DNA from: Myxococcales bacterium
GTDB lineage: Bacteria; Myxococcota_A; Polyangia; Haliangiales; Haliangiaceae
DNA: 64,000 bases
Direction: 5' to 3'
NCBI GenBank assembly: GCA_016707895.1
Contig: JADJGV010000002.1
Location: 335,695 to 399,694, forward strand
Below the pieces are notes generated by a model. It was given only the letters and a program-made list of their open reading frames with translations, was not told the origin of the DNA and searched no databases. A program made the translations under genes and the position numbers. Below, piece by piece: positions 1 to 64,000 of this stretch. Positions within the stretch are counted from its first letter, which is position 1. Every line of letters starts with the position of its first letter.

Positions 1-480
1 GACGACAAGATCGTCGCGCTGACCCCGATCGGCATCCCGAGCTCGGTCGGCGGCCTGGCGGTCGTGCCCGCCGGCCACCCCGGCGCCGGGCGCTGGAAGT
101 CGCTGTCGTATCCGTCGGGGCAGTGGTGCGAGTTCACGCTGACGCCCGACGCCACCGGCACCTACGACGTCTCGGCGCCGGTGCAGCGGCTGTCGCTGGT
201 CGGCGGCCCCGAGGGCATCGCCTACGTGCCGCTCGGTTCGCCGCTGTTCGCCAACCCCAGCGTCATCATCTCCGAGTACCAGGGCGGCCGGGTCGTGACC
301 TACGAGGTCGACGCGCTCGGCGATCCCATCGTCGCCACCCGCCGCGACCTGATCACCAGCCTGGCCGGCGCCGAGGGCGCCACCATCGATCCGGTGTCGG
401 GCGACTTCTTGTTCTCGACCTTCGGCGGCGGCAACCGCGTGCTGGTCGTCCGCGGCTTCCAGGCGAACAAGCGCCGCTGA
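1..480 (+). CDS. hypothetical secreted protein, C-terminal fragment (gene starts upstream of window)
   Basis: Frame 1 is open from position 1 and continuous with ORF 64..480. Protein-like composition (…GIAYVPLGSPLF…GDFLFSTFGGGNRVLVVRGF) with no family recognised. Confidence 0.45.
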   Translation, partial: DDKIVALTPIGIPSSVGGLAVVPAGHPGAGRWKSLSYPSGQWCEFTLTPDATGTYDVSAPVQRLSLVGGPEGIAYVPLGSPLFANPSVIISEYQGGRVVTYEVDALGDPIVATRRDLITSLAGAEGATIDPVSGDFLFSTFGGGNRVLVVRGFQANKRR

Positions 481-508
481 TCGCGCGCCGCCGCGGCGCC
501 GCCCCGGC

Positions 509-1339
509 TCACCCCGGCCAGTTCGCGCAGTCCTCGACGATCGACGCGTCGAACTTCACCGACCACTGGAAGATGAAGCCGTTGTCGACGCCCCAGCGAT
601 CCTCGACGCGCAGCGTCCAGTTGCCGTTGAGCGGGCAGCCGACGAACGCGCTCAGCGACTGCGACGACTGGTAGTCGCCCGCCGGCAGCTGCGAAGAGTT
701 GTTGGCGTCGGCGTACGGGATCCAGGGCAGGTTCGCCGCGGTCGGCGTCCAGCAGTAGTCCCAGCCCACGCCCGGCACCGGCGCGCCCTCGTCGAAGTCG
801 TTGGGCTGGCCGACGAACACCTCGCCGCCGGTGTGGCCGACGAAGTCCGACAGCATCACGCGGGTGCCGTTGGGACACTGCGCGTAGATGACCAGGTCGC
901 GCATCCACGAGTGCTCCATGTTCACGCACACGCCGAGCAGCTTGGAGACGTCGTTGAGGGTCTGGCCCTGGCTGAAGCCGGTGAAGTTGATCGAGTTCTC
1001 GAAGCCGGCGCACGGCTGGGTCTCGTCCTCGGGGCAGGCGCCGTCGGGCAGGTCGAGCGAGCCGGTCGCGGTCTCGAGCTGGCCGCAGTTCGGGTTCGAG
1101 CACGCGGGGTCCGCCGAGCAGTCCGCGTCGTCGCAGTCGCCGATGCTGTCGCAGTCGTCGTCGATGCCGTTGTTGCAGACCTCGGCGACCGGGTTCGCGC
1201 AGTTCGGGTTGTTGCCGCCGTCGGGGCCCGTGCCGTCGTCGTCGTCGTCGCCGCCGCCTGCCGCGGGCCCACAGGCCATGACCGCGACCGCGAACAGGGT
1301 TGCAGAGAGCTGGATGAGCGGAGCGCGGCTTGCCTTCAC
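509..1339 (-). CDS. lipoprotein with Cys/Asp-rich N-terminal region and proprotein-convertase P-domain-like C-terminal domain
   Basis: Signal peptide plus lipobox (MKASRAPLIQLSATLFAVAVMACG). N-terminus is Cys/Asp-rich (CNNGIDDDCDSIGDCDDADC). C-terminus (…DLVIYAQCPNGTRVMLSD…GNWTLRVEDRWGVDNGFIFQWSV) resembles a P-domain. Overlapping ORFs on either strand are off-frame Arg-rich artefacts. Confidence 0.6.
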   Translation of the reverse strand: MKASRAPLIQLSATLFAVAVMACGPAAGGGDDDDDGTGPDGGNNPNCANPVAEVCNNGIDDDCDSIGDCDDADCSADPACSNPNCGQLETATGSLDLPDGACPEDETQPCAGFENSINFTGFSQGQTLNDVSKLLGVCVNMEHSWMRDLVIYAQCPNGTRVMLSDFVGHTGGEVFVGQPNDFDEGAPVPGVGWDYCWTPTAANLPWIPYADANNSSQLPAGDYQSSQSLSAFVGCPLNGNWTLRVEDRWGVDNGFIFQWSVKFDASIVEDCANWPG

Positions 1340-1446
1340 GTGGGCCTCGGTAGGGTGAATGGGGCCGCGATGTCATCACAAAGGTCCGAATCTGCCTACC
1401 CCAAATGTAGGCCTCCCACGGCGCACCGCGTCGAACCCGGTCGACG

Positions 1447-1938
1447 TCACGCCGCGCGTGGCGGCGTGGCCGGCGGCGCCGCCCGGATCCCCGCGATCAT
1501 CAGCGCGCCGACGCCCATCACCACCCAGGCGTCGGCGACGTTCCACACCGGCCAGCGGTGCACGTGGATGAAGTCGACGACGTAGCCGCGCGCCAGGCGG
1601 TCGGCCAGGTTGCCGAGCGCGCCGGCCAGCACGAGCACGTAGCCGGCGACCTCGAGCGTGACCTGCCCGCGGCGCCGCCACAGCGCCCGACCCAGCAGGC
1701 CGAGCGCGACCAGCCCGCCGAGGACGATCACCGCGGTGCGCCCGGGCGCCGGCAGCACCCGCTCGAGGTTGAACGCGATGCCGTGGTTCTGGTGGTAGGC
1801 GAGGTCGACGCCGCGCACCACCGGGGTCGGGGCCTCGCCGCGCAGCTCGCGCTCGGCGCCCAGCTTGGTGGCGTGGTCGCAGCCGACCAGCAGCGTCAGG
1901 GCCAGGACCACGAGCCAGGACCAGCAGCGGGACCGCAT
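1447..1938 (-). CDS. lspA: lipoprotein signal peptidase II
   Basis: Internal ATG of ORF 1447..2196 (MRSRCWSWLVV…). Four TM segments and conserved LspA motifs (GNLADRLARGYVVDF, WPVWNVADA). Confidence 0.75.
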   Translation of the reverse strand: MRSRCWSWLVVLALTLLVGCDHATKLGAERELRGEAPTPVVRGVDLAYHQNHGIAFNLERVLPAPGRTAVIVLGGLVALGLLGRALWRRRGQVTLEVAGYVLVLAGALGNLADRLARGYVVDFIHVHRWPVWNVADAWVVMGVGALMIAGIRAAPPATPPRAA

Positions 1939-2038
1939 GCCTCGGGAACCGGTCGCGCCGCCGGCGCGATTCCCGGCCATCGCGCGCCAGCCATTACCGG
2001 CCGTCGTGACGAACGCGTGACCAACGGCGGGAGCCCCT

Positions 2039-4321
2039 GTGCGATGCTTCGCCTCCATGCGTCCCTTGCGGTCGTTGCTAGCCACGTGCCTGGTCACCTC
2101 GCTCGCCCTCGCCGCCTGCGGCGACGACGAGAAGCCGCCGTTCGACGTGCGGTCGTCGGTCGAGCAGCTCCACGTCACCCACGCGCCGCCGGCCACCGAG
2201 CTGGCGGTGTTCGATCACACCGGCGCCCAGGTCGCCGTCGGCACCACCGACGCGCTCGGCAGCCTGATCTTCCGCAAGCTGCCGCCCGGCGAGGGCTACG
2301 TCATCAAGACCACCACCGCGACGCCCGCGCTGGCGACCCGCGCGCTCGACGTGCTGTCGCTCGAGGGCAGCGCCAAGCCGCAGTCGTTCTACAGCGGCCA
2401 GAAGCTGACCAAGGGCTACCAGTACATCACCACCCGCGACGGCACGACGCTGTCGGCGTACATCACGTTCCCGGCCGGCCCGCCGCCGTACCCGACGGTG
2501 GTCAGCTACTCGGGCTACGAGCCGTCCAAGCCGGGCGAGCCGATCGGCGACGGCTCGCTGGCCGGGCTGTGCGACGGCCTGCCGGTGATCTGCGACGCGC
2601 CCAACGATCCGTCGTCGCTGATCTCGGGCCTGTTCCAGTACGCGACCGTCAACGTCAACATCCGCGGCACCGGCTGCTCGGGCGGCGCGTTCGACTTCTT
2701 CGAGACGATGCAGCTGCTCGACGGCTACGACGTGATCGAGGCCGTCGCGGCCCAGGACTGGGTGATGAACGGCAAGGTCGGCATGGTCGGCCTGTCGTAC
2801 CCCGGCATCACCCAGCTGTTCACCGCCTCGACCCAGCCGCCGCACCTGGCGGCGATCGCGCCGCTGTCGGTGATCGGCGCCGCCAACACCACGATGCTGC
2901 CCGGCGGCATCCTCAACGATGGCTTCGCGACCGCGTGGATCACCAACGTGATCTCGAAGGCCAAGCCCTACGGCCAGGGCTGGGAGCAGAGCCAGGTCGA
3001 CAAGGGCGACACGGTGTGCGCCGAGAACCAGCTCCTGCACGGCCAGTACATCGACAACGTCGAGCAGGCGCGCCAGGTCCGCTACTACGTGCCGGCCGAG
3101 CACGACCGCTACAACATCGCCACCTTCGCCGACAAGATCACGGTGCCGGTGTTCCTGTCGGCGGCGTGGCAGGACGAGCAGACCGGGCCGTTCTTCTTCA
3201 CGATGCTCGACAAGTTCGTCAACTCGCCGGCGGTGCGGATGAACACGTACAACGGCGTGCACATCGACGCCTACCAGCCCCAGGTCCTCGAGGAGTGGTA
3301 CACGTTCCTCGAGCTGTTCGTCGCGCAGCGCGTGCCGATCGACCGCCCGGTGTCGCGCGGCATCGCCCCGCAGCTCTACGATCAGGTGTTCGGGGTCCAG
3401 GACCTCGTCGTCGACGCCAGCCGGTTCAGCGGCGAGGCGAGCTACGAGGCCGCGGTGGCGCGGTGGAAGGCCGAGCCCAAGCTGCGCGCGCTGTTCGAGA
3501 GCGGCGCCGGCGGCCTGACCATCGGCGAGCCGGTGCCGACCTTCGAGCACTCGTTCACCGCGTGGCCGGCGCCGGGCACCACCGCGCTGCGGCTGTACGC
3601 CCAGCCCGACGGCTCGCTCGCCGCGACCGCGCCGACCGCGACCAGCGCGGCGTCGTCGTACACCTTCGATCCCGAGGCGGGCCGCAAGAGCATCCTGGCG
3701 CCGGGCGGCAACGTCTGGGACCTGCTGCCCGACTACACCTGGCCGCAGCCGGCCGCGGGCTCGGCGGTGGTGTTCGACAGCGCGCCGCTGGCCGCCGACA
3801 CGGTCATGTACGGCACCGCGTCGGTCGACCTGTGGCTGCGGTCGCCGGTCGACGACGCCGACCTCGAGGTCAACCTCACCGAGATCCGCCCCGACGGCCA
3901 GGAGGTCTACGTGCAGTCGGGCTGGATCCGCGCCAGCCTGCGCGGCAGCGCCCCGACCGCCACCGAGCTCGATCCGGCGCCGGCCTACACCGAGGCGCTG
4001 GCCGCGCCGCTGGTGCCGGGCACCTGGACCCAGGTCCGCGTCGGCACCGCCGGCATCCAGCACGCGTTCCGCGCCGGCTCGCGCGTCCGCGTCATGATCG
4101 ACACCCCCGGCGGCAGCCGCGCCGAGTGGTTCTTCGCCAACAAGCCGTGGCCGACCCCGCCGCGCTACGACATCGGCCACGACGCCGCGCACCCGTCGAG
4201 CGTCGCGCTGCCGGTGGTCAGCGGCATCACCGTGCCGCCGACGCTGCCGCCGTGCCCGTCGATGCGCGGCCAGCAGTGCCGCACCTACGCGCCGTACGCC
4301 AACACGCCCGCGACGCCGTGA
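2039..4321 (+). CDS. CocE/NonD-family (S15, X-Pro dipeptidyl-peptidase-like) alpha/beta hydrolase, lipoprotein
   Basis: Lipobox LALAAC. Nucleophile elbow GLSYPG. Long C-terminal beta-sandwich region typical of the CocE/NonD family. Alternative ATG start at 2057. Confidence 0.8.
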   Translation: MRCFASMRPLRSLLATCLVTSLALAACGDDEKPPFDVRSSVEQLHVTHAPPATELAVFDHTGAQVAVGTTDALGSLIFRKLPPGEGYVIKTTTATPALATRALDVLSLEGSAKPQSFYSGQKLTKGYQYITTRDGTTLSAYITFPAGPPPYPTVVSYSGYEPSKPGEPIGDGSLAGLCDGLPVICDAPNDPSSLISGLFQYATVNVNIRGTGCSGGAFDFFETMQLLDGYDVIEAVAAQDWVMNGKVGMVGLSYPGITQLFTASTQPPHLAAIAPLSVIGAANTTMLPGGILNDGFATAWITNVISKAKPYGQGWEQSQVDKGDTVCAENQLLHGQYIDNVEQARQVRYYVPAEHDRYNIATFADKITVPVFLSAAWQDEQTGPFFFTMLDKFVNSPAVRMNTYNGVHIDAYQPQVLEEWYTFLELFVAQRVPIDRPVSRGIAPQLYDQVFGVQDLVVDASRFSGEASYEAAVARWKAEPKLRALFESGAGGLTIGEPVPTFEHSFTAWPAPGTTALRLYAQPDGSLAATAPTATSAASSYTFDPEAGRKSILAPGGNVWDLLPDYTWPQPAAGSAVVFDSAPLAADTVMYGTASVDLWLRSPVDDADLEVNLTEIRPDGQEVYVQSGWIRASLRGSAPTATELDPAPAYTEALAAPLVPGTWTQVRVGTAGIQHAFRAGSRVRVMIDTPGGSRAEWFFANKPWPTPPRYDIGHDAAHPSSVALPVVSGITVPPTLPPCPSMRGQQCRTYAPYANTPATP

Positions 4322-4920
4322 CGAGCGACGAGCTGGCCACGTACCTGGCGCAAGAGCTCGCCGAGCTGCGCGCCGAGCTGCGCCGGGCCATGGCCTCGGC
4401 CGAGCGCGCCGAGCGGGTCGCGGTCGAGGTGGCGGCGTCGGTCGACACGCTGACCGAGATCCTGCGCACCCGCGGCCAGCTCGGCCCTGGGCACCTGCGG
4501 CTGCTGGAGCGGATCCGCAAGCACGTGCAGGTGACGGTCGCGCCGCCGCTGCGCCTCGAGTCGATGCCCGACAAGTACGCGATCGAGTCGACGCCGATCG
4601 ACTGCGCCAGCCGCATCCACCTGTGCCACGGGCGGTGCTGCGCGTACTCGATCTCGCTTTCCGAGCAGGACCTGCGCGAGGGCGAGCTCGAGTGGCGCAT
4701 CGACGAGCCGTACTACTTGCCGCATGGCCCCGAGGGCTACTGTAGCTACCAGGACCGCAGCGACGGCGGCTGCCGGGCCTACCAGCACCGGCCCGGGCAG
4801 TGCCGGCAGTACGACTGCCGCGAGGACGCCAACATCTGGATCGACTTCGAGGCCGGCGTCGCCGCGCCGCTGCGCCCCGGGCTGGTGCCGATCCGGCCGC
4901 GCCCGGCGCGTCAGGATTGA
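4318..4920 (+). CDS. YkgJ/UPF0153-type Cys-rich putative Fe-S/Zn-binding protein
   Basis: GTG start overlaps the stop of the upstream gene (GTGA). Cys cluster CASRIHLCHGRCCAY…C…C…C. The N-terminal part of the long ORF 1558..4920 is an antisense artefact. Confidence 0.55.
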   Translation: MTSDELATYLAQELAELRAELRRAMASAERAERVAVEVAASVDTLTEILRTRGQLGPGHLRLLERIRKHVQVTVAPPLRLESMPDKYAIESTPIDCASRIHLCHGRCCAYSISLSEQDLREGELEWRIDEPYYLPHGPEGYCSYQDRSDGGCRAYQHRPGQCRQYDCREDANIWIDFEAGVAAPLRPGLVPIRPRPARQD

Positions 4921-5070
4921 CCCGGCCGGGACCTGCGGGTCCCGGTGGCCGATGGTGTTCCCGCTAGTTGCGCCCGGCACAGCGGTTGCTGATGCTAGGT
5001 GAGGGGGCCGATCGTGCGTCCGCGGCGCCCACCACCTAACCCTGGACGCGCTTCTCGGGTCGGAGCCAGC

Positions 5071-5523
5071 ATGACCATCGTTCGTTCCTTCGTCCTCGCC
5101 GGACTCGCCCTCTCGCTCACCGCCTGCGTCGTGCGCACCCGCCCGGCCGGGCCGCGCGCCGCCGAGCGCCGCAACGACGTCCACGACGCCCGCGTCGAGG
5201 CCATGACCGGTTGGGACAAGCTCGGTGAGCGCTGGATCCACGGCGGCGTCGATCGCGACGTCATCCCCGTCGGGCGCGACGACGGCCGCTTCACCAAGAT
5301 CAAGCTCAAGGCCGAGCACAGCGCGCTCGAGCTGTTCGACGTGCAGGTGGTGTTCGCTGACGGCACCGCCTTCTCGCCCGGCACCCGCCTGGTGTTCGGC
5401 CAGGGCTCGTGGAGCCGCGACATCGATCTGCCCGGCGGTGGCCGCGCGATCCGCCGCGTCGAGTTCCGCTACGGCAACCTGCCGGGCGGCGGCAAGGCGC
5501 AGCTCGAGCTGTGGGCGCGCTGA
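5071..5523 (+). CDS. hypothetical lipoprotein
   Basis: Internal ATG of ORF 4999..5523 gives signal peptide and lipobox MTIVRSFVLAGLALSLTAC. Protein-like sequence with no family assigned. Confidence 0.5.
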   Translation: MTIVRSFVLAGLALSLTACVVRTRPAGPRAAERRNDVHDARVEAMTGWDKLGERWIHGGVDRDVIPVGRDDGRFTKIKLKAEHSALELFDVQVVFADGTAFSPGTRLVFGQGSWSRDIDLPGGGRAIRRVEFRYGNLPGGGKAQLELWAR

Positions 5524-5545
5524 TCGCGGCTACAATCGCGGCGTC

Positions 5546-6517
5546 GTGAAGAAGCCCCGCGCCGCGCCGCGGCCCACCGTCGACGCCCGGCTGGCGCAGC
5601 TCGCGGCCATGGAGCGCGGCGAGGCGCCGGTCGACCCAACGGTCGCGCGCGACGCGCTGGGCGGCAAGGTCGGGATCGTCGTGGCCGCGGCGGCGCGGCT
5701 GATCGGCGCCGGGGGGCTCGACGCGCTGATCGACGGTCTGGCGCCGGCGTTCGCGCGCCTGGTCGATGACGGCGTCGCACGCGATCCTGGCTGCCGCGGC
5801 AAGATCGCGATCGCCCGCGCGCTCGAGCAGCTCGATCGCTGGGACGACGCCGTGTTCCCGGTCGGCGTGCGGTTGGTCCAGGCCGAGCCGGTGTGGGGCG
5901 GGCGCGAGGACTCTGGCGCCGAGCTGCGCGCGGTGTGCGCCATGGCGTACGCCCACGCCTACCGCCCCGACGCGCTCGACGTGCTGGCCGATCTGCTCGC
6001 TGATCCCGAGCGCATGGCGCGGGTCGGCGCCGCCACCGCGCTCGGCGACGCCGGGCACGCCGACGCGACCGCGCTGCTCCGCTACAAGGTGCGCGTCGGC
6101 GATCCCGAGCCCGAGGTGATCGCCGCCTGCCTGGGTTCGTTGCTGACGCTGGCGCCCGAGCGGTCGTTGCCGCTGGTGGCCGGGCTGCTCGACGAGCGCG
6201 ACGACGATCGCGCCGCCGCCGCGGCGCTGGCGCTGGGCGAGAGCAAGCGCCCGAGCGCCGTGCCGCTGCTGATCGGCTGGTGCGAGCGCACGACGGCCGC
6301 GCTGCGCGCGCGGGTCGGCTACGTCGCGCTGGCGATGCTGCGCGACGCGGCGGCGGTCGATCACCTGCTCGCGGTGGTGGCGACCGCCGGCAAGGCCGAC
6401 GCGTTCGCGGCGATCGCCGCGCTGACGCCCTACGCCGCCGACGCGCGGCTGGCCGAGCGCCTGCGGGCCCACGCCGCGCAGCACCGCGATCCCGCGGTGC
6501 GCGCCGCCGCACCGTGA
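5546..6517 (+). CDS. HEAT/PBS-lyase-like repeat protein
   Basis: GTG start after the stop of the upstream gene. Repeated Ala/Leu-rich helical units (…RVGAATALGDAGHADATALLRY…AAAAALALGESKRPSAVPLLIGW…) typical of HEAT-like repeats. The upstream part of ORF 5225..6517 is off-frame noise. Confidence 0.5.
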   Translation: MKKPRAAPRPTVDARLAQLAAMERGEAPVDPTVARDALGGKVGIVVAAAARLIGAGGLDALIDGLAPAFARLVDDGVARDPGCRGKIAIARALEQLDRWDDAVFPVGVRLVQAEPVWGGREDSGAELRAVCAMAYAHAYRPDALDVLADLLADPERMARVGAATALGDAGHADATALLRYKVRVGDPEPEVIAACLGSLLTLAPERSLPLVAGLLDERDDDRAAAAALALGESKRPSAVPLLIGWCERTTAALRARVGYVALAMLRDAAAVDHLLAVVATAGKADAFAAIAALTPYAADARLAERLRAHAAQHRDPAVRAAAP

Positions 6518-6565
6518 GCTGGCATCGAACTTGATCTACCCGCGGCATCTCAACCGAGGTGCCGC

Positions 6566-7165
6566 ATGTCCCCCGTCTACTTCCTCCGTCGTTCCTCCCA
6601 CTTGTCCATCGCGCTCGGCGCGAGCCTGGTCGCCGTCGTTGCCACGCTGGCACTGGCCCCGTCGCGCGTGCGCCTCGCTGACGCGCGCGTCGTGGATGTG
6701 CCCGCGGTCGCCAGCCCCGCGTCGAGCGCCGCGCGCTGCGCCGGGTTGCCGCCGGCCGCGGCGCCGGTCCCGCCGGCCGCGCCACCGCTCGTCGCCGGCT
6801 GGGTCGGCTGGCCCGCGCTGGCTGGCATCACGCGCGTTGACGCCACGCACTTCACGCTGGCCCGCGACCTGATCGATCGCGCGCTCGCCGGTCCGGCGCA
6901 GCTGATCGGCGCGGCGCGCATCATGCCGTCGATCGCCGACGGCCAGCCGGTCGGCTTCAAGCTGTACGCGATGCGGCCCGGCTCGCCGCTCGCGGCGCTG
7001 GGCCTGGCCAACGGCGACACGCTGCGGGCGATCAACGGGATCGCGCTGACGTCACCGGACCGCGCGCTCGAGGCCTACACGCGCCTGCGCGCCGCCGATC
7101 GCCTCACGCTCGAGCTCACGCGCCGCGGCCAGCCGCTGACGCTGACCTACCAGATCGTCGACTGA
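6566..7165 (+). CDS. GspC-like PDZ-domain protein (N-terminal TM helix, Pro/Ala-rich linker, C-terminal PDZ)
   Basis: One TM helix, a PAAAPVPPAAPP linker and a C-terminal PDZ-like fold (QPVGFKLYAMRPGSPLAALGLANGDTLRAINGIAL). Architecture matches type II secretion GspC-like proteins. Confidence 0.55.
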   Translation: MSPVYFLRRSSHLSIALGASLVAVVATLALAPSRVRLADARVVDVPAVASPASSAARCAGLPPAAAPVPPAAPPLVAGWVGWPALAGITRVDATHFTLARDLIDRALAGPAQLIGAARIMPSIADGQPVGFKLYAMRPGSPLAALGLANGDTLRAINGIALTSPDRALEAYTRLRAADRLTLELTRRGQPLTLTYQIVD

Positions 7166-8132
7166 CGCGGGCCGGCACGGGCAGGCGCAGCGCGAACTGC
7201 GCGCGGTAGCGCGACGGCGCGGTGCCGACCGCGGCCCGGAACGCGAGCCGGAACGCCTGCGCGGTCGCGTAGCCGCACGCGGCGCTGACCTCGTCGAGCG
7301 ACAGCCGCGACGACTCGAGCAGGCGGCGCGCGTGGAGCATCCGCTCGCGCTGTAGCCACTGCTTGGGCGAGGTGCCGGTGGCGCGGCCGAAGCGGCGCAG
7401 GAACGTGCGCGGGCTCTGGTGGGCCCGGGCGGCCAGCTCGTCGACGCCGAGCGGCTGGTCGAGGTGGCGGCGCGCCCAGTCGAGCAGCGGCGCCAGCTCC
7501 GGCTCCCCCGGTGTGGGCACCGGGCCGTCGATGAACTGCCGCTGCCCACCGGCCCGGTGCGGCGACGCGACCACCCGCCGCGCGACGACGTTGGCGATGC
7601 GCGCGCCGTGGTCGCGGGTGATCAGGTGCAGGCCGGCGTCCAGCCCAGCGGCGCTGCCGGCCGACGTCAGGATCGGGCCGTCGTCGACGTAGAGCGCGTC
7701 GGGCGCGAGCGTGACCCGCGGGAACCGCGCCGCGAACTCGTCGACGTACAGCCAGTGCGTCGTCGCCCGACGGCCGTCGAGCAGGCCGCACGCCGCCAGC
7801 AAGAACGCGCCCGAGCAGATCGAGAAGAACCGCGCGCCTCGGGCGGCGGCGCGGCGCAGCGCCTGGGCCAGCCGCGGGGCCGGCGTCTCGTGGCGCCGCC
7901 AGCCCGGCAGGACGATCAGGTCGGCGCGATCGATGGCCGCCAGCCCGGCGCCCCGCACCACGACGCCGCCGAGCCCCCGCGCCGGCCGGGGCGCGTCGGC
8001 GTTGACGATCGTCGTCCGGTACCACGGCACGCCGAGGTCGGGGCGCGGCAACACGAACAGCTCGACCGCGATGCCGTACTCGAACGTGCACAGCTGGTCG
8101 TAGGCGAGGACGGCGACCCGGGGCGCGGCCAT
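7116..8132 (-). CDS. AraC-family transcriptional regulator with N-terminal DJ-1/PfpI (class I glutamine amidotransferase-like) domain
   Basis: N-terminal DJ-1/PfpI-like region including FFSICSGAFLLAACGLLDG. C-terminal AraC-type HTH (…SPRTFLRRFGRATGTSPKQWLQRERMLHARRLL…AQAFRLAFR…). FtrA-like architecture. The 3' end overlaps the upstream gene by ~50 nt. Confidence 0.8.
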   Translation of the reverse strand: MAAPRVAVLAYDQLCTFEYGIAVELFVLPRPDLGVPWYRTTIVNADAPRPARGLGGVVVRGAGLAAIDRADLIVLPGWRRHETPAPRLAQALRRAAARGARFFSICSGAFLLAACGLLDGRRATTHWLYVDEFAARFPRVTLAPDALYVDDGPILTSAGSAAGLDAGLHLITRDHGARIANVVARRVVASPHRAGGQRQFIDGPVPTPGEPELAPLLDWARRHLDQPLGVDELAARAHQSPRTFLRRFGRATGTSPKQWLQRERMLHARRLLESSRLSLDEVSAACGYATAQAFRLAFRAAVGTAPSRYRAQFALRLPVPARVSRRSGRSASAAGRGA

Positions 8133-8167
8133 GCGGCGATGCTAGCGCGCCCGGCGGCGGCGCACGG

Positions 8168-8211
8168 GCCGTGGCGAGAAGTTAGCGAACAATGTCGTAG
8201 CCGCCACGGCC
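8168..8211. promoter_or_regulatory. inverted repeat (10-bp arms GGCCGTGGCG/CGCCACGGCC) between the divergent AraC-family regulator and GST genes
   Basis: Seen directly in the intergenic region. Position is consistent with an operator for the divergent regulator. Confidence 0.3.
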
Positions 8212-8242
8212 GGTGTGGCGGCCGCGGCGCTACGGTGACGCC

Positions 8243-8932
8243 ATGCCCAACCTCCGCCTGTACGTCGGCAACCGCAACTACTCGAGCTGGTCGCTGCGCC
8301 CGTGGCTGTGCCTCACCTGGAGCGGCCTGGCCTTCGACACCGTCGACGTCGACCTCGATCAGCCCGGCTACGGCCACGGCCAGATCGCCGACGTGCTGGC
8401 GGTGTCGCCGACCGGCCGCATCCCGGCGCTCCACGTCGATGACCTGGTGATCTGGGACAGCCTGGCGATCGCCGAGTGGGCCGCCGAGGCGGCGCCGGCC
8501 GCCGGGCTGTGGCCGACCGACCCGGGGGCCCGGGCGATCGCGCGCGCGGTGACCGCCGAGATGCACGCCGGCTTCGCGCCGGTGCGCCGCGACCTGCCGA
8601 TGAACCTGCGCCGCCGGGCCCGCGCCACCGATCTGCCGCCCGAGACCCGCGCCGACATCGCGCGGATCGACGCGCTGTGGTGCGACGCGCGCGCGCGCTT
8701 CGGCGGCGCCGGGCCGTACCTGTTCGGCGCGCGCACCATCGCCGACGCGTTCTACGCCCCGGTCGCCACCCGCTTCCGCACCTACGCGATCGAGCTGTCG
8801 CCCAGCGCCGCCGCGTACCGCGATGCGCTGCTCGCCGACGACGGCGTCCGCGCGTGGGAGACCTCGGCCGCGGCCCAGCCGGCCACGCCGTTCAGCCACT
8901 CCGACGTCGACACCCGCCACCCCGACGCGTAG
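8243..8932 (+). CDS. glutathione S-transferase
   Basis: GST N-terminal thioredoxin-like fold (MPNLRLYVGNRNYSSWSLRPWL…) and C-terminal helical domain. Internal ATG of ORF 8213..8932. Confidence 0.75.
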   Translation: MPNLRLYVGNRNYSSWSLRPWLCLTWSGLAFDTVDVDLDQPGYGHGQIADVLAVSPTGRIPALHVDDLVIWDSLAIAEWAAEAAPAAGLWPTDPGARAIARAVTAEMHAGFAPVRRDLPMNLRRRARATDLPPETRADIARIDALWCDARARFGGAGPYLFGARTIADAFYAPVATRFRTYAIELSPSAAAYRDALLADDGVRAWETSAAAQPATPFSHSDVDTRHPDA

Positions 8933-8942
8933 CCCGCGCGCG

Positions 8943-9590
8943 CTACTTCGCGACGTAGCTGGTCTCGTTGGTCGTCGCGCCGGCGTCGAACCAGTTGCCC
9001 GAGGCGATGCCGCCGTCGGCGCCGAAGCACAGCTCCCAGCCGGCCTCGTCGCCCATCGCGAACGCGTAGCCGACGCACCAGCCGCCGTCCTTGGCCTTGG
9101 CCGAGACCATCTCGAGGCCGTCGCCGTTGTCCATGTCGCCGCTCTCCTGCTGGCGCTCGGCCGGGGTCGCGGCGATCAGCATCAGCTTGGGATCGAGCGG
9201 CGCGGCGTGGACCTCGTCCATCGACTTGCTGCCGTCGAAGTGCCACAGCCCGTCGGCGGTGGCGACCCAGTAGCCGGCCGGGGCGTAGCCGTCGCCCGCG
9301 ACGCGATCGCCGTCGGCGGTGCACTCGATCTTCGCCATCTGCTTGCCGTCCATCGCGTGGGCCATCGCGACCGTGCAGGTCATCGTGCCGGCCGGGCCGC
9401 TGGTCGGCGGGCCGATGTCGGGCGGCGGCTGGCTCTTGAAGGTCAGCGCGAAGGTCCAGGTCTTGCCCTGCTCGAACAGCGCCGCGTAGGGCGGGCCGCT
9501 GGCGGCGCCGCCGGTGTTGCCCGGCGTGGTCGTGGCGGCCTTGCCGCCGCACGCGGCGACGATCAGCAGGAGAGGCGCGAGGTGCTTCAT
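8943..9590 (-). CDS. hypothetical lipoprotein
   Basis: Lipobox MKHLAPLLLIVAACGG. Globular-looking sequence with no family assigned. Confidence 0.55.
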   Translation of the reverse strand: MKHLAPLLLIVAACGGKAATTTPGNTGGAASGPPYAALFEQGKTWTFALTFKSQPPPDIGPPTSGPAGTMTCTVAMAHAMDGKQMAKIECTADGDRVAGDGYAPAGYWVATADGLWHFDGSKSMDEVHAAPLDPKLMLIAATPAERQQESGDMDNGDGLEMVSAKAKDGGWCVGYAFAMGDEAGWELCFGADGGIASGNWFDAGATTNETSYVAK

Positions 9591-9737
9591 CCCGCGGTTC
9601 TATCACCGCCGCCGCCGGCGCGCGCGGCTCGGGGAAAGTCGGAGTAAGCAGCGCGCCGACCGTCGACGCCGGCCCGCCGACCGCCGCTCCGCACGCCGCG
9701 GTGGATCTGCGCCCGCCCGCGGGGCTAGCGTCTGGCC

Positions 9738-10898
9738 ATGACGCCGCGCGCCCCGTCGATCGTCACCAAGCTCGCCGTCTCGCTCGCGCTGGCCGCGTGC
9801 GGGGGCGACGACGCCACCACCGACCCGCCGGTCCAGGACATCGCCGGCTGCGATGGCGCGACGCTCCTGTCGAAGCCCAGCGACCCCGCGGCCCGCGGCC
9901 CGTGGCCGGTCGGCGCCCGTACCGTCACCGTCGGCCGGCTGGGCAAGGTCGAGGTCTGGTACCCGGCGGTGCGCGGCAGCGAGACCGGCAAGACGACCGC
10001 GCGCTACGACATCCGCGAGGCGCTCAACGCCTCGCAGCGCGCCACGATCAGCGACGCCGACAACCCGTGGCAGGACTGCGACTGCTACCGCGACCTGCCG
10101 CTCGACGACGCCCACGGCCCGTACCCGGCGGTGGTGTTCGTCCACGGCACGGCCGCGTTCCGCCACCAGTCGCTGCCGATCGTCACCCACTGGGCCAGCC
10201 GCGGCTTCGTCGTGATCGCCGCCGATCACCCGGGCCTCGTGCTCGGCGACGTCCTGACGATGCTGTGCCCCGACACGCCGACCGGCAGCCGCGACCTGGC
10301 CGGCGACATCGCCGCCGAGATCGCCGCGCTGGCCGCGCCCGCCGGCGAGCTGGCGTTCCTGGCCGGCCACGTCGACGCCACCCGGGTCGCCGTCGCCGGT
10401 CACTCGGCCGGCGCGTCGGCCGCCGCCGGCGCCACCGCGCTCCCCGGCGTCCGCGTCGTCATCGGCATGGCCGGCAACCAGGCCGCCGCCGACTCGTCGA
10501 CGCTCGAGCGGGTGCTGTTCATGGCCGGCGACATGGACTCGATCGTCCAGCCCAGCGCGGTCAAGAACGCGTGGTCGATGTCGGCCACGCCGCGCCACTA
10601 CTTCAGCATCGTCGGTGGCGCGCACCTCGCGTTCTCGGACCTGTGCGAGACCAAGAACGCGGCCGGCAAGAACCTCCTGCAGATCGCCAACGACTACAAC
10701 CTGTGCGGCGCCGCCGCCGCGGGCCTCCTGTTCCAGTGCGACCCGGCCTTCATCCCCGGCCCCGAGGCCTGGGACATCATCGACTTCGCCACCACCACGG
10801 TGCTCGAGTCGACGCTGCAGTGCGCCACCGGTGGTCCGACGATCGATCAGGTCGACGACACCTACCCCAAGGCGCACAACTACGAGGAGGCCCTATAG
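9738..10898 (+). CDS. alpha/beta-hydrolase lipoprotein (PAF-acetylhydrolase/dienelactone-hydrolase-like)
   Basis: Lipobox LALAAC. Nucleophile elbow GHSAG. FVHG oxyanion-hole region. Confidence 0.75.
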   Translation: MTPRAPSIVTKLAVSLALAACGGDDATTDPPVQDIAGCDGATLLSKPSDPAARGPWPVGARTVTVGRLGKVEVWYPAVRGSETGKTTARYDIREALNASQRATISDADNPWQDCDCYRDLPLDDAHGPYPAVVFVHGTAAFRHQSLPIVTHWASRGFVVIAADHPGLVLGDVLTMLCPDTPTGSRDLAGDIAAEIAALAAPAGELAFLAGHVDATRVAVAGHSAGASAAAGATALPGVRVVIGMAGNQAAADSSTLERVLFMAGDMDSIVQPSAVKNAWSMSATPRHYFSIVGGAHLAFSDLCETKNAAGKNLLQIANDYNLCGAAAAGLLFQCDPAFIPGPEAWDIIDFATTTVLESTLQCATGGPTIDQVDDTYPKAHNYEEAL

Positions 10899-10978
10899 CC
10901 GGCCCAGCGCGCCCACCGCCGACGGGCGATCCTTGCCATTAGCCTGCTAGGCAAGGGCACGGCCCTAGACGTGGTTCT

Positions 10979-11512
10979 CTACCAATTGCAGGACTCACCC
11001 TGGGGCGCATTGCAGAGGTTGATTCCACACTGCTCCCATGTCTTGTAGTTTGCCGTCCCGTCGATGTTGGATGGCGTGGTTGCGTGTCCCGCGTGACCAG
11101 GGCCCCCCATCGCCCAATACGTGACCGGCGTGGCGCACGTCGATGTCGCTACGACAGGCTCCCAGATGCCGATTGTCACAGGTGAGCAGACCCCCAAGTA
11201 GCAGAATTCGCCGGCGTGCCACACCCTTGGATTGCAGTACTCGAAGTAGGGTGCACAAGCAAACTGCTTTTCGGCCACCCCGGGTGCTTGGTCGGCCTTC
11301 GTTGTCGGCGAAACAAAGTACCTGCCTTCCTCATTGATTCGCAGCGATCGCCCTTCGAGATCTGCGACGTCGAAAGAAATCACACTGGGGTTGATCTCCT
11401 CAAACGAACTTGGCGTTGGCCCCGATATCGGATCCGCGCAGCCGGACCAGAATGCGCCTGCGATGGACGCCATCGCGAATGGGACAAGAATGCTCCCAAG
11501 AGAATTCGCCAT
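10979..11512 (-). CDS. Cys-rich secreted protein encoded on a low-GC island
   Basis: GGAGG lies 8 nt upstream of the ATG. Signal peptide MANSLGSILVPFAMASIAGAFWSGCADP. About 12 Cys in the mature part. Local GC is ~55% against ~72% for the window. Confidence 0.5.
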   Translation of the reverse strand: MANSLGSILVPFAMASIAGAFWSGCADPISGPTPSSFEEINPSVISFDVADLEGRSLRINEEGRYFVSPTTKADQAPGVAEKQFACAPYFEYCNPRVWHAGEFCYLGVCSPVTIGIWEPVVATSTCATPVTYWAMGGPGHAGHATTPSNIDGTANYKTWEQCGINLCNAPQGESCNW

Positions 11513-11782
11513 TTTACACGCCTCCGTGATGTGGTGCCTTGCTTCCACGAACCCATCCTAGAGCCACGAGCTCCACGAATGCAACAATAGCCCGGTCCTT
11601 TTGTGAAGCATTTCGCTATGCCATTGAAATAGTTGCCTCATCGACGCCCGAAAAACACGTTTCAGAATCTGGGCAAGGCAACTGGTTTGGGCCAACCACT
11701 GTGGGACGATGGGCCAATAGAAAGCGGAGCCTCATCGGGTTCCAAGCCGTCGACTGGTGTTAGGCTCGCTGCCGTGGGCTAC

Positions 11783-12196
11783 ATGGTCCGGTACTACGCC
11801 GCACAGCCGATCACGTCCAAGGCCCTGCACCAGGCCCTGCAGGCGGTCGATCCAGCGCTGAAGATCGACCTCGGTGAGCTGCTGCACGGCGACCAGTCCC
11901 TGGGACAGGTCGAGGTGAACCAGGCCAGCGGCGACCTGTTCGAGGACGACCTGCGCAACACGATCCGCGTCGTCGAGTCGACCGGCCACGGCGCCGCGGT
12001 CGTGCCCCGCCTGCGCGCCAGCCGCGCGGTCGTCGTCGCCGATCTCGACTGGGGCACCCGCGGCCCCGACGCCACGCTCGCGCTGGTCGCGCCGCTGTGG
12101 AACGTGCTGCGCCAGCTGTCGCCCGGGCTCGCCCAGTGGGACGGCCACGGCATGTACGACGGCGACCAGTGCGTCGTCGATCTGCGCGGCCGCTGA
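11783..12196 (+). CDS. hypothetical protein
   Basis: Internal ATG (MVRYYAAQPITSK…) of ORF 11633..12196. Codon usage returns to high GC. No motif recognised. Confidence 0.35.
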   Translation: MVRYYAAQPITSKALHQALQAVDPALKIDLGELLHGDQSLGQVEVNQASGDLFEDDLRNTIRVVESTGHGAAVVPRLRASRAVVVADLDWGTRGPDATLALVAPLWNVLRQLSPGLAQWDGHGMYDGDQCVVDLRGR

Positions 12197-12246
12197 TCAG
12201 GGCCGCTGATCCGCGCGGCTGATCAGTTTCGATCAATGGCTGATCA
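12191..12246. promoter_or_regulatory. array of 4-5 (GC)TGATCA/TGATCC motifs spaced ~13 bp apart
   Basis: GCTGATCAGGGCCGCTGATCCGCGCGGCTGATCAGTTTCGATCAATGGCTGATCAC lies upstream of the Cys-rich lipoprotein gene at 12370. TGATCA is palindromic and contains GATC. Confidence 0.3.
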
Positions 12247-12369
12247 CGGCGGGCGGAATCGCACGCGCAGCGCGGTCGCGTCTCGCGCGAGCGAGTGTCA
12301 GCGCGTGGGCCAGCGAGCGATCTCGAGATCGCCGCGCGGCCATGCACAGTGCCGCGCCAGGAGGTACCT

Positions 12370-12855
12370 ATGCACCTGCATACGATCTTGTCTGCGTTCA
12401 TTCTCTCGGTCGGCCTCGCGGCCTGTGGCGGAAGCGGCAGCGGTGACGACGTCGTCTCTGTCGACGCGCGGACCACCGATGGCGGCGGCGCGGCGGATGC
12501 GCCCGGTGGCGGTATCGACGCCCCTGGCGGCGGCAGCAACGCCCTCGGCATGCTCTGTAGCCCAACCGTGGCGTGCCCACTGGGCAACATGTGCACCGGC
12601 GTCACGGGAGTCGGAAGCCAGACGATGGGGTGGTGCACGCCGATGTGCTCGGGGCAGATGAGCACCGAATGCGCGACCGGCTACACAGGGCCCGCCGGCG
12701 GTCGGCCGGTGTGCATCCTCTCGCAGCCGGGCAGCACAATGGCGACTGGGTGCGCGATCATCTGCACCGCGCCCGAGCAGTGCCCGATGAACCTGGCGTG
12801 CATCCCCGTTCCTAATCAGCAAACGCCGTTCAGCATCTGCGCGCCCCCGGCCTGA
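12370..12855 (+). CDS. Cys-rich lipoprotein
   Basis: AGGAGG lies 6 nt upstream of the ATG. Lipobox ILSVGLAAC. A Gly/Asp-rich linker is followed by a Cys-rich domain (12 Cys). Confidence 0.6.
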   Translation: MHLHTILSAFILSVGLAACGGSGSGDDVVSVDARTTDGGGAADAPGGGIDAPGGGSNALGMLCSPTVACPLGNMCTGVTGVGSQTMGWCTPMCSGQMSTECATGYTGPAGGRPVCILSQPGSTMATGCAIICTAPEQCPMNLACIPVPNQQTPFSICAPPA

Positions 12856-12877
12856 TCGGTCGGAGCGGTCGCCCGAA

Positions 12878-13110
12878 TGCCCGAGTCGCAACCCCGAATC
12901 GAATGCCGGCCCCAGCCGGCCCCAGCCGGCCCCAAGAGCCGAGTCGCAGCCGAGTCGCAACCCAAGAGCCGAGTCGCAACCCATCGGATCGCGCGTGCCC
13001 AAGAGCCGAGTCGCCCAGCCGAGTCGCCCAAGAGCCGAGTCGCAACCCATCGGATCGCGCGTGCGGCCCCAAGAGCCGAGTCGCAACCCATCGGATCGCG
13101 CGTGCGGGGT
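12878..13110. repeat. complex tandem direct-repeat array (12-nt core AGCCGAGTCGCA ≥8 copies; ~38-nt higher-order unit CCAAGAGCCGAGTCGCAACCCATCGGATCGCGCGTGC ×3)
   Basis: Read directly from the sequence. Units abut with no unique spacers, so this is not a CRISPR array. It lies ~140 bp beyond the 3' end of the HUH transposase gene. Confidence 0.7.
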
Positions 13111-13250
13111 GAATCGCGTCGCGGAGTCACCTCCGTCGCCCGCCGAAAGCGCGGCCGCCCGGTCGACCAGGGGTGATGGCCTGGTGGGCCGGGCAGCGAG
13201 CGAAGAGGGCGGGTGGGTAGCGCGTCAGCGCAGGGCGAGCGGACGGACCG

Positions 13251-14246
13251 TCACGCGAGGGCGAGGTCGGCGTCGTCGAGGCCTCGGAGCCAGGTGGCGG
13301 CGAGGTCGGTGGGGGCGGGGATGTACCAGCGCGGGCGGACGAGCGCGCCGGGCGGGTAGCTGGCGGTGATCGCCGCGGCGATCTCGTCGGTGTCGGCGGA
13401 GGCGAGCTTGCGCAGACGCTCGGAGGCGCGCTTGTAGTGGTCGCGGAAGGTGGCGTAGGCGGCGAGGAAGCGCGCGCGGACGCGGACGCAGAAGGCGTGG
13501 CACGCCGGTGCAGGCGACGGCTCGAGCTTGTTGAGGGGCGTCGCATCGGGATCCTCGGCGATCACGCGACCCGCGCCGAGGACGGCGGCGCCGGCATGCT
13601 CGGCCTCGATCTCGGCGACGAGGGCGGCGTGCTTGGCGCGGAGCGCGGCCGGAGTGAGGTCGGCCCAGATGGGCAGCGGGGTGAGCGTGATGGCGACGTC
13701 GTGCGCGAGCTCGGCGTCGGAGTGCGGCTCCGGGCGGCGGGCGTTGCGGCGGCGCGCGTCGAGCGAGCGGTAGACGGCGGGGATGGTCATGTCGCCGAGC
13801 AGCGCGGGCGTCGAGCAGGCGCCGGGCCAGTCGCGCGGCGAGGCGACGAGGTTGGACGTGGGGCCCTGGGCGAGGATGTAGCGGAGGCGATCGATCTGGG
13901 CGTCACCATCGAGGACGGCGATGACGCTGCCGCGGCGGCTCCAGAAGACGCCTTCGCGATCGCGGAGGTCGTTGAGTTGACGGGCGATGTTGCCGTGAAC
14001 GTAGTCGATGAAGAGCGGCAGCTGATCGGGATCGTGGTCGGCCGAGCAGAGGTAGTGGAGGTGGTTGGATTGGGCGTCGAAGGCGTAGAGGCGGACCGCG
14101 GTGTAGAGCGCGAGTGCCTTGCCGAAGACGCCGTCGATGATCGCGCGGCACGCGGGATCGGGGCGCAGCCAGAAGTGGCCGCCCAGCGTCCGGATCGTCA
14201 CCTCGTAGAGCAACTGCGCCACGTAGAACCGCTGTCGATGCGCCAT
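13251..14246 (-). CDS. IS200/IS605-family Y1 HUH transposase (COG1943, RayT-like), with a long C-terminal extension
   Basis: HuH motif SNHLHYL. Catalytic Tyr helix RLRYILAQGPTSNLVASPRDWP matching the RayT/IS200 pattern Y..NP..LV..P.DWP. Start is an internal ATG (MAHRQRFYVAQ…). The upstream part of ORF 13251..14504 lies in a low-GC non-coding region. Confidence 0.7.
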   Translation of the reverse strand: MAHRQRFYVAQLLYEVTIRTLGGHFWLRPDPACRAIIDGVFGKALALYTAVRLYAFDAQSNHLHYLCSADHDPDQLPLFIDYVHGNIARQLNDLRDREGVFWSRRGSVIAVLDGDAQIDRLRYILAQGPTSNLVASPRDWPGACSTPALLGDMTIPAVYRSLDARRRNARRPEPHSDAELAHDVAITLTPLPIWADLTPAALRAKHAALVAEIEAEHAGAAVLGAGRVIAEDPDATPLNKLEPSPAPACHAFCVRVRARFLAAYATFRDHYKRASERLRKLASADTDEIAAAITASYPPGALVRPRWYIPAPTDLAATWLRGLDDADLALA

Positions 14247-14362
14247 GTGCCACCCCGGTCGGCGCCCACCGCGGGCGCATGGCCGGGCTATCGACCAGGC
14301 CGCGCGGCGGTTGCGTGGTTCGCGCGGACGGTCATGAGATCGTCGCGGGCGCGCCCCATGAA

Positions 14363-14402
14363 CCCCCGATCCGGTTGGCCCCGATGCCCCGATCCGGTTG
14401 GC
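14363..14402. promoter_or_regulatory. two copies of CCCCGATCCGGTTGGC (tandem direct repeat, 6-nt gap) ~35 nt upstream of the histone-like gene
   Basis: Read directly. Lies between the divergent transposase and histone-like genes. Confidence 0.4.
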
Positions 14403-14436
14403 TGCAACCCGTTTCAGGGAGGCCGATTCCCAATGC

Positions 14437-14841
14437 ATGTTGGTCGACATGGAGGACGGAGACAGAGTAAAGGACGTGGCCGGCTCCGGCTTCGCGTACT
14501 TCATGGATGTCGTGACCGTGCTGGAGGTCCTGGAGGCCTTCGGGAAGCGAAGGCCGAAGTTGGAAGAGAAGCTCCGCCTGCTCAGCCACTACGCGGAAAA
14601 CGACGCGTACCCGGAGTGGGTGTTCGCGAAGGTGACCAAGGCCCCCAAGCGCGCCAAGCCGACCGAGCGCGCCAAGCCGACCAAGCGCGCCAAGCCTGCC
14701 AAGCGCGCCAAGCGCGCCGCCGAGCGCGAGGCCGCGAAGGCCACCAAGCCTACGAAGGCCACCAAGCCTACGAAGGCCACCAAGCCCTCCAAGCCCGCGA
14801 AGGCCACCAAGGCCAGGACCACCACGCCCCGGAAGCGCTAG
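14437..14841 (+). CDS. small DNA-binding-like protein with histone H1-like Lys/Ala/Pro-rich repetitive tail
   Basis: GGGAGG lies ~15 nt upstream of the ATG. Globular N-terminus, then KAPKRAKPTERAKPTKRAKPAKRAKRAA…ATKPTKATKPTKATKPSKPAKATKA. The antisense ORF 14332..15054 is the mirror image of these repeats. Confidence 0.55.
   Translation: MLVDMEDGDRVKDVAGSGFAYFMDVVTVLEVLEAFGKRRPKLEEKLRLLSHYAENDAYPEWVFAKVTKAPKRAKPTERAKPTKRAKPAKRAKRAAEREAAKATKPTKATKPTKATKPSKPAKATKARTTTPRKR
14643..14832 (+). repeat. in-frame coding tandem repeats (18-nt and 21-nt units) encoding the AKP/TKA tail
   Basis: GCGCCAAGCCGACC… and GCCACCAAGCCTACGAAG… units repeated in tandem within the CDS. Confidence 0.5.
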
Positions 14842-14859
14842 CGGCACGTCGCCCGGCGC

Positions 14860-15090
14860 TTGTCGTCCAGGGCCGACGGAGGCACGCTGGTGTCCGTGCA
14901 GCGCGACGCGCAACCCGCCAGCTCGGCGCCGTCGGTGCCTGCGGCCGAGGTCCCTGCGGCCGAGATCGACGAGTCGTTGCTGGACTGGTACCGACAGCTG
15001 ACGATGTGCGAGCGGTTGCGCGCGGCGAGCAAGTCGGCGGCGACGCTGGAGCACCTGGCTCGTGCCGCGAACCCCGACCGCGACCGTTGA
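14860..15090 (+). CDS. possible small ORF (76 aa), unknown
   Basis: Fills an otherwise empty gap. No motif recognised. Weak. Confidence 0.2.
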   Translation: MSSRADGGTLVSVQRDAQPASSAPSVPAAEVPAAEIDESLLDWYRQLTMCERLRAASKSAATLEHLARAANPDRDR

Positions 15091-15098
15091 TACAAGCG

Positions 15099-15422
15099 CT
15101 AGATCGGGCGCCGGCGCCAGTAGCCCGGGCGTCGCTTCGCGTGAGCCACAGCGATGACATCGATCGTGTCGGCAAGGACCACGTAGACGACGCGATACGG
15201 GAATCGCCGCACCTTGATCGAACGGATGTCCGGTGCCAGCAAGATCGGATGCGCCTGCGGGAGCCCAGCGATCAAGACGAGGGCGCCTTCGATCGCGGTG
15301 GCGAACCGCTGACCGCGGCCTTCGCGTTCGCGCTCATAGTAGGCGACGGCCTCGATGAGTTCCCGCGCCGCCGCCGGACGAAACGAGATCAGGTCTTCAG
15401 CGCGCGCTTCACGTCCGCCCAT
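15099..15422 (-). CDS. ParE/RelE-family type II toxin
   Basis: …LISFRPAAARELIEAVAYY… matches the ParE N-terminus. Size ~100 aa. Overlaps the upstream antitoxin gene. Confidence 0.7.
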   Translation of the reverse strand: MGGREARAEDLISFRPAAARELIEAVAYYEREREGRGQRFATAIEGALVLIAGLPQAHPILLAPDIRSIKVRRFPYRVVYVVLADTIDVIAVAHAKRRPGYWRRRPI

Positions 15423-15598
15423 GACACCCCCGGCGCCCCACCGCGCGCCTCCGCGGCCCGCCGTTCGAGCTCGGCGTGATCGTCGATCGAGATCCCGGGC
15501 GGGGCCTCGACGCTGTCGAGCAAGTGCGCCGCCAGCTCCTCGCGCTCGGCGGCGGAGAGCGCCATCGCCTCGTCAAGGAGCTGCACCACCGTGGCCAT
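15389..15598 (-). CDS. putative antitoxin (addiction-module component)
   Basis: Small acidic helical protein (MATVVQLLDEAMALSAAEREELAAHLLDSVE…) directly upstream of, and overlapping, the ParE gene. Confidence 0.6.
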   Translation of the reverse strand: MATVVQLLDEAMALSAAEREELAAHLLDSVEAPPGISIDDHAELERRAAEARGGAPGVSWADVKRALKT

Positions 15599-15699
15599 GT
15601 GTGACCGTACCAGTGCCTGGTATCCTCGCCAAGAGTTTCGACGGCGCCACGCGGTTGTCACCGCGCTGTCGCATTCGAGGCCTACCGCCGAGGGTGACC

Positions 15700-17406
15700 A
15701 TGCACAAGCGCGCGTTGTGGACGATCCTGGTGGTGTTCGGGGTGCTGGCGGCGGCGGGCTGCAAGAAGAAGGTGGACGACGGCGGCGGCTCGAAGGGCCC
15801 GCCGTCGTCGACGCCGGCGCCGCCGACCCAGCCGGCGGTCGAGCTGCGGATCGCGTACGGCAGCGAGAAGAAGGCGTGGCTGGAGGAGCAGATCAAGGCG
15901 TGGAACGCGACCGGGCCCAAGACCGCGGGCGGGGCGCCGATCAAGGCGGTCGGCGCGGCCAGCGGCTCGGGCGAGGCGATGCAGGCGGTCCTCGACGGCA
16001 AGAGCCGGCCGCACGTGTTCAGCCCGGCGTCGTCGGCGTACGTCGCGCTGCTCAACCAGGCGTGGCTGTCGCGCGACAACCACACCAAGGCGCTGGCGCC
16101 GGCCGGCGAGCCGATCGTGCTGTCGCCGATCGTCATCGCGATGTGGAAGCCGATGGCCGAGGCGCTGGGCTGGCCCGGCAAGGACATCGGCTGGGCCGAC
16201 CTGGTCAAGCTGTCGCGCGACCCCAAGGGCTGGGCCACGTATGAGCGCCCCGAGTGGGGCACGTTCAAGCTCGGCCACACTCACCCCGAGTACTCGAACT
16301 CCGGGCTGCTCGCGGTGCTGGCCGCCGCGTACGCCGGCACCGGCAAGACCACCGGGCTGACCGCCGACGACCTCACCGCGCCCTCGACCCGCGCGTTCCT
16401 CACCGAGGTCGAGGACTCGATCGTCCACTACGGCAAGTCGACGAGCCTGTTCATCGACAAGATGGTCGAGCGCGGCCCGACGTACCTGTCGGCGGCCGTG
16501 CTGTACGAGAACCTCGTCATCGAGGCCAACTCGAAGACGCCCGCCCCGTCGCCGCCGCTGGTGGCGATCTACCCGGTCGAGGGCACGTTCTGGAGCGACC
16601 ACCCGTACGCGATCCTCGACGCCGAGTGGGTCGGGGCCGACGAGCGCGCCGCCGCCCAGGCGTTCCTCGCGTTCGTGAAGGCGCGGCCGGCGCAGGAGCG
16701 CGCGCTGGCGCTGGGCTTCCGCCCCGCCGATCCCGCCATCGCCATGGCGGCGCCGATCGACGCCGCGCACGGCGCCGATCCGCAGCAGCCGCAGACGCTG
16801 CTGGCGGTGCCCGACGGCGCGACGCTCGCGAAGCTGGTCGCCGCGTGGCGGGCCACCAAGAAGGCCAGCGAGGTGACGCTGGTGTTCGACAAGTCGGGCA
16901 GCATGGAGGGCCAGCCGCTGGCCGAGGCCAAGGCCGGCGCCGCGACGTTCCTCGACACGCTCGACGACCGCGACCGGGTGACGCTGGTGTTCTTCGACGA
17001 CAAGGTCTACCCGCCGATCGGCCCGGTCGAGCTGGGCCCGTCGCGGGCGATGCTGCGCCAGCGCATCGAGGGCACGATCGCCTCGGGCGGCACCGCGCTG
17101 TACGACGCGGTGACCGAGGCCCACGCGGCGATGCGCGGCAAGGTCGCCAAGAACCCGCACCGCATCCACGCGATGGTGGTCATGACCGACGGCGTCGACG
17201 AGAACTCCGTGACCACCTTGCCCAAGGTGACCAAGCAGGTCACCGTCGAGGGCGACGCCGCGGTCAGCATCTTCACGATCGCCTACGGCACCGAGACCAA
17301 CCCCGACGCGCTCACTCAGATCGCGGAGAAGTCGCGCGGCACCTTCTCGCGCGGTAGCGTCGCCGACATCCGCGCGGTGTTCCGCGACATCGGCACGTTC
17401 TTCTGA
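15700..17406 (+). CDS. lipoprotein with N-terminal periplasmic solute-binding-protein-like domain fused to C-terminal von Willebrand factor A (vWA) domain
   Basis: GAGGGTG RBS. Lipobox LAAAGC. Substrate-binding-protein-like domain of ~400 aa. vWA MIDAS motif in VTLVFDKSGSMEG. The upstream part of ORF 15355..17406 is non-coding. Confidence 0.8.
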   Translation: MHKRALWTILVVFGVLAAAGCKKKVDDGGGSKGPPSSTPAPPTQPAVELRIAYGSEKKAWLEEQIKAWNATGPKTAGGAPIKAVGAASGSGEAMQAVLDGKSRPHVFSPASSAYVALLNQAWLSRDNHTKALAPAGEPIVLSPIVIAMWKPMAEALGWPGKDIGWADLVKLSRDPKGWATYERPEWGTFKLGHTHPEYSNSGLLAVLAAAYAGTGKTTGLTADDLTAPSTRAFLTEVEDSIVHYGKSTSLFIDKMVERGPTYLSAAVLYENLVIEANSKTPAPSPPLVAIYPVEGTFWSDHPYAILDAEWVGADERAAAQAFLAFVKARPAQERALALGFRPADPAIAMAAPIDAAHGADPQQPQTLLAVPDGATLAKLVAAWRATKKASEVTLVFDKSGSMEGQPLAEAKAGAATFLDTLDDRDRVTLVFFDDKVYPPIGPVELGPSRAMLRQRIEGTIASGGTALYDAVTEAHAAMRGKVAKNPHRIHAMVVMTDGVDENSVTTLPKVTKQVTVEGDAAVSIFTIAYGTETNPDALTQIAEKSRGTFSRGSVADIRAVFRDIGTFF

Positions 17407-17417
17407 GATCTCCACGC

Positions 17418-18194
17418 ATGGCTCGCTCTCCCTTCGCTCGCGTCTTCGCCCGCGCCGCCGGCGGTCCGGTCAACCTCGGCGTGGCCGGGGCCGCGGTGGT
17501 CGGCGCGGTCGCGCTGGCCAGCTGGCCGATCGCGGTGCTCGGCGGCGCGGCGTACGCGGCGCTGGTCGCGGTCGACATCACCAACAGCGGCTTCCGCCGC
17601 AAGGTGCTGTCGGGGCGCGACGAGCGGCCGACGCTGCCGGATCCCAAGACCCTCGAGGACCCCGCGCTCAAGAAGGCGGCGACCGCGGTGGCCACCGCCC
17701 GCGCGGAGATCGAGCGGGTCGCCAAGGGCGTCCCCGACCGCATCCGCAAGAACGTCGCCGGCTCGCTGACCGCCACCGACGAGCTGGTCGGCCACGCCGC
17801 CGCGCTGATCCTGCGCGGCGACGCGCTGGCGCGCTACCTGGCCAAGGCCAGCCGCGCCGACGCCACCCTCGAGGTCGACCAGCTCGACGCGCTGGTGGCG
17901 GCCGCGACCGACGACGCCGCCCGCCAGCAGTACGCGCTGGCGGCCGAGGCGGCGCGCGCGCGGGTGAAGTCGCTCGACGACATCGCCAAGGCCCACCAGC
18001 GCATCCTGGCCAACCTGACCCGGCTGGTCGCGGCGCTGCGCGGCGTGCCGACCAGCCTGGTGTCGCTGCAGGCCCTCGACGATCAGGCGTCGGACTCGCT
18101 CACCGGCAACGTCAGCGGCGATCTGGAGCGGATGAACATCGAGCTTCGGGCGTTCGAGGACACCCTCGCAACCCTGGTGGAGGTACCGACGTGA
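17418..18194 (+). CDS. membrane protein with two N-terminal TM helices and coiled-coil C-terminal region
   Basis: Starts 12 nt after the upstream stop. Its stop overlaps the next start (GTGA). No family recognised. Confidence 0.6.
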   Translation: MARSPFARVFARAAGGPVNLGVAGAAVVGAVALASWPIAVLGGAAYAALVAVDITNSGFRRKVLSGRDERPTLPDPKTLEDPALKKAATAVATARAEIERVAKGVPDRIRKNVAGSLTATDELVGHAAALILRGDALARYLAKASRADATLEVDQLDALVAAATDDAARQQYALAAEAARARVKSLDDIAKAHQRILANLTRLVAALRGVPTSLVSLQALDDQASDSLTGNVSGDLERMNIELRAFEDTLATLVEVPT

Positions 18195-19399
18195 AGCAGA
18201 AGGTCGCGATCATCGGAGCGTTCGTCGCGTTCGCCGTGGTGCTGATCCTCGTGGTCGGCGGCGGCGGCAAGAAGAAGGGCGGCGACAAGCCGGCGCCGGG
18301 CCCCGCGGTCGGCAGCGGCTCGGGGACCACCCCGGCGCCGGTCGGCAAGGTCACCGTCGAGTTCCTGTACTCCAGCGAGAAGAAGGACTGGGTCGACGCG
18401 GCGGTCGTCGAGTTCGAGAAGGCCAACCCCGACGTAGACGTGGTCGCGACCAGCAAGGGCTCGCTCGACGCCGCCACCGGGATCCTCGACGGCAGCCTCA
18501 AGCCGGTGCTGTGGAGCCCGGCCGACTCGCTGATCGTCAACCTGCTCGCCACCGACTGGCAGACCAAGTACGGCAAGCGGCCGTTCCCGGCCGACGGCGA
18601 GGCCGGGCCGCAGCAGCTCCTGCTGTCGCCGCTGGTGTTCGCGGTGTGGGAAGACCGCGCCAAGGTGCTGATGGCGGCGTCGGGCGGCGACGGCCTGACG
18701 TGGAAGGCGATCCACAAGGCGGTCACGTCGCCCAAGGGCTGGTCGGCGATCGGCGGCAAGCCGGGCTGGGGCTTCGTCAAGCTCGGCCACACCGACCCCA
18801 ACAAGTCCAACTCGGGCCTGCAGGCGCTGTTGCTGATGACGCTCGAGTACTACACCAAGACCAGCGGCCTCACCGTCGACGAGCTGCTCGACGAGAAGTA
18901 CCAGACGTGGGTCAAGGAGATCGAGAAGGGCGTGCCGACCTTCGAGGCGTCGACCGGCACGTTCATGACCGACATGGTCCGGTTCGGCCCGTCGAAGTAC
19001 GACATCGCGGTGGTCTACGAGAGCCTCGCGATCTCGCAGCTCGAGAACGCGCAGGGGCGCTGGGGCAACCTGCGCATCTACTACCCGCCGGTGACGCTGT
19101 GGAGCGATCACCCGGTGGTGATGCTCGGCGGCGACTGGGTCACGCCGGCGCAGGCCAAGGCCGGCGAGCGGCTGATCGCCTACCTGCGCGGCCACGAGGC
19201 GCAGAGCATGGCGCTGCGGTTCGGCTTTCGGCCGGCCGACACCTCGCTGCCGCTCAAGACCAGCGACGGCGCCAACCCGTTCACGCGGCTCGCGCAGTAC
19301 GGCCTGGCGCTCGAGCTGCCCGAGGCCGCGACCGCGCCCGACGGCGCGGTGGTGCGCAACCTGCTGATGATGTGGTCGCGCGTCGCGCGGCCGCAGTAG
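18191..19399 (+). CDS. periplasmic solute-binding-protein-like protein (paralog of the N-terminal domain of 15700..17406)
   Basis: Alignable to the first gene of the operon (KLGHTDPNKSNSGLQALLL vs KLGHTHPEYSNSGLLAVLA; FGFRPAD in both). Single N-terminal TM helix or signal. Confidence 0.8.
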   Translation: MKQKVAIIGAFVAFAVVLILVVGGGGKKKGGDKPAPGPAVGSGSGTTPAPVGKVTVEFLYSSEKKDWVDAAVVEFEKANPDVDVVATSKGSLDAATGILDGSLKPVLWSPADSLIVNLLATDWQTKYGKRPFPADGEAGPQQLLLSPLVFAVWEDRAKVLMAASGGDGLTWKAIHKAVTSPKGWSAIGGKPGWGFVKLGHTDPNKSNSGLQALLLMTLEYYTKTSGLTVDELLDEKYQTWVKEIEKGVPTFEASTGTFMTDMVRFGPSKYDIAVVYESLAISQLENAQGRWGNLRIYYPPVTLWSDHPVVMLGGDWVTPAQAKAGERLIAYLRGHEAQSMALRFGFRPADTSLPLKTSDGANPFTRLAQYGLALELPEAATAPDGAVVRNLLMMWSRVARPQ

Positions 19400-19993
19400 C
19401 TACTTCTTCAGCACCAGCACCGTCAGGACGCCCTGCAGCTGCGGCGCGGTGGCGCTGGAGACGTTGGCGGTGGCGGCGTTGGGGTCGGGGGCGATCACCT
19501 TGACCTCGACGGTGTGGTTGCCCGGCGCCAGGTTGTACGAGCGGGCCATCGACCAGCTGGCGATCATCTGACCGACCGCGGCGGAGTTGGCGGCGACCAC
19601 GCGGCGCACGCCGCCCTGGTTCGACGCGATGCCATCGACGAAGATCGCGACGTCGACGACCGAGTAGGCGGTGCCGACGGCGGTGCACTGGATGCCGCCG
19701 TTGGTGCTGACGTGGACCGCGGCGTTGTCGGGCACGGTGATCACCTGCTGCAGGCCGGGGATCAGCACGTAGCTGGTGAACGCCGAGGTCACCGCGAGCT
19801 GGCCGGTGCCGTAGATCTCGTAGAGGTTCTGGCCGGTGGTGCCGGCGGGGCCCGCTGGCCCGGTGTTGCCGGTCTGGCCGGTCTGGCCGGTCTGGCCCGG
19901 CGGCCCTTCGGGGCCGGGCTCGCCGTCGAGGCCCGCCGGCCCCGAGCAAGCGACCGCGAGCAGGAGCGTACCGATCGACCAGAGCGTGCGCAT
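19400..19993 (-). CDS. lipoprotein with collagen-like G-X-Y triplet repeats
   Basis: Internal ATG gives MRTLWSIGTLLLAVACSG, followed by GEPGPEGPPGQTGQTGQTGNTGPAGPAGTTGQ and a beta-rich domain. The longer upstream extension looks non-coding. Confidence 0.5.
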   Translation of the reverse strand: MRTLWSIGTLLLAVACSGPAGLDGEPGPEGPPGQTGQTGQTGNTGPAGPAGTTGQNLYEIYGTGQLAVTSAFTSYVLIPGLQQVITVPDNAAVHVSTNGGIQCTAVGTAYSVVDVAIFVDGIASNQGGVRRVVAANSAAVGQMIASWSMARSYNLAPGNHTVEVKVIAPDPNAATANVSSATAPQLQGVLTVLVLKK

Positions 19994-20039
19994 CGCGCCG
20001 ACGCTATCAGACGCCTCAGCGGCTGTGTCAGCATGCGGC

Positions 20040-21146
20040 ATGGGTCGCATCGCCGTGCTCGCCGTCGCCGTGCTCGCGTGCTCGAAGTCGTCGGTGCCGT
20101 CGCCACCGCCGCCGCCCGCCCCGCCGCCGGTCGCGCCCGTGGCCCCCGCGGCGCCCGCGAGCTGTCTGCGCGACGTCGGCCAGGTGCAGGCCGCGCGCGG
20201 CGCACCGAGCGCGCCGATGCGGCCCACGCACACCTTCTCGATCGTCGCGCGCGATCCGGTCACCGGCGATCTCGGCGTCGCGGTGCAGTCGCACTGGTTC
20301 GCGGTCGGCGCCGGCGTGACCTGGGCCGAGCCCGGCGTCGGCGCGATCGCGACGCAGTCGTTCGCCGAGCCGGCCTACGGGCGCAAGGGCCTCGAGCGGA
20401 TGCGCGCCGGCACCAGCGCCCCCGACGCGCTGGCCGCGCTGCTGGCCGAGGACGCCAAGCGCGACGTGCGCCAGGTGGCGTTCGTCGACGGCAAGGGCCA
20501 GGTCGCGGCCCACACCGGCGCCGCCAACATCGCGTTCGCCGGCCACCACACCGGCGCCGGCTACTCGGTGCAGGCCAACATGATGGCCAACGATCGCGTC
20601 GTGCCGGCGATGCGGGCCGCCTACGAGGGCGCGACCGGCGACCTGGCCGAGCGCCTGCTGGCCACGCTGGCGGCGGCGCAAGCGGCGGGCGGCGACGTCC
20701 GCGGCTGCCAGTCGGCGGCGATGCTGATCGTCAAGGGCACGCCCTCGGCCGAGCCGTCCCACGACACGCTGGTCGACCTGCGCGTCGACGACGCCGCCGA
20801 TCCGATCGCCGAGCTGGGCCGGCTGCTCAAGCTGCAGCGGGTCTACGACCACATGAACGCGGGCGACGGCGCGGTCGAGCGCGGCGACGTGGCGGGCGCC
20901 AAGCAGCACTACGGCGCCGCGGCGGCGGCCGCGCCCGAGCTGACCGAGGTCCGCTACTGGAGCGCGGTCGCGCTGGCCTCGGCCGGCGACGTCGACGCCG
21001 CGCTGCCGATGTTCACCAAGATCTTCGCCGAGGACAGCCGATGGATCGAGGTGACCCGCCGCATCCAGCCGGCGGTGGTGCCGGCCACCGCCGAGGGCGA
21101 CGCGGTGATCCAGAAGATCCTGACCGCCGCGCCGACGCCGCGCTGA
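20040..21146 (+). CDS. DUF1028-family (Ntn-hydrolase-like) lipoprotein
   Basis: Lipobox LACS. Conserved core [43 protein letters not shown]. The upstream part of ORF 19836..21146 is antisense to the collagen-like gene. Confidence 0.75.
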
Positions 21147-21173
21147 TCACGCCGGCGGGGTGATACGCTTGCC

Positions 21174-21770
21174 GTGATGGATCCGGATCGCGAGCTGCTC
21201 GAGCGCTGGCGCGCAGGCGACCAGGCCGCCGGCCGCGATCTGTTCGCGCGCTTCTTCGATCCGCTGTTCCGGTTCTTCGCCAACAAGTGCAACGAGCCCG
21301 ACGAGCTGGTCCAGGCGACGTTCTTCGCGCTGGTGAAGGCCCGCGATCAGTTCGCCGGCCGCTCGAGCTTCCGCACCTACCTGTTCACGATCGCGCGCAA
21401 CGAGCTGTACCGCTGGCTGCGCACCTTCAAGCGCGAGCGCGGCTTCGACCCCGAGCTGTCGTCGATCGCCGAGGTCGCGACCACCGCCGGCTCGCGGCTG
21501 GCCCGCAACGAGGAGCACCGCCGGCTGTGCGCCGCGCTGCGCACGCTGCCGGTCGAGTCCCAGACCCTGCTCGAGCTGCACTACTGGGAGGGCCTCGACG
21601 CCACCGCGCTGGCCGAGGTCTTCGACGCCCAGGTCGCCACCATCCGCCAGCGCCTCTCGCGCGCCCGGGTCGCCCTCAAGGACGCCCTGGCCGCCAGCGA
21701 GGGGGCCCCGCTGCCCGCGCTGGCCACGGTCGAGGACATGGATACCTGGGCGAAGTCGCTGGCGGGATAA
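21174..21770 (+). CDS. RNA polymerase sigma-70 factor, ECF subfamily
   Basis: Region 2 (…FFALVKARDQFAGRSSFRTYLFTIARNELYRW…) and region 4 (…ALAEVFDAQVATIRQRLSRARVAL…) are both recognisable. Confidence 0.85.
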   Translation: MMDPDRELLERWRAGDQAAGRDLFARFFDPLFRFFANKCNEPDELVQATFFALVKARDQFAGRSSFRTYLFTIARNELYRWLRTFKRERGFDPELSSIAEVATTAGSRLARNEEHRRLCAALRTLPVESQTLLELHYWEGLDATALAEVFDAQVATIRQRLSRARVALKDALAASEGAPLPALATVEDMDTWAKSLAG

Positions 21771-21788
21771 GGCTTTCGGCGGCCGTCG

Positions 21789-21801
21789 ATTTTCGGTCAC
21801 A
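21789..21801 (+). promoter_or_regulatory. TTTTCGGTCACA motif ~30-40 nt upstream of paralog A start
   Basis: Same 12-mer recurs at the equivalent position upstream of paralog B (22946..22958). Confidence 0.35.
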
Positions 21802-21828
21802 ACGCCGACCGACCTTCATCCATAGGGC

Positions 21829-22887
21829 ATGAAGCGAACCGTTGTGGCACTCCCGCTCGCCCTGGCTCTGGCCGCGTGCGTCGACAGCCCGGAGGTCGGG
21901 CAGGCTGAGAGCGCCGTGATCAACGGCGACGGCGACGAGTGCCCCAAGCTCGGCTGCAGCTCGAACTCGGCGTACCTCGGGCCGACCGAGTTCCACGAGC
22001 TGGAGGAGACCGGCCTGTATCCCAACGCCGAGGGGCTGTACTTGAAGGGCCTCATCAAGAACGGCGTCACGTGGCGCCCCGACGTCACCGGCACCGTGCT
22101 GACCGGCAGCCGGTGGGCGCTGGTCGCTGGCGTGTGGACGTACCAGACGCTCAGCGGGTCGAACCTGGTCAACGCGGAGCTGGTGGTGAAGAACGCCGCG
22201 GGCACCCTCGAGTACCGCATCCGCATCACCAACGCCTCGCTGAGCCAGCAGTTCTGGCAGGCGCCGATCACGAACGTGAACACCTACGAGCTCAAGTGGC
22301 GGCAGGTGGTGCCGACCACGACCGACTTCGTCCCGGTCTGCAAGAACCCGCCGAACCGCGAGACCGAAGACGGTCCCACCCAGAACACGCTTGAGTCGAT
22401 CTTGTTTGCGGGCGATCGCTACGACACCGATACCCTGACGGTCACGGCATCGACGCCGGCCGAGGCGACGACCTGGTTCAACATCGGCTGCGCGGGCACC
22501 GTGCTGGCCAAGCTCGCGCTCAACCGGCACACCGACGCGACGAAGTCGGCGCAGGTCACCGCCACGCGGGCCCAGCGTCAGGCGATGCTCAAGATGTACA
22601 CGTCGGACGTGTGCAACAGCGGTGACGCGCTAACGGTCAGCGGCACGCCGCTGCGCTGGTGGAGCCCCACCGGCCTCACCAACAAGGCGATCCCGACGAC
22701 TTCGAAGGAGGCCTTGTGGACCGCCAACGGCGCGATCTGCCTCGACACCCACCGGCTGAACGGCACGGCCGACGACATGACCAAGCAAATCGAGGACGCC
22801 TGCAAACGGGTCAACCGCCCGGTCCCGCCGCCCTGCATGGACGCCTCCGGGGCCTGGGCCTTCCGGACCGAGAGCCAGGCACACTAG
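21829..22887 (+). CDS. lipoprotein of unknown function, tandem paralog A
   Basis: Lipobox LALAAC. Shares the conserved block CPKLGCSSNSAYLGPTEFHELEETG and overall collinearity with 22987..24069. Confidence 0.75.
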   Translation: MKRTVVALPLALALAACVDSPEVGQAESAVINGDGDECPKLGCSSNSAYLGPTEFHELEETGLYPNAEGLYLKGLIKNGVTWRPDVTGTVLTGSRWALVAGVWTYQTLSGSNLVNAELVVKNAAGTLEYRIRITNASLSQQFWQAPITNVNTYELKWRQVVPTTTDFVPVCKNPPNRETEDGPTQNTLESILFAGDRYDTDTLTVTASTPAEATTWFNIGCAGTVLAKLALNRHTDATKSAQVTATRAQRQAMLKMYTSDVCNSGDALTVSGTPLRWWSPTGLTNKAIPTTSKEALWTANGAICLDTHRLNGTADDMTKQIEDACKRVNRPVPPPCMDASGAWAFRTESQAH

Positions 22888-22910
22888 ATCAGCGATCTCA
22901 AACGGTTGGC

Positions 22911-22950
22911 GCGCGGGGTCACCGAAATGGGGTGACCCCGCGCTCTTTTT
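22911..22950 (+). terminator. rho-independent terminator (13-bp GC-rich stem, 7-nt loop, TCTTTTT tail)
   Basis: GCGCGGGGTCACC-gaaatgg-GGTGACCCCGCGC followed by TCTTTTT, directly after the paralog A stop. Confidence 0.7.
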
Positions 22951-22958
22951 CGGTCACA
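22946..22958 (+). promoter_or_regulatory. second copy of the TTTTCGGTCACA motif, upstream of paralog B
   Basis: Overlaps the terminator T-tract. Spacing to the ATG is the same as for paralog A. Confidence 0.35.
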
Positions 22959-22986
22959 GGGCCCAGCTGCTCGTATCAATCCCGGC

Positions 22987-24069
22987 ATGACGCGACACAT
23001 TCTGGCACTCGCGATGGCGCTGGCGGCGGCGGGCTGCGTCGAGGACCCGACGCTCGGCACGGACCAGAGCTTGGTCAAGAACGGCAACGGCGACGAGTGC
23101 CCGAAGCTCGGCTGCAGCTCCAACTCGGCCTACCTAGGCCCGACCGAGTTCCACGAGCTCGAGGAGACCGGCACCTACGCCAACGATGAGGGCTTTCGGA
23201 TCACGAGCTTCACCAAGACGGTGGGCAGCGTGACCACGACCTACCGCCCCGACGTCTCCGGAACGACGCTGGTGGGCAAGCGGTACAGCATCTTGATCCA
23301 CGGCTGGTACACCGCGCTCAGCGGGCCCGACCTGGTCGGCGCGGTGTTCAACGTCGAGCGCACGGTCGACGGCCTCGTCACGGCGAGGTACCAGATCAGG
23401 ATCACCGCGGCCAGCACCGCGCAGGAGTACTGGCAGCCGCCCGCCGGACTGCTGAACACCTACGAGCTGCAGTGGCGCATGGTCTACCCGAGCTCGACCC
23501 ACCTCGTGCCGGTCTGCAACAACCCGCCCAACCGCCTCGACGGCGAGGGGACGTGGTGGCGTAAGACCACCGAGGCCGTGCTGTTCACGGGCGACCGCTA
23601 CAACAGCGACTCGTTGACTGTGACCGCTGGCGATCCCGCGTCCTCGGGCGACTGGTTCAACATCGGCTGCTCGGGCACGGTGCTGGCCAAGCTGGCCCTC
23701 AACCGCCACACCTACGCGACCCAGTCGTCGACGGCACCGACCACGATCGCCCAGCGCCAGGCGATGCTCAAGATGTACACCTCCGACGTGTGCAACACCG
23801 GCGATGCGTTGACGGTCGTCGGCACGCCGCTGCGCTGGAACAGCACCACCGGTCTGGCGAGCCCGCCGATCGCGGTCAACAGCTACGAGGCGCGGTGGAC
23901 TGCGGCTGGCGCGATCTGCCTCGACACCCACCGCACGAACGGCACCGCCAACGACATGGACGTGCAGATCGCCGAGGCCTGCGCGGTCGCAGGCAAGGCG
24001 GTGCCGCCCCCCTGCGCGGGCGCGCCGACCAGCTACTACCTGCGGACCACCAGCCCGGCGCTGCCCTGA
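22987..24069 (+). CDS. lipoprotein of unknown function, tandem paralog B
   Basis: Lipobox LAAAGC. Alignable end to end with paralog A. Confidence 0.75.
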   Translation: MTRHILALAMALAAAGCVEDPTLGTDQSLVKNGNGDECPKLGCSSNSAYLGPTEFHELEETGTYANDEGFRITSFTKTVGSVTTTYRPDVSGTTLVGKRYSILIHGWYTALSGPDLVGAVFNVERTVDGLVTARYQIRITAASTAQEYWQPPAGLLNTYELQWRMVYPSSTHLVPVCNNPPNRLDGEGTWWRKTTEAVLFTGDRYNSDSLTVTAGDPASSGDWFNIGCSGTVLAKLALNRHTYATQSSTAPTTIAQRQAMLKMYTSDVCNTGDALTVVGTPLRWNSTTGLASPPIAVNSYEARWTAAGAICLDTHRTNGTANDMDVQIAEACAVAGKAVPPPCAGAPTSYYLRTTSPALP

Positions 24070-24079
24070 CCGACCGCCA

Positions 24080-26590
<2,511 letters not shown>

Positions 26591-26608
<18 letters not shown>

Positions 26609-26636
26609 GGCGCGCGGCGGTTCCGATAGTATCCCG
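26591..26636. repeat. 46-bp repeat, copy 1: GGCGAGCGGATCGGCCATGGCGCGCGGCG(G)TTCCGATAGTATCCCG
   Basis: 45/46 identical to copy 2 at 33568..33613, same orientation. Contains the kinase start codon on the minus strand. Confidence 0.8.
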
Positions 26637-26663
26637 CCGGCTGGGTCGGGGCGGCGTGCGCCG

Positions 26664-27334
26664 TCATCCCACGCGCGCGAGCGAGACCAGGCCGCCCGCA
26701 AAGAGCTCGGGGAACCGGGCGCGCAGGCGGTCGCGATCGCGGTCGGCGTCGGCGACCCAGGCCGCCGGCACCTCGACTGTGCGTGTGGGGCGCGGCGCGT
26801 CGGCCGCGGGCCACCACGCCACGGCTAACGCGCCGTCGTCGGCGACGGCGTCGACGATCAGGCTCGAGCCCGCCGCGGCGAACTCGGGGGCGTTGGCCAG
26901 GAGGCGGGCCTTCACGCACTCGATCAGCGCGTCGTCGTGGCCGTGCTGCCACAGCACCAGCTTCTCCCGCAGCCCCTCGTAGCCGCGCACCAGGCGGACC
27001 CGGTTCGGCGCGAGGTGGGTGACCAGCGGCGAGCCGTGCGTAAAGCCGCGGGCCACGCCGTCGAACAGCGCGCGCTCGTGATCGCGCCAGGCCGGCCAGG
27101 CCGACGGCGCTAGCGCCATCACCCAGTGGCCGCGTTCGAGGTCGGTGTACAGGATCGACCGCGCGACCTCGATCCGCGCGCCGCACGCCTCGCACGCGAC
27201 CTGATGGAAGCGCCGGGCCAACACTGCCGCCCGCACCGCCGGCACCCGCGACCCGTGGATGCCGCGTGCCAGCTCGGCGCTGGTCGAGCCGTCGCAGTGC
27301 GGGCACGTCAGCGTGCGGATCTCCCAGGTCGACA

Positions 27335-27335
<1 letters not shown>
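26664..27335 (-). CDS. CpXC-domain (zinc-ribbon-like) protein
   Basis: CPHC…CEAC motif pair. Its ATG overlaps the TGA of the upstream AAA+ gene (ATGA), so start is an internal ATG of ORF 26664..27557. Confidence 0.6.
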
Positions 27336-29344
<2,009 letters not shown>

Positions 29345-29391
29345 CGCGCGCGACGGTACAGGATCGTGACCGGCGATGGTACGCTACCCGC

Positions 29392-29949
29392 GTGTGGCTG
29401 GGTCGCGTCCCGATCGTCGTCGCCGCGATGCTCACTGGCTGCTCGCACGGCGCGCCGCGCCCGACCGGTGACCCCGGCGTCTCGGGCGACGCCGGCGCCG
29501 TGATCGACGGCGGCGCTGCGGTCGATGGCGGCGCCGTCGCGGTCGCCCCGGCGGCGCCGCTGGACGCCGCCACCCCGGTCGACGCGGCGCCATCGGGTCC
29601 TTGGGACTGGGCTGGCGTGCGCGCCGCCGAAGGGCGTTGGCGCCGGTCGCCGGAGTGCGACTACCAGCCGCCGTGTCCGGTCTGGCTCCTGGCCGCCAAG
29701 ATCGTCAGCGCCCAGCGCGGCGGCGGTCGCACCCGCGTGATCATCGACCTGGGCGCCGACGATCACGTCGTCGTCGGCATGCTGGGGCGGCTGGTGGCCG
29801 CCGACGGCCGGCCCGACACGGCGCGGTTCGCCGTCACCGACCTGGCCGCGCGCCAGGCCTGGGCCGAGGCGCCGGGCGACGTCGGCGTCGGCACCGGTCG
29901 TCTACTGCTGTGGAACCCGACCGTGCACGCCATGCCCGAGGAGCCCTGA
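29392..29949 (+). CDS. hypothetical lipoprotein, tightly linked upstream of the 1195-aa protein
   Basis: GTG start. Signal and lipobox VWLGRVPIVVAAMLTGC. Stop lies 1 nt before the next ATG. Confidence 0.55.
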   Translation: MWLGRVPIVVAAMLTGCSHGAPRPTGDPGVSGDAGAVIDGGAAVDGGAVAVAPAAPLDAATPVDAAPSGPWDWAGVRAAEGRWRRSPECDYQPPCPVWLLAAKIVSAQRGGGRTRVIIDLGADDHVVVGMLGRLVAADGRPDTARFAVTDLAARQAWAEAPGDVGVGTGRLLLWNPTVHAMPEEP

Positions 29950-29950
29950 C

Positions 29951-32900
29951 ATGACCCGCGACCAGCGCGATCGCGAGCACGCCGAGCCCGAGCACGTCAC
30001 CCACCGCGCCCGGCCGCGCAACGCGCGCGGCGACGACGCCGTCGTCGAGGACGAGCTCGACTCGGCCGAGGCGTGGCGTCAGGTCGACGAGATCCTCACC
30101 CAGCACGCCGGCGGCGAGCGTCTGCCGGGGCTGGCCCGGTCGCTCGACGCCACCGGCAAGGCCCAGCTGGTCGCGCGCATGAACGACCTGCGCGCGTTCG
30201 CGGGTGACGTCGTGTGGGACACGCTCCTGGCCACCGGCAACTCGCTGGCGTTCGCCATCACCTTCGCGCCGTACGGGGCGACGCCGGTGAGCAAGGAGCG
30301 GGTCCGCAAGCACGTGGAGCGGCTGCGCGCCGCCGATCTCGCGGACCTGACGGGGCTGCCCTTCGTCGAGCTGCGCAAGTACTTTCCAGGCAAGCTCGCC
30401 GACGAGTTGCCCACCCTGGTGCGCGACCTGACGGGCCTGACCGGAAACGCCGACGTCGTGGGGTGGTGGCTGACCACCACCGAGCCGAAGCTCGCCGCGC
30501 ACCGCCTGGCCGCGGTCGCCGACACGGCGCTGGCCAAGACCTGCGACGAGGCGCAGCTGTGGGGATGGCTCGACGATCTCGATGGCGCGTCCGCGTACTA
30601 CGGGCTGCCCGAGCTGTGGAAGGCGACGAGCGACCCGACCGCCAAGGCCAAGCTGGCGGCCAAGCTCGGGCCGCTCGCGACCGAGGATCCCGAGTTCGCC
30701 GCCGAGGGCGATCTGCACAAGCCCGAGGTCCAGGCGGTGGTGAAGCGCCGCGGCTCGGCCGCGGAGCTGCTCGACGCCACGGCGCTGGCGCGGGGGCGCG
30801 GAGACGCGTCGGTGGCCGACGTCCTGGCCACGCTGCGTCGCGATCCTCCGACGCCGACGCAGGCGGTGCAGATCCTGGCCACCCTGACGTACGAGCCGAT
30901 CGCGGTCGTGGTGCCGCCCCTGCTCGAGGTGCCGGGCGTCACGGCGACGCACCTGCTGACCTTGTGGGCGAACTTCGGCTACTCCGAGCAGGCTGCGGCG
31001 CTGCGTGACGACCGCCTGCGCGCCGCGATCAAGAAGCGGCTCGGGCCGGGGGTCCCGTTGCGCGCGCTGGTCGACACCGCGTACGTGAAGGCCGCGGAGC
31101 TCGCGCCCGACGAGGCGCTGCGGCGCTGGTGGATCGCCGACGCGGCGCCCGCCGACGCGCTGTGGCTGGTCGCCTCGGGATCACCGTCCGAGTGCGCGGC
31201 CGCGTGTCGGGCGTTGCGCAGCGACGGCGCCGGGCTGAGGTGGGCCAAGCAGCTCACGGCCCAGGACAACCAGGAGCAGCTGCGGGTCCTCGCCAACAAC
31301 TGCGGCGACCCCGCGACCACGGCCCGCCTGCGCGAGTCGGTGATTCGCGAGTGGTCGTGGGATCCCATCACCGCCGGTCAGCGAGAGGACGCCGAGATCA
31401 CGGGCCCGGCGCGGCCCCGGCTCGACGCGGCGGTCCACGACCCGACGGCCGACCGGGTCGCGCGGCTGGCGGATCTCGACGACGCCGAACGGGCGGCGCT
31501 CGCCCGCGATCCCAAGGCGGTCAGCGAGTTGACGGCGCACCTCGACCAGGACGAGCTGGTCCGCGCGCTGGCGTTGCTCGACCTCACCGTCGCGAGCGCG
31601 ATCCGTGCCACACCGGCGCGCGGCTACCACCGCGGCGTCGTCGAGTACCTCCGGACCCGCCCGGCCGGCGAGGAGGCGGAGGTGTTCGAGCACGCCGACC
31701 TGATCGATCGCGCCACGGGGCACGTCCACCCCGACCCGCTGCTGGTGCTGCCCTCGTTGCGCCAGCCCAAGCGCCTGGTCCAGGCGATCGCGCTGGTGCC
31801 GGCGGTCGTCGAGCGGCTGCTGGCGGGGAGCGACCCGAGCCTGGCGCTGCGGTTGCTCGATGATCCGTTGGTGCGCCCCAAGGCGGCGCCCTATCTGGCC
31901 GGGCGCCCCGAGGCGCTCGACGCGCTGCCGCGCTACGAGCACCTGACCGCGCGAGGCCAGACCGCGTTCGACGAGCTGGGGCGAGCCGCGGGCGCGCAGC
32001 GCGGCGGTGACGAGGTGCGCGACGTCGTGGCCGAGATCGCTGACGGTACGTACGAGGACGGCGCCGCGAAGGCCGCGGCGCGCGGGGCCACGCTGGACAA
32101 CGCGCGACAGCAGGCGACGATCGATGGCGCGGTCGCAGCGCTCGATCAGGGCGCCAGCGAGACCGCCGACGCGATGGCGCTCGTGCACCAGTTCCGCGGT
32201 CAGATCCCGGCGCTGATCGCCGATCCGGCGCGGTGGCCGACCGTCGATCGCCTGCGCGCGCTGATCGGCATGCTGCCGACGGTGGCGTTCCCCGAGCTCT
32301 CGCCGGCGACGTTGCTGCGATCGATCAACACCCGGCGCTGGATGTTCGAGGACGCCCAGGGGTTCCTGTTGCTCGGCGCCTTCGCGAAGGATCCCGGCGC
32401 GGCGGTGCTGGTGGCCGTGGCGTTGTTCGACGACGAGCCCGGGGCCCGGGCGTGGTTGCGGCGCCTCCCCCGCGCCGCCGGCCTGACCGATCGCGAGGAG
32501 GACTGGCTGGACAAGCTCGCGTCGCTGGTCGCCGATCCCGACGTCCTGCGCGATCTCTTCCTGGTGCGGTTCGGGATCGCGGCGCCGGCGCAGTACGCGT
32601 CGGCGACGCTGCACACGCTCTACGAGACCTTGTCGCGGTTGCCCGACGGCCACCTGCAGCAGGAGCGCATCAAACAGGTCGTCTCCACCGACGCCGGGGT
32701 TGGCGTCGGTGGGTACTGGGCGGAGGATCTCAAGACGATCGTGATCGACGACGAGATGGCACCCGACAAGGCCACCGACGAGACGCCGGAGCGCGCGTCG
32801 TGGATGACCCGGGCGCAGGTCGCGGAGCGCTACGGGTTCGACGACGCCGCACTGGCGGCGCAGGTTGCGGCCGGGCACGTCGAGCAGCGGGCCTTCGACG

Positions 32901-33538
32901 AGGGGACGCTGTACAAGATCGCCACCGTCGTCCAGGACAAGTTCACCTCGACCGTGCTGCACGAGGTCGGGCACGCCGTCGACGAGATCCTCGGCACGCA
33001 GACCGAGGTGATCTACGACCGCGCCGGCTGGCGGAAGTACGGGATCGATCAGTTCGAGACCTGGGCCGCCGAGGCCGGCGGCTGGGACAAGGTCGCTGCC
33101 AAGGATCGCGCGCCGATCCGCCAGGCCTGGGTCGACTCGCTCTTCACGCGCCGCGCCGTCAAGGAGCTGGTGCCGGACGACCACCCGGCGCTGGCGGCGC
33201 GCTACGCAGGCGTCGGGCTCGTCGACGACGCCCGAGCCGACCGCAAGAGCGAGTACCACGAGCGCAACCAGCACGGCGATCGCGTGTTCGTCTCGCAGCC
33301 GCACTACCAGGCGTTCTACTCGGTGCCGTTGCGCACGTCGCAGGTCGCCCCGTCGGACTACTCGATGTACGCGCCCGAGGAGTACTTCGCCGAGTGCTAC
33401 GTCGAATACTACCGCGAGGTCGACGGCACACCCGAGGGGCAGCGCAAGAAGGGTGGCGTGCTGCCGGTGTGGATCAAGCAGTGGTTCGATCAGCACGTCG
33501 ACCGCGTGCGGTTCGACCCCAAGCGCATGAAGCCCTGA
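29951..33538 (+). CDS. large (1195 aa) cytoplasmic-type protein with C-terminal HExxH zinc-metallopeptidase-like motif
   Basis: VLHEVGHAVDE plus a downstream EEYFAE (possible third-ligand Glu) within the last ~250 aa. Long helical, Ala/Leu/Asp-rich N-terminal region. No signal peptide. Antisense ORF 31181..33739 is rejected. Confidence 0.75.
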   Translation: MTRDQRDREHAEPEHVTHRARPRNARGDDAVVEDELDSAEAWRQVDEILTQHAGGERLPGLARSLDATGKAQLVARMNDLRAFAGDVVWDTLLATGNSLAFAITFAPYGATPVSKERVRKHVERLRAADLADLTGLPFVELRKYFPGKLADELPTLVRDLTGLTGNADVVGWWLTTTEPKLAAHRLAAVADTALAKTCDEAQLWGWLDDLDGASAYYGLPELWKATSDPTAKAKLAAKLGPLATEDPEFAAEGDLHKPEVQAVVKRRGSAAELLDATALARGRGDASVADVLATLRRDPPTPTQAVQILATLTYEPIAVVVPPLLEVPGVTATHLLTLWANFGYSEQAAALRDDRLRAAIKKRLGPGVPLRALVDTAYVKAAELAPDEALRRWWIADAAPADALWLVASGSPSECAAACRALRSDGAGLRWAKQLTAQDNQEQLRVLANNCGDPATTARLRESVIREWSWDPITAGQREDAEITGPARPRLDAAVHDPTADRVARLADLDDAERAALARDPKAVSELTAHLDQDELVRALALLDLTVASAIRATPARGYHRGVVEYLRTRPAGEEAEVFEHADLIDRATGHVHPDPLLVLPSLRQPKRLVQAIALVPAVVERLLAGSDPSLALRLLDDPLVRPKAAPYLAGRPEALDALPRYEHLTARGQTAFDELGRAAGAQRGGDEVRDVVAEIADGTYEDGAAKAAARGATLDNARQQATIDGAVAALDQGASETADAMALVHQFRGQIPALIADPARWPTVDRLRALIGMLPTVAFPELSPATLLRSINTRRWMFEDAQGFLLLGAFAKDPGAAVLVAVALFDDEPGARAWLRRLPRAAGLTDREEDWLDKLASLVADPDVLRDLFLVRFGIAAPAQYASATLHTLYETLSRLPDGHLQQERIKQVVSTDAGVGVGGYWAEDLKTIVIDDEMAPDKATDETPERASWMTRAQVAERYGFDDAALAAQVAAGHVEQRAFDEGTLYKIATVVQDKFTSTVLHEVGHAVDEILGTQTEVIYDRAGWRKYGIDQFETWAAEAGGWDKVAAKDRAPIRQAWVDSLFTRRAVKELVPDDHPALAARYAGVGLVDDARADRKSEYHERNQHGDRVFVSQPHYQAFYSVPLRTSQVAPSDYSMYAPEEYFAECYVEYYREVDGTPEGQRKKGGVLPVWIKQWFDQHVDRVRFDPKRMKP

Positions 33539-33567
33539 GCCGCGATCCTGGCGGCCCTGGCGGCTCC

Positions 33568-33613
33568 GGCGAGCGGATCGGCCATGGCGCGCGGCGCTTC
33601 CGATAGTATCCCG
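33568..33613. repeat. 46-bp repeat, copy 2
   Basis: 45/46 identical to copy 1. Lies 5 nt upstream of the GTG start of the Sel1-repeat gene. Confidence 0.8.
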
Positions 33614-33617
33614 GGCC

Positions 33618-35101
33618 GTGGACGAACCCGAGGTCAACGCCGTCGAAGCCGTGCCCAGTCCGATCGAGTGGGTGGGGCTGGCCCTGGGTGGCGCGCCGTT
33701 CGCGGTCAGCCATTCGGTGACCCGCATCAGCACGAGCAACGGCGCGGTGACGTCGGTGTACTACCGCGACTGGGTGGCGCTCGGCTGTGGCGCCGCGGCG
33801 GCGGCGATCGGACTGCTCGCGCTGGTCCGGCTGCGGTCGACGGCCCCGGCCCGCCGCACGCTGCGCGCAGTGGTGGCGCTGGCGCTGCTCGTAGCAGGCG
33901 TCGCGCAGGTGCTGCGCGGCGTCGGGACCATCGACGGGCCGAAGGTGGAGGCGCCGGCGATCACGACCGGCCCCGCGACCCCGCCGCCCGCGGCGGTCGA
34001 TCCGGCGGTGGCGTGCGACGGCGGCGACAGCGAGGCGTGCAACCGCGCCGGCATGGCGGCCATCGCCGCCGAGCAGTGGACGATCGCGCGCCAGCGGTTC
34101 GAGGCCGGCTGCGCGCGCAAGCACGGCGAGAGCTGCAAGAACCTCGGCGTCATGTACGACCACGGCGACGGCGTCGAGCGCAACCAGGTCAAGGCGGTCG
34201 GCTACTACGGCCAGAGCTGCGACGCCGGCAACGCGGTCGGCTGCTTCAACCTCGGCATGGCCCGCTACCAGGGCGCCGGCGTCGATCGCGACGTGCCCGG
34301 CGCCGCCGGCATGTTCAAGCGCGCGTGTGCGCCGACAGCGCCGCGGCGTGCAACCAGCTGGCGATCATGCTCGGCGACGGCGTCGGCGTGCGCGAGGACG
34401 ACGCGGCGGCGTTCGAGCTGTACACCAAGGCGTGCGACGCCAAGCTGGCGGTCGCGTGCCGCAACGCCGGGCTCAAGCTCGACGACGGCGAGGGCGTGAC
34501 CGCGGATCCGGCCAAGGCGCTGGCGCGGTTCGTCGAGGCGTGCGACGGCGGCGACGGCGCCGGATGCTCGGACGCCGGCGCGCGCTACCAGGCCGGCCGC
34601 GGCGTCACCGCCGATCCGGCGCAGGCGCGCACGTACTACGAGCGGGCGTGCCGCCTGAACTACGGCGACGGCTGCAACCGCCTGGGCCGCCTGGCCGAGG
34701 AGGGCGTCGGCGAGGCCAAGGACCTGGCCAAGGCCGCGGCGCTGTACGAGCAGGCCTGTGCGCTGGGCGCCGGCTACGGCTGCTCGAACCTGGCGTTCCT
34801 GAAGGGCGGCATCACCAAGCAGCTGCCGCTGTACCAGCGCGCGTGCGAGCTGGGCGCCGCCGGCGTGTGCGTCGACCTCGGGATGGCGCTGTACACCGGC
34901 AAGGTCCTGAAGAAGGACGCGGCGGCCGCGCTGCCCCTGTTCGAGCGCGGCTGCGCGCTGGGCGACGAGGTCGGCTGCCGCAACGCCGGCATCCAGTACT
35001 TCCGCGGCGAGGGCGCCAAGGCCGACCGCGTGAAGTCGCACGACCTGCTGGTGCGGGCGTGTCAGCTCGGCGACGCCGCGTCGTGCAAGGAGCTCGAGTA
35101 G
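33618..35101 (+). CDS. Sel1-repeat (TPR-like) membrane protein with an apparent 1-bp frameshift near 34326 (possible pseudogene or sequence error)
   Basis: Two N-terminal TM helices, then Sel1 repeats (…C..G.GV..D…A..YY..AC…). The repeat register continues seamlessly from frame 33618 into frame 33584 at …AGMFKRAC|ADSAAACNQLAIMLGDGVGV…. The other continuation of each frame is Arg/Ser-rich noise. Confidence 0.6.
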
Positions 35102-35105
35102 CCCG

Positions 35106-36468
35106 TCACTTCGGGGTCAGCACGAGCCCGAGCTTGACGTCGACGTCGGTCGGGTCGCCGTCGCCGTCGATGACCGGCGTGAACGACCACTTGGCCATCA
35201 CGCCCTCGACGCACGACGCGAGGTTGTCGTCGACGCCGGCGGCGTTGCCGTCGGTGAGCGCGCCGCGATCGGTGACGGTGAAGGTCAGCGAGACCTTGCC
35301 GGCCAGCGTGCCGTCGCCCACCAGCGACTTCTTAGCAGCGCTGCAGGCTGGGCATGTAGGTCGTCGAGATCTTCCGGATGATGCCGTCGACCGACGGATC
35401 GCCGGGCGGGCGCGGGGTCGGCACCGGCTTGATGCGGCCGGGCGGGCCCGTCTCGGGCCCCTTGTCGATCGGGGTGACCGGTCGGGTGCCGGGATCGACG
35501 ACCGGGTTCTGGCTGGTGCCGGGGCGGTACGCATCGTCGGGGCGCACGCGGCCGGTCTGATCGCCGATGCTGGCGGTCTGGTCGTTGCGCTTGATCTCGT
35601 CGAGCTGCTGCGCCAGGTCGGTGCCGGGCTTCTTGGCCGACAGGTCGCCGACCGTGCGGCCGGTGTCGCCGTCAGGGGCGAACAGCAGATCGGCCATGCG
35701 GGTCGGATCGCCCGGCTCGGTCACCGACGGCGTCGGCGCGGCCGGCCGGCCCGTGTTGGGGGTCGGCTTGTGGGTCGGCGTCGGCGCGGTGGGCTCGGGC
35801 TTGGTCGGCGCCGGCTGGGTGCCGGGCTCGGGCTCGGGCGTCGGATCGGTGTCGAAGATCGGATCGCTGGCGTCGATCAGCGCGATCGTGTCGTCGGTGT
35901 ACGTCTCGGTCGCGCGGTGCGCCATCGTCGGCTCGCCGGGCGGATCGTTGAGGTTGGCGGCGATCATCACGCCGAGGTGCGCTACCAGCGACGCGGCGGC
36001 GAACGCGGCGACGCGGCCGTCGATGCGATCGGCCAGCGTGCCCTTGAGCGCGCGCGGCAGCGTGGGCGCAGGTGCGGGCGCGGGCAGCCGCACGCCCTGG
36101 AACAGCACGCGCACCTCGCCGACGTCGACGCGGCCGTGGGCGGCGAGCGGCAGCACGACGGTGGTCGCGCCCGCGGCCACCTTGCCGTGGGCGTCGCACT
36201 CGGCGCGGGTCCACACCGCGTCGCCCACCGCGATCCGCGCGTCCATGCCGGGAGCCAGCCGCAGGCGGATGCCGGCCGGCGTGATCGTCAGCAGCTCCCA
36301 GTTGCGCGGCAAGGTCGGCAGCGGCAGCTGGATGCTGGCGCGGGCCGACTGGCCGATCGAGAACGGCCGCTGGTCGCGCACGATCTGCTCGGCGACCACG
36401 GTCCCCGACAGCACGATGCCGAGGCGAAGGGCGGGAGGATTCGCGGGCTTGGCAGGAGTCGCGGACAT
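35106..36468 (-). CDS. FHA-like N-terminal domain protein with Pro/Thr-rich linker and AgmX/PglI-type (TonB-C-like) C-terminal domain, with apparent 1-bp frameshift near 35334
   Basis: …IRKISTTYMPSLQRC ends at a TAA stop, and the remainder of the C-terminal domain (…KKSLVGDGTLAGKVSLTFTV…KWSFTPV…) continues in the +1 frame without a start codon. Confidence 0.55.
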
Positions 36469-36514
36469 GGGAATGCAAACGCGCGACCCGCCAGGGCGAT
36501 CTAGCCGAGCGCCG

Positions 36515-37561
36515 TCAGCGCACCACGGTCAGGTGAACCCGCCCCGGCGACGACGGCGGCGGCGGCAGCGCCGGCGCGAGCGGCTGGCCGCGCCACGCGT
36601 CGAGCCGGCTGCCCTGGTGCGCGTACGCGACCGGGCAGGTGGCGGCGCACGGCTTGGGCGTGTCGAACGCCTGGCGGATGTCGTCGACGCCGTAGTCGGC
36701 CAGCGGCTTGGCGCCCAGGCCCATCTTGGGCGTGCACAGGTGCACCAGCCCGTCCTCGCACACGGTGAAGAAGCGGGCGCCGGCGCGGCACTTCCACTCG
36801 ACCTGGCCGCGGTCGAGCAGCTCGCTCTGGAAGTCCTCGCTGAAGACGCTGGTGCCGTGGCGATCGAGCGCGCGGATCTCCTCGTAGACGGCGCGCGCCT
36901 CGGCGTCGACCGGCAGCGGTCGCCCCGACGGATCGCGGGCCAGCGAGCACTTGGCGTCGAAGCCGAGCGCGTGCACCGCCTGCGCGACCGCCAGCGCCTC
37001 GGCCGGCGGCGCCGCGCCGAAGACGGTGTTCACGCGCACGCGGAAGCGCGCGTGCTCGGCGAGCAACCGCAGCTTGCCGCGCAGCGGCTTGAGCGACTTC
37101 TTGCTGACCGCGTTGGGCGTGAGGTTGTCGAGGCTGAGCTGCAGCGCGTACAGCCCGGCGTCGTTGAGCGCGTCGATCAGCGCACGCGTCAGCAGATAGC
37201 CGTTGGTGTTGAGCGCCGGCGTCATGCCGCGCGCGCGCACGTGGCGGACGATCGCGACGATGTCGGGGTGGAGCAACGTCTCGCCGCCGGTGAGCGTGAC
37301 GAACACCGTGCCCAGCTCGGCGAGGTGATCGATGCGCGCCTTCATCTCGTCGAGCGGCACCGGCGGCGACACCTTGTCGTACTCGGTGCAGTAGCCGCAC
37401 GCGAGGTTGCAGCGCCGGGTGACGACGACGTGGGCCATCAGCGGCCGATCGGTGTCGAGCGCGGCCTTGGCCAGCCCGCGCAGCACGCGGAAGTCGGCGC
37501 GCAGCTGGTGGCGGCGCTGGTGGCGGACAGGGGCGATCGCGGGGAGGGCGGCTGCGGACAT
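36515..37561 (-). CDS. radical SAM protein with C-terminal Cys-rich SPASM/twitch-like extension
   Basis: CNLACGYC = CxxxCxxC. Additional Cys cluster near the C-terminus (CRAGARFFTVCEDGLVHLC…CAATCP). Start is an internal ATG (MSAAALPAI…). Confidence 0.8.
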   Translation of the reverse strand: MSAAALPAIAPVRHQRRHQLRADFRVLRGLAKAALDTDRPLMAHVVVTRRCNLACGYCTEYDKVSPPVPLDEMKARIDHLAELGTVFVTLTGGETLLHPDIVAIVRHVRARGMTPALNTNGYLLTRALIDALNDAGLYALQLSLDNLTPNAVSKKSLKPLRGKLRLLAEHARFRVRVNTVFGAAPPAEALAVAQAVHALGFDAKCSLARDPSGRPLPVDAEARAVYEEIRALDRHGTSVFSEDFQSELLDRGQVEWKCRAGARFFTVCEDGLVHLCTPKMGLGAKPLADYGVDDIRQAFDTPKPCAATCPVAYAHQGSRLDAWRGQPLAPALPPPPSSPGRVHLTVVR

Positions 37562-37684
37562 GGCGGGCGGTATTGCGACCCCTGGGCCATCGCCCAAGCG
37601 CTCGAGATCGCTAGGCCGGGTGTCAAGGTTCGACCATTCCCTGGCAGATCAGCGCCGACGGCTGGCTGGTACGTTTCAACGGCG

Positions 37685-38152
37685 ATGCTCCGCCGCGTCT
37701 TGCCGCTCGCCTTGTTGGTCGGTTGCAGCCACCCGCGGCCGGCGCCGGCGCCAACGCCGCCGAGCCCGCAGGTCACGATCCACCTCGATCCGCTGCGCTT
37801 CAAGCCCGACGCCACGCTGACGATCGAGCTGGTGATCGGCAGCGGCTACAGCTGCAGCAAGCGCTACCCGATGCCGATGACGGAGCCCGCGCCGACGCCA
37901 TCGCCCGCGCCGTGCATGGCGCCGCCGCCCCCGTTCCACGAGCAGTACGCCGAGCGGGTGGCCGGCCGCAGCGCCATCGTGATCGCCAGCGGGCAGCTCA
38001 TGCTCGGGCGCGACTTCACCGTGATCGTCACCGGGCCCGCGGCCGAGGGTTGCGATCTGCTGCGCGGCACCGCGCGCGGCATCGCGACCGGCGGCGCGGT
38101 CGAGGTCCCGGCGCTCGAGCTGGTCGCGATCCCGCAGCCGTGCCCGGCGTAG
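37685..38152 (+). CDS. small lipoprotein (paralog of 38185..38685)
   Basis: Lipobox LLVGCS. The upstream ~2 kb of ORF 35567..38152 is antisense noise. Confidence 0.5.
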   Translation: MLRRVLPLALLVGCSHPRPAPAPTPPSPQVTIHLDPLRFKPDATLTIELVIGSGYSCSKRYPMPMTEPAPTPSPAPCMAPPPPFHEQYAERVAGRSAIVIASGQLMLGRDFTVIVTGPAAEGCDLLRGTARGIATGGAVEVPALELVAIPQPCPA

Positions 38153-38184
38153 ATCGTCGACGGCGATCGCGCGTCGGAAGTCCC

Positions 38185-38685
38185 ATGCCCCGCACGCTCG
38201 CCGCCCTCGCGCTCGCCGCCCTCGCCACCACCGCCTGCACCGAGCAGCTCGCGCCCGCCGCCCAGGCCACCACGCCGGTGCGCTTCGCGCTGTCGCTCGA
38301 CGCCCGCGCGTTCATGCCGGGCACGACCGTCGAGGTCGAGGTGTGGAACGAGGCCGCGCTGGCCGCGCGGGCGCGCAGCGGCGACTGCATGATCGGCCAC
38401 AGCGCCGCCGGCGAGGAGATCATCTGTCCGCCCGGCGTCACCTACCAGCCGCCGCCGACGCCCGAGCGGTTCACGTTCACCGTCGACGAGCTGGGCCACG
38501 GCTTCGCGATCGCCGCGCTGTCGATCGGCCGCGGCGAGGCCTACGAGATCGCGATCGGCGGTCGCGCCGCCGACGGCTGCAACCACGCCGGCGCCACCGC
38601 GCGCGGCGTCGCCGACCGCGACGAGATCGCGCTGGCCGACCTCGACGTCTTCTCGACCACGATGGCGTGTCGCACCGGTGGCTGA
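38185..38685 (+). CDS. small lipoprotein (paralog of 37685..38152)
   Basis: Lipobox LATTAC. Shared pattern …I.A..G…I.G.AA.GC…G.ARG.A. Confidence 0.5.
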   Translation: MPRTLAALALAALATTACTEQLAPAAQATTPVRFALSLDARAFMPGTTVEVEVWNEAALAARARSGDCMIGHSAAGEEIICPPGVTYQPPPTPERFTFTVDELGHGFAIAALSIGRGEAYEIAIGGRAADGCNHAGATARGVADRDEIALADLDVFSTTMACRTGG

Positions 38686-40779
38686 TCACGCCACGCGGAT
38701 GCGGGCGTCGATCGCGATCACGCCCTGGCCCGGGCCGCGGGTGACGATCGGGTTGAGGTCGAGCTCGAGCACCGCGCCCAGGTCGCCCATCAGGCGATCG
38801 ACGCGCAGGATGGCGTCGCGCAGCGCGGCGCGATCGGCCACCGGGCCGCCGCGGAAGCCGTCGAGCAGCGCCTGCGCCCGCACGCCGTCGACCAGATCGC
38901 GGGCGTCGGCGTCGGTCAGCGGGTGGACCCGGAAGCCGACGTCCTTCCACAGCTCGACCGCGACGCCGCCGATGCCGAAGCCGATCAGCGGGCCGAAGCC
39001 CGGCGTGCGGGTCGCGCCGACGAACAGCTCGACGCCGCGCGGCACCATCGGCTGCACGGTGACGCCGGCCATCTCGGCGGCGCGCCCGATCGTCGCCAGC
39101 CGCGCGTGGATGTCGGCGAAGGCCTGGCGCACGGCGGCGGCGTCGGCGACGTCGAGGATCACGCCGCCGACGTCGGTCTTGTGGGTGATCGTCGCGGAGG
39201 CGAGCTTGATCGCGACCGGGTAGCCGACCGCGTCGGCGGCGGCCGCGGCGTCGTCGGCCGAGGTGGCGAGCTGCGTGCTCGGCTGCGCGATGCCGTAGGC
39301 CGCCAGCACCGCGCGCGTGGCCTCGGGCGGCAGCCAGCCGTGGTGATCGCCGATCGCGGCGCGCGCCGCGGCCGCGTCGACGGCGAGCTCGGGCACCGCG
39401 CCGGCGCCGCGGGCCAGCCAGCGGCCGTAGCGCACCACGCGGGCCAGCGCGATCGCCGCCGCCTCGGGGAACGCGTACGACGGGAACCGGCCCTCGCGCA
39501 GCGACGACAGCGCCGCCGGCACGCCGTGCATGCCCATGAACGACGTCAGCACCGGCTTGGTCGCGCTGGCGCCGCCGCGCTGGATCGCCGCCGCCACCGC
39601 CGCGGCCTCGGTGCCGACCGGCGGCACGAACAGCACGATCACCGCGTCGACGCCGGGATCGGCGAGCAAGAGCGGCAGCGCGCGCTCGTAGGCCGCGGGC
39701 GTGGCGCTGGCGATCATGTCGACCGGGTTCTTGACCGACGCCTCGGGCGGCAGGAACTCGCGCAGCGCGGCGGTGGTCGCGGCCGACAGCTCGGGGACGA
39801 TCAGGCCGTGGCTCTCGCAGGCGTCGGCGGCCATGATGCCGGGGCCGCCGGCGTTGGTGAGCAGCGCGACGCGGTTGCCGCGCGGCACCGGCTGGTTGGC
39901 CAGCACCATCGCGACGTCGAACAGCTCCTCGATGGTGTCGGTGCGGATCACGCCGGCCTGGGTGATCAGCGCCTCGACCGCGACCTCGTTGCCGGCCAGC
40001 GACCCGGTGTGCGAGCTGGCGGCGCGCGCGCCGGCGCCGGTGCGGCCGCTCTTCACGGCGACGATCGGCTTCTCGCGCGCGACCCGCTGGCAGGTGGCGA
40101 GGAACCGGGCCGGGTTGCCGAAGCTCTCGAGGTACAAGAGCACCACCTGCACCTGCGGATCGGCGCCCCAGTACTCGATGAGGTCGTTGCCCGACACGTC
40201 GGCCTTGTTGCCGATCGACACGAACTGGTGGATGCCGATGCCCAGCTCCTTGGCGTAGTCGAGGATCGCCAGGCCGACCGCGCCCGACTGCGACGAGAAC
40301 GCGACGTTGCCGTGGGGCGGCCAGGTCGGCGCGAAGGTGGCGTCGAGGGCGATCGCGGGGTCGGCGTTGAGCAGGCCGAGGCAGTTGGGGCCGACCATCC
40401 GCATCCCGGCGGCGCGCACCTTGGCCAGCATCGCGTCCTGGACGGCGCGCCCGGCGTCGCCGGTCTCGGCGAAGCCGGCGGTGATGATCAGCACCGCCTT
40501 CACGCCGGTCGCGACGCAGTCGTCGATCACCGCCGGCACCCGCGCCGCCGGCACGACGATCACCGCGAGGTCGATGGCGTCGGGCACCGCGCGCAGATCG
40601 GGGTAGGCGCGGACGCCCTGCACCGACGTCGCGCCCGGGTTGACCGGGTAGACCGCGCCGGTGAAGCCGTTGGCGATCAGGTTATGGAAGATCTCGGCGC
40701 CGATCGTGCCGCGGGTGCGCGACGCCCCGATCACCGCGACCGTCCGGGGCTTGAGCAGCGAGTCCAGCGAGTGCGCCAT
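38686..40779 (-). CDS. acetyl-CoA synthetase (ADP-forming), fused alpha/beta domains (CoA-binding/ATP-grasp)
   Basis: N-terminal CoA-binding Rossmann fold (RTVAVIGAS…), succinyl-CoA-synthetase-like domains and a C-terminal ATP-grasp domain. ~700 aa. Confidence 0.85.
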   Translation of the reverse strand: MAHSLDSLLKPRTVAVIGASRTRGTIGAEIFHNLIANGFTGAVYPVNPGATSVQGVRAYPDLRAVPDAIDLAVIVVPAARVPAVIDDCVATGVKAVLIITAGFAETGDAGRAVQDAMLAKVRAAGMRMVGPNCLGLLNADPAIALDATFAPTWPPHGNVAFSSQSGAVGLAILDYAKELGIGIHQFVSIGNKADVSGNDLIEYWGADPQVQVVLLYLESFGNPARFLATCQRVAREKPIVAVKSGRTGAGARAASSHTGSLAGNEVAVEALITQAGVIRTDTIEELFDVAMVLANQPVPRGNRVALLTNAGGPGIMAADACESHGLIVPELSAATTAALREFLPPEASVKNPVDMIASATPAAYERALPLLLADPGVDAVIVLFVPPVGTEAAAVAAAIQRGGASATKPVLTSFMGMHGVPAALSSLREGRFPSYAFPEAAAIALARVVRYGRWLARGAGAVPELAVDAAAARAAIGDHHGWLPPEATRAVLAAYGIAQPSTQLATSADDAAAAADAVGYPVAIKLASATITHKTDVGGVILDVADAAAVRQAFADIHARLATIGRAAEMAGVTVQPMVPRGVELFVGATRTPGFGPLIGFGIGGVAVELWKDVGFRVHPLTDADARDLVDGVRAQALLDGFRGGPVADRAALRDAILRVDRLMGDLGAVLELDLNPIVTRGPGQGVIAIDARIRVA

Positions 40780-40889
40780 CGCGTGAGCTTACGCGGGGTT
40801 GCGTCGCTGCGGGGGCGCGCCGCGGCGGCGATCGGTCGCGGTCAGTGCGTCGCACGCAACCGCGGCGCGGTGCGGTCGATAGCCGCGGC

Positions 40890-42905
40890 ATGAATGCACC
40901 AAGACTCGTCGCGTTGCTCTCGGTCGGTGGCCTGCTCGTCGGATGTGGCGGAGGTCGCCCGGCGCCGCCGGCGCGGCCCGTCGCCGCCGCGAAGGTGGAC
41001 CTCAAGCGCGCCAAGGCGCCCGCCACCGCGGTCATCCTCGGTACCGGCGGCGCCGGCGATTCGACCACGCTGACGCTGCCCACCGGCTCGCAGCGGGTGA
41101 CGGTGTCGCCGCTGTTCGTGCGCGGCGCCAATGCCGACGCCGAGGGCGGGATCGGCTCGGTCGACCTGATCGTGCAGGCGGCCACCAGCGGGCAGGTGAA
41201 GGTCGGCGTGTTCGAGGACGTCGCCGGCGGCGCCGGGCCCGAGTGGCGGGCCGGCGTGTGGCTGGCGGCGTACGTCGCGGTGAGCGTGCTCGACAAGGAC
41301 CTCACCGACTTCGCGTTCGAGGCGACCTCGAGCGGTCACGTCGACGGCGCGTCGGCGTCGGCGCTGATGTCGGCGGGCCTCGTCGCGGCGATCCTCGGCT
41401 GGCAGGTCGACGCGGCCGCGACGATGACCGGGACCATCAACCCCGACGGCACCGTCGGGCCGGTCAGCGGCATCCCGCAGAAGTTCGCGGCGGCGCTGGC
41501 CGCCGGCAAGCGCCGGCTGGGCTACCCGGTCGGGCAGCGGCTCGCGATCGACGCGGCCACCGGCGCCGAGGTCGACCTGGTGGCGCTGGCGCGCGAGCGC
41601 GGCGCCGAGGCGGTCGAGATCGCCGACATCTACGGCGCGATCGAGCTGATGACCGGGCGCGCGCTGCCGCGGCCGCTGCCGCTGGCCAGCAACGCGATGG
41701 AGCTGCCCGCCGAGATCGCGGATCGCGTCGGCGCGCGGGTCGACGCCTGGGACAAGCGGGTCGACGCGCTGCACGAGGAGCTCGACGGCGGCTACGACCT
41801 CGGCACCGCGGCGCTGGGCGCCTACCTGCGCTCGACGGTCGCCCACGATCGCGCCTTCAAGCAGCGCAAGCAGGGGATGGTGGCCCCGGCGTATCACGGC
41901 ATGGTGGCGGCGTGGATCGCGGCGTCGGCCAGCCGCGACGCCGCGACCGTGCTCGGCTACGCCGTCGACGGCGACGTCGAGGGCGCGATGCGCGAGCTCG
42001 ACCGCCTGACCGCCGAGCTGGCGACGGCGACCGACGCGGTGCGCGCGGTGGGCACGCGCAAGCCGGCGACGATGGGCGACCACCTGCAGATGCTGTCGGC
42101 GTTCGACGCGGCCATCGATGGCTGGAGCTTGCAGACGTTCGCCGAGGCGCTGGTCCGCCGCACCCGGGTGCGCCTCGAGGTCCTGCGCGAGGACCCCGAC
42201 GATGACTACGCGCTCACCGCGGTGGGCCGCGACGTCGTGGCCGCGACCACCGCGATCGCCCGGGCGCGCGCGGCGGTGCTCCTGACCCAGGACGCGGCCG
42301 AGATCGAGACCGCGCCGTCGGCGGTCTACCGCTGCTCGCTGCCCGCGGTGAAGCGGCTCGCGACCTCGTTCGCCGCCGCCGCCGGCTCCAACCTGGCCTA
42401 CGTCGAGGCGCTGGGCGGCATCACCACCGACCTCGGCCGCGACCTCACCGCGGCGACCGAGCCCGACTACCTGGTCGCGGCGGTCGGCAGCCGCGTCGGC
42501 GACGCCACCGGCGTGCCGGCGACGCTCAAGGCCGCGTGGGGCGAGGACTCGGTCGGCTGGCGCCTGTTCACGCTGGCCGCCAGCCAGCAGTCGTACTTCC
42601 GCAGCTCGCTGCTCGCGTCGCGCTGGCACTCGCTGGGCGTGCGCGTGGGGCTCGACGGCCGCGCCTACGCCATCGGCAACGAGCGCGCCCTGCTCAACAT
42701 GCTCGAGTTCGCCGAGCAGCGCGCGCGCGAGCACGCCCACGCCGCGCAGGTCGCCACCGGCGAGGTGCCGCTGCAGACCCAGCTCCACTACCAGACCGCC
42801 CGCGGCCTCCGCGAAGGCGACGCGGCCGACAAGCTCGCCGCGCTCGCCGCGTACTGGGCCGCCTCGGCGTACGCCCAGTCGGCGCTGATGCTCGCGCGCA
42901 ACTGA
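40890..42905 (+). CDS. Lon-like S16 serine peptidase domain lipoprotein
   Basis: Lipobox LLVGCGGG. Lon proteolytic domain (DGASASALMSAGLVAAILG…TGTINPDGTVGPVSGIPQKFAAA). Long helical C-terminal region. Confidence 0.7.
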   Translation: MNAPRLVALLSVGGLLVGCGGGRPAPPARPVAAAKVDLKRAKAPATAVILGTGGAGDSTTLTLPTGSQRVTVSPLFVRGANADAEGGIGSVDLIVQAATSGQVKVGVFEDVAGGAGPEWRAGVWLAAYVAVSVLDKDLTDFAFEATSSGHVDGASASALMSAGLVAAILGWQVDAAATMTGTINPDGTVGPVSGIPQKFAAALAAGKRRLGYPVGQRLAIDAATGAEVDLVALARERGAEAVEIADIYGAIELMTGRALPRPLPLASNAMELPAEIADRVGARVDAWDKRVDALHEELDGGYDLGTAALGAYLRSTVAHDRAFKQRKQGMVAPAYHGMVAAWIAASASRDAATVLGYAVDGDVEGAMRELDRLTAELATATDAVRAVGTRKPATMGDHLQMLSAFDAAIDGWSLQTFAEALVRRTRVRLEVLREDPDDDYALTAVGRDVVAATTAIARARAAVLLTQDAAEIETAPSAVYRCSLPAVKRLATSFAAAAGSNLAYVEALGGITTDLGRDLTAATEPDYLVAAVGSRVGDATGVPATLKAAWGEDSVGWRLFTLAASQQSYFRSSLLASRWHSLGVRVGLDGRAYAIGNERALLNMLEFAEQRAREHAHAAQVATGEVPLQTQLHYQTARGLREGDAADKLAALAAYWAASAYAQSALMLARN

Positions 42906-42925
42906 TCGCGGTCAGCTGATCGCGG

Positions 42926-44230
42926 TCAGCGGAAGATCACCGGCACCGCGGTCAGCTGGCGGTCGCGCGAGTCGCGTGGGGCGTCGACGCCCAGCGCGCC
43001 GCCGTCGTGCTCGCCCCAGCAGCGCACCGAGCGATCGGCGAGCAGCGCGCAGGCGTGGTGCTGGCCGGTCGCCACCGCGATCGCGCCGGTGGTGCCGGGG
43101 ACGACGCGCGGCCGCCGGAACGACCAGTCGGTGCCGTAGAACCACTGCCCCCAGCACGTGACGTCGCCGGTGGGCGTCAGCGCGCAGCTGCGGCCGTGGC
43201 CGGCGCTCAGCGCGACGCCGCGGACGCCGCCGCCGGCCCAGACCCACCAGCGGCGCTCGGCGAACACCTGCTCGTGGGGGCGCGGCGGCGCGGCCGGTTC
43301 CTTGGGGCAGCAACGATCGGGCCGCGGCGGATCGCGCGGGTCACGCGGCGGCGGCGCGTCGGTCCAGCGGCACACCACGCCACGCGGGTCATACGGATCG
43401 CATCGCGCGTCATCGGGGACGCGCTGATCGCCGAGCTGTCCGAACTCGTCGGCGCCGCCGCACCAGACCAGCGCGTCGGCGTCGGCGAAGCAGACGTGGC
43501 GCCAGCCGATGCCGATCGCGATCGCCTTGGCCAGCGGCTTCGATACCGTCGCGCGCAGGATCGGCCCCGGCGCGTTGCCGAACAGCCCCGTGGTGTTGAA
43601 GCCCCAGCAGCGCGGGCCACCGTCGGCGACGAACGCGCACGCGACGTCGTCGCCGGCGACCAGCCGGGTCGCGCCGCGCAGGCCGACCACGCGCCCGGGC
43701 CGGGCCGCCTTGCGCGGATCGCCCCCATGTCCGACCGCGCCCGGATGTCCCCAGCACCACACCGCGCCGTCGCGATCGCGCACGCAGGTCTGCGCGCCGC
43801 CCGCCACCACCTCGACCACGCCGCTCACGCCGGCCACCGTCGCGATCGTGTCGCGCGACTCCAGCGTGCCATCCCCGAGCTGCCCGTCGCGGTTGTCGCC
43901 CCAGCACGCCACCGTGCCGTCGCCGCGGGCCACGCACACGTGCCGCGAGCCCACCGCCAGCGACACCACGCCCGTCAGCCCGACGCGCGTCGCCACCGCC
44001 GCCGCCGGCACCGCCGCCAGCCCCACCGCGCCCCAGCACCACACCTCCCCCGACTCCGCCAGCGCGCAGCTCCGCCGATCCCCCACCCCGATCGCCCGGA
44101 TCGCTGGCCCCGCCGCCGCCGCATCCGCCACCACCCCCGCATCCACCGCAACCGCCCGCTCCGCATCCGCCGGGGCCGCCCGCCCCGACGCCCCGCACGC
44201 CGCCAGCGTCAACAGCATCCATCGTCCCAT
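42926..44230 (-). CDS. RCC1-repeat (beta-propeller) lipoprotein
   Basis: Lipobox LTLAACG. Repeated …CWG.N..GQLG.G… blades (about 7). Confidence 0.75.
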   Translation of the reverse strand: MGRWMLLTLAACGASGRAAPADAERAVAVDAGVVADAAAAGPAIRAIGVGDRRSCALAESGEVWCWGAVGLAAVPAAAVATRVGLTGVVSLAVGSRHVCVARGDGTVACWGDNRDGQLGDGTLESRDTIATVAGVSGVVEVVAGGAQTCVRDRDGAVWCWGHPGAVGHGGDPRKAARPGRVVGLRGATRLVAGDDVACAFVADGGPRCWGFNTTGLFGNAPGPILRATVSKPLAKAIAIGIGWRHVCFADADALVWCGGADEFGQLGDQRVPDDARCDPYDPRGVVCRWTDAPPPRDPRDPPRPDRCCPKEPAAPPRPHEQVFAERRWWVWAGGGVRGVALSAGHGRSCALTPTGDVTCWGQWFYGTDWSFRRPRVVPGTTGAIAVATGQHHACALLADRSVRCWGEHDGGALGVDAPRDSRDRQLTAVPVIFR

Positions 44231-44251
44231 CCGCCGAAGAACGCCCGACCC

Positions 44252-44528
44252 GGGGACAGGATCTACCCCTCCATCACTTCGAAATCACTCCAGATAATCA
44301 GTCCACCGCGTCGCAAAAGGGGACAGGATCCTGGGTCGCAAGCATACAGAATCAATTGTGATTTTTCGGCCAAGCGCGGCGAAATGCCACCGACTCCGGC
44401 GGCGACGACAACGAGAAAAGCGCAAACGATTTCGACGGCTTACGACCCAGGGAAGTGTCCCTTCTCGCGACACACGACGCGATTTTTCAGCTATGATTTC
44501 ATAGCGATGGAGGGGTAGATCCTGTCCC
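44252..44528. mobile_element. MITE-like non-autonomous element (277 bp, 24-bp terminal inverted repeats GGGGACAGGATCTACCCCTCCATC)
   Basis: Left TIR at 44252..44275. Right TIR (reverse complement, 23/24) at 44506..44528. Internal 12-nt partial TIR copy at ~44318. AT-richer interior carrying small hairpins. No convincing ORF inside. Confidence 0.5.
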
Positions 44529-44546
44529 TCGGGCGCGTGCGATGGC

Positions 44547-45077
44547 TCACCGCGGCGGCGCGAAGCACGGCTCGAGGTACGGCTGCATCGCCGCCAGCAC
44601 CGCGTCGATCGCGACCGGCTGCCAGCCGTCGGCGAGGATCGCCACCGCGACGTCGCCGACGGTCCGCTGCGCCGTCCGGTGATCGCTGCCCAGCTCGACG
44701 GTCGCGAACGACTGCCAGCGATCCGACGTCGCGGGCCGGTCGGCGGGCCGCACGGCGAAGACGTGGATCGGCGCGACGTCCCAGGTGGGCGGGTAGGCGT
44801 GGGCGCTGACCTCCTCGCGATCGGGGCGCCGCTCGTGCTGCACGGCCATCGTGGCCAGCACCGGCTCGACCCGGCTGGCGGCCTCGCGCGCGGCCAGGAG
44901 CGCGTCGCGGCAGCGCGCGGCCCACGCGGTCGGCGGCAGGCCAGCGTCGACGGGCGTCGCGGCCAGGGCGCGCGGCGGCGCGATCGGCGCGCGGTCGCCG
45001 CGGTCGCTGCGATCGCACGCGACCACCAGCCCCAGCGCGAGCAGCGTCGTGCGCACGCGGCGAGGATACGCCGCCAT
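44547..45077 (-). CDS. hypothetical lipoprotein
   Basis: Lipobox LGLVVACD. Position upstream of cdsA. Weak. Confidence 0.45.
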   Translation of the reverse strand: MAAYPRRVRTTLLALGLVVACDRSDRGDRAPIAPPRALAATPVDAGLPPTAWAARCRDALLAAREAASRVEPVLATMAVQHERRPDREEVSAHAYPPTWDVAPIHVFAVRPADRPATSDRWQSFATVELGSDHRTAQRTVGDVAVAILADGWQPVAIDAVLAAMQPYLEPCFAPPR

Positions 45078-45080
45078 CGC

Positions 45081-45956
<876 letters not shown>

Positions 45957-45989
45957 GGCCGCGCAGCTAACCGCGCGGGGCCCGAACGG

Positions 45990-46739
<750 letters not shown>

Positions 46740-46833
46740 GGCGAAGGCGCGAGGTATCACGCGCAGGCGCCGCGTTGCAACATGGCGGTTCTTCCCGTAC
46801 GCTCGAGAGACCGGCGCAACACGGGAAAAATCC

Positions 46834-47673
46834 ATGGGAATCTTCTCGAGACTCGGCACGCTGATCAAGTCCAACATCAACGACCTCATCACCAAGGCCG
46901 AGGATCCGGAGAAGATGCTCAGCCAGGTGCTGCTGGAGATGCAGCAGCAACTGGCCGACGCCAAGAAGGCCGTCGCGGTCGCCATCGCCGACGAGAAGAA
47001 GCTGCAGAAGCAGACCGTCGTCGAGCAGGACAAGGCCAAGGAGTGGGAGCGCAAGGCGATGGTCGCCGTCCGCGGCGGCGACGACGGCCTCGCGCGCCAG
47101 GCGCTCGCGCGCAAGCAGGAGCACGAGAACGTCGCCGGTCAGTTCCAGACCCAGTGGGTCGCGCAGAAGCAGGCCGTCGAGAAGTTGAAGGACGCGCTGC
47201 GGCTCCTCAACAACAAGATCGAGGAAGCCAAGCGCAAGAAGAACATCCTCATCGCGCGGAAGAAGCGCGCCGAGGCGCAGCAGCAGATCGCCAACACGAT
47301 GCAGGGCCTGGGCGACACCAGCGCGTTCGACACGTTCGACCGCATGGCCGACCGCATCGCGCTGATGGAGGCCGAGGCCGAGGCTGGCGCCGAGCTGGCC
47401 GGCGAGCTGTCGGGCGACACGCTCGAGTCGAAGTTCCTGGCCCTCGAGGCCGGGGGCGCCAACGACGACGATGCGCTGTCCGAGCTCAAGGCCAAGATGG
47501 GCCTGCTCGAGGCGCCCAAGAGCGCCGACAAGATGCTGAAGGCCGGCGACGACAAGGACGAGACGCCGGGCGCCAAGGAGACGGTCTCGGCCGGTGGGCT
47601 GTCGGCCGAGGACCTGAAGGAGCTCGAGGATCTCGACCTGTCCGACCTCGAGCCGAAGGCCGAGGCCAAGTAG
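46834..47673 (+). CDS. pspA: PspA/IM30-family protein (phage shock protein A)
   Basis: MGIFSRLGTLIKSNINDLITKAEDPEKMLSQ…. Coiled-coil throughout. Acidic C-terminus. Confidence 0.8.
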   Translation: MGIFSRLGTLIKSNINDLITKAEDPEKMLSQVLLEMQQQLADAKKAVAVAIADEKKLQKQTVVEQDKAKEWERKAMVAVRGGDDGLARQALARKQEHENVAGQFQTQWVAQKQAVEKLKDALRLLNNKIEEAKRKKNILIARKKRAEAQQQIANTMQGLGDTSAFDTFDRMADRIALMEAEAEAGAELAGELSGDTLESKFLALEAGGANDDDALSELKAKMGLLEAPKSADKMLKAGDDKDETPGAKETVSAGGLSAEDLKELEDLDLSDLEPKAEAK

Positions 47674-47682
47674 CGTCAACGG

Positions 47683-47706
47683 ACCGTCACTCCGTGACGG
47701 GGGACC
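47683..47706 (+). terminator. possible stem-loop terminator after pspA (CCGTCAC-tcc-GTGACGG)
   Basis: 7-bp inverted repeat immediately 3' of the stop. No T-tract, which is common at high GC. Confidence 0.3.
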
Positions 47707-47810
47707 GCGGCGGGCGTGAAACACCGACCACACCGCACATGCTAACGCCCCGAGATCGTGATCGAGCAGGCCCGCCGTCCAGCGGAACGCCGCTTGCACA
47801 TCCCGGCGCC

Positions 47811-48749
47811 ATGCGCGTCCGTGCCGCTGCGATGTTGCTGGCGCTCCTCACCGCCGGGTCGGCCCTGGCCGAGGATCGCCCCCGGCAGCGCGTCGGCAAG
47901 GTGACCCTGCGCGTCACCCAGGTCTTCCCCGAGACCCACCAGGCGCTGGTCTACGACAAGGCCACCAACAAGCACGTCGTCGTCACCGAGGGCGAGCAGC
48001 TCGGCAAGTACGAGATCGTCGAGGTCGGCGACGACGAGCTGATCGTCCGGGTGAGCGGCCGCGAGCTGGTGCTGCCGGCAGAGCAGCCGACGACGCCCGC
48101 GGCGCCCGCGGCGCCCGCCAAGCCGGCGGATCCGGGGCTGCTCGACCCCTACGCCACGTCGACCCCGGCGCCTCCCGCCGCGGCGCCGTCCGGCCCCGGC
48201 CCGCTCGACCCGTACGCCGGTATCGCGCCGACGCCCGCCGAGATCCGCGTGGTCGTCGCCCCCGCGGCCCAGCGCGCCGGCGGGAGCGCGGCGCCGCTCG
48301 ACCCCTACGCGCCGATCGCCACCCCGGCCACGCCGACGCCGGCGCCCGCGAAGCCCGACGCCAAGCCGCCGGTGGTCGCGAAGCCCGCCGCCCCGCCGCC
48401 CCCGCCGGCCCCGCCCGCGGCCCCCGCCGTCGAGGCCATCCGCCTGGAGTCGATGACCCTCAAGCGCGGCGAGCTGGCCAGCGCGCTCGGCGACTTCGAC
48501 TCGCTGCACAAGGCGATCGGCTTCGTGCGCACCGGCACGGGTGTGCGCCTGACGACCATCGCGCCGGGCTCGTACTTCCACGGCATGGGCCTGCGCTCGG
48601 GCGACGTGGTCACGGCGATCAACAACGCGCCGCTGCGCACGCTCGATGACGCGGCCGCGGCCTACGCCCGGCTGGGGTCGGCCAAGAAGCTCGACCTCGC
48701 GGTGGTGCGCGCCGGCGAGCGCGGCACGTTGCACTTCGCCCTCAAGTAG
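47811..48749 (+). CDS. secreted Pro-rich protein with repeated LDPYA motifs and C-terminal PDZ-like domain
   Basis: Signal MRVRAAAMLLALLTAGSALA. Four (G/A)(L/P)LDPYA(x)(I/S)(A/T)P repeats. C-terminal …GMGLRSGDVVTAINNAPLRTL… is PDZ-like. The upstream ~3 kb of ORF 44679..48749 is artefact. Confidence 0.6.
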   Translation: MRVRAAAMLLALLTAGSALAEDRPRQRVGKVTLRVTQVFPETHQALVYDKATNKHVVVTEGEQLGKYEIVEVGDDELIVRVSGRELVLPAEQPTTPAAPAAPAKPADPGLLDPYATSTPAPPAAAPSGPGPLDPYAGIAPTPAEIRVVVAPAAQRAGGSAAPLDPYAPIATPATPTPAPAKPDAKPPVVAKPAAPPPPPAPPAAPAVEAIRLESMTLKRGELASALGDFDSLHKAIGFVRTGTGVRLTTIAPGSYFHGMGLRSGDVVTAINNAPLRTLDDAAAAYARLGSAKKLDLAVVRAGERGTLHFALK

Positions 48750-48771
48750 CGGGTTCTGGTATCGTCGGGGC

Positions 48772-49398
48772 GTGCGTGTCGTCCTGCGGCTGGACTCGCC
48801 GTCCGAGTGGATCCGGGTGTTCGACCCGCGCGACGGCACGCTCGCGGTCGCGGCGGCGCCCAAGCCGGCGATGGGCGACAGCCTGCGCGTCGACCTGATC
48901 TGCGGCGACGGTGGCCCGCGGGTGATCTTGCGCGGCCAGGTGATCGGCCACCGCGGCGAGGGCGTGGCGCTGGTCGGGCTGGGGCCCGCCGAGCGCGAGA
49001 AGGTGAACTACATGAACGGGTTCGTCCGCGGCGGGTTGCTCAACCTGCGCGAGCGGCGGCGCATCCCGGTGCGGCTGGCGGTCACCTACGGCGGCCTCAA
49101 GGGCCCGGTGAAGACCCACACCCGCGACATCAACGATCAGGGCGTCTTCGTGATGACCGAGGAGCCCCTGCCCGAGGACGCCGAGGTGCACCTGATCATC
49201 ACGATCCCCGGCCGCGGCGAGCCGCTGTCGGTGGTCGGGCGGGTGACGCACACCGTCGTGCCCGAGGACGACGACGTCGCCGGCATGGGCATCGTGTTCC
49301 GCTCGAGCCCGACCGACGCCGCGATGATCGCCAAGACGATCGACGCGCTCGAGCAAGAGTTCCTGGCCGGCACGCTGCCGGAAGACACGCTGGCGTAG
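48772..49398 (+). CDS. PilZ-domain protein
   Basis: Two PilZ-like segments (RERRRIPVRLAV…DINDQGVFV…). GTG start. Confidence 0.55.
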   Translation: MRVVLRLDSPSEWIRVFDPRDGTLAVAAAPKPAMGDSLRVDLICGDGGPRVILRGQVIGHRGEGVALVGLGPAEREKVNYMNGFVRGGLLNLRERRRIPVRLAVTYGGLKGPVKTHTRDINDQGVFVMTEEPLPEDAEVHLIITIPGRGEPLSVVGRVTHTVVPEDDDVAGMGIVFRSSPTDAAMIAKTIDALEQEFLAGTLPEDTLA

Positions 49399-49406
49399 CG
49401 CCGCGG

Positions 49407-51275
49407 TCAGTCGACGATCAGCCAGCGCGTCGCGTGCGCCGGCACGTCGAGCGCCAGCGTGCCGTCGACGGTCGCGACCGGCGCGTCGGTGAGCGCGTCG
49501 CGCAGCGCGGCGCCAGCGGGGATCGCGACGATCGCGCGGGCGGCGCGGGCGGTGCGGTTGGCGACGAACAGCGCGCGCACCCGGCCGTCGTGGGCGGCGA
49601 AGCTCGCGGTGGTGACGCCGGCGGGGCGCGTCGCGATCCACTCGTCGCGCGGGGCCAGCGCCGCGAGGTCGGCGGCGAGGCCGGCCAGGTCGTCGAGCGA
49701 GCCGGGCCGCATGCGGCCGGCGCGCCGCGGCGGCGCGAGGTCGTCGCCGAGCGGCTGGTCGAGCTCGTCGAGCGTCGGCGCGTCGGGGCCGAACACGACG
49801 ACGCGGCGATCGGCGGCCAGCCGGTGCAGCGCGCGCCACAGCCCGCGATCGATCCGGCGCAGCGTCGGCGCGACGAACGCGCGGGCCGGGATCGCCGCGA
49901 GGTCGGCGTCCTCGGCGACCACCGCTGCGGCGACCTGGCCGAGCGCGAGCGCGTCGGCGATCGCGTCGGCCCAGCGGCGGGCCCGCGGCGCGTCGGCGTC
50001 GGCGCACAGCTCGGCGGCGCCGGCCGGGCCGAGGCCGAGCAGCTCGAGCGCGACCGGCGGCACCGGCGCGACCAGCGACGAGGCGCGGGCCACCCGGGCG
50101 TCGGCCCGGGCCGCGATCAGCGCGACGTCGACGACCCGGCGCAGGCCGGGCAGGTCGTGGCGGGCGATCGCCGCGAGCAGCGCGCCGACCCGGCGGCCCT
50201 CGGCGGTGACCGCGCCGGCGGCGTCGACCAGCCCGCCGATCCAGCGATCGCGCGCGACGCCGGCGGTCCAGGTGGCGCCGCGGGCACCGGCGGCCAGCGC
50301 GGCCAGCGCGATCGCCGCGCGATCGTCGTCGGTGGTCGGCGCGAACAGCGGCGAGTGCCCGGCCGGCAGCCGCACCAGGTGCGGGGCCCGCGCGGCCTGC
50401 ACGCGCGCGGCGATCGCGGTGGTCGGCTGGGTGCCGCTGGCCAGGTCGACCTGCCGCGGCCACGGCGTCGCGTCGTCGTCGTCGCGCGGCGCCACCGGCG
50501 GGGCCACGCCCACCCGGGCCACGCCGGTCAGGCCGGCCTCGTCGAGGATCGCCGACCACCGCGCCGCGGCGCGGGCAGCGGCCTGGCCGTTCCACCGCAC
50601 CCACGCGGCGCAGGTCGCGGCGTCGTCGGCGGCGAACCGGCGCGGCGGCTCGACGTCGCGGTGCGCGCGCCACGCGGCGATCGCGTCGGGGTGGTAGTCG
50701 AGATCGTAGGCGCCGCTGCGCGCCAGGTACGGCCGCCCGGCGTCGAGGCCGATCGCCACCACCGGCCCGTCGGGGGCCAGCCGCGGCAGGGCGATCGCCG
50801 CGACCCAGCGGTAGAAGCCGGCCAGCGCGTCGGTGAACGCGGTCGACGCCAGCGACGGCAGCGGGAACGCCCGCGGCACCAGCGGCGCGAACGCCGGGCC
50901 GCCGTGCGCCGCGCGCGCCCACATCGCCTCGTCGCGTACGACGGGCTCGGGCAGCCCGGCGTACGTCTCCTCGAGCGCCGCCAGCGGGCCGAGCTCGAGG
51001 CACACCGCCAGCCCGGCGGCGGCCGCGGCGTCGATCGCCGCGCCCAGGTCGCGCTCGCCGCTGCCGTCGAAGCCGCCGCCGCGGCGCGCGTGCACGCCCC
51101 AGGTGACCGGCAGCTCGACCAGCGTCAGGCCCAGGCCGCGCAGCGCCGCCAGCGCCCGCGGCCACGCGGCCCGCGGCGTGCGCGCGTACGCGAACGTGGC
51201 GCTCCACCACGGCAGCGCGCGGTCGCCGACGATCAGCCCGCGGTCGTCGAGGTGGGTGCGGCGATGTTCTTCCAC
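49407..51275 (-). CDS. glycoside-hydrolase-like protein (GH35/GH42 beta-galactosidase-like TIM barrel N-terminus)
   Basis: The N-terminal region resembles a beta-galactosidase catalytic domain. The large antisense ORFs 48742..51210 and 48807..51323 are rejected. Confidence 0.6.
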   Translation of the reverse strand: MEEHRRTHLDDRGLIVGDRALPWWSATFAYARTPRAAWPRALAALRGLGLTLVELPVTWGVHARRGGGFDGSGERDLGAAIDAAAAAGLAVCLELGPLAALEETYAGLPEPVVRDEAMWARAAHGGPAFAPLVPRAFPLPSLASTAFTDALAGFYRWVAAIALPRLAPDGPVVAIGLDAGRPYLARSGAYDLDYHPDAIAAWRAHRDVEPPRRFAADDAATCAAWVRWNGQAAARAAARWSAILDEAGLTGVARVGVAPPVAPRDDDDATPWPRQVDLASGTQPTTAIAARVQAARAPHLVRLPAGHSPLFAPTTDDDRAAIALAALAAGARGATWTAGVARDRWIGGLVDAAGAVTAEGRRVGALLAAIARHDLPGLRRVVDVALIAARADARVARASSLVAPVPPVALELLGLGPAGAAELCADADAPRARRWADAIADALALGQVAAAVVAEDADLAAIPARAFVAPTLRRIDRGLWRALHRLAADRRVVVFGPDAPTLDELDQPLGDDLAPPRRAGRMRPGSLDDLAGLAADLAALAPRDEWIATRPAGVTTASFAAHDGRVRALFVANRTARAARAIVAIPAGAALRDALTDAPVATVDGTLALDVPAHATRWLIVD

Positions 51276-52048
51276 GTGCGATCCTCGAGGACGAAGCGGC
51301 TGGGCCCGACCGCCAGCGGGTGATCGGCCGGCATCGGCGCGCTGTCGCCGGTGCCGTCGGTGGCGTAGCCGGGATCCCAGGGCAGGAGCAGCGCGAAGCC
51401 GCCGCCGGCCAGCGGCGCCATGCGCGGCATGATCGGGTGCGGGTGCCGCGCGGCGGCCTGGGCCAACGCCAGCGCGTCGTCGACGCTGGCGGCCGGCGCG
51501 AGGTCGGCGAGGATGCGCACCTGCGGCGGCGGCAGCGCCAGCGCCTGGGCCCGGGCCAGCGCGTCGGCCGGCGTCGCCCAGGCCTCGTCGACGGTCTCCT
51601 GGGCGTCGAAGCTGGGCCGCTGCCCGTCGGGCAGCACCGCCAGGTAGAACCGCGCGGAGAACCGCTTGCCCTCCGCCGACGGCGTGATCCAGTGCGCGTA
51701 GTAGGCGAGCCGCTCGGGCGCCAGCGTCAGGCCGGCCTCGGCCAGGAGCGCCGCCATCGACGCGCCGGCCAGCAGCCGCGCGCGCAGCGCCGCCACCGTC
51801 GCGTGGTCGACCGGCGCGCTGGCCAAGAGCACGCCCGCCTCCTCGAACAGCTCGCGGGCCGCGGTGACCCGCAGATCGCCGCCGTCCTCGGGATCGGCCG
51901 CGCCGCCGGGGAAGACGAACGCGCCGCCCATGAACGACGCGTTCTTGCGGCGCCGCAGCAGGAACACCTCGAAGCCGGCCGCCGCCGGGCGGAGCAGGAT
52001 CACGGTCGCGGCGTCGCGCGGCGTCGGGTACACGCCTGGCTGTATCAC
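51233..52048 (-). CDS. NUDIX hydrolase
   Basis: Nudix box GGAADPEDGGDLRVTAARELFEEAGV. Confidence 0.75.
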   Translation of the reverse strand: MIQPGVYPTPRDAATVILLRPAAAGFEVFLLRRRKNASFMGGAFVFPGGAADPEDGGDLRVTAARELFEEAGVLLASAPVDHATVAALRARLLAGASMAALLAEAGLTLAPERLAYYAHWITPSAEGKRFSARFYLAVLPDGQRPSFDAQETVDEAWATPADALARAQALALPPPQVRILADLAPAASVDDALALAQAAARHPHPIMPRMAPLAGGGFALLLPWDPGYATDGTGDSAPMPADHPLAVGPSRFVLEDRTWKNIAAPTSTTAG

Positions 52049-52088
52049 TCCGCGCGCCGGTCGCGCAACGCGCCGTCGCGGCGCGCGC

Positions 52089-55000
52089 TCACGGGCACGC
52101 GTTGGCGCTGCCCGGCGTCGCCGGGGTGGCGACGAACCCGCCGGCGCCCTCGGGGCAGCGGCCGGCCGACGCGACGTGGGCGGTCCACACGTGCTGATCG
52201 ACCCGCACGTCGTACGGCGTGTACAGGTTGGCGGCGTCCGCCGCGCCGAGCCCGAAAGTCAGGCGTAGCGCGGCGGCGCTGGTGTCGGCCTCGACCAGCA
52301 ACCGGGCGCCCGGCGCGATGGTGGTGCCGATCGGGAAGACCATCACGTGGGTCGGGTCGTTGTCGGTGAGCTTCCAGCCGCCGAGGTCGACCGCGGTCGC
52401 GCCCGTGTTGATCAGCTCGACGAAGTCGAGCGGCGTCGACGCCACCTCGTTCAGCTTGATCGTCGCCTGGCCGGCCACGGTCGGCGGCGTGCAGTCGTTG
52501 GCGACGCCGGGCGTCGGCGGTGTCGGCGCCCACATCGCGGCGCTCGCGTCCGTCGGGCAGCGGCTAGCCGCGGCGACGTCGGCGGTCCAGGCGTAGCGCG
52601 CGACCTCGGTGCCGGGCGGCGTGTAGACGACGATCGCGTCGGCCGGGTCGAGCGCGAACGGGAGGCGCAGCGCGGCCGCGCTGGTGGCCGCGTCGATCAG
52701 CAGGCGGCCGCCGGCGGCGATCGTAGTGGCGGCGGGGAGCTGGTAGACGTGGGTCGGATCGGCGTCGGTGAGCCGCCAGCCGCCGACGTCGACCGCGGTG
52801 GTGCCGCGGTTGAGCAGCTCGACGTAGTCGGCCGCCGAGTTGACCTCGCTGATCACGATCGACGTCTGGCCGGGGACCGGCGCCGCCACGTACTCGACGC
52901 CCAGCGCGCCGGGGTCCAGCTTGACGAAGTACGTCGGCGCCTGTCCCCCGGCGTTGTCGTTGGTGACCCACAGCCCGCCGGCGCCGAGCGCCAGGCCCTC
53001 GAGGTTCTCCTGATCGAAGCGGAAGCGGTGGGCCAGCAGGTCCACGGCGAGCGCCTTCTCGACCGGGTCGGCCGGGGCTCCGGCGGTGCCGCTGCCGAGC
53101 CGGAACACCCGGACGGTCTTGGACACCGCGTCGCCGGCCCAGCCCTGGTCGCGCTCGATGACCGCGAACTTGTCGCCGCCGAGGTGGAGCAGCTCCGACA
53201 GCGACTGGACGCCCGCGGCGCCGCCGCGATCGGCGTCGAGCGGATAGAAGAACCAGCGCCAGGTCCGCGCGTCGAGGTCGTACTCGCCGATGCGCGCCAG
53301 CTGGCCCTCGGTGGTCAGCGCGCGCTGCATCGCGACGTAGACGCGCACGCCGCCGGCCACCGCCGGGGTGGTGTCGACCACCGCCACGCCTTCGAAGCCG
53401 TTGGCCCGCACCGCGGTCCAGTCCAGCGCGCCGGGCTGCGCGCCGCACGGCAGATCCACGATCCCGCCGGCGCCGTACGCCGCGTCGAGGCGGCCGGCGG
53501 CGTCGAAGAACAACAGCCGGTTGCTCTGCGCCGAGCCCACGCACGGGGCGGTGGCGCCGTTGCCGGCGACGCCCTCGCTGGCGACGACGTGGCCGCCACC
53601 CGGCAACAGCGCCAGCCCCTCGGGGTCGTAGCCGACCAGCGGCGCGCCGGCCGCGTCGCGCAGCGGCAGGTCGCCGACCAGCTGCAGGCGGTGGCTGACG
53701 TGGTCGACCCAGAACGACCACAGCCGCGGCGCCGCGACCGCGCTGTCGGGCACCGCCAGCACCAGGCCGCTGGCCGGATCGACGGCGAGCGCGCCGAGCG
53801 CCGCGAACGGGACGCCGTCGGACCGTGCGTCGTAGGCGTCGGCGCCGTTGCCCGCGTCCGCGGCGTCGGTGACCGCCTGGTAGATCCACAGGCCACCGCC
53901 GGTGCCGTTGCCCTCTCCGGCCGCGACCACCAGGCCGCGCTGCGGCAGCGCGAGCACGCTCTCGGGGCGCATCGGCGCGCCGAGCATCTGGCGGATGACC
54001 GGCGCGGTCGGCGTGCTGACGTCGATCACGAACAGCGCGGCGTTGCGCTCGCCGGTCACGAACGCGTACTCGGTGCCGCCGAACACCCCGGTGCCGCAGC
54101 CCTCGGGCTCGATGCCGCGGTTGGCCGAGCGGCCGTCGGGGTACGCGCCGCCGCGCAGCGCGTACCACTCGAGCGCGTCGCCGCTGTCGTAGACCCGCGC
54201 GCCGTCGGCGCGGAACACCGAGAAGCCGCGGCCGCCAGAATAGACCCCGGCGCCGAACGCGTTGTTCGCGACGTCGCCCTCGTTGGCGGTGATGAAGAAG
54301 CTGCCGCCGGCGAACAGGCACGCCGCGTCGGGCTGCAGCTGGCCGACGAAGCCGGTGGCCGAGAAGTCGATGGCGCGGTTCGCGGTGAGGTCCGCGCGGG
54401 CGTGGATCGACGAGCCAGCGTCGATGTAGCGGGTCACGGTCGCGGTGGCCAGGTCGATCACCGCGATCAAGTTGTTCTCCTGCAGGGTGACGAAGGCCGT
54501 GGCGCCGTCGGGCGTGACGTCGACGTACTCCGGCTGCGGGTCGGTCGGCTGGTTACCGATGGTCGGGGTCAGCGCGATGGTGACGACCGTCGACGCGCCC
54601 GGCGTGGCGGTGTTGATGGTCAGGACCTGCACGCTGCCGGGGCGCGCCTGTGCCACCTGGTTGCCGTCGGGGTTCTCCTCGTCCTCGATCGCGATCACCG
54701 CGCGGGTGCCATCGGGAGTCAGGTGGATGCTGTCGGGGCCGACCCCGACCGCGACGGTGCCGACCACGGCGCGGGTGGTGAGGTCGATGAACGCGACCGC
54801 GCCGGCGTCGGCGCGGCCGATCGGATCGGTGGTGTCCTTGACCGTCACCAGCGCGAAGCGGCCGTCGGGCGTGATCGCCACCGACGTCGGCTCACCGGTG
54901 CCGCTGGCCACCGCGGTGCTGACGTCGATCGTCGCCAGCGCGACCGGCGCGTCGGCGCGGGTGAGGTCGACCAGGCCGATGGTGCCGGCGGGACCGCTGG

Positions 55001-55580
55001 TGTACGCCAGGGTCAGGCCGTCGGCGGAGGCGGCCACGATCTCGGCGATCGGGCCGGACGGGAGCGTGAAGCGCGCGAGCTCGCGGAAGCCGACCACCGC
55101 CGGGCCGCTCGGCGCACCGTCGCACACGTACGCGGTGGTGGTGATCTCGGCGGTGTCGAGGGTGCCGTCGCGATCGCTGTCGAGGCCGGTGTCGACGCGG
55201 CTGCCGCCGAACGTGCAGTTCGCGCCGGGCGCCTCGGGCCGCACGTCGATCAGCACGGTGACGCCGTCGGTGCCGTCCATCCCGTCGATGCCATCGGTGC
55301 CGTCGGTGCCGTCGGTGCCGTCGGTGCCGTCGGTGCCGTCGGTGCCGTCGGTGCCGTCGGTGCCGTCGCAGACGTAGGTCGTCGCGTCGACTTCACCGGG
55401 GTCGAGCGCCCCGTCGCCGTCGTCATCGCGCCCGGCGTCGACGCGGGTGCCGCCCGCGAGGCAGTTGTTGCCGGGAGCCTCGTCGGAGAACGCGAGCAGC
55501 GGTCCGGGCGCAGCATCCTGGCCACAGGCCGCGACGGCCAGCGCTCCAGCGATGAACAACAGCGATCGTCCTGGCGACAT
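52089..55580 (-). CDS. large surface lipoprotein: (GTD)n linker, beta-propeller/phytase-like (choice-of-anchor-I-like) region, two C-terminal lamin-tail (LTD) domains
   Basis: Internal ATG gives lipobox LAVAACG. GTDGTDGTDG… repeat. Two LTD-like units (…VISEVNSAADYVELLNRG…GGWRLTD… and …KLNEVASTPLDFVELINTG…GGWKLTD…). The antisense ORF 52347..55652 is rejected. Confidence 0.75.
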   Translation of the reverse strand: MSPGRSLLFIAGALAVAACGQDAAPGPLLAFSDEAPGNNCLAGGTRVDAGRDDDGDGALDPGEVDATTYVCDGTDGTDGTDGTDGTDGTDGTDGTDGIDGMDGTDGVTVLIDVRPEAPGANCTFGGSRVDTGLDSDRDGTLDTAEITTTAYVCDGAPSGPAVVGFRELARFTLPSGPIAEIVAASADGLTLAYTSGPAGTIGLVDLTRADAPVALATIDVSTAVASGTGEPTSVAITPDGRFALVTVKDTTDPIGRADAGAVAFIDLTTRAVVGTVAVGVGPDSIHLTPDGTRAVIAIEDEENPDGNQVAQARPGSVQVLTINTATPGASTVVTIALTPTIGNQPTDPQPEYVDVTPDGATAFVTLQENNLIAVIDLATATVTRYIDAGSSIHARADLTANRAIDFSATGFVGQLQPDAACLFAGGSFFITANEGDVANNAFGAGVYSGGRGFSVFRADGARVYDSGDALEWYALRGGAYPDGRSANRGIEPEGCGTGVFGGTEYAFVTGERNAALFVIDVSTPTAPVIRQMLGAPMRPESVLALPQRGLVVAAGEGNGTGGGLWIYQAVTDAADAGNGADAYDARSDGVPFAALGALAVDPASGLVLAVPDSAVAAPRLWSFWVDHVSHRLQLVGDLPLRDAAGAPLVGYDPEGLALLPGGGHVVASEGVAGNGATAPCVGSAQSNRLLFFDAAGRLDAAYGAGGIVDLPCGAQPGALDWTAVRANGFEGVAVVDTTPAVAGGVRVYVAMQRALTTEGQLARIGEYDLDARTWRWFFYPLDADRGGAAGVQSLSELLHLGGDKFAVIERDQGWAGDAVSKTVRVFRLGSGTAGAPADPVEKALAVDLLAHRFRFDQENLEGLALGAGGLWVTNDNAGGQAPTYFVKLDPGALGVEYVAAPVPGQTSIVISEVNSAADYVELLNRGTTAVDVGGWRLTDADPTHVYQLPAATTIAAGGRLLIDAATSAAALRLPFALDPADAIVVYTPPGTEVARYAWTADVAAASRCPTDASAAMWAPTPPTPGVANDCTPPTVAGQATIKLNEVASTPLDFVELINTGATAVDLGGWKLTDNDPTHVMVFPIGTTIAPGARLLVEADTSAAALRLTFGLGAADAANLYTPYDVRVDQHVWTAHVASAGRCPEGAGGFVATPATPGSANACP
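55264..55367 (-). repeat. 9-bp in-frame tandem repeat (GGTGCCGTC)n, ~10 copies, encoding (GTD)n
   Basis: Read directly. Lies within the CDS 52089..55580. Length changes would preserve the reading frame. Confidence 0.6.
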
Positions 55581-55703
55581 GGCCGAGACCTTGGCGGCGC
55601 TACGTGTGCGCACGATGCGGCGCGCGTGACGCCCTGGCGACAGTTCGGTTGAGCGATCGCCGCACCGCCTGCCGCGCGGCTCGCGGTCGTGGTACGTCGA
55701 GCC

Positions 55704-56804
55704 ATGGCCGCTCGCCTGCTGCTGGTCGCGTCGGCGCTCGCGCTGTTCGCGGGCGGGTGCAAGGACCGCAAGCCCACCCGCGGCGCGGTGCGGGTGGTGG
55801 TCGACGCCGGCGCGGCGCCGGTCGACGCCGGCGTCCCCGACCTCGGCTTCGTGCGCGGCGACGTCGTGATCGATCAGCTGCGCGACGGTCGCCACCAGCC
55901 GGCGCGGCTCGATCCCGCGACGCGGAGCTGGGTGCTGCTGGGCGACGGCGTCGGCGATCTGTACGTCACCGGCCACCGCCTCGGCGACGGCCTGCTGGCG
56001 ATCGCCACCGTGGGCAGCCACGAGGACGACCACCAGGAGCAGCTGGCGATCGTGATCGGCGCCCGGGTGGCGCGGTTCGGCCCCACCGCGAAGCAGGTGC
56101 GCCACCCCAGCGCGGCCGGCGGCGCCGTGGTGTTCGCCAGCGACCTCGCCAGCTACAGCGATCTGTACGCGATCACGCCCACCGCGCCGCCGCGCCGGCT
56201 CACCGACGACGCGGCCGGCAACTTCGAGCCGGCGCTGGCGCCCGACGGCGCGCGGGTGGCGTTCGCGTCATCGCGCGACGGCAACGCCGAGCTGTACGTC
56301 CAGCCGGTGGCCGGCCGCGCCGCTCGCCGCCTCACCGACGCCAGCCGCGACGACTGGAACCCCGCGTGGTCGCCCGATGGCAGCCAGCTGGCGTTCCTGT
56401 CGGATCGCACCGGCAGCGATCGCGTGCACCTGATCCCCGCCGCCGGCGGCGAGGCGCGCCGGCTGTCGAGCGAGCCGGGCACCACCGCGATGGAGGAGCA
56501 GCCGGCGTGGTCGCCCGACGGCCGCGCGGTGGCGTTCGTGCGCATGGGCGGCGGGCGCGCGGCGATCACGATCGTCGATGTCGCCACCGGCGCGACCCGC
56601 ACGCTCACCCCCGACGGCGACGCCGACCGCGGCTTCGCGTGGAGCCCCGACGGCCAGGCGATGATCGTCGCGCGCCGAGCGGCCAGCGGGGCGGCCACCG
56701 TCGTGCTGGTGCGGGTCGCCGACGGCGCGGTGCTCGATCGCTGGCCCGGCGACCCCGCCTACCTGCGGTGGATCGCGCCGTCGCCGGTCACGCCAGCTCG
56801 GTGA
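55704..56804 (+). CDS. TolB-like PD40 beta-propeller repeat lipoprotein
   Basis: Lipobox LFAGGC. Repeated …P.WSPDG..(V/L)AF.S.R.G… units. Confidence 0.75.
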   Translation: MAARLLLVASALALFAGGCKDRKPTRGAVRVVVDAGAAPVDAGVPDLGFVRGDVVIDQLRDGRHQPARLDPATRSWVLLGDGVGDLYVTGHRLGDGLLAIATVGSHEDDHQEQLAIVIGARVARFGPTAKQVRHPSAAGGAVVFASDLASYSDLYAITPTAPPRRLTDDAAGNFEPALAPDGARVAFASSRDGNAELYVQPVAGRAARRLTDASRDDWNPAWSPDGSQLAFLSDRTGSDRVHLIPAAGGEARRLSSEPGTTAMEEQPAWSPDGRAVAFVRMGGGRAAITIVDVATGATRTLTPDGDADRGFAWSPDGQAMIVARRAASGAATVVLVRVADGAVLDRWPGDPAYLRWIAPSPVTPAR

Positions 56805-57636
56805 GCCCGGGGCTGGCGAACCGCGTGCCGGCCGGGAACGTCAGCCCGAACTCGCCGGCCAGCGTGGCCAGGAGGGCGTCGTAGCTGGGCAGCGTCTCGA
56901 CCACCGTCGCGCCGTCGTGGGCGCGGCGGGTCAGCGTGCGATCGACCAGCGTCAGCCGGCCGGTGGGCGTGGCGCGCGCGACGATCAGCCGATCGCGGAA
57001 GTGCGAGCGCGGGTGCGCGCTGGTGTACCAGTTGCCGACCACCCGATCGATCTCGGGCATCTCCTCGAGCGTGAACTCGTTGACGTCGGCCCACTCGTCG
57101 CCCAGCCGCACCTGGTGGAACAGCCGCGCGTCGGGGCTGCGCCGGGTGAAGCCGTCCCACGCGCCCTCGGCGATGATCCGCCGCGGCTCGTGCGGCGTCG
57201 GCTGCGGCTCGTCGAGGCGCAGCCGGATCGCCGAGGTCAGCGACCACGCGCCGACGCCGACGTCGCACAGCCACGGCCCATCGTCGAGCTCGACCCGGAC
57301 GAAGACGTGGGTGCGCGCCGGCGTGAACTCGCGGGCCCGGCCGATGCGCACCCGCGCCGAGATCGGGCGCGCCGCGAAGCCGAGCGCGGTCAGCACGTGC
57401 AAGAACAGCGAGTTGTGCTCGAAGCAGTAGCCGCCGCGGCCGGCGCCGACCAGCTTGGCCTCGACCGCCGCCGGGTCGAGGTCGATCCCGCGGTCGAGCA
57501 GCACGTCCGCGTTCTCGAACGGGATCGTGCTGACGTGGGCGTGCGACAGCGCGTGCAGCGTGTCGACCGTCGGGGGCGTGGGGCCGGCGTAGCCGATCCG
57601 GGCGAGGTAGGCGGCGAGGTCGGGGCGGTAGGTCAC
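56788..57636 (-). CDS. arylamine N-acetyltransferase
   Basis: Catalytic Cys motif GGYCFEHN. Overall NAT length. Confidence 0.8.
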   Translation of the reverse strand: MTYRPDLAAYLARIGYAGPTPPTVDTLHALSHAHVSTIPFENADVLLDRGIDLDPAAVEAKLVGAGRGGYCFEHNSLFLHVLTALGFAARPISARVRIGRAREFTPARTHVFVRVELDDGPWLCDVGVGAWSLTSAIRLRLDEPQPTPHEPRRIIAEGAWDGFTRRSPDARLFHQVRLGDEWADVNEFTLEEMPEIDRVVGNWYTSAHPRSHFRDRLIVARATPTGRLTLVDRTLTRRAHDGATVVETLPSYDALLATLAGEFGLTFPAGTRFASPGLTELA

Positions 57637-57637
57637 G

Positions 57638-58291
57638 TCACGCCGACGGTAGCTCGCCGGGCTCGATCACGGTAGCCGCGCTGATGCGATCGAGCCGGAA
57701 CTGCCGGTCCTCGCCGAGCTCGAGATCGACGCAGTTGAGCAGCGTCAGCTCGCGGTCGAACACCAGGTTGCGGATGCGCACCAGGCGCGGCGCGACGGTG
57801 TACGCGTTCTTCTGGTAGTGGATGCGCAGCGCGCGGTCCTCGAACCACGCGGTCTCGACGGCGCGCCGCACCGGCGGCGTCACCGGCAGCGCCGGCACGC
57901 CGACGAACTGCAGCTTGTCGAGCAGGCCGAGCAGCTCGCGCTGGGCCGAGGTCGACAGCGCGCCGCGCACCTTGTCGAGCGCGGCCTCGAGGTTGTCGGT
58001 GAACGGCAGCAGGCGCTGCTGGCTGGCCATGCGGCCGAGCGCGACCAGCAGCGCGGCCTCGCGCGCGGTCAGGTTGATCGGCGGCAGCTGGTAGCTCTTG
58101 TCGAGCGCGTAGCCGCCGCCACGGCCGCGATCGGCGCGCAGCGGCAGGCCGGCGTCCTGCAGGGTCGCCAGGTCGCGGTAGATCGTGCGCACGGTGACGC
58201 CGAACCGCTCGGCCAGCGCCTCGGCGGTGACGCCGGTGCGGCGGGCGCGGAGGGCCTCGGCCAGGGCGAACAGGCGGGTCTTGCGGTTCAT
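57638..58291 (-). CDS. YafY-family transcriptional regulator (HTH + WYL)
   Basis: N-terminal HTH (…LAERFGVTVRTIYRDLATLQDAGLP…). C-terminal WYL-like region. Confidence 0.8.
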   Translation of the reverse strand: MNRKTRLFALAEALRARRTGVTAEALAERFGVTVRTIYRDLATLQDAGLPLRADRGRGGGYALDKSYQLPPINLTAREAALLVALGRMASQQRLLPFTDNLEAALDKVRGALSTSAQRELLGLLDKLQFVGVPALPVTPPVRRAVETAWFEDRALRIHYQKNAYTVAPRLVRIRNLVFDRELTLLNCVDLELGEDRQFRLDRISAATVIEPGELPSA

Positions 58292-58339
58292 GTCAAACCT
58301 GACAGAAGGCTGTCAAATGCCTCGGGTAGAAGCAAGGGC

Positions 58340-58747
58340 ATGTCGAACACGAGCAATCCCAAGCCCTACAACGCCATCAACTGGTTCGAGATCCCGACCC
58401 GCGACATGGACCGCGCGGTCGCGTTCTACGAGCGCACCCTGGCCCTGACGCTGAAGCGCGAGATCTTCGGCGGCATGCCGCACGCGGTGTTCCCCTCGCA
58501 GTGCCCCGCCGGCGGCCACGCGGTCGCCGGGGCGATCGTCGCCGACGGTCCGCACCTCACCCCCGGCACCGCCGGCACGGTGATCTACCTCGACTGCAAG
58601 GACGGCGTGGCCGCGGCGCTGGCCCGGGCCACCGCGGCCGGCGCCAAGGTCGTGCTGCCGCACATGGGCATCGGCGAGAACGGCTTCATCGCGATCGTCG
58701 ACGACCTCGACGGCAACCGCGTCGGCCTGCACGCGATGACCGCGTGA
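58340..58747 (+). CDS. VOC-family (glyoxalase/bleomycin-resistance fold) protein
   Basis: …INWFEIPTRDMDRAVAFYERTL… plus …GFIAIVDDLDGNRVGLH…. Divergent from the YafY regulator. Confidence 0.75.
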   Translation: MSNTSNPKPYNAINWFEIPTRDMDRAVAFYERTLALTLKREIFGGMPHAVFPSQCPAGGHAVAGAIVADGPHLTPGTAGTVIYLDCKDGVAAALARATAAGAKVVLPHMGIGENGFIAIVDDLDGNRVGLHAMTA

Positions 58748-58816
58748 TCACGCCAGCGCAGAGGGTTGGTCAGAACTCGGATCCCCGCGCACGATCTCAC
58801 GTATCGGGTGGGGGAC

Positions 58817-58863
58817 CCACGGGGGCGTGACCCCGTGGGGGAGGGTTTGTCGACAAACCCTCC
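58817..58863. terminator. two adjacent hairpins between convergent genes, including a perfect 24-bp palindrome GGAGGGTTTGTCGACAAACCCTCC
   Basis: CCACGGGG-gcgtga-CCCCGTGG, then the palindrome at 58840..58863, which overlaps the stop of the minus-strand gene. Could be a bidirectional terminator or a protein-binding site. Confidence 0.45.
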
Positions 58864-59216
58864 TAGTAGTCCAGCGCGGCGCGCAGGCCGTCGGCGGTGA
58901 AGCCGACCACCAGCGTGTCGCCCACGCGCACCGCCGGCGCGCGCAGGTTGCCGCTGGGGCCGATCACCAGCGCGCGCAGCGTCGCGTCGTCGGGCCGGTC
59001 GCGCGCCACGTCGATGGTGACGGTCTGCTTGCCCTTGGCCACGACCAGGCGGCGGGCCTGCCGCACCAGCGCCAGCGCGGCCGGCTCGGCGATCGGCGCC
59101 TTGTCGGCGCGCACCAGCTCGCGGATCTCGATCCCGTCTGTCGCAAGCAACTCTTGCGATCGTTTGCAGCTCGTTCAACCGTTGCGATGGAAGTACCAGT
59201 CGACTGCCTTGGGCAT
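58863..59216 (-). CDS. ArsC/Spx-family thiol-reductase-like protein with in-frame TGA at the first Cys of the CxxC motif (candidate selenoprotein, UxxC), or a nonsense-mutated pseudogene
   Basis: Minus-strand ATG near 59216, 13 sense codons, TGA, then the in-frame ORF 58863..59150: MPKAVDWYFHRNG-U-TSCKRSQELLATDGIEIRELV…. Compare B. subtilis Spx SPSC-TSC-RKA. Total 117 aa, matching the family size. A hairpin lies ~15 nt 3' of the TGA. Confidence 0.5.
59142..59160 (-). promoter_or_regulatory. SECIS-like hairpin (7-bp stem UCGCAAG/CUUGCGA, 5-nt loop AGUUG) ~15 nt downstream of the in-frame UGA
   Basis: Read on the minus strand. The loop contains GU. Spacing is consistent with published bacterial SECIS models. 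Confidence 0.35.
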
Positions 59217-59443
59217 GTGACACAGGTACCACGGCGACGGCATCCGCTGGCAACGCCTCGGCCGCGTGATCGAGTAGCCGCGATCACAGCTGCCTAGGAT
59301 CGGACGCGACCCGCGACCGGCCTGCCCAGTTCTGCGCAGGTGGCTGCGCGATCCTCCACGGGGGGCCCCCGGCGAAGCCGGTCCTGCGCCGGTCGCGCGC
59401 TGGCGCGACGGTTGCTACCGCCCGCGGTCAGGAGGACTGACCG

Positions 59444-60850
59444 ATGAGCATCACGACGCGAGGTACCCGGGTTGCGCTGCTGGCGCTGGCGCTGGCGGCA
59501 TGTGGCGACGACGGCGGCGCTGGGCCGATCGACGCCGGGGACGCGGCGGTGTCGCCCGACGCCGCCGACGGCTTGACCGCGGTGGCGACCGTGCCGACGG
59601 ACCTGAACCGGGCGCTCGACCTGCTGCTGGTGATCGACAACTCGGGCTCGATGCAGGAGGAGCAGCAGTCGCTCGCGTCCAACCTGCCGCAGCTGATCAA
59701 CATCCTGAACACCGCGCCCGGCGGGCTGCCCGACGTGCACATCGGCGTGGTGTCGACCAACGTCGGCAGCGGCGGCGTCGAGATCGGCGGCTGCTCGTCC
59801 GCGACCCGACCCCAGGGCGACGACGGCAACCTGCTGACCACCGGCTGCCCCGGCCCGCAGGCCGCGTTCCTCGAGGACCTGCGCAACCCCGACGGCTCGC
59901 GCGCACGCAACTACAGCGGCGACCTCGCGACGGTGCTGAGCTGCATGACCCGCCTCGGCACCACCGGCTGCGGCTTCGAGCAGCCGCTCGAGGCGATGAA
60001 GCGCGCGCTGTCGCCCGGCCGCAACCCGGGCTTCCTGCGCCCCAACGCGATGCTCGGCGTGCTGATCGTCACCGACGAGGACGACTGCTCGGCGATCGAC
60101 GGCGGCGCGATGTTCGGCGATCCCAACGCGACGATCTCGTCGCCGCTGGGGCCGCGCACGTCGTTCCGCTGCTTCGAGTTCGGCGTGCAGTGCGCCGGCG
60201 ACACCAACCCGCGCGCCTTCGGCACCAAGACCGGCTGCGCGCCGCGCGTCGGCTCGCCGTACATGCCGACCGTCCAGCCGTACATCGACTTCGTGCGCGG
60301 GCTCAAGGCCGATCCGACGCAGGTCGTGGTGTCGACCATCGCCGGCAACGTCGACGACGCGCGCACCGCGGTGATCGGCGCCGATCTCGACGACCCCACC
60401 CGCCCGAGCTTGCAGGCGAGCTGCTCGTCGGCCTCCGGCATCGCCGCCCCCGCGCTGCGGCTGCGCACGTTCCTCGAGGGCTTCCCCGAGCGCAACGCGG
60501 CGTCGACGGTCTGCAACGACAACCTCACCGACGCGCTGACCGCGTTCGGGCAGCTGGTGCGGCGCGCCCAGGGCGACGCCTGCCTCCGCGGCACGCTGGC
60601 CGACGTCGACCCCGCCGCGCCCGGCGTCCAGCTGCGCTGCGAGGTCACCCAGTACACCGTCGTCGGCGGCGTGCGCACCGACCCGGTCGGGCTGCCGGCG
60701 TGCGGCGCCGGCGGGCCGCCGTGCTGGCAGCTGGTCGCCGATCCGCTGCACTGCCCGGCCACGCCGGAGCACCAGGCGCTCGAGGTCGTGCGCACCGGCG
60801 CGGCCCCCGCCGGCACCCTGGTCGAGGCCCGCTGTCAGGTCGAGCCGTAG
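59444..60850 (+). CDS. vWA-domain lipoprotein
   Basis: AGGAGG RBS. Lipobox LALAACG. MIDAS motif [11 protein letters not shown]. Many Cys in the C-terminal half. Confidence 0.7.
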
Positions 60851-60855
60851 CGCCG

Positions 60856-62886
<2,031 letters not shown>

Positions 62887-62933
62887 GGTCGCAGTCTAGC
62901 GCCGAAGCTGACAGCGTCCTGTCAGGTATCGCG

Positions 62934-63464
62934 TCACAGCCGGTAGGCGAGGCCGGCGCTGACGCCGAGGCCGGGGATGGCCCCGCCGGCCGCGCTGACG
63001 TAGCCGCGCGCCTCGAGGGCGAGGCGCAGCCGCAGGTGATCGCCGCCGACGTCGAGGCCGAGCCGCGGCGCGATCAGCGGGCCGTTGTGCTTCTCGTGCA
63101 TGTCCTCCTTCTCCCAGGTGCTGGCCTGGAAGCCCAGGTCGAGCCCGACCAGGTGGCACACCGCGCCGCTGGCGCCGCAGCGCTGGTGCTCGGCGCCGAC
63201 CCGGAGCTCGAAGTGACCGCCGGAGCCCTCGGAGTCGCCGGCCTGGCCCACGCGCAGCGAGCCGTGACCCGACCACGGGCCGGCGAGGCGGGTGCCGATC
63301 TCGGCGCCGGCGTCGAGGGCGACGAACTGATCGACCGAGGCCGCCGTCAGCGCCGAGACGTACGTCTGGCTCGGCGCGGCGGGGGGAGGTGAGGCCTCGT
63401 CGGCGATGGCAAGCGACGGCAACGACAGGAACAGGGCGGCGGTCAGGGCGAGGCGCGGGTGCAT
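62934..63464 (-). CDS. outer-membrane beta-barrel protein
   Basis: Signal [21 protein letters not shown]. Alternating amphipathic beta-strands. C-terminal …GLAYRL. Alternative start at 63488. Confidence 0.55.
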
Positions 63465-63597
63465 GTCGCCAGAGATTGCGAAGCTCATGCCGGCGTGGCG
63501 CCAGCGTTGAGGCGGCTTCCGGGCAGCAGGGTGTGCGGCGGTCACCGCCCGGCGTCGAGGTCCGGACACCCGGCGCCGACCGGCGTACGATCCGGCG

Positions 63598-64000
63598 ATG
63601 CTGCGAGGGAGCGCGCTCGTCATCACGCTGGTCGCGGCCTGCGCGACCCCGCCCGGCACCGAGGCCACGTCGCGCGCGCCGCTGGGCGTGCGGCCCGCGG
63701 TGTCGGCAGCGACCTGGGCGGCGCTGGCCGCCGATCCGACGATCGCCGCGGTCGCGGATGACGTCGCGCTGGCGTGCGCCACCGCGCCGGCCGGCACCGA
63801 CGCAGCGGCCCCGCGCTGTGACGCCGTCATCATCGCGGCCGACGGCGCGCGGGCGCCGCTGGGCCGCGCCGATCTGCTGGTGGCGGCGCGGCTCGACGCG
63901 GGCCGGCTGGTGCTGGCGACCGCGGCCGGCGAGCTGCGCGTGCGTGTGGGCGGCGCCGAGCAGGTGGTGGCGCGGGACGCGCGCGATCCGCGGGTCGCGC
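63598..64000 (+). CDS. lipoprotein, N-terminal fragment (continues beyond window)
   Basis: ATG then MLRGSALVITLVAACATPPG (lipobox). Frame stays open to the window end. Confidence 0.35.
   Translation, partial: MLRGSALVITLVAACATPPGTEATSRAPLGVRPAVSAATWAALAADPTIAAVADDVALACATAPAGTDAAAPRCDAVIIAADGARAPLGRADLLVAARLDAGRLVLATAAGELRVRVGGAEQVVARDARDPRVA

Follow-up and report, generated by a model that had tools for sequence, protein, structure and literature searches.

Spx of Bacillus subtilis (1Z3E, 3GFK, 6GHB), an RNA-polymerase-binding redox regulator with a CxxC motif, is the best solved relative of the protein described here, by profile and by fold alike (Foldseek rank 1). The glutaredoxin-coupled arsenate reductase ArsC (PF03960, TIGR00014) belongs to the same superfamily and carries its N-terminal nucleophile at the same position. 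The motif of ArsC is CxxS, or UxxS in the selenocysteine (Sec) form known as 'Arsenate reductase, UxxS', whereas the protein encoded here has UxxC. The arsenate reductase of E. coli R773 has a catalytic cysteine and an Arg60/Arg94/Arg107 triad. YffB (PA3664, 1RW1) and the glutaredoxins, which share the thioredoxin-like fold and an active-site thiol at the N-terminus, are weaker matches (fold TM 0.58).

Selenoproteins of this type have been catalogued before. A 2006 list of selenoproteins in bacterial genomes already includes ArsC-like ones (PMC1794560), and the GOS selenoproteome of 2008, where the present family was first seen, kept 'Arsenate reductase (ArsC) 1, UxxS' apart from 'Arsenate reductase 2, cd03032, UxxC' (PMC2398784). 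An 'Arsenate reductase-like protein, UxxC' is listed in a 2022 review and again in a 2026 review, there with the NCBIfam model NF041106 (PMC13188914). The literature on Haliangium or Kofleria together with selenoproteins yielded nothing relevant.

We analysed a 64-kb stretch of DNA (hereafter the window) from a Kofleriaceae-type myxobacterium. On the evidence of sequence comparison, its minus strand at 58863..59216 very probably encodes, in an intact and monocistronic gene, a selenoprotein of 117 residues that belongs to the NF041106 group. The features of the gene are as follows.

58863..59216, minus strand: entire coding region of the ArsC-like selenoprotein: 117 sense codons, Sec14 among them, then TAG
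59214..59216, minus strand: ATG start codon; relatives begin at the same M-x-x-x-[VI]-D-W position
59175..59177, minus strand: in-frame UGA, read as Sec at residue 14, the first position of UxxC; Cys in 11 loci, TGA in 76
59166..59168, minus strand: TGC, Cys17, the resolving cysteine of U-T-S-C; a column invariant in family alignments A1 and A3 and aligned with C13 of Spx
59141..59159, minus strand: bacterial SECIS hairpin, 7-bp stem UCGCAAG/CUUGCGA, loop AGUUG
58863..58865, minus strand: TAG stop

Translation of the minus strand from the ATG at 59216 gives MPKAVDWYFHRNG, the TGA (59177..59175) and then TSCKRSQELLATDG..., in a single frame through the TAG. The peptide directly after the TGA begins TSCKRSQ..., and the post-TGA peptide, TSCKRSQELLATDGIEIRELV..., ends in LDY before the TAG (58865..58863). 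The original prediction had placed a 117-residue protein on this strand, running from an ATG near 59216 through the in-frame TGA, and translation confirms that reading. Another in-frame ATG lies at 59241..59243, nine codons 5' of the accepted start (MPSPWYLCH-MPKAVDW). We take the ATG at 59216 as the start because relatives use the same position and the upstream ATG is unconserved among them; one locus of the 98%-identical relatives (L001) has a stop three codons 5' of the equivalent start.

The prediction had also held that ORF finders and standard pipelines would shorten the gene, which is what they do. The only entry in the ORF list is a TTG-initiated ORF of 95 aa at 58863..59150, and the GenBank product is exactly this 95-residue stump, 'hypothetical protein IPH44_22685 [Myxococcales bacterium]', deposited under a Kofleriaceae accession as well. 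Public records with the 95-residue 'hypothetical protein' are MBK7075108.1, MBK7192171.1 and MBP6846450.1.

With Cys in place of the TGA in the query, the full-length protein matches NF041106 (ArsC_rel_Se_1) at 122.9 bits (E 7.9e-36), against a curated cutoff of 85 bits. The alignment spans the TGA: residues 5-109 correspond to positions 1-105 of the 107 in the model, and the residues ahead of the TGA to positions 1-9. UxxC stands at the same column in the family, and the C-terminal GP[ST]GNLRAP...VGF is common to the family and the window protein. The general Pfam models score below their gathering thresholds, ArsC (PF03960) with 13.9 bits (E 0.07; gathering score 24) and Glutaredoxin (PF00462) with 20 bits over residues 8-35 only (gathering score 22.9). 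Some homologues carry a precomputed PF03960 match.

A search of ~5.8 billion proteins returned 177 relatives. The shorter ones among those fetched (22 fetched; 101-104 aa and one of 118 aa) all start with 'MSC...' or 'MTC...', one codon past the Sec column, and 11 of the 12 full-length homologues fetched (115-121 aa) have CxxC (...HR.[GNS]C..C...). NCBI names one fetched homologue 'ArsC family (seleno)protein'. The twelfth, a protein of 116 aa from a Logan contig (P0021), shows Arg in the Sec/Cys column (..DRRGRMTCKNAQ..), a residue that a TGA-to-CGA change could explain. With the window gene, a mis-annotated member is added to an already catalogued selenoprotein family, of which the existence, the UxxC motif and the Sec/Cys distribution were known.

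The comparison at the level of DNA covered 87 loci: 80 genome loci, the window itself and, from a relative with 98% identity, six metagenome contigs. The best genome match is a Kofleriaceae metagenome-assembled genome (MAG) with 75% identity. In contrast to the window gene with its Kofleriaceae-type myxobacterial host, the majority of the 80 NF041106-family genome loci recovered belong to Planctomycetota, Acidobacteriota and assorted other MAGs. The original prediction proposed looking at whether orthologues carry Cys or TGA at the motif column, and they do: the codon is TGA in 76 loci and TGC or TGT in 11, and the 13 N-terminal codons are conserved. The upstream peptide [IV]DW.YHR.G is kept in frame in every one of the 87 loci. 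Such a distribution at a single column reads as a classic Sec/Cys pair, which is the standard comparative criterion for selenoproteins. In three Sec-form orthologues in which the motif column lies ~40 nt into the match (L031, L050, L084), the motif is UxxS (UVSS, UTSS and UKTS), with Ser in place of the resolving Cys and with the TGA and the hairpin kept.

The 75%-identical Kofleriaceae orthologue (L007) differs from the window by two synonymous changes and one non-synonymous change across the 13 codons that precede the TGA, and its 5' intergenic DNA cannot be aligned with that of the window. The comparison points to purifying selection on the codons upstream of the TGA.

A hairpin with a 7-bp stem and a 5-nt loop (UCGCAAG-AGUUG-CUUGCGA), with GU in the loop, had been predicted 15 nt past the UGA and was found at 59159..59141. 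The distance from the UGA is 15 nt to the stem and 22 nt to the loop. The original prediction also held that its position and shape fit bacterial SECIS models, and the element falls within every consensus limit quoted in the 2026 review (PMC13188914), as listed here.

Apical loop: 3-9 nt in the model; 5 nt in the window element
Upper stem: 4-16 bp in the model; 7 bp in the window element
Loop G: in the first two loop positions in the model; G at position 2, then U, in the window element
UGA to loop: 16-37 nt in the model; 22 nt in the window element
[quoted passage not shown]

The hairpin is the centroid structure of the region. Folded alone it has a z score of -2.9, and 2 of 200 shuffles fold equally well; the surrounding 60-76 nt, at z +0.4 to +0.7, are no stabler than shuffles in this 73% G+C DNA. 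Single-sequence thermodynamics alone is unconvincing, but the comparative evidence lifts the hairpin above chance. We aligned 70 distinct Sec-form sequences in codon register and without gaps, and counted pairs between columns 19-25 and columns 31-37. Stem cells are paired in 83.1% of cases, compared with 74.8% in shuffles, none of which reached this value (0/500), and pairing drops to 25.7-54.9% when the partner is slid by 1-3 columns. Pair 21-35 covaries (GC 44, UA 11, CG 5, UG 4), and double-sided changes occupy 38 cells, with 18.7 expected from shuffles. Most members that seem unpaired form the hairpin all the same, in a register one base away (TTC-TTG-AGC). RNAalifold returned no consensus pairs on the ungapped alignment of the 70 sequences, probably because of the mixed (shifted) registers and the triloops. 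Rfam, run over the 64-kb window at gathering thresholds, gave no match at all, neither to the hairpin nor to a tRNA-Sec.

Most Sec-form members of the family share the SECIS codon register of the window gene, and all 51 Sec forms of the main register have GU in the apical loop. The window loop is AGUUG (5 nt), whereas the commoner form in the family is a closed GUU triloop; the difference arises from the replacement of Phe (TTY) by Leu (TTG). The hairpin is absent from the 11 Cys forms, and the mean local MFE over nt 16-41 is -9.9 kcal/mol in the 70 Sec forms and -3.7 kcal/mol in the 11 Cys forms (Mann-Whitney p 1.6e-7).

From these observations we infer a course of Sec insertion and a catalytic cycle, together with the kinds of substrate that would suit them. 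UGA14 would not be read as a stop during translation. The hairpin at 59159..59141 would act as a bacterial SECIS that recruits SelB-GTP-Sec-tRNA(Sec) to a ribosome paused on the UGA, and Sec would be inserted there. In the thioredoxin fold of the product, the active site U14-T-S-C17 sits where helix 1 begins and faces the conserved R92-A93-P94 loop. The product is most likely a thiol/selenol-based oxidoreductase, in which Sec14, by analogy with CxxC/UxxC oxidoreductases, may attack an oxidised substrate: a disulfide, simple or mixed, or an oxyanion, for instance arsenate. Cys17 would then resolve the adduct as a selenenylsulfide, which a cellular thiol system may re-reduce.

Profile and structure comparison place the protein in the ArsC/Spx/YffB superfamily. 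The family profile finds Spx in the PDB at E 4.6e-9 (positions 7-114), an ArsC-related protein (2M46) at 6e-8 and YffB (1RW1) at 2.7e-4. An AlphaFold2 model of a Cys homologue that is 43% identical to the window protein (P0026) has a pLDDT of 90.6. With this model as the Foldseek query, the first matches are Spx, ArsC-family proteins, YffB and glutaredoxins; Spx, 3GKX and 1RW1 rank at the top with probability 1.0, at TM values of only 0.50-0.58. The assignment to Spx/ArsC made in the original prediction holds at the superfamily level, and the profile and the predicted model make the protein a divergent member of the ArsC/Spx superfamily of thioredoxin-like proteins.

The TGA sits at the position of the Spx-type N-terminal redox Cys, as had been proposed: C10-T-S-C13 of B. 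subtilis Spx (C-TSC-RKA) aligns with U14-T-S-C17 of the window protein, so that the CxxC of Spx coincides with the U/CxxC column. The RRP proline loop of Spx aligns with RAP, and the ...VG[FY] strand aligns as well. Identity in the Foldseek alignments with Spx is ~15-20%, at TM 0.50-0.55, and Spx has 131 aa compared with 117 aa for the window protein. The likeness to Spx lies in the CxxC alignment and the fold only; binding to the C-terminal domain of the RNA polymerase alpha subunit and redox control of transcription are features of Spx. Strands 2 and 3 are joined in Spx and ArsC by an all-helical insert, whereas residues 44-84 of the P0026 model are predicted to form a helix, a beta-hairpin and a helix at that place.

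Sec occupies the place of the ArsC nucleophile in the window protein. In the alignment with Spx, R92 falls on the Arg of RRP, and it is nearly invariant in alignments A1 and A3. This Arg is presumably the counterpart of R94 in the E. coli ArsC triad. Equivalents of the other two triad arginines were not found among the conserved columns of A1 and A3. The Pro of R92-A93-P94 may be the cis-proline of the fold.

The gene is flanked by a convergent VOC/glyoxalase gene, a WYL-HTH regulator and an arylamine N-acetyltransferase. This arrangement is syntenic only within Kofleriaceae-type relatives, and the conserved neighbours gave no functional clue. Just past the stop codon lie two inverted repeats.

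58816..58863, minus strand: two G+C-rich inverted repeats just past the stop, between the convergent ArsC-like and VOC/glyoxalase genes
58840..58863, minus strand: perfect 24-nt palindrome GGAGGGTTTGTCGACAAACCCTCC, overlapping the G of the TAG
58816..58839, minus strand: 9-bp stem CCCACGGGG/CCCCGTGGG, read directly from the DNA

Scans for consensus promoters and terminators found nothing here; the terminator scan misses the repeats because they lack a T run. The repeats at 58816..58863 are possibly a terminator without a U-tract.

Several other features of the region were noted. A Peptidase_S26 gene (L001, 704..1576) separates the ArsC-like gene from the homologue of a 468-aa protein in the 98%-identical relatives; in the window there is just a 227-bp intergenic spacer in its place (59217..59443), which makes this an indel between close strains. 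Elsewhere on the minus strand of the window are an AAA ATPase (27338..29383), of which the best NCBIfam match, the anti-phage ATPase IteA, is far below cutoff, a 914-aa Ser/Thr kinase (24083..26824) and a weak REP-associated tyrosine transposase-like ORF (13254..14588).

We also searched for the Sec machinery and for other selenoprotein genes. NCBIfam scans found no selA, selB or selD among the 39 large high-GC3 ORFs of the window, and ARAGORN found no tRNA in its 64 kb, in a related locus that reaches 10 kb past the window (L093) or in all but one of a further 15 related loci. Among the genes of the 10 kb adjoining the window, none has a Sec-related Pfam family. In one locus from an Alcaligenaceae MAG (L012, 3842..3928), ARAGORN reports an unusually long tRNA-Gly(GCC) of 87 nt, ~500 nt downstream of the ArsC-like gene. 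A second selenoprotein candidate was not found in the window: a window scan for in-frame TGAs with coding-like GC3 both before and after them returned none with redox motifs. Contiguous ORFs in the same frame, considered as further selenoprotein genes, proved to be ordinary adjacent genes, such as uppS-cdsA.

Other explanations of the in-frame TGA have to be weighed against this evidence. A pseudogene or a sequencing artefact, in which TGC or TGT has mutated to or been miscalled as TGA, could draw on the possible frameshifts that the original prediction reported elsewhere in the window, and on the Sec machinery not being seen there. The caveat that a nonsense mutation or base-call error might be involved is answered by the four independent assemblies that carry the same TGA, the coding sequence being identical in GCA_020051655.1 and ERZ27275381, one nucleotide different in ERZ22158296 and seven nucleotides different in GCA_964269055.1. 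A base-call error or private nonsense mutation is effectively refuted by these assemblies. Since the TGA also recurs in the majority of the related loci, across several phyla, with selected codons on its 5' side and an intact, conserved SECIS on its 3' side, we consider decay or artefact highly improbable. A change of the genetic code throughout the genome (table 4 or 25), with UGA as a sense codon, has nothing in its favour beyond the in-frame TGA itself. The host is a myxobacterium of 73% G+C, and TGA ends 17 of the 25 well-supported ORFs of the window, including uppS directly before cdsA; this stop-codon usage refutes reassignment, to which we attach a practically negligible probability.

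Two further possibilities accept the sequence and the standard code. The functional product could be the 95-aa TTG ORF, with the upstream 13 codons as an untranslated leader or micro-ORF; gene callers and GenBank do give exactly this length, and in the close (98%) relatives a GTG directly after the TGA leads to calls of 102 aa. In the window, by contrast, the codon after the TGA is ACG, which is not a start codon, and according to the model a protein of 95 aa would be left without strand beta-1, without any of UxxC and without the initial third of helix 1. The residues ahead of the TGA are moreover conserved as protein across phyla and covered by the NF041106 model, and the Cys-form homologues are full length, so that a short product has very little to recommend it. 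Alternatively, UGA14 might be recoded to another residue, either to Cys via Sec-like machinery or to Trp or Cys by near-cognate read-through stimulated by the hairpin. In favour of this stands that selD and selA of the genome were not seen. The hairpin has SelB-type features, namely GU in a small apical loop and the 22-nt spacing, and the family is catalogued as Sec-containing. The loss of the hairpin in Cys-form genes is as expected if it serves Sec insertion, and we regard recoding to another amino acid as most unlikely. An intact gene for a 117-residue selenoprotein is the reading that we retain.

One wider proposal sets the NF041106 clade functionally apart from the arsenate reductases and from Spx, as a selenol/thiol oxidoreductase or redox sensor in its own right, with an alpha/beta insert where Spx and ArsC have a helical one, and takes its presence in the Kofleriaceae-type lineage as the mark of an unrecognised, actively maintained Sec trait there; we offer this as a speculation that is rather unlikely to hold.

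The main value of the finding is the correction of the annotation: the 95-residue hypothetical protein should give way to a selenoprotein of 117 residues, codon 14 being marked by a transl_except. The window gene also illustrates cleanly how a SECIS within the coding region persists in Sec forms and disappears from Cys forms. For the organisms themselves, the gene is present in a 73% G+C lineage of the Kofleriaceae type, with 98%-identical copies in many metagenome runs, and its sequence indicates that this Kofleriaceae-type myxobacterium would use selenocysteine.
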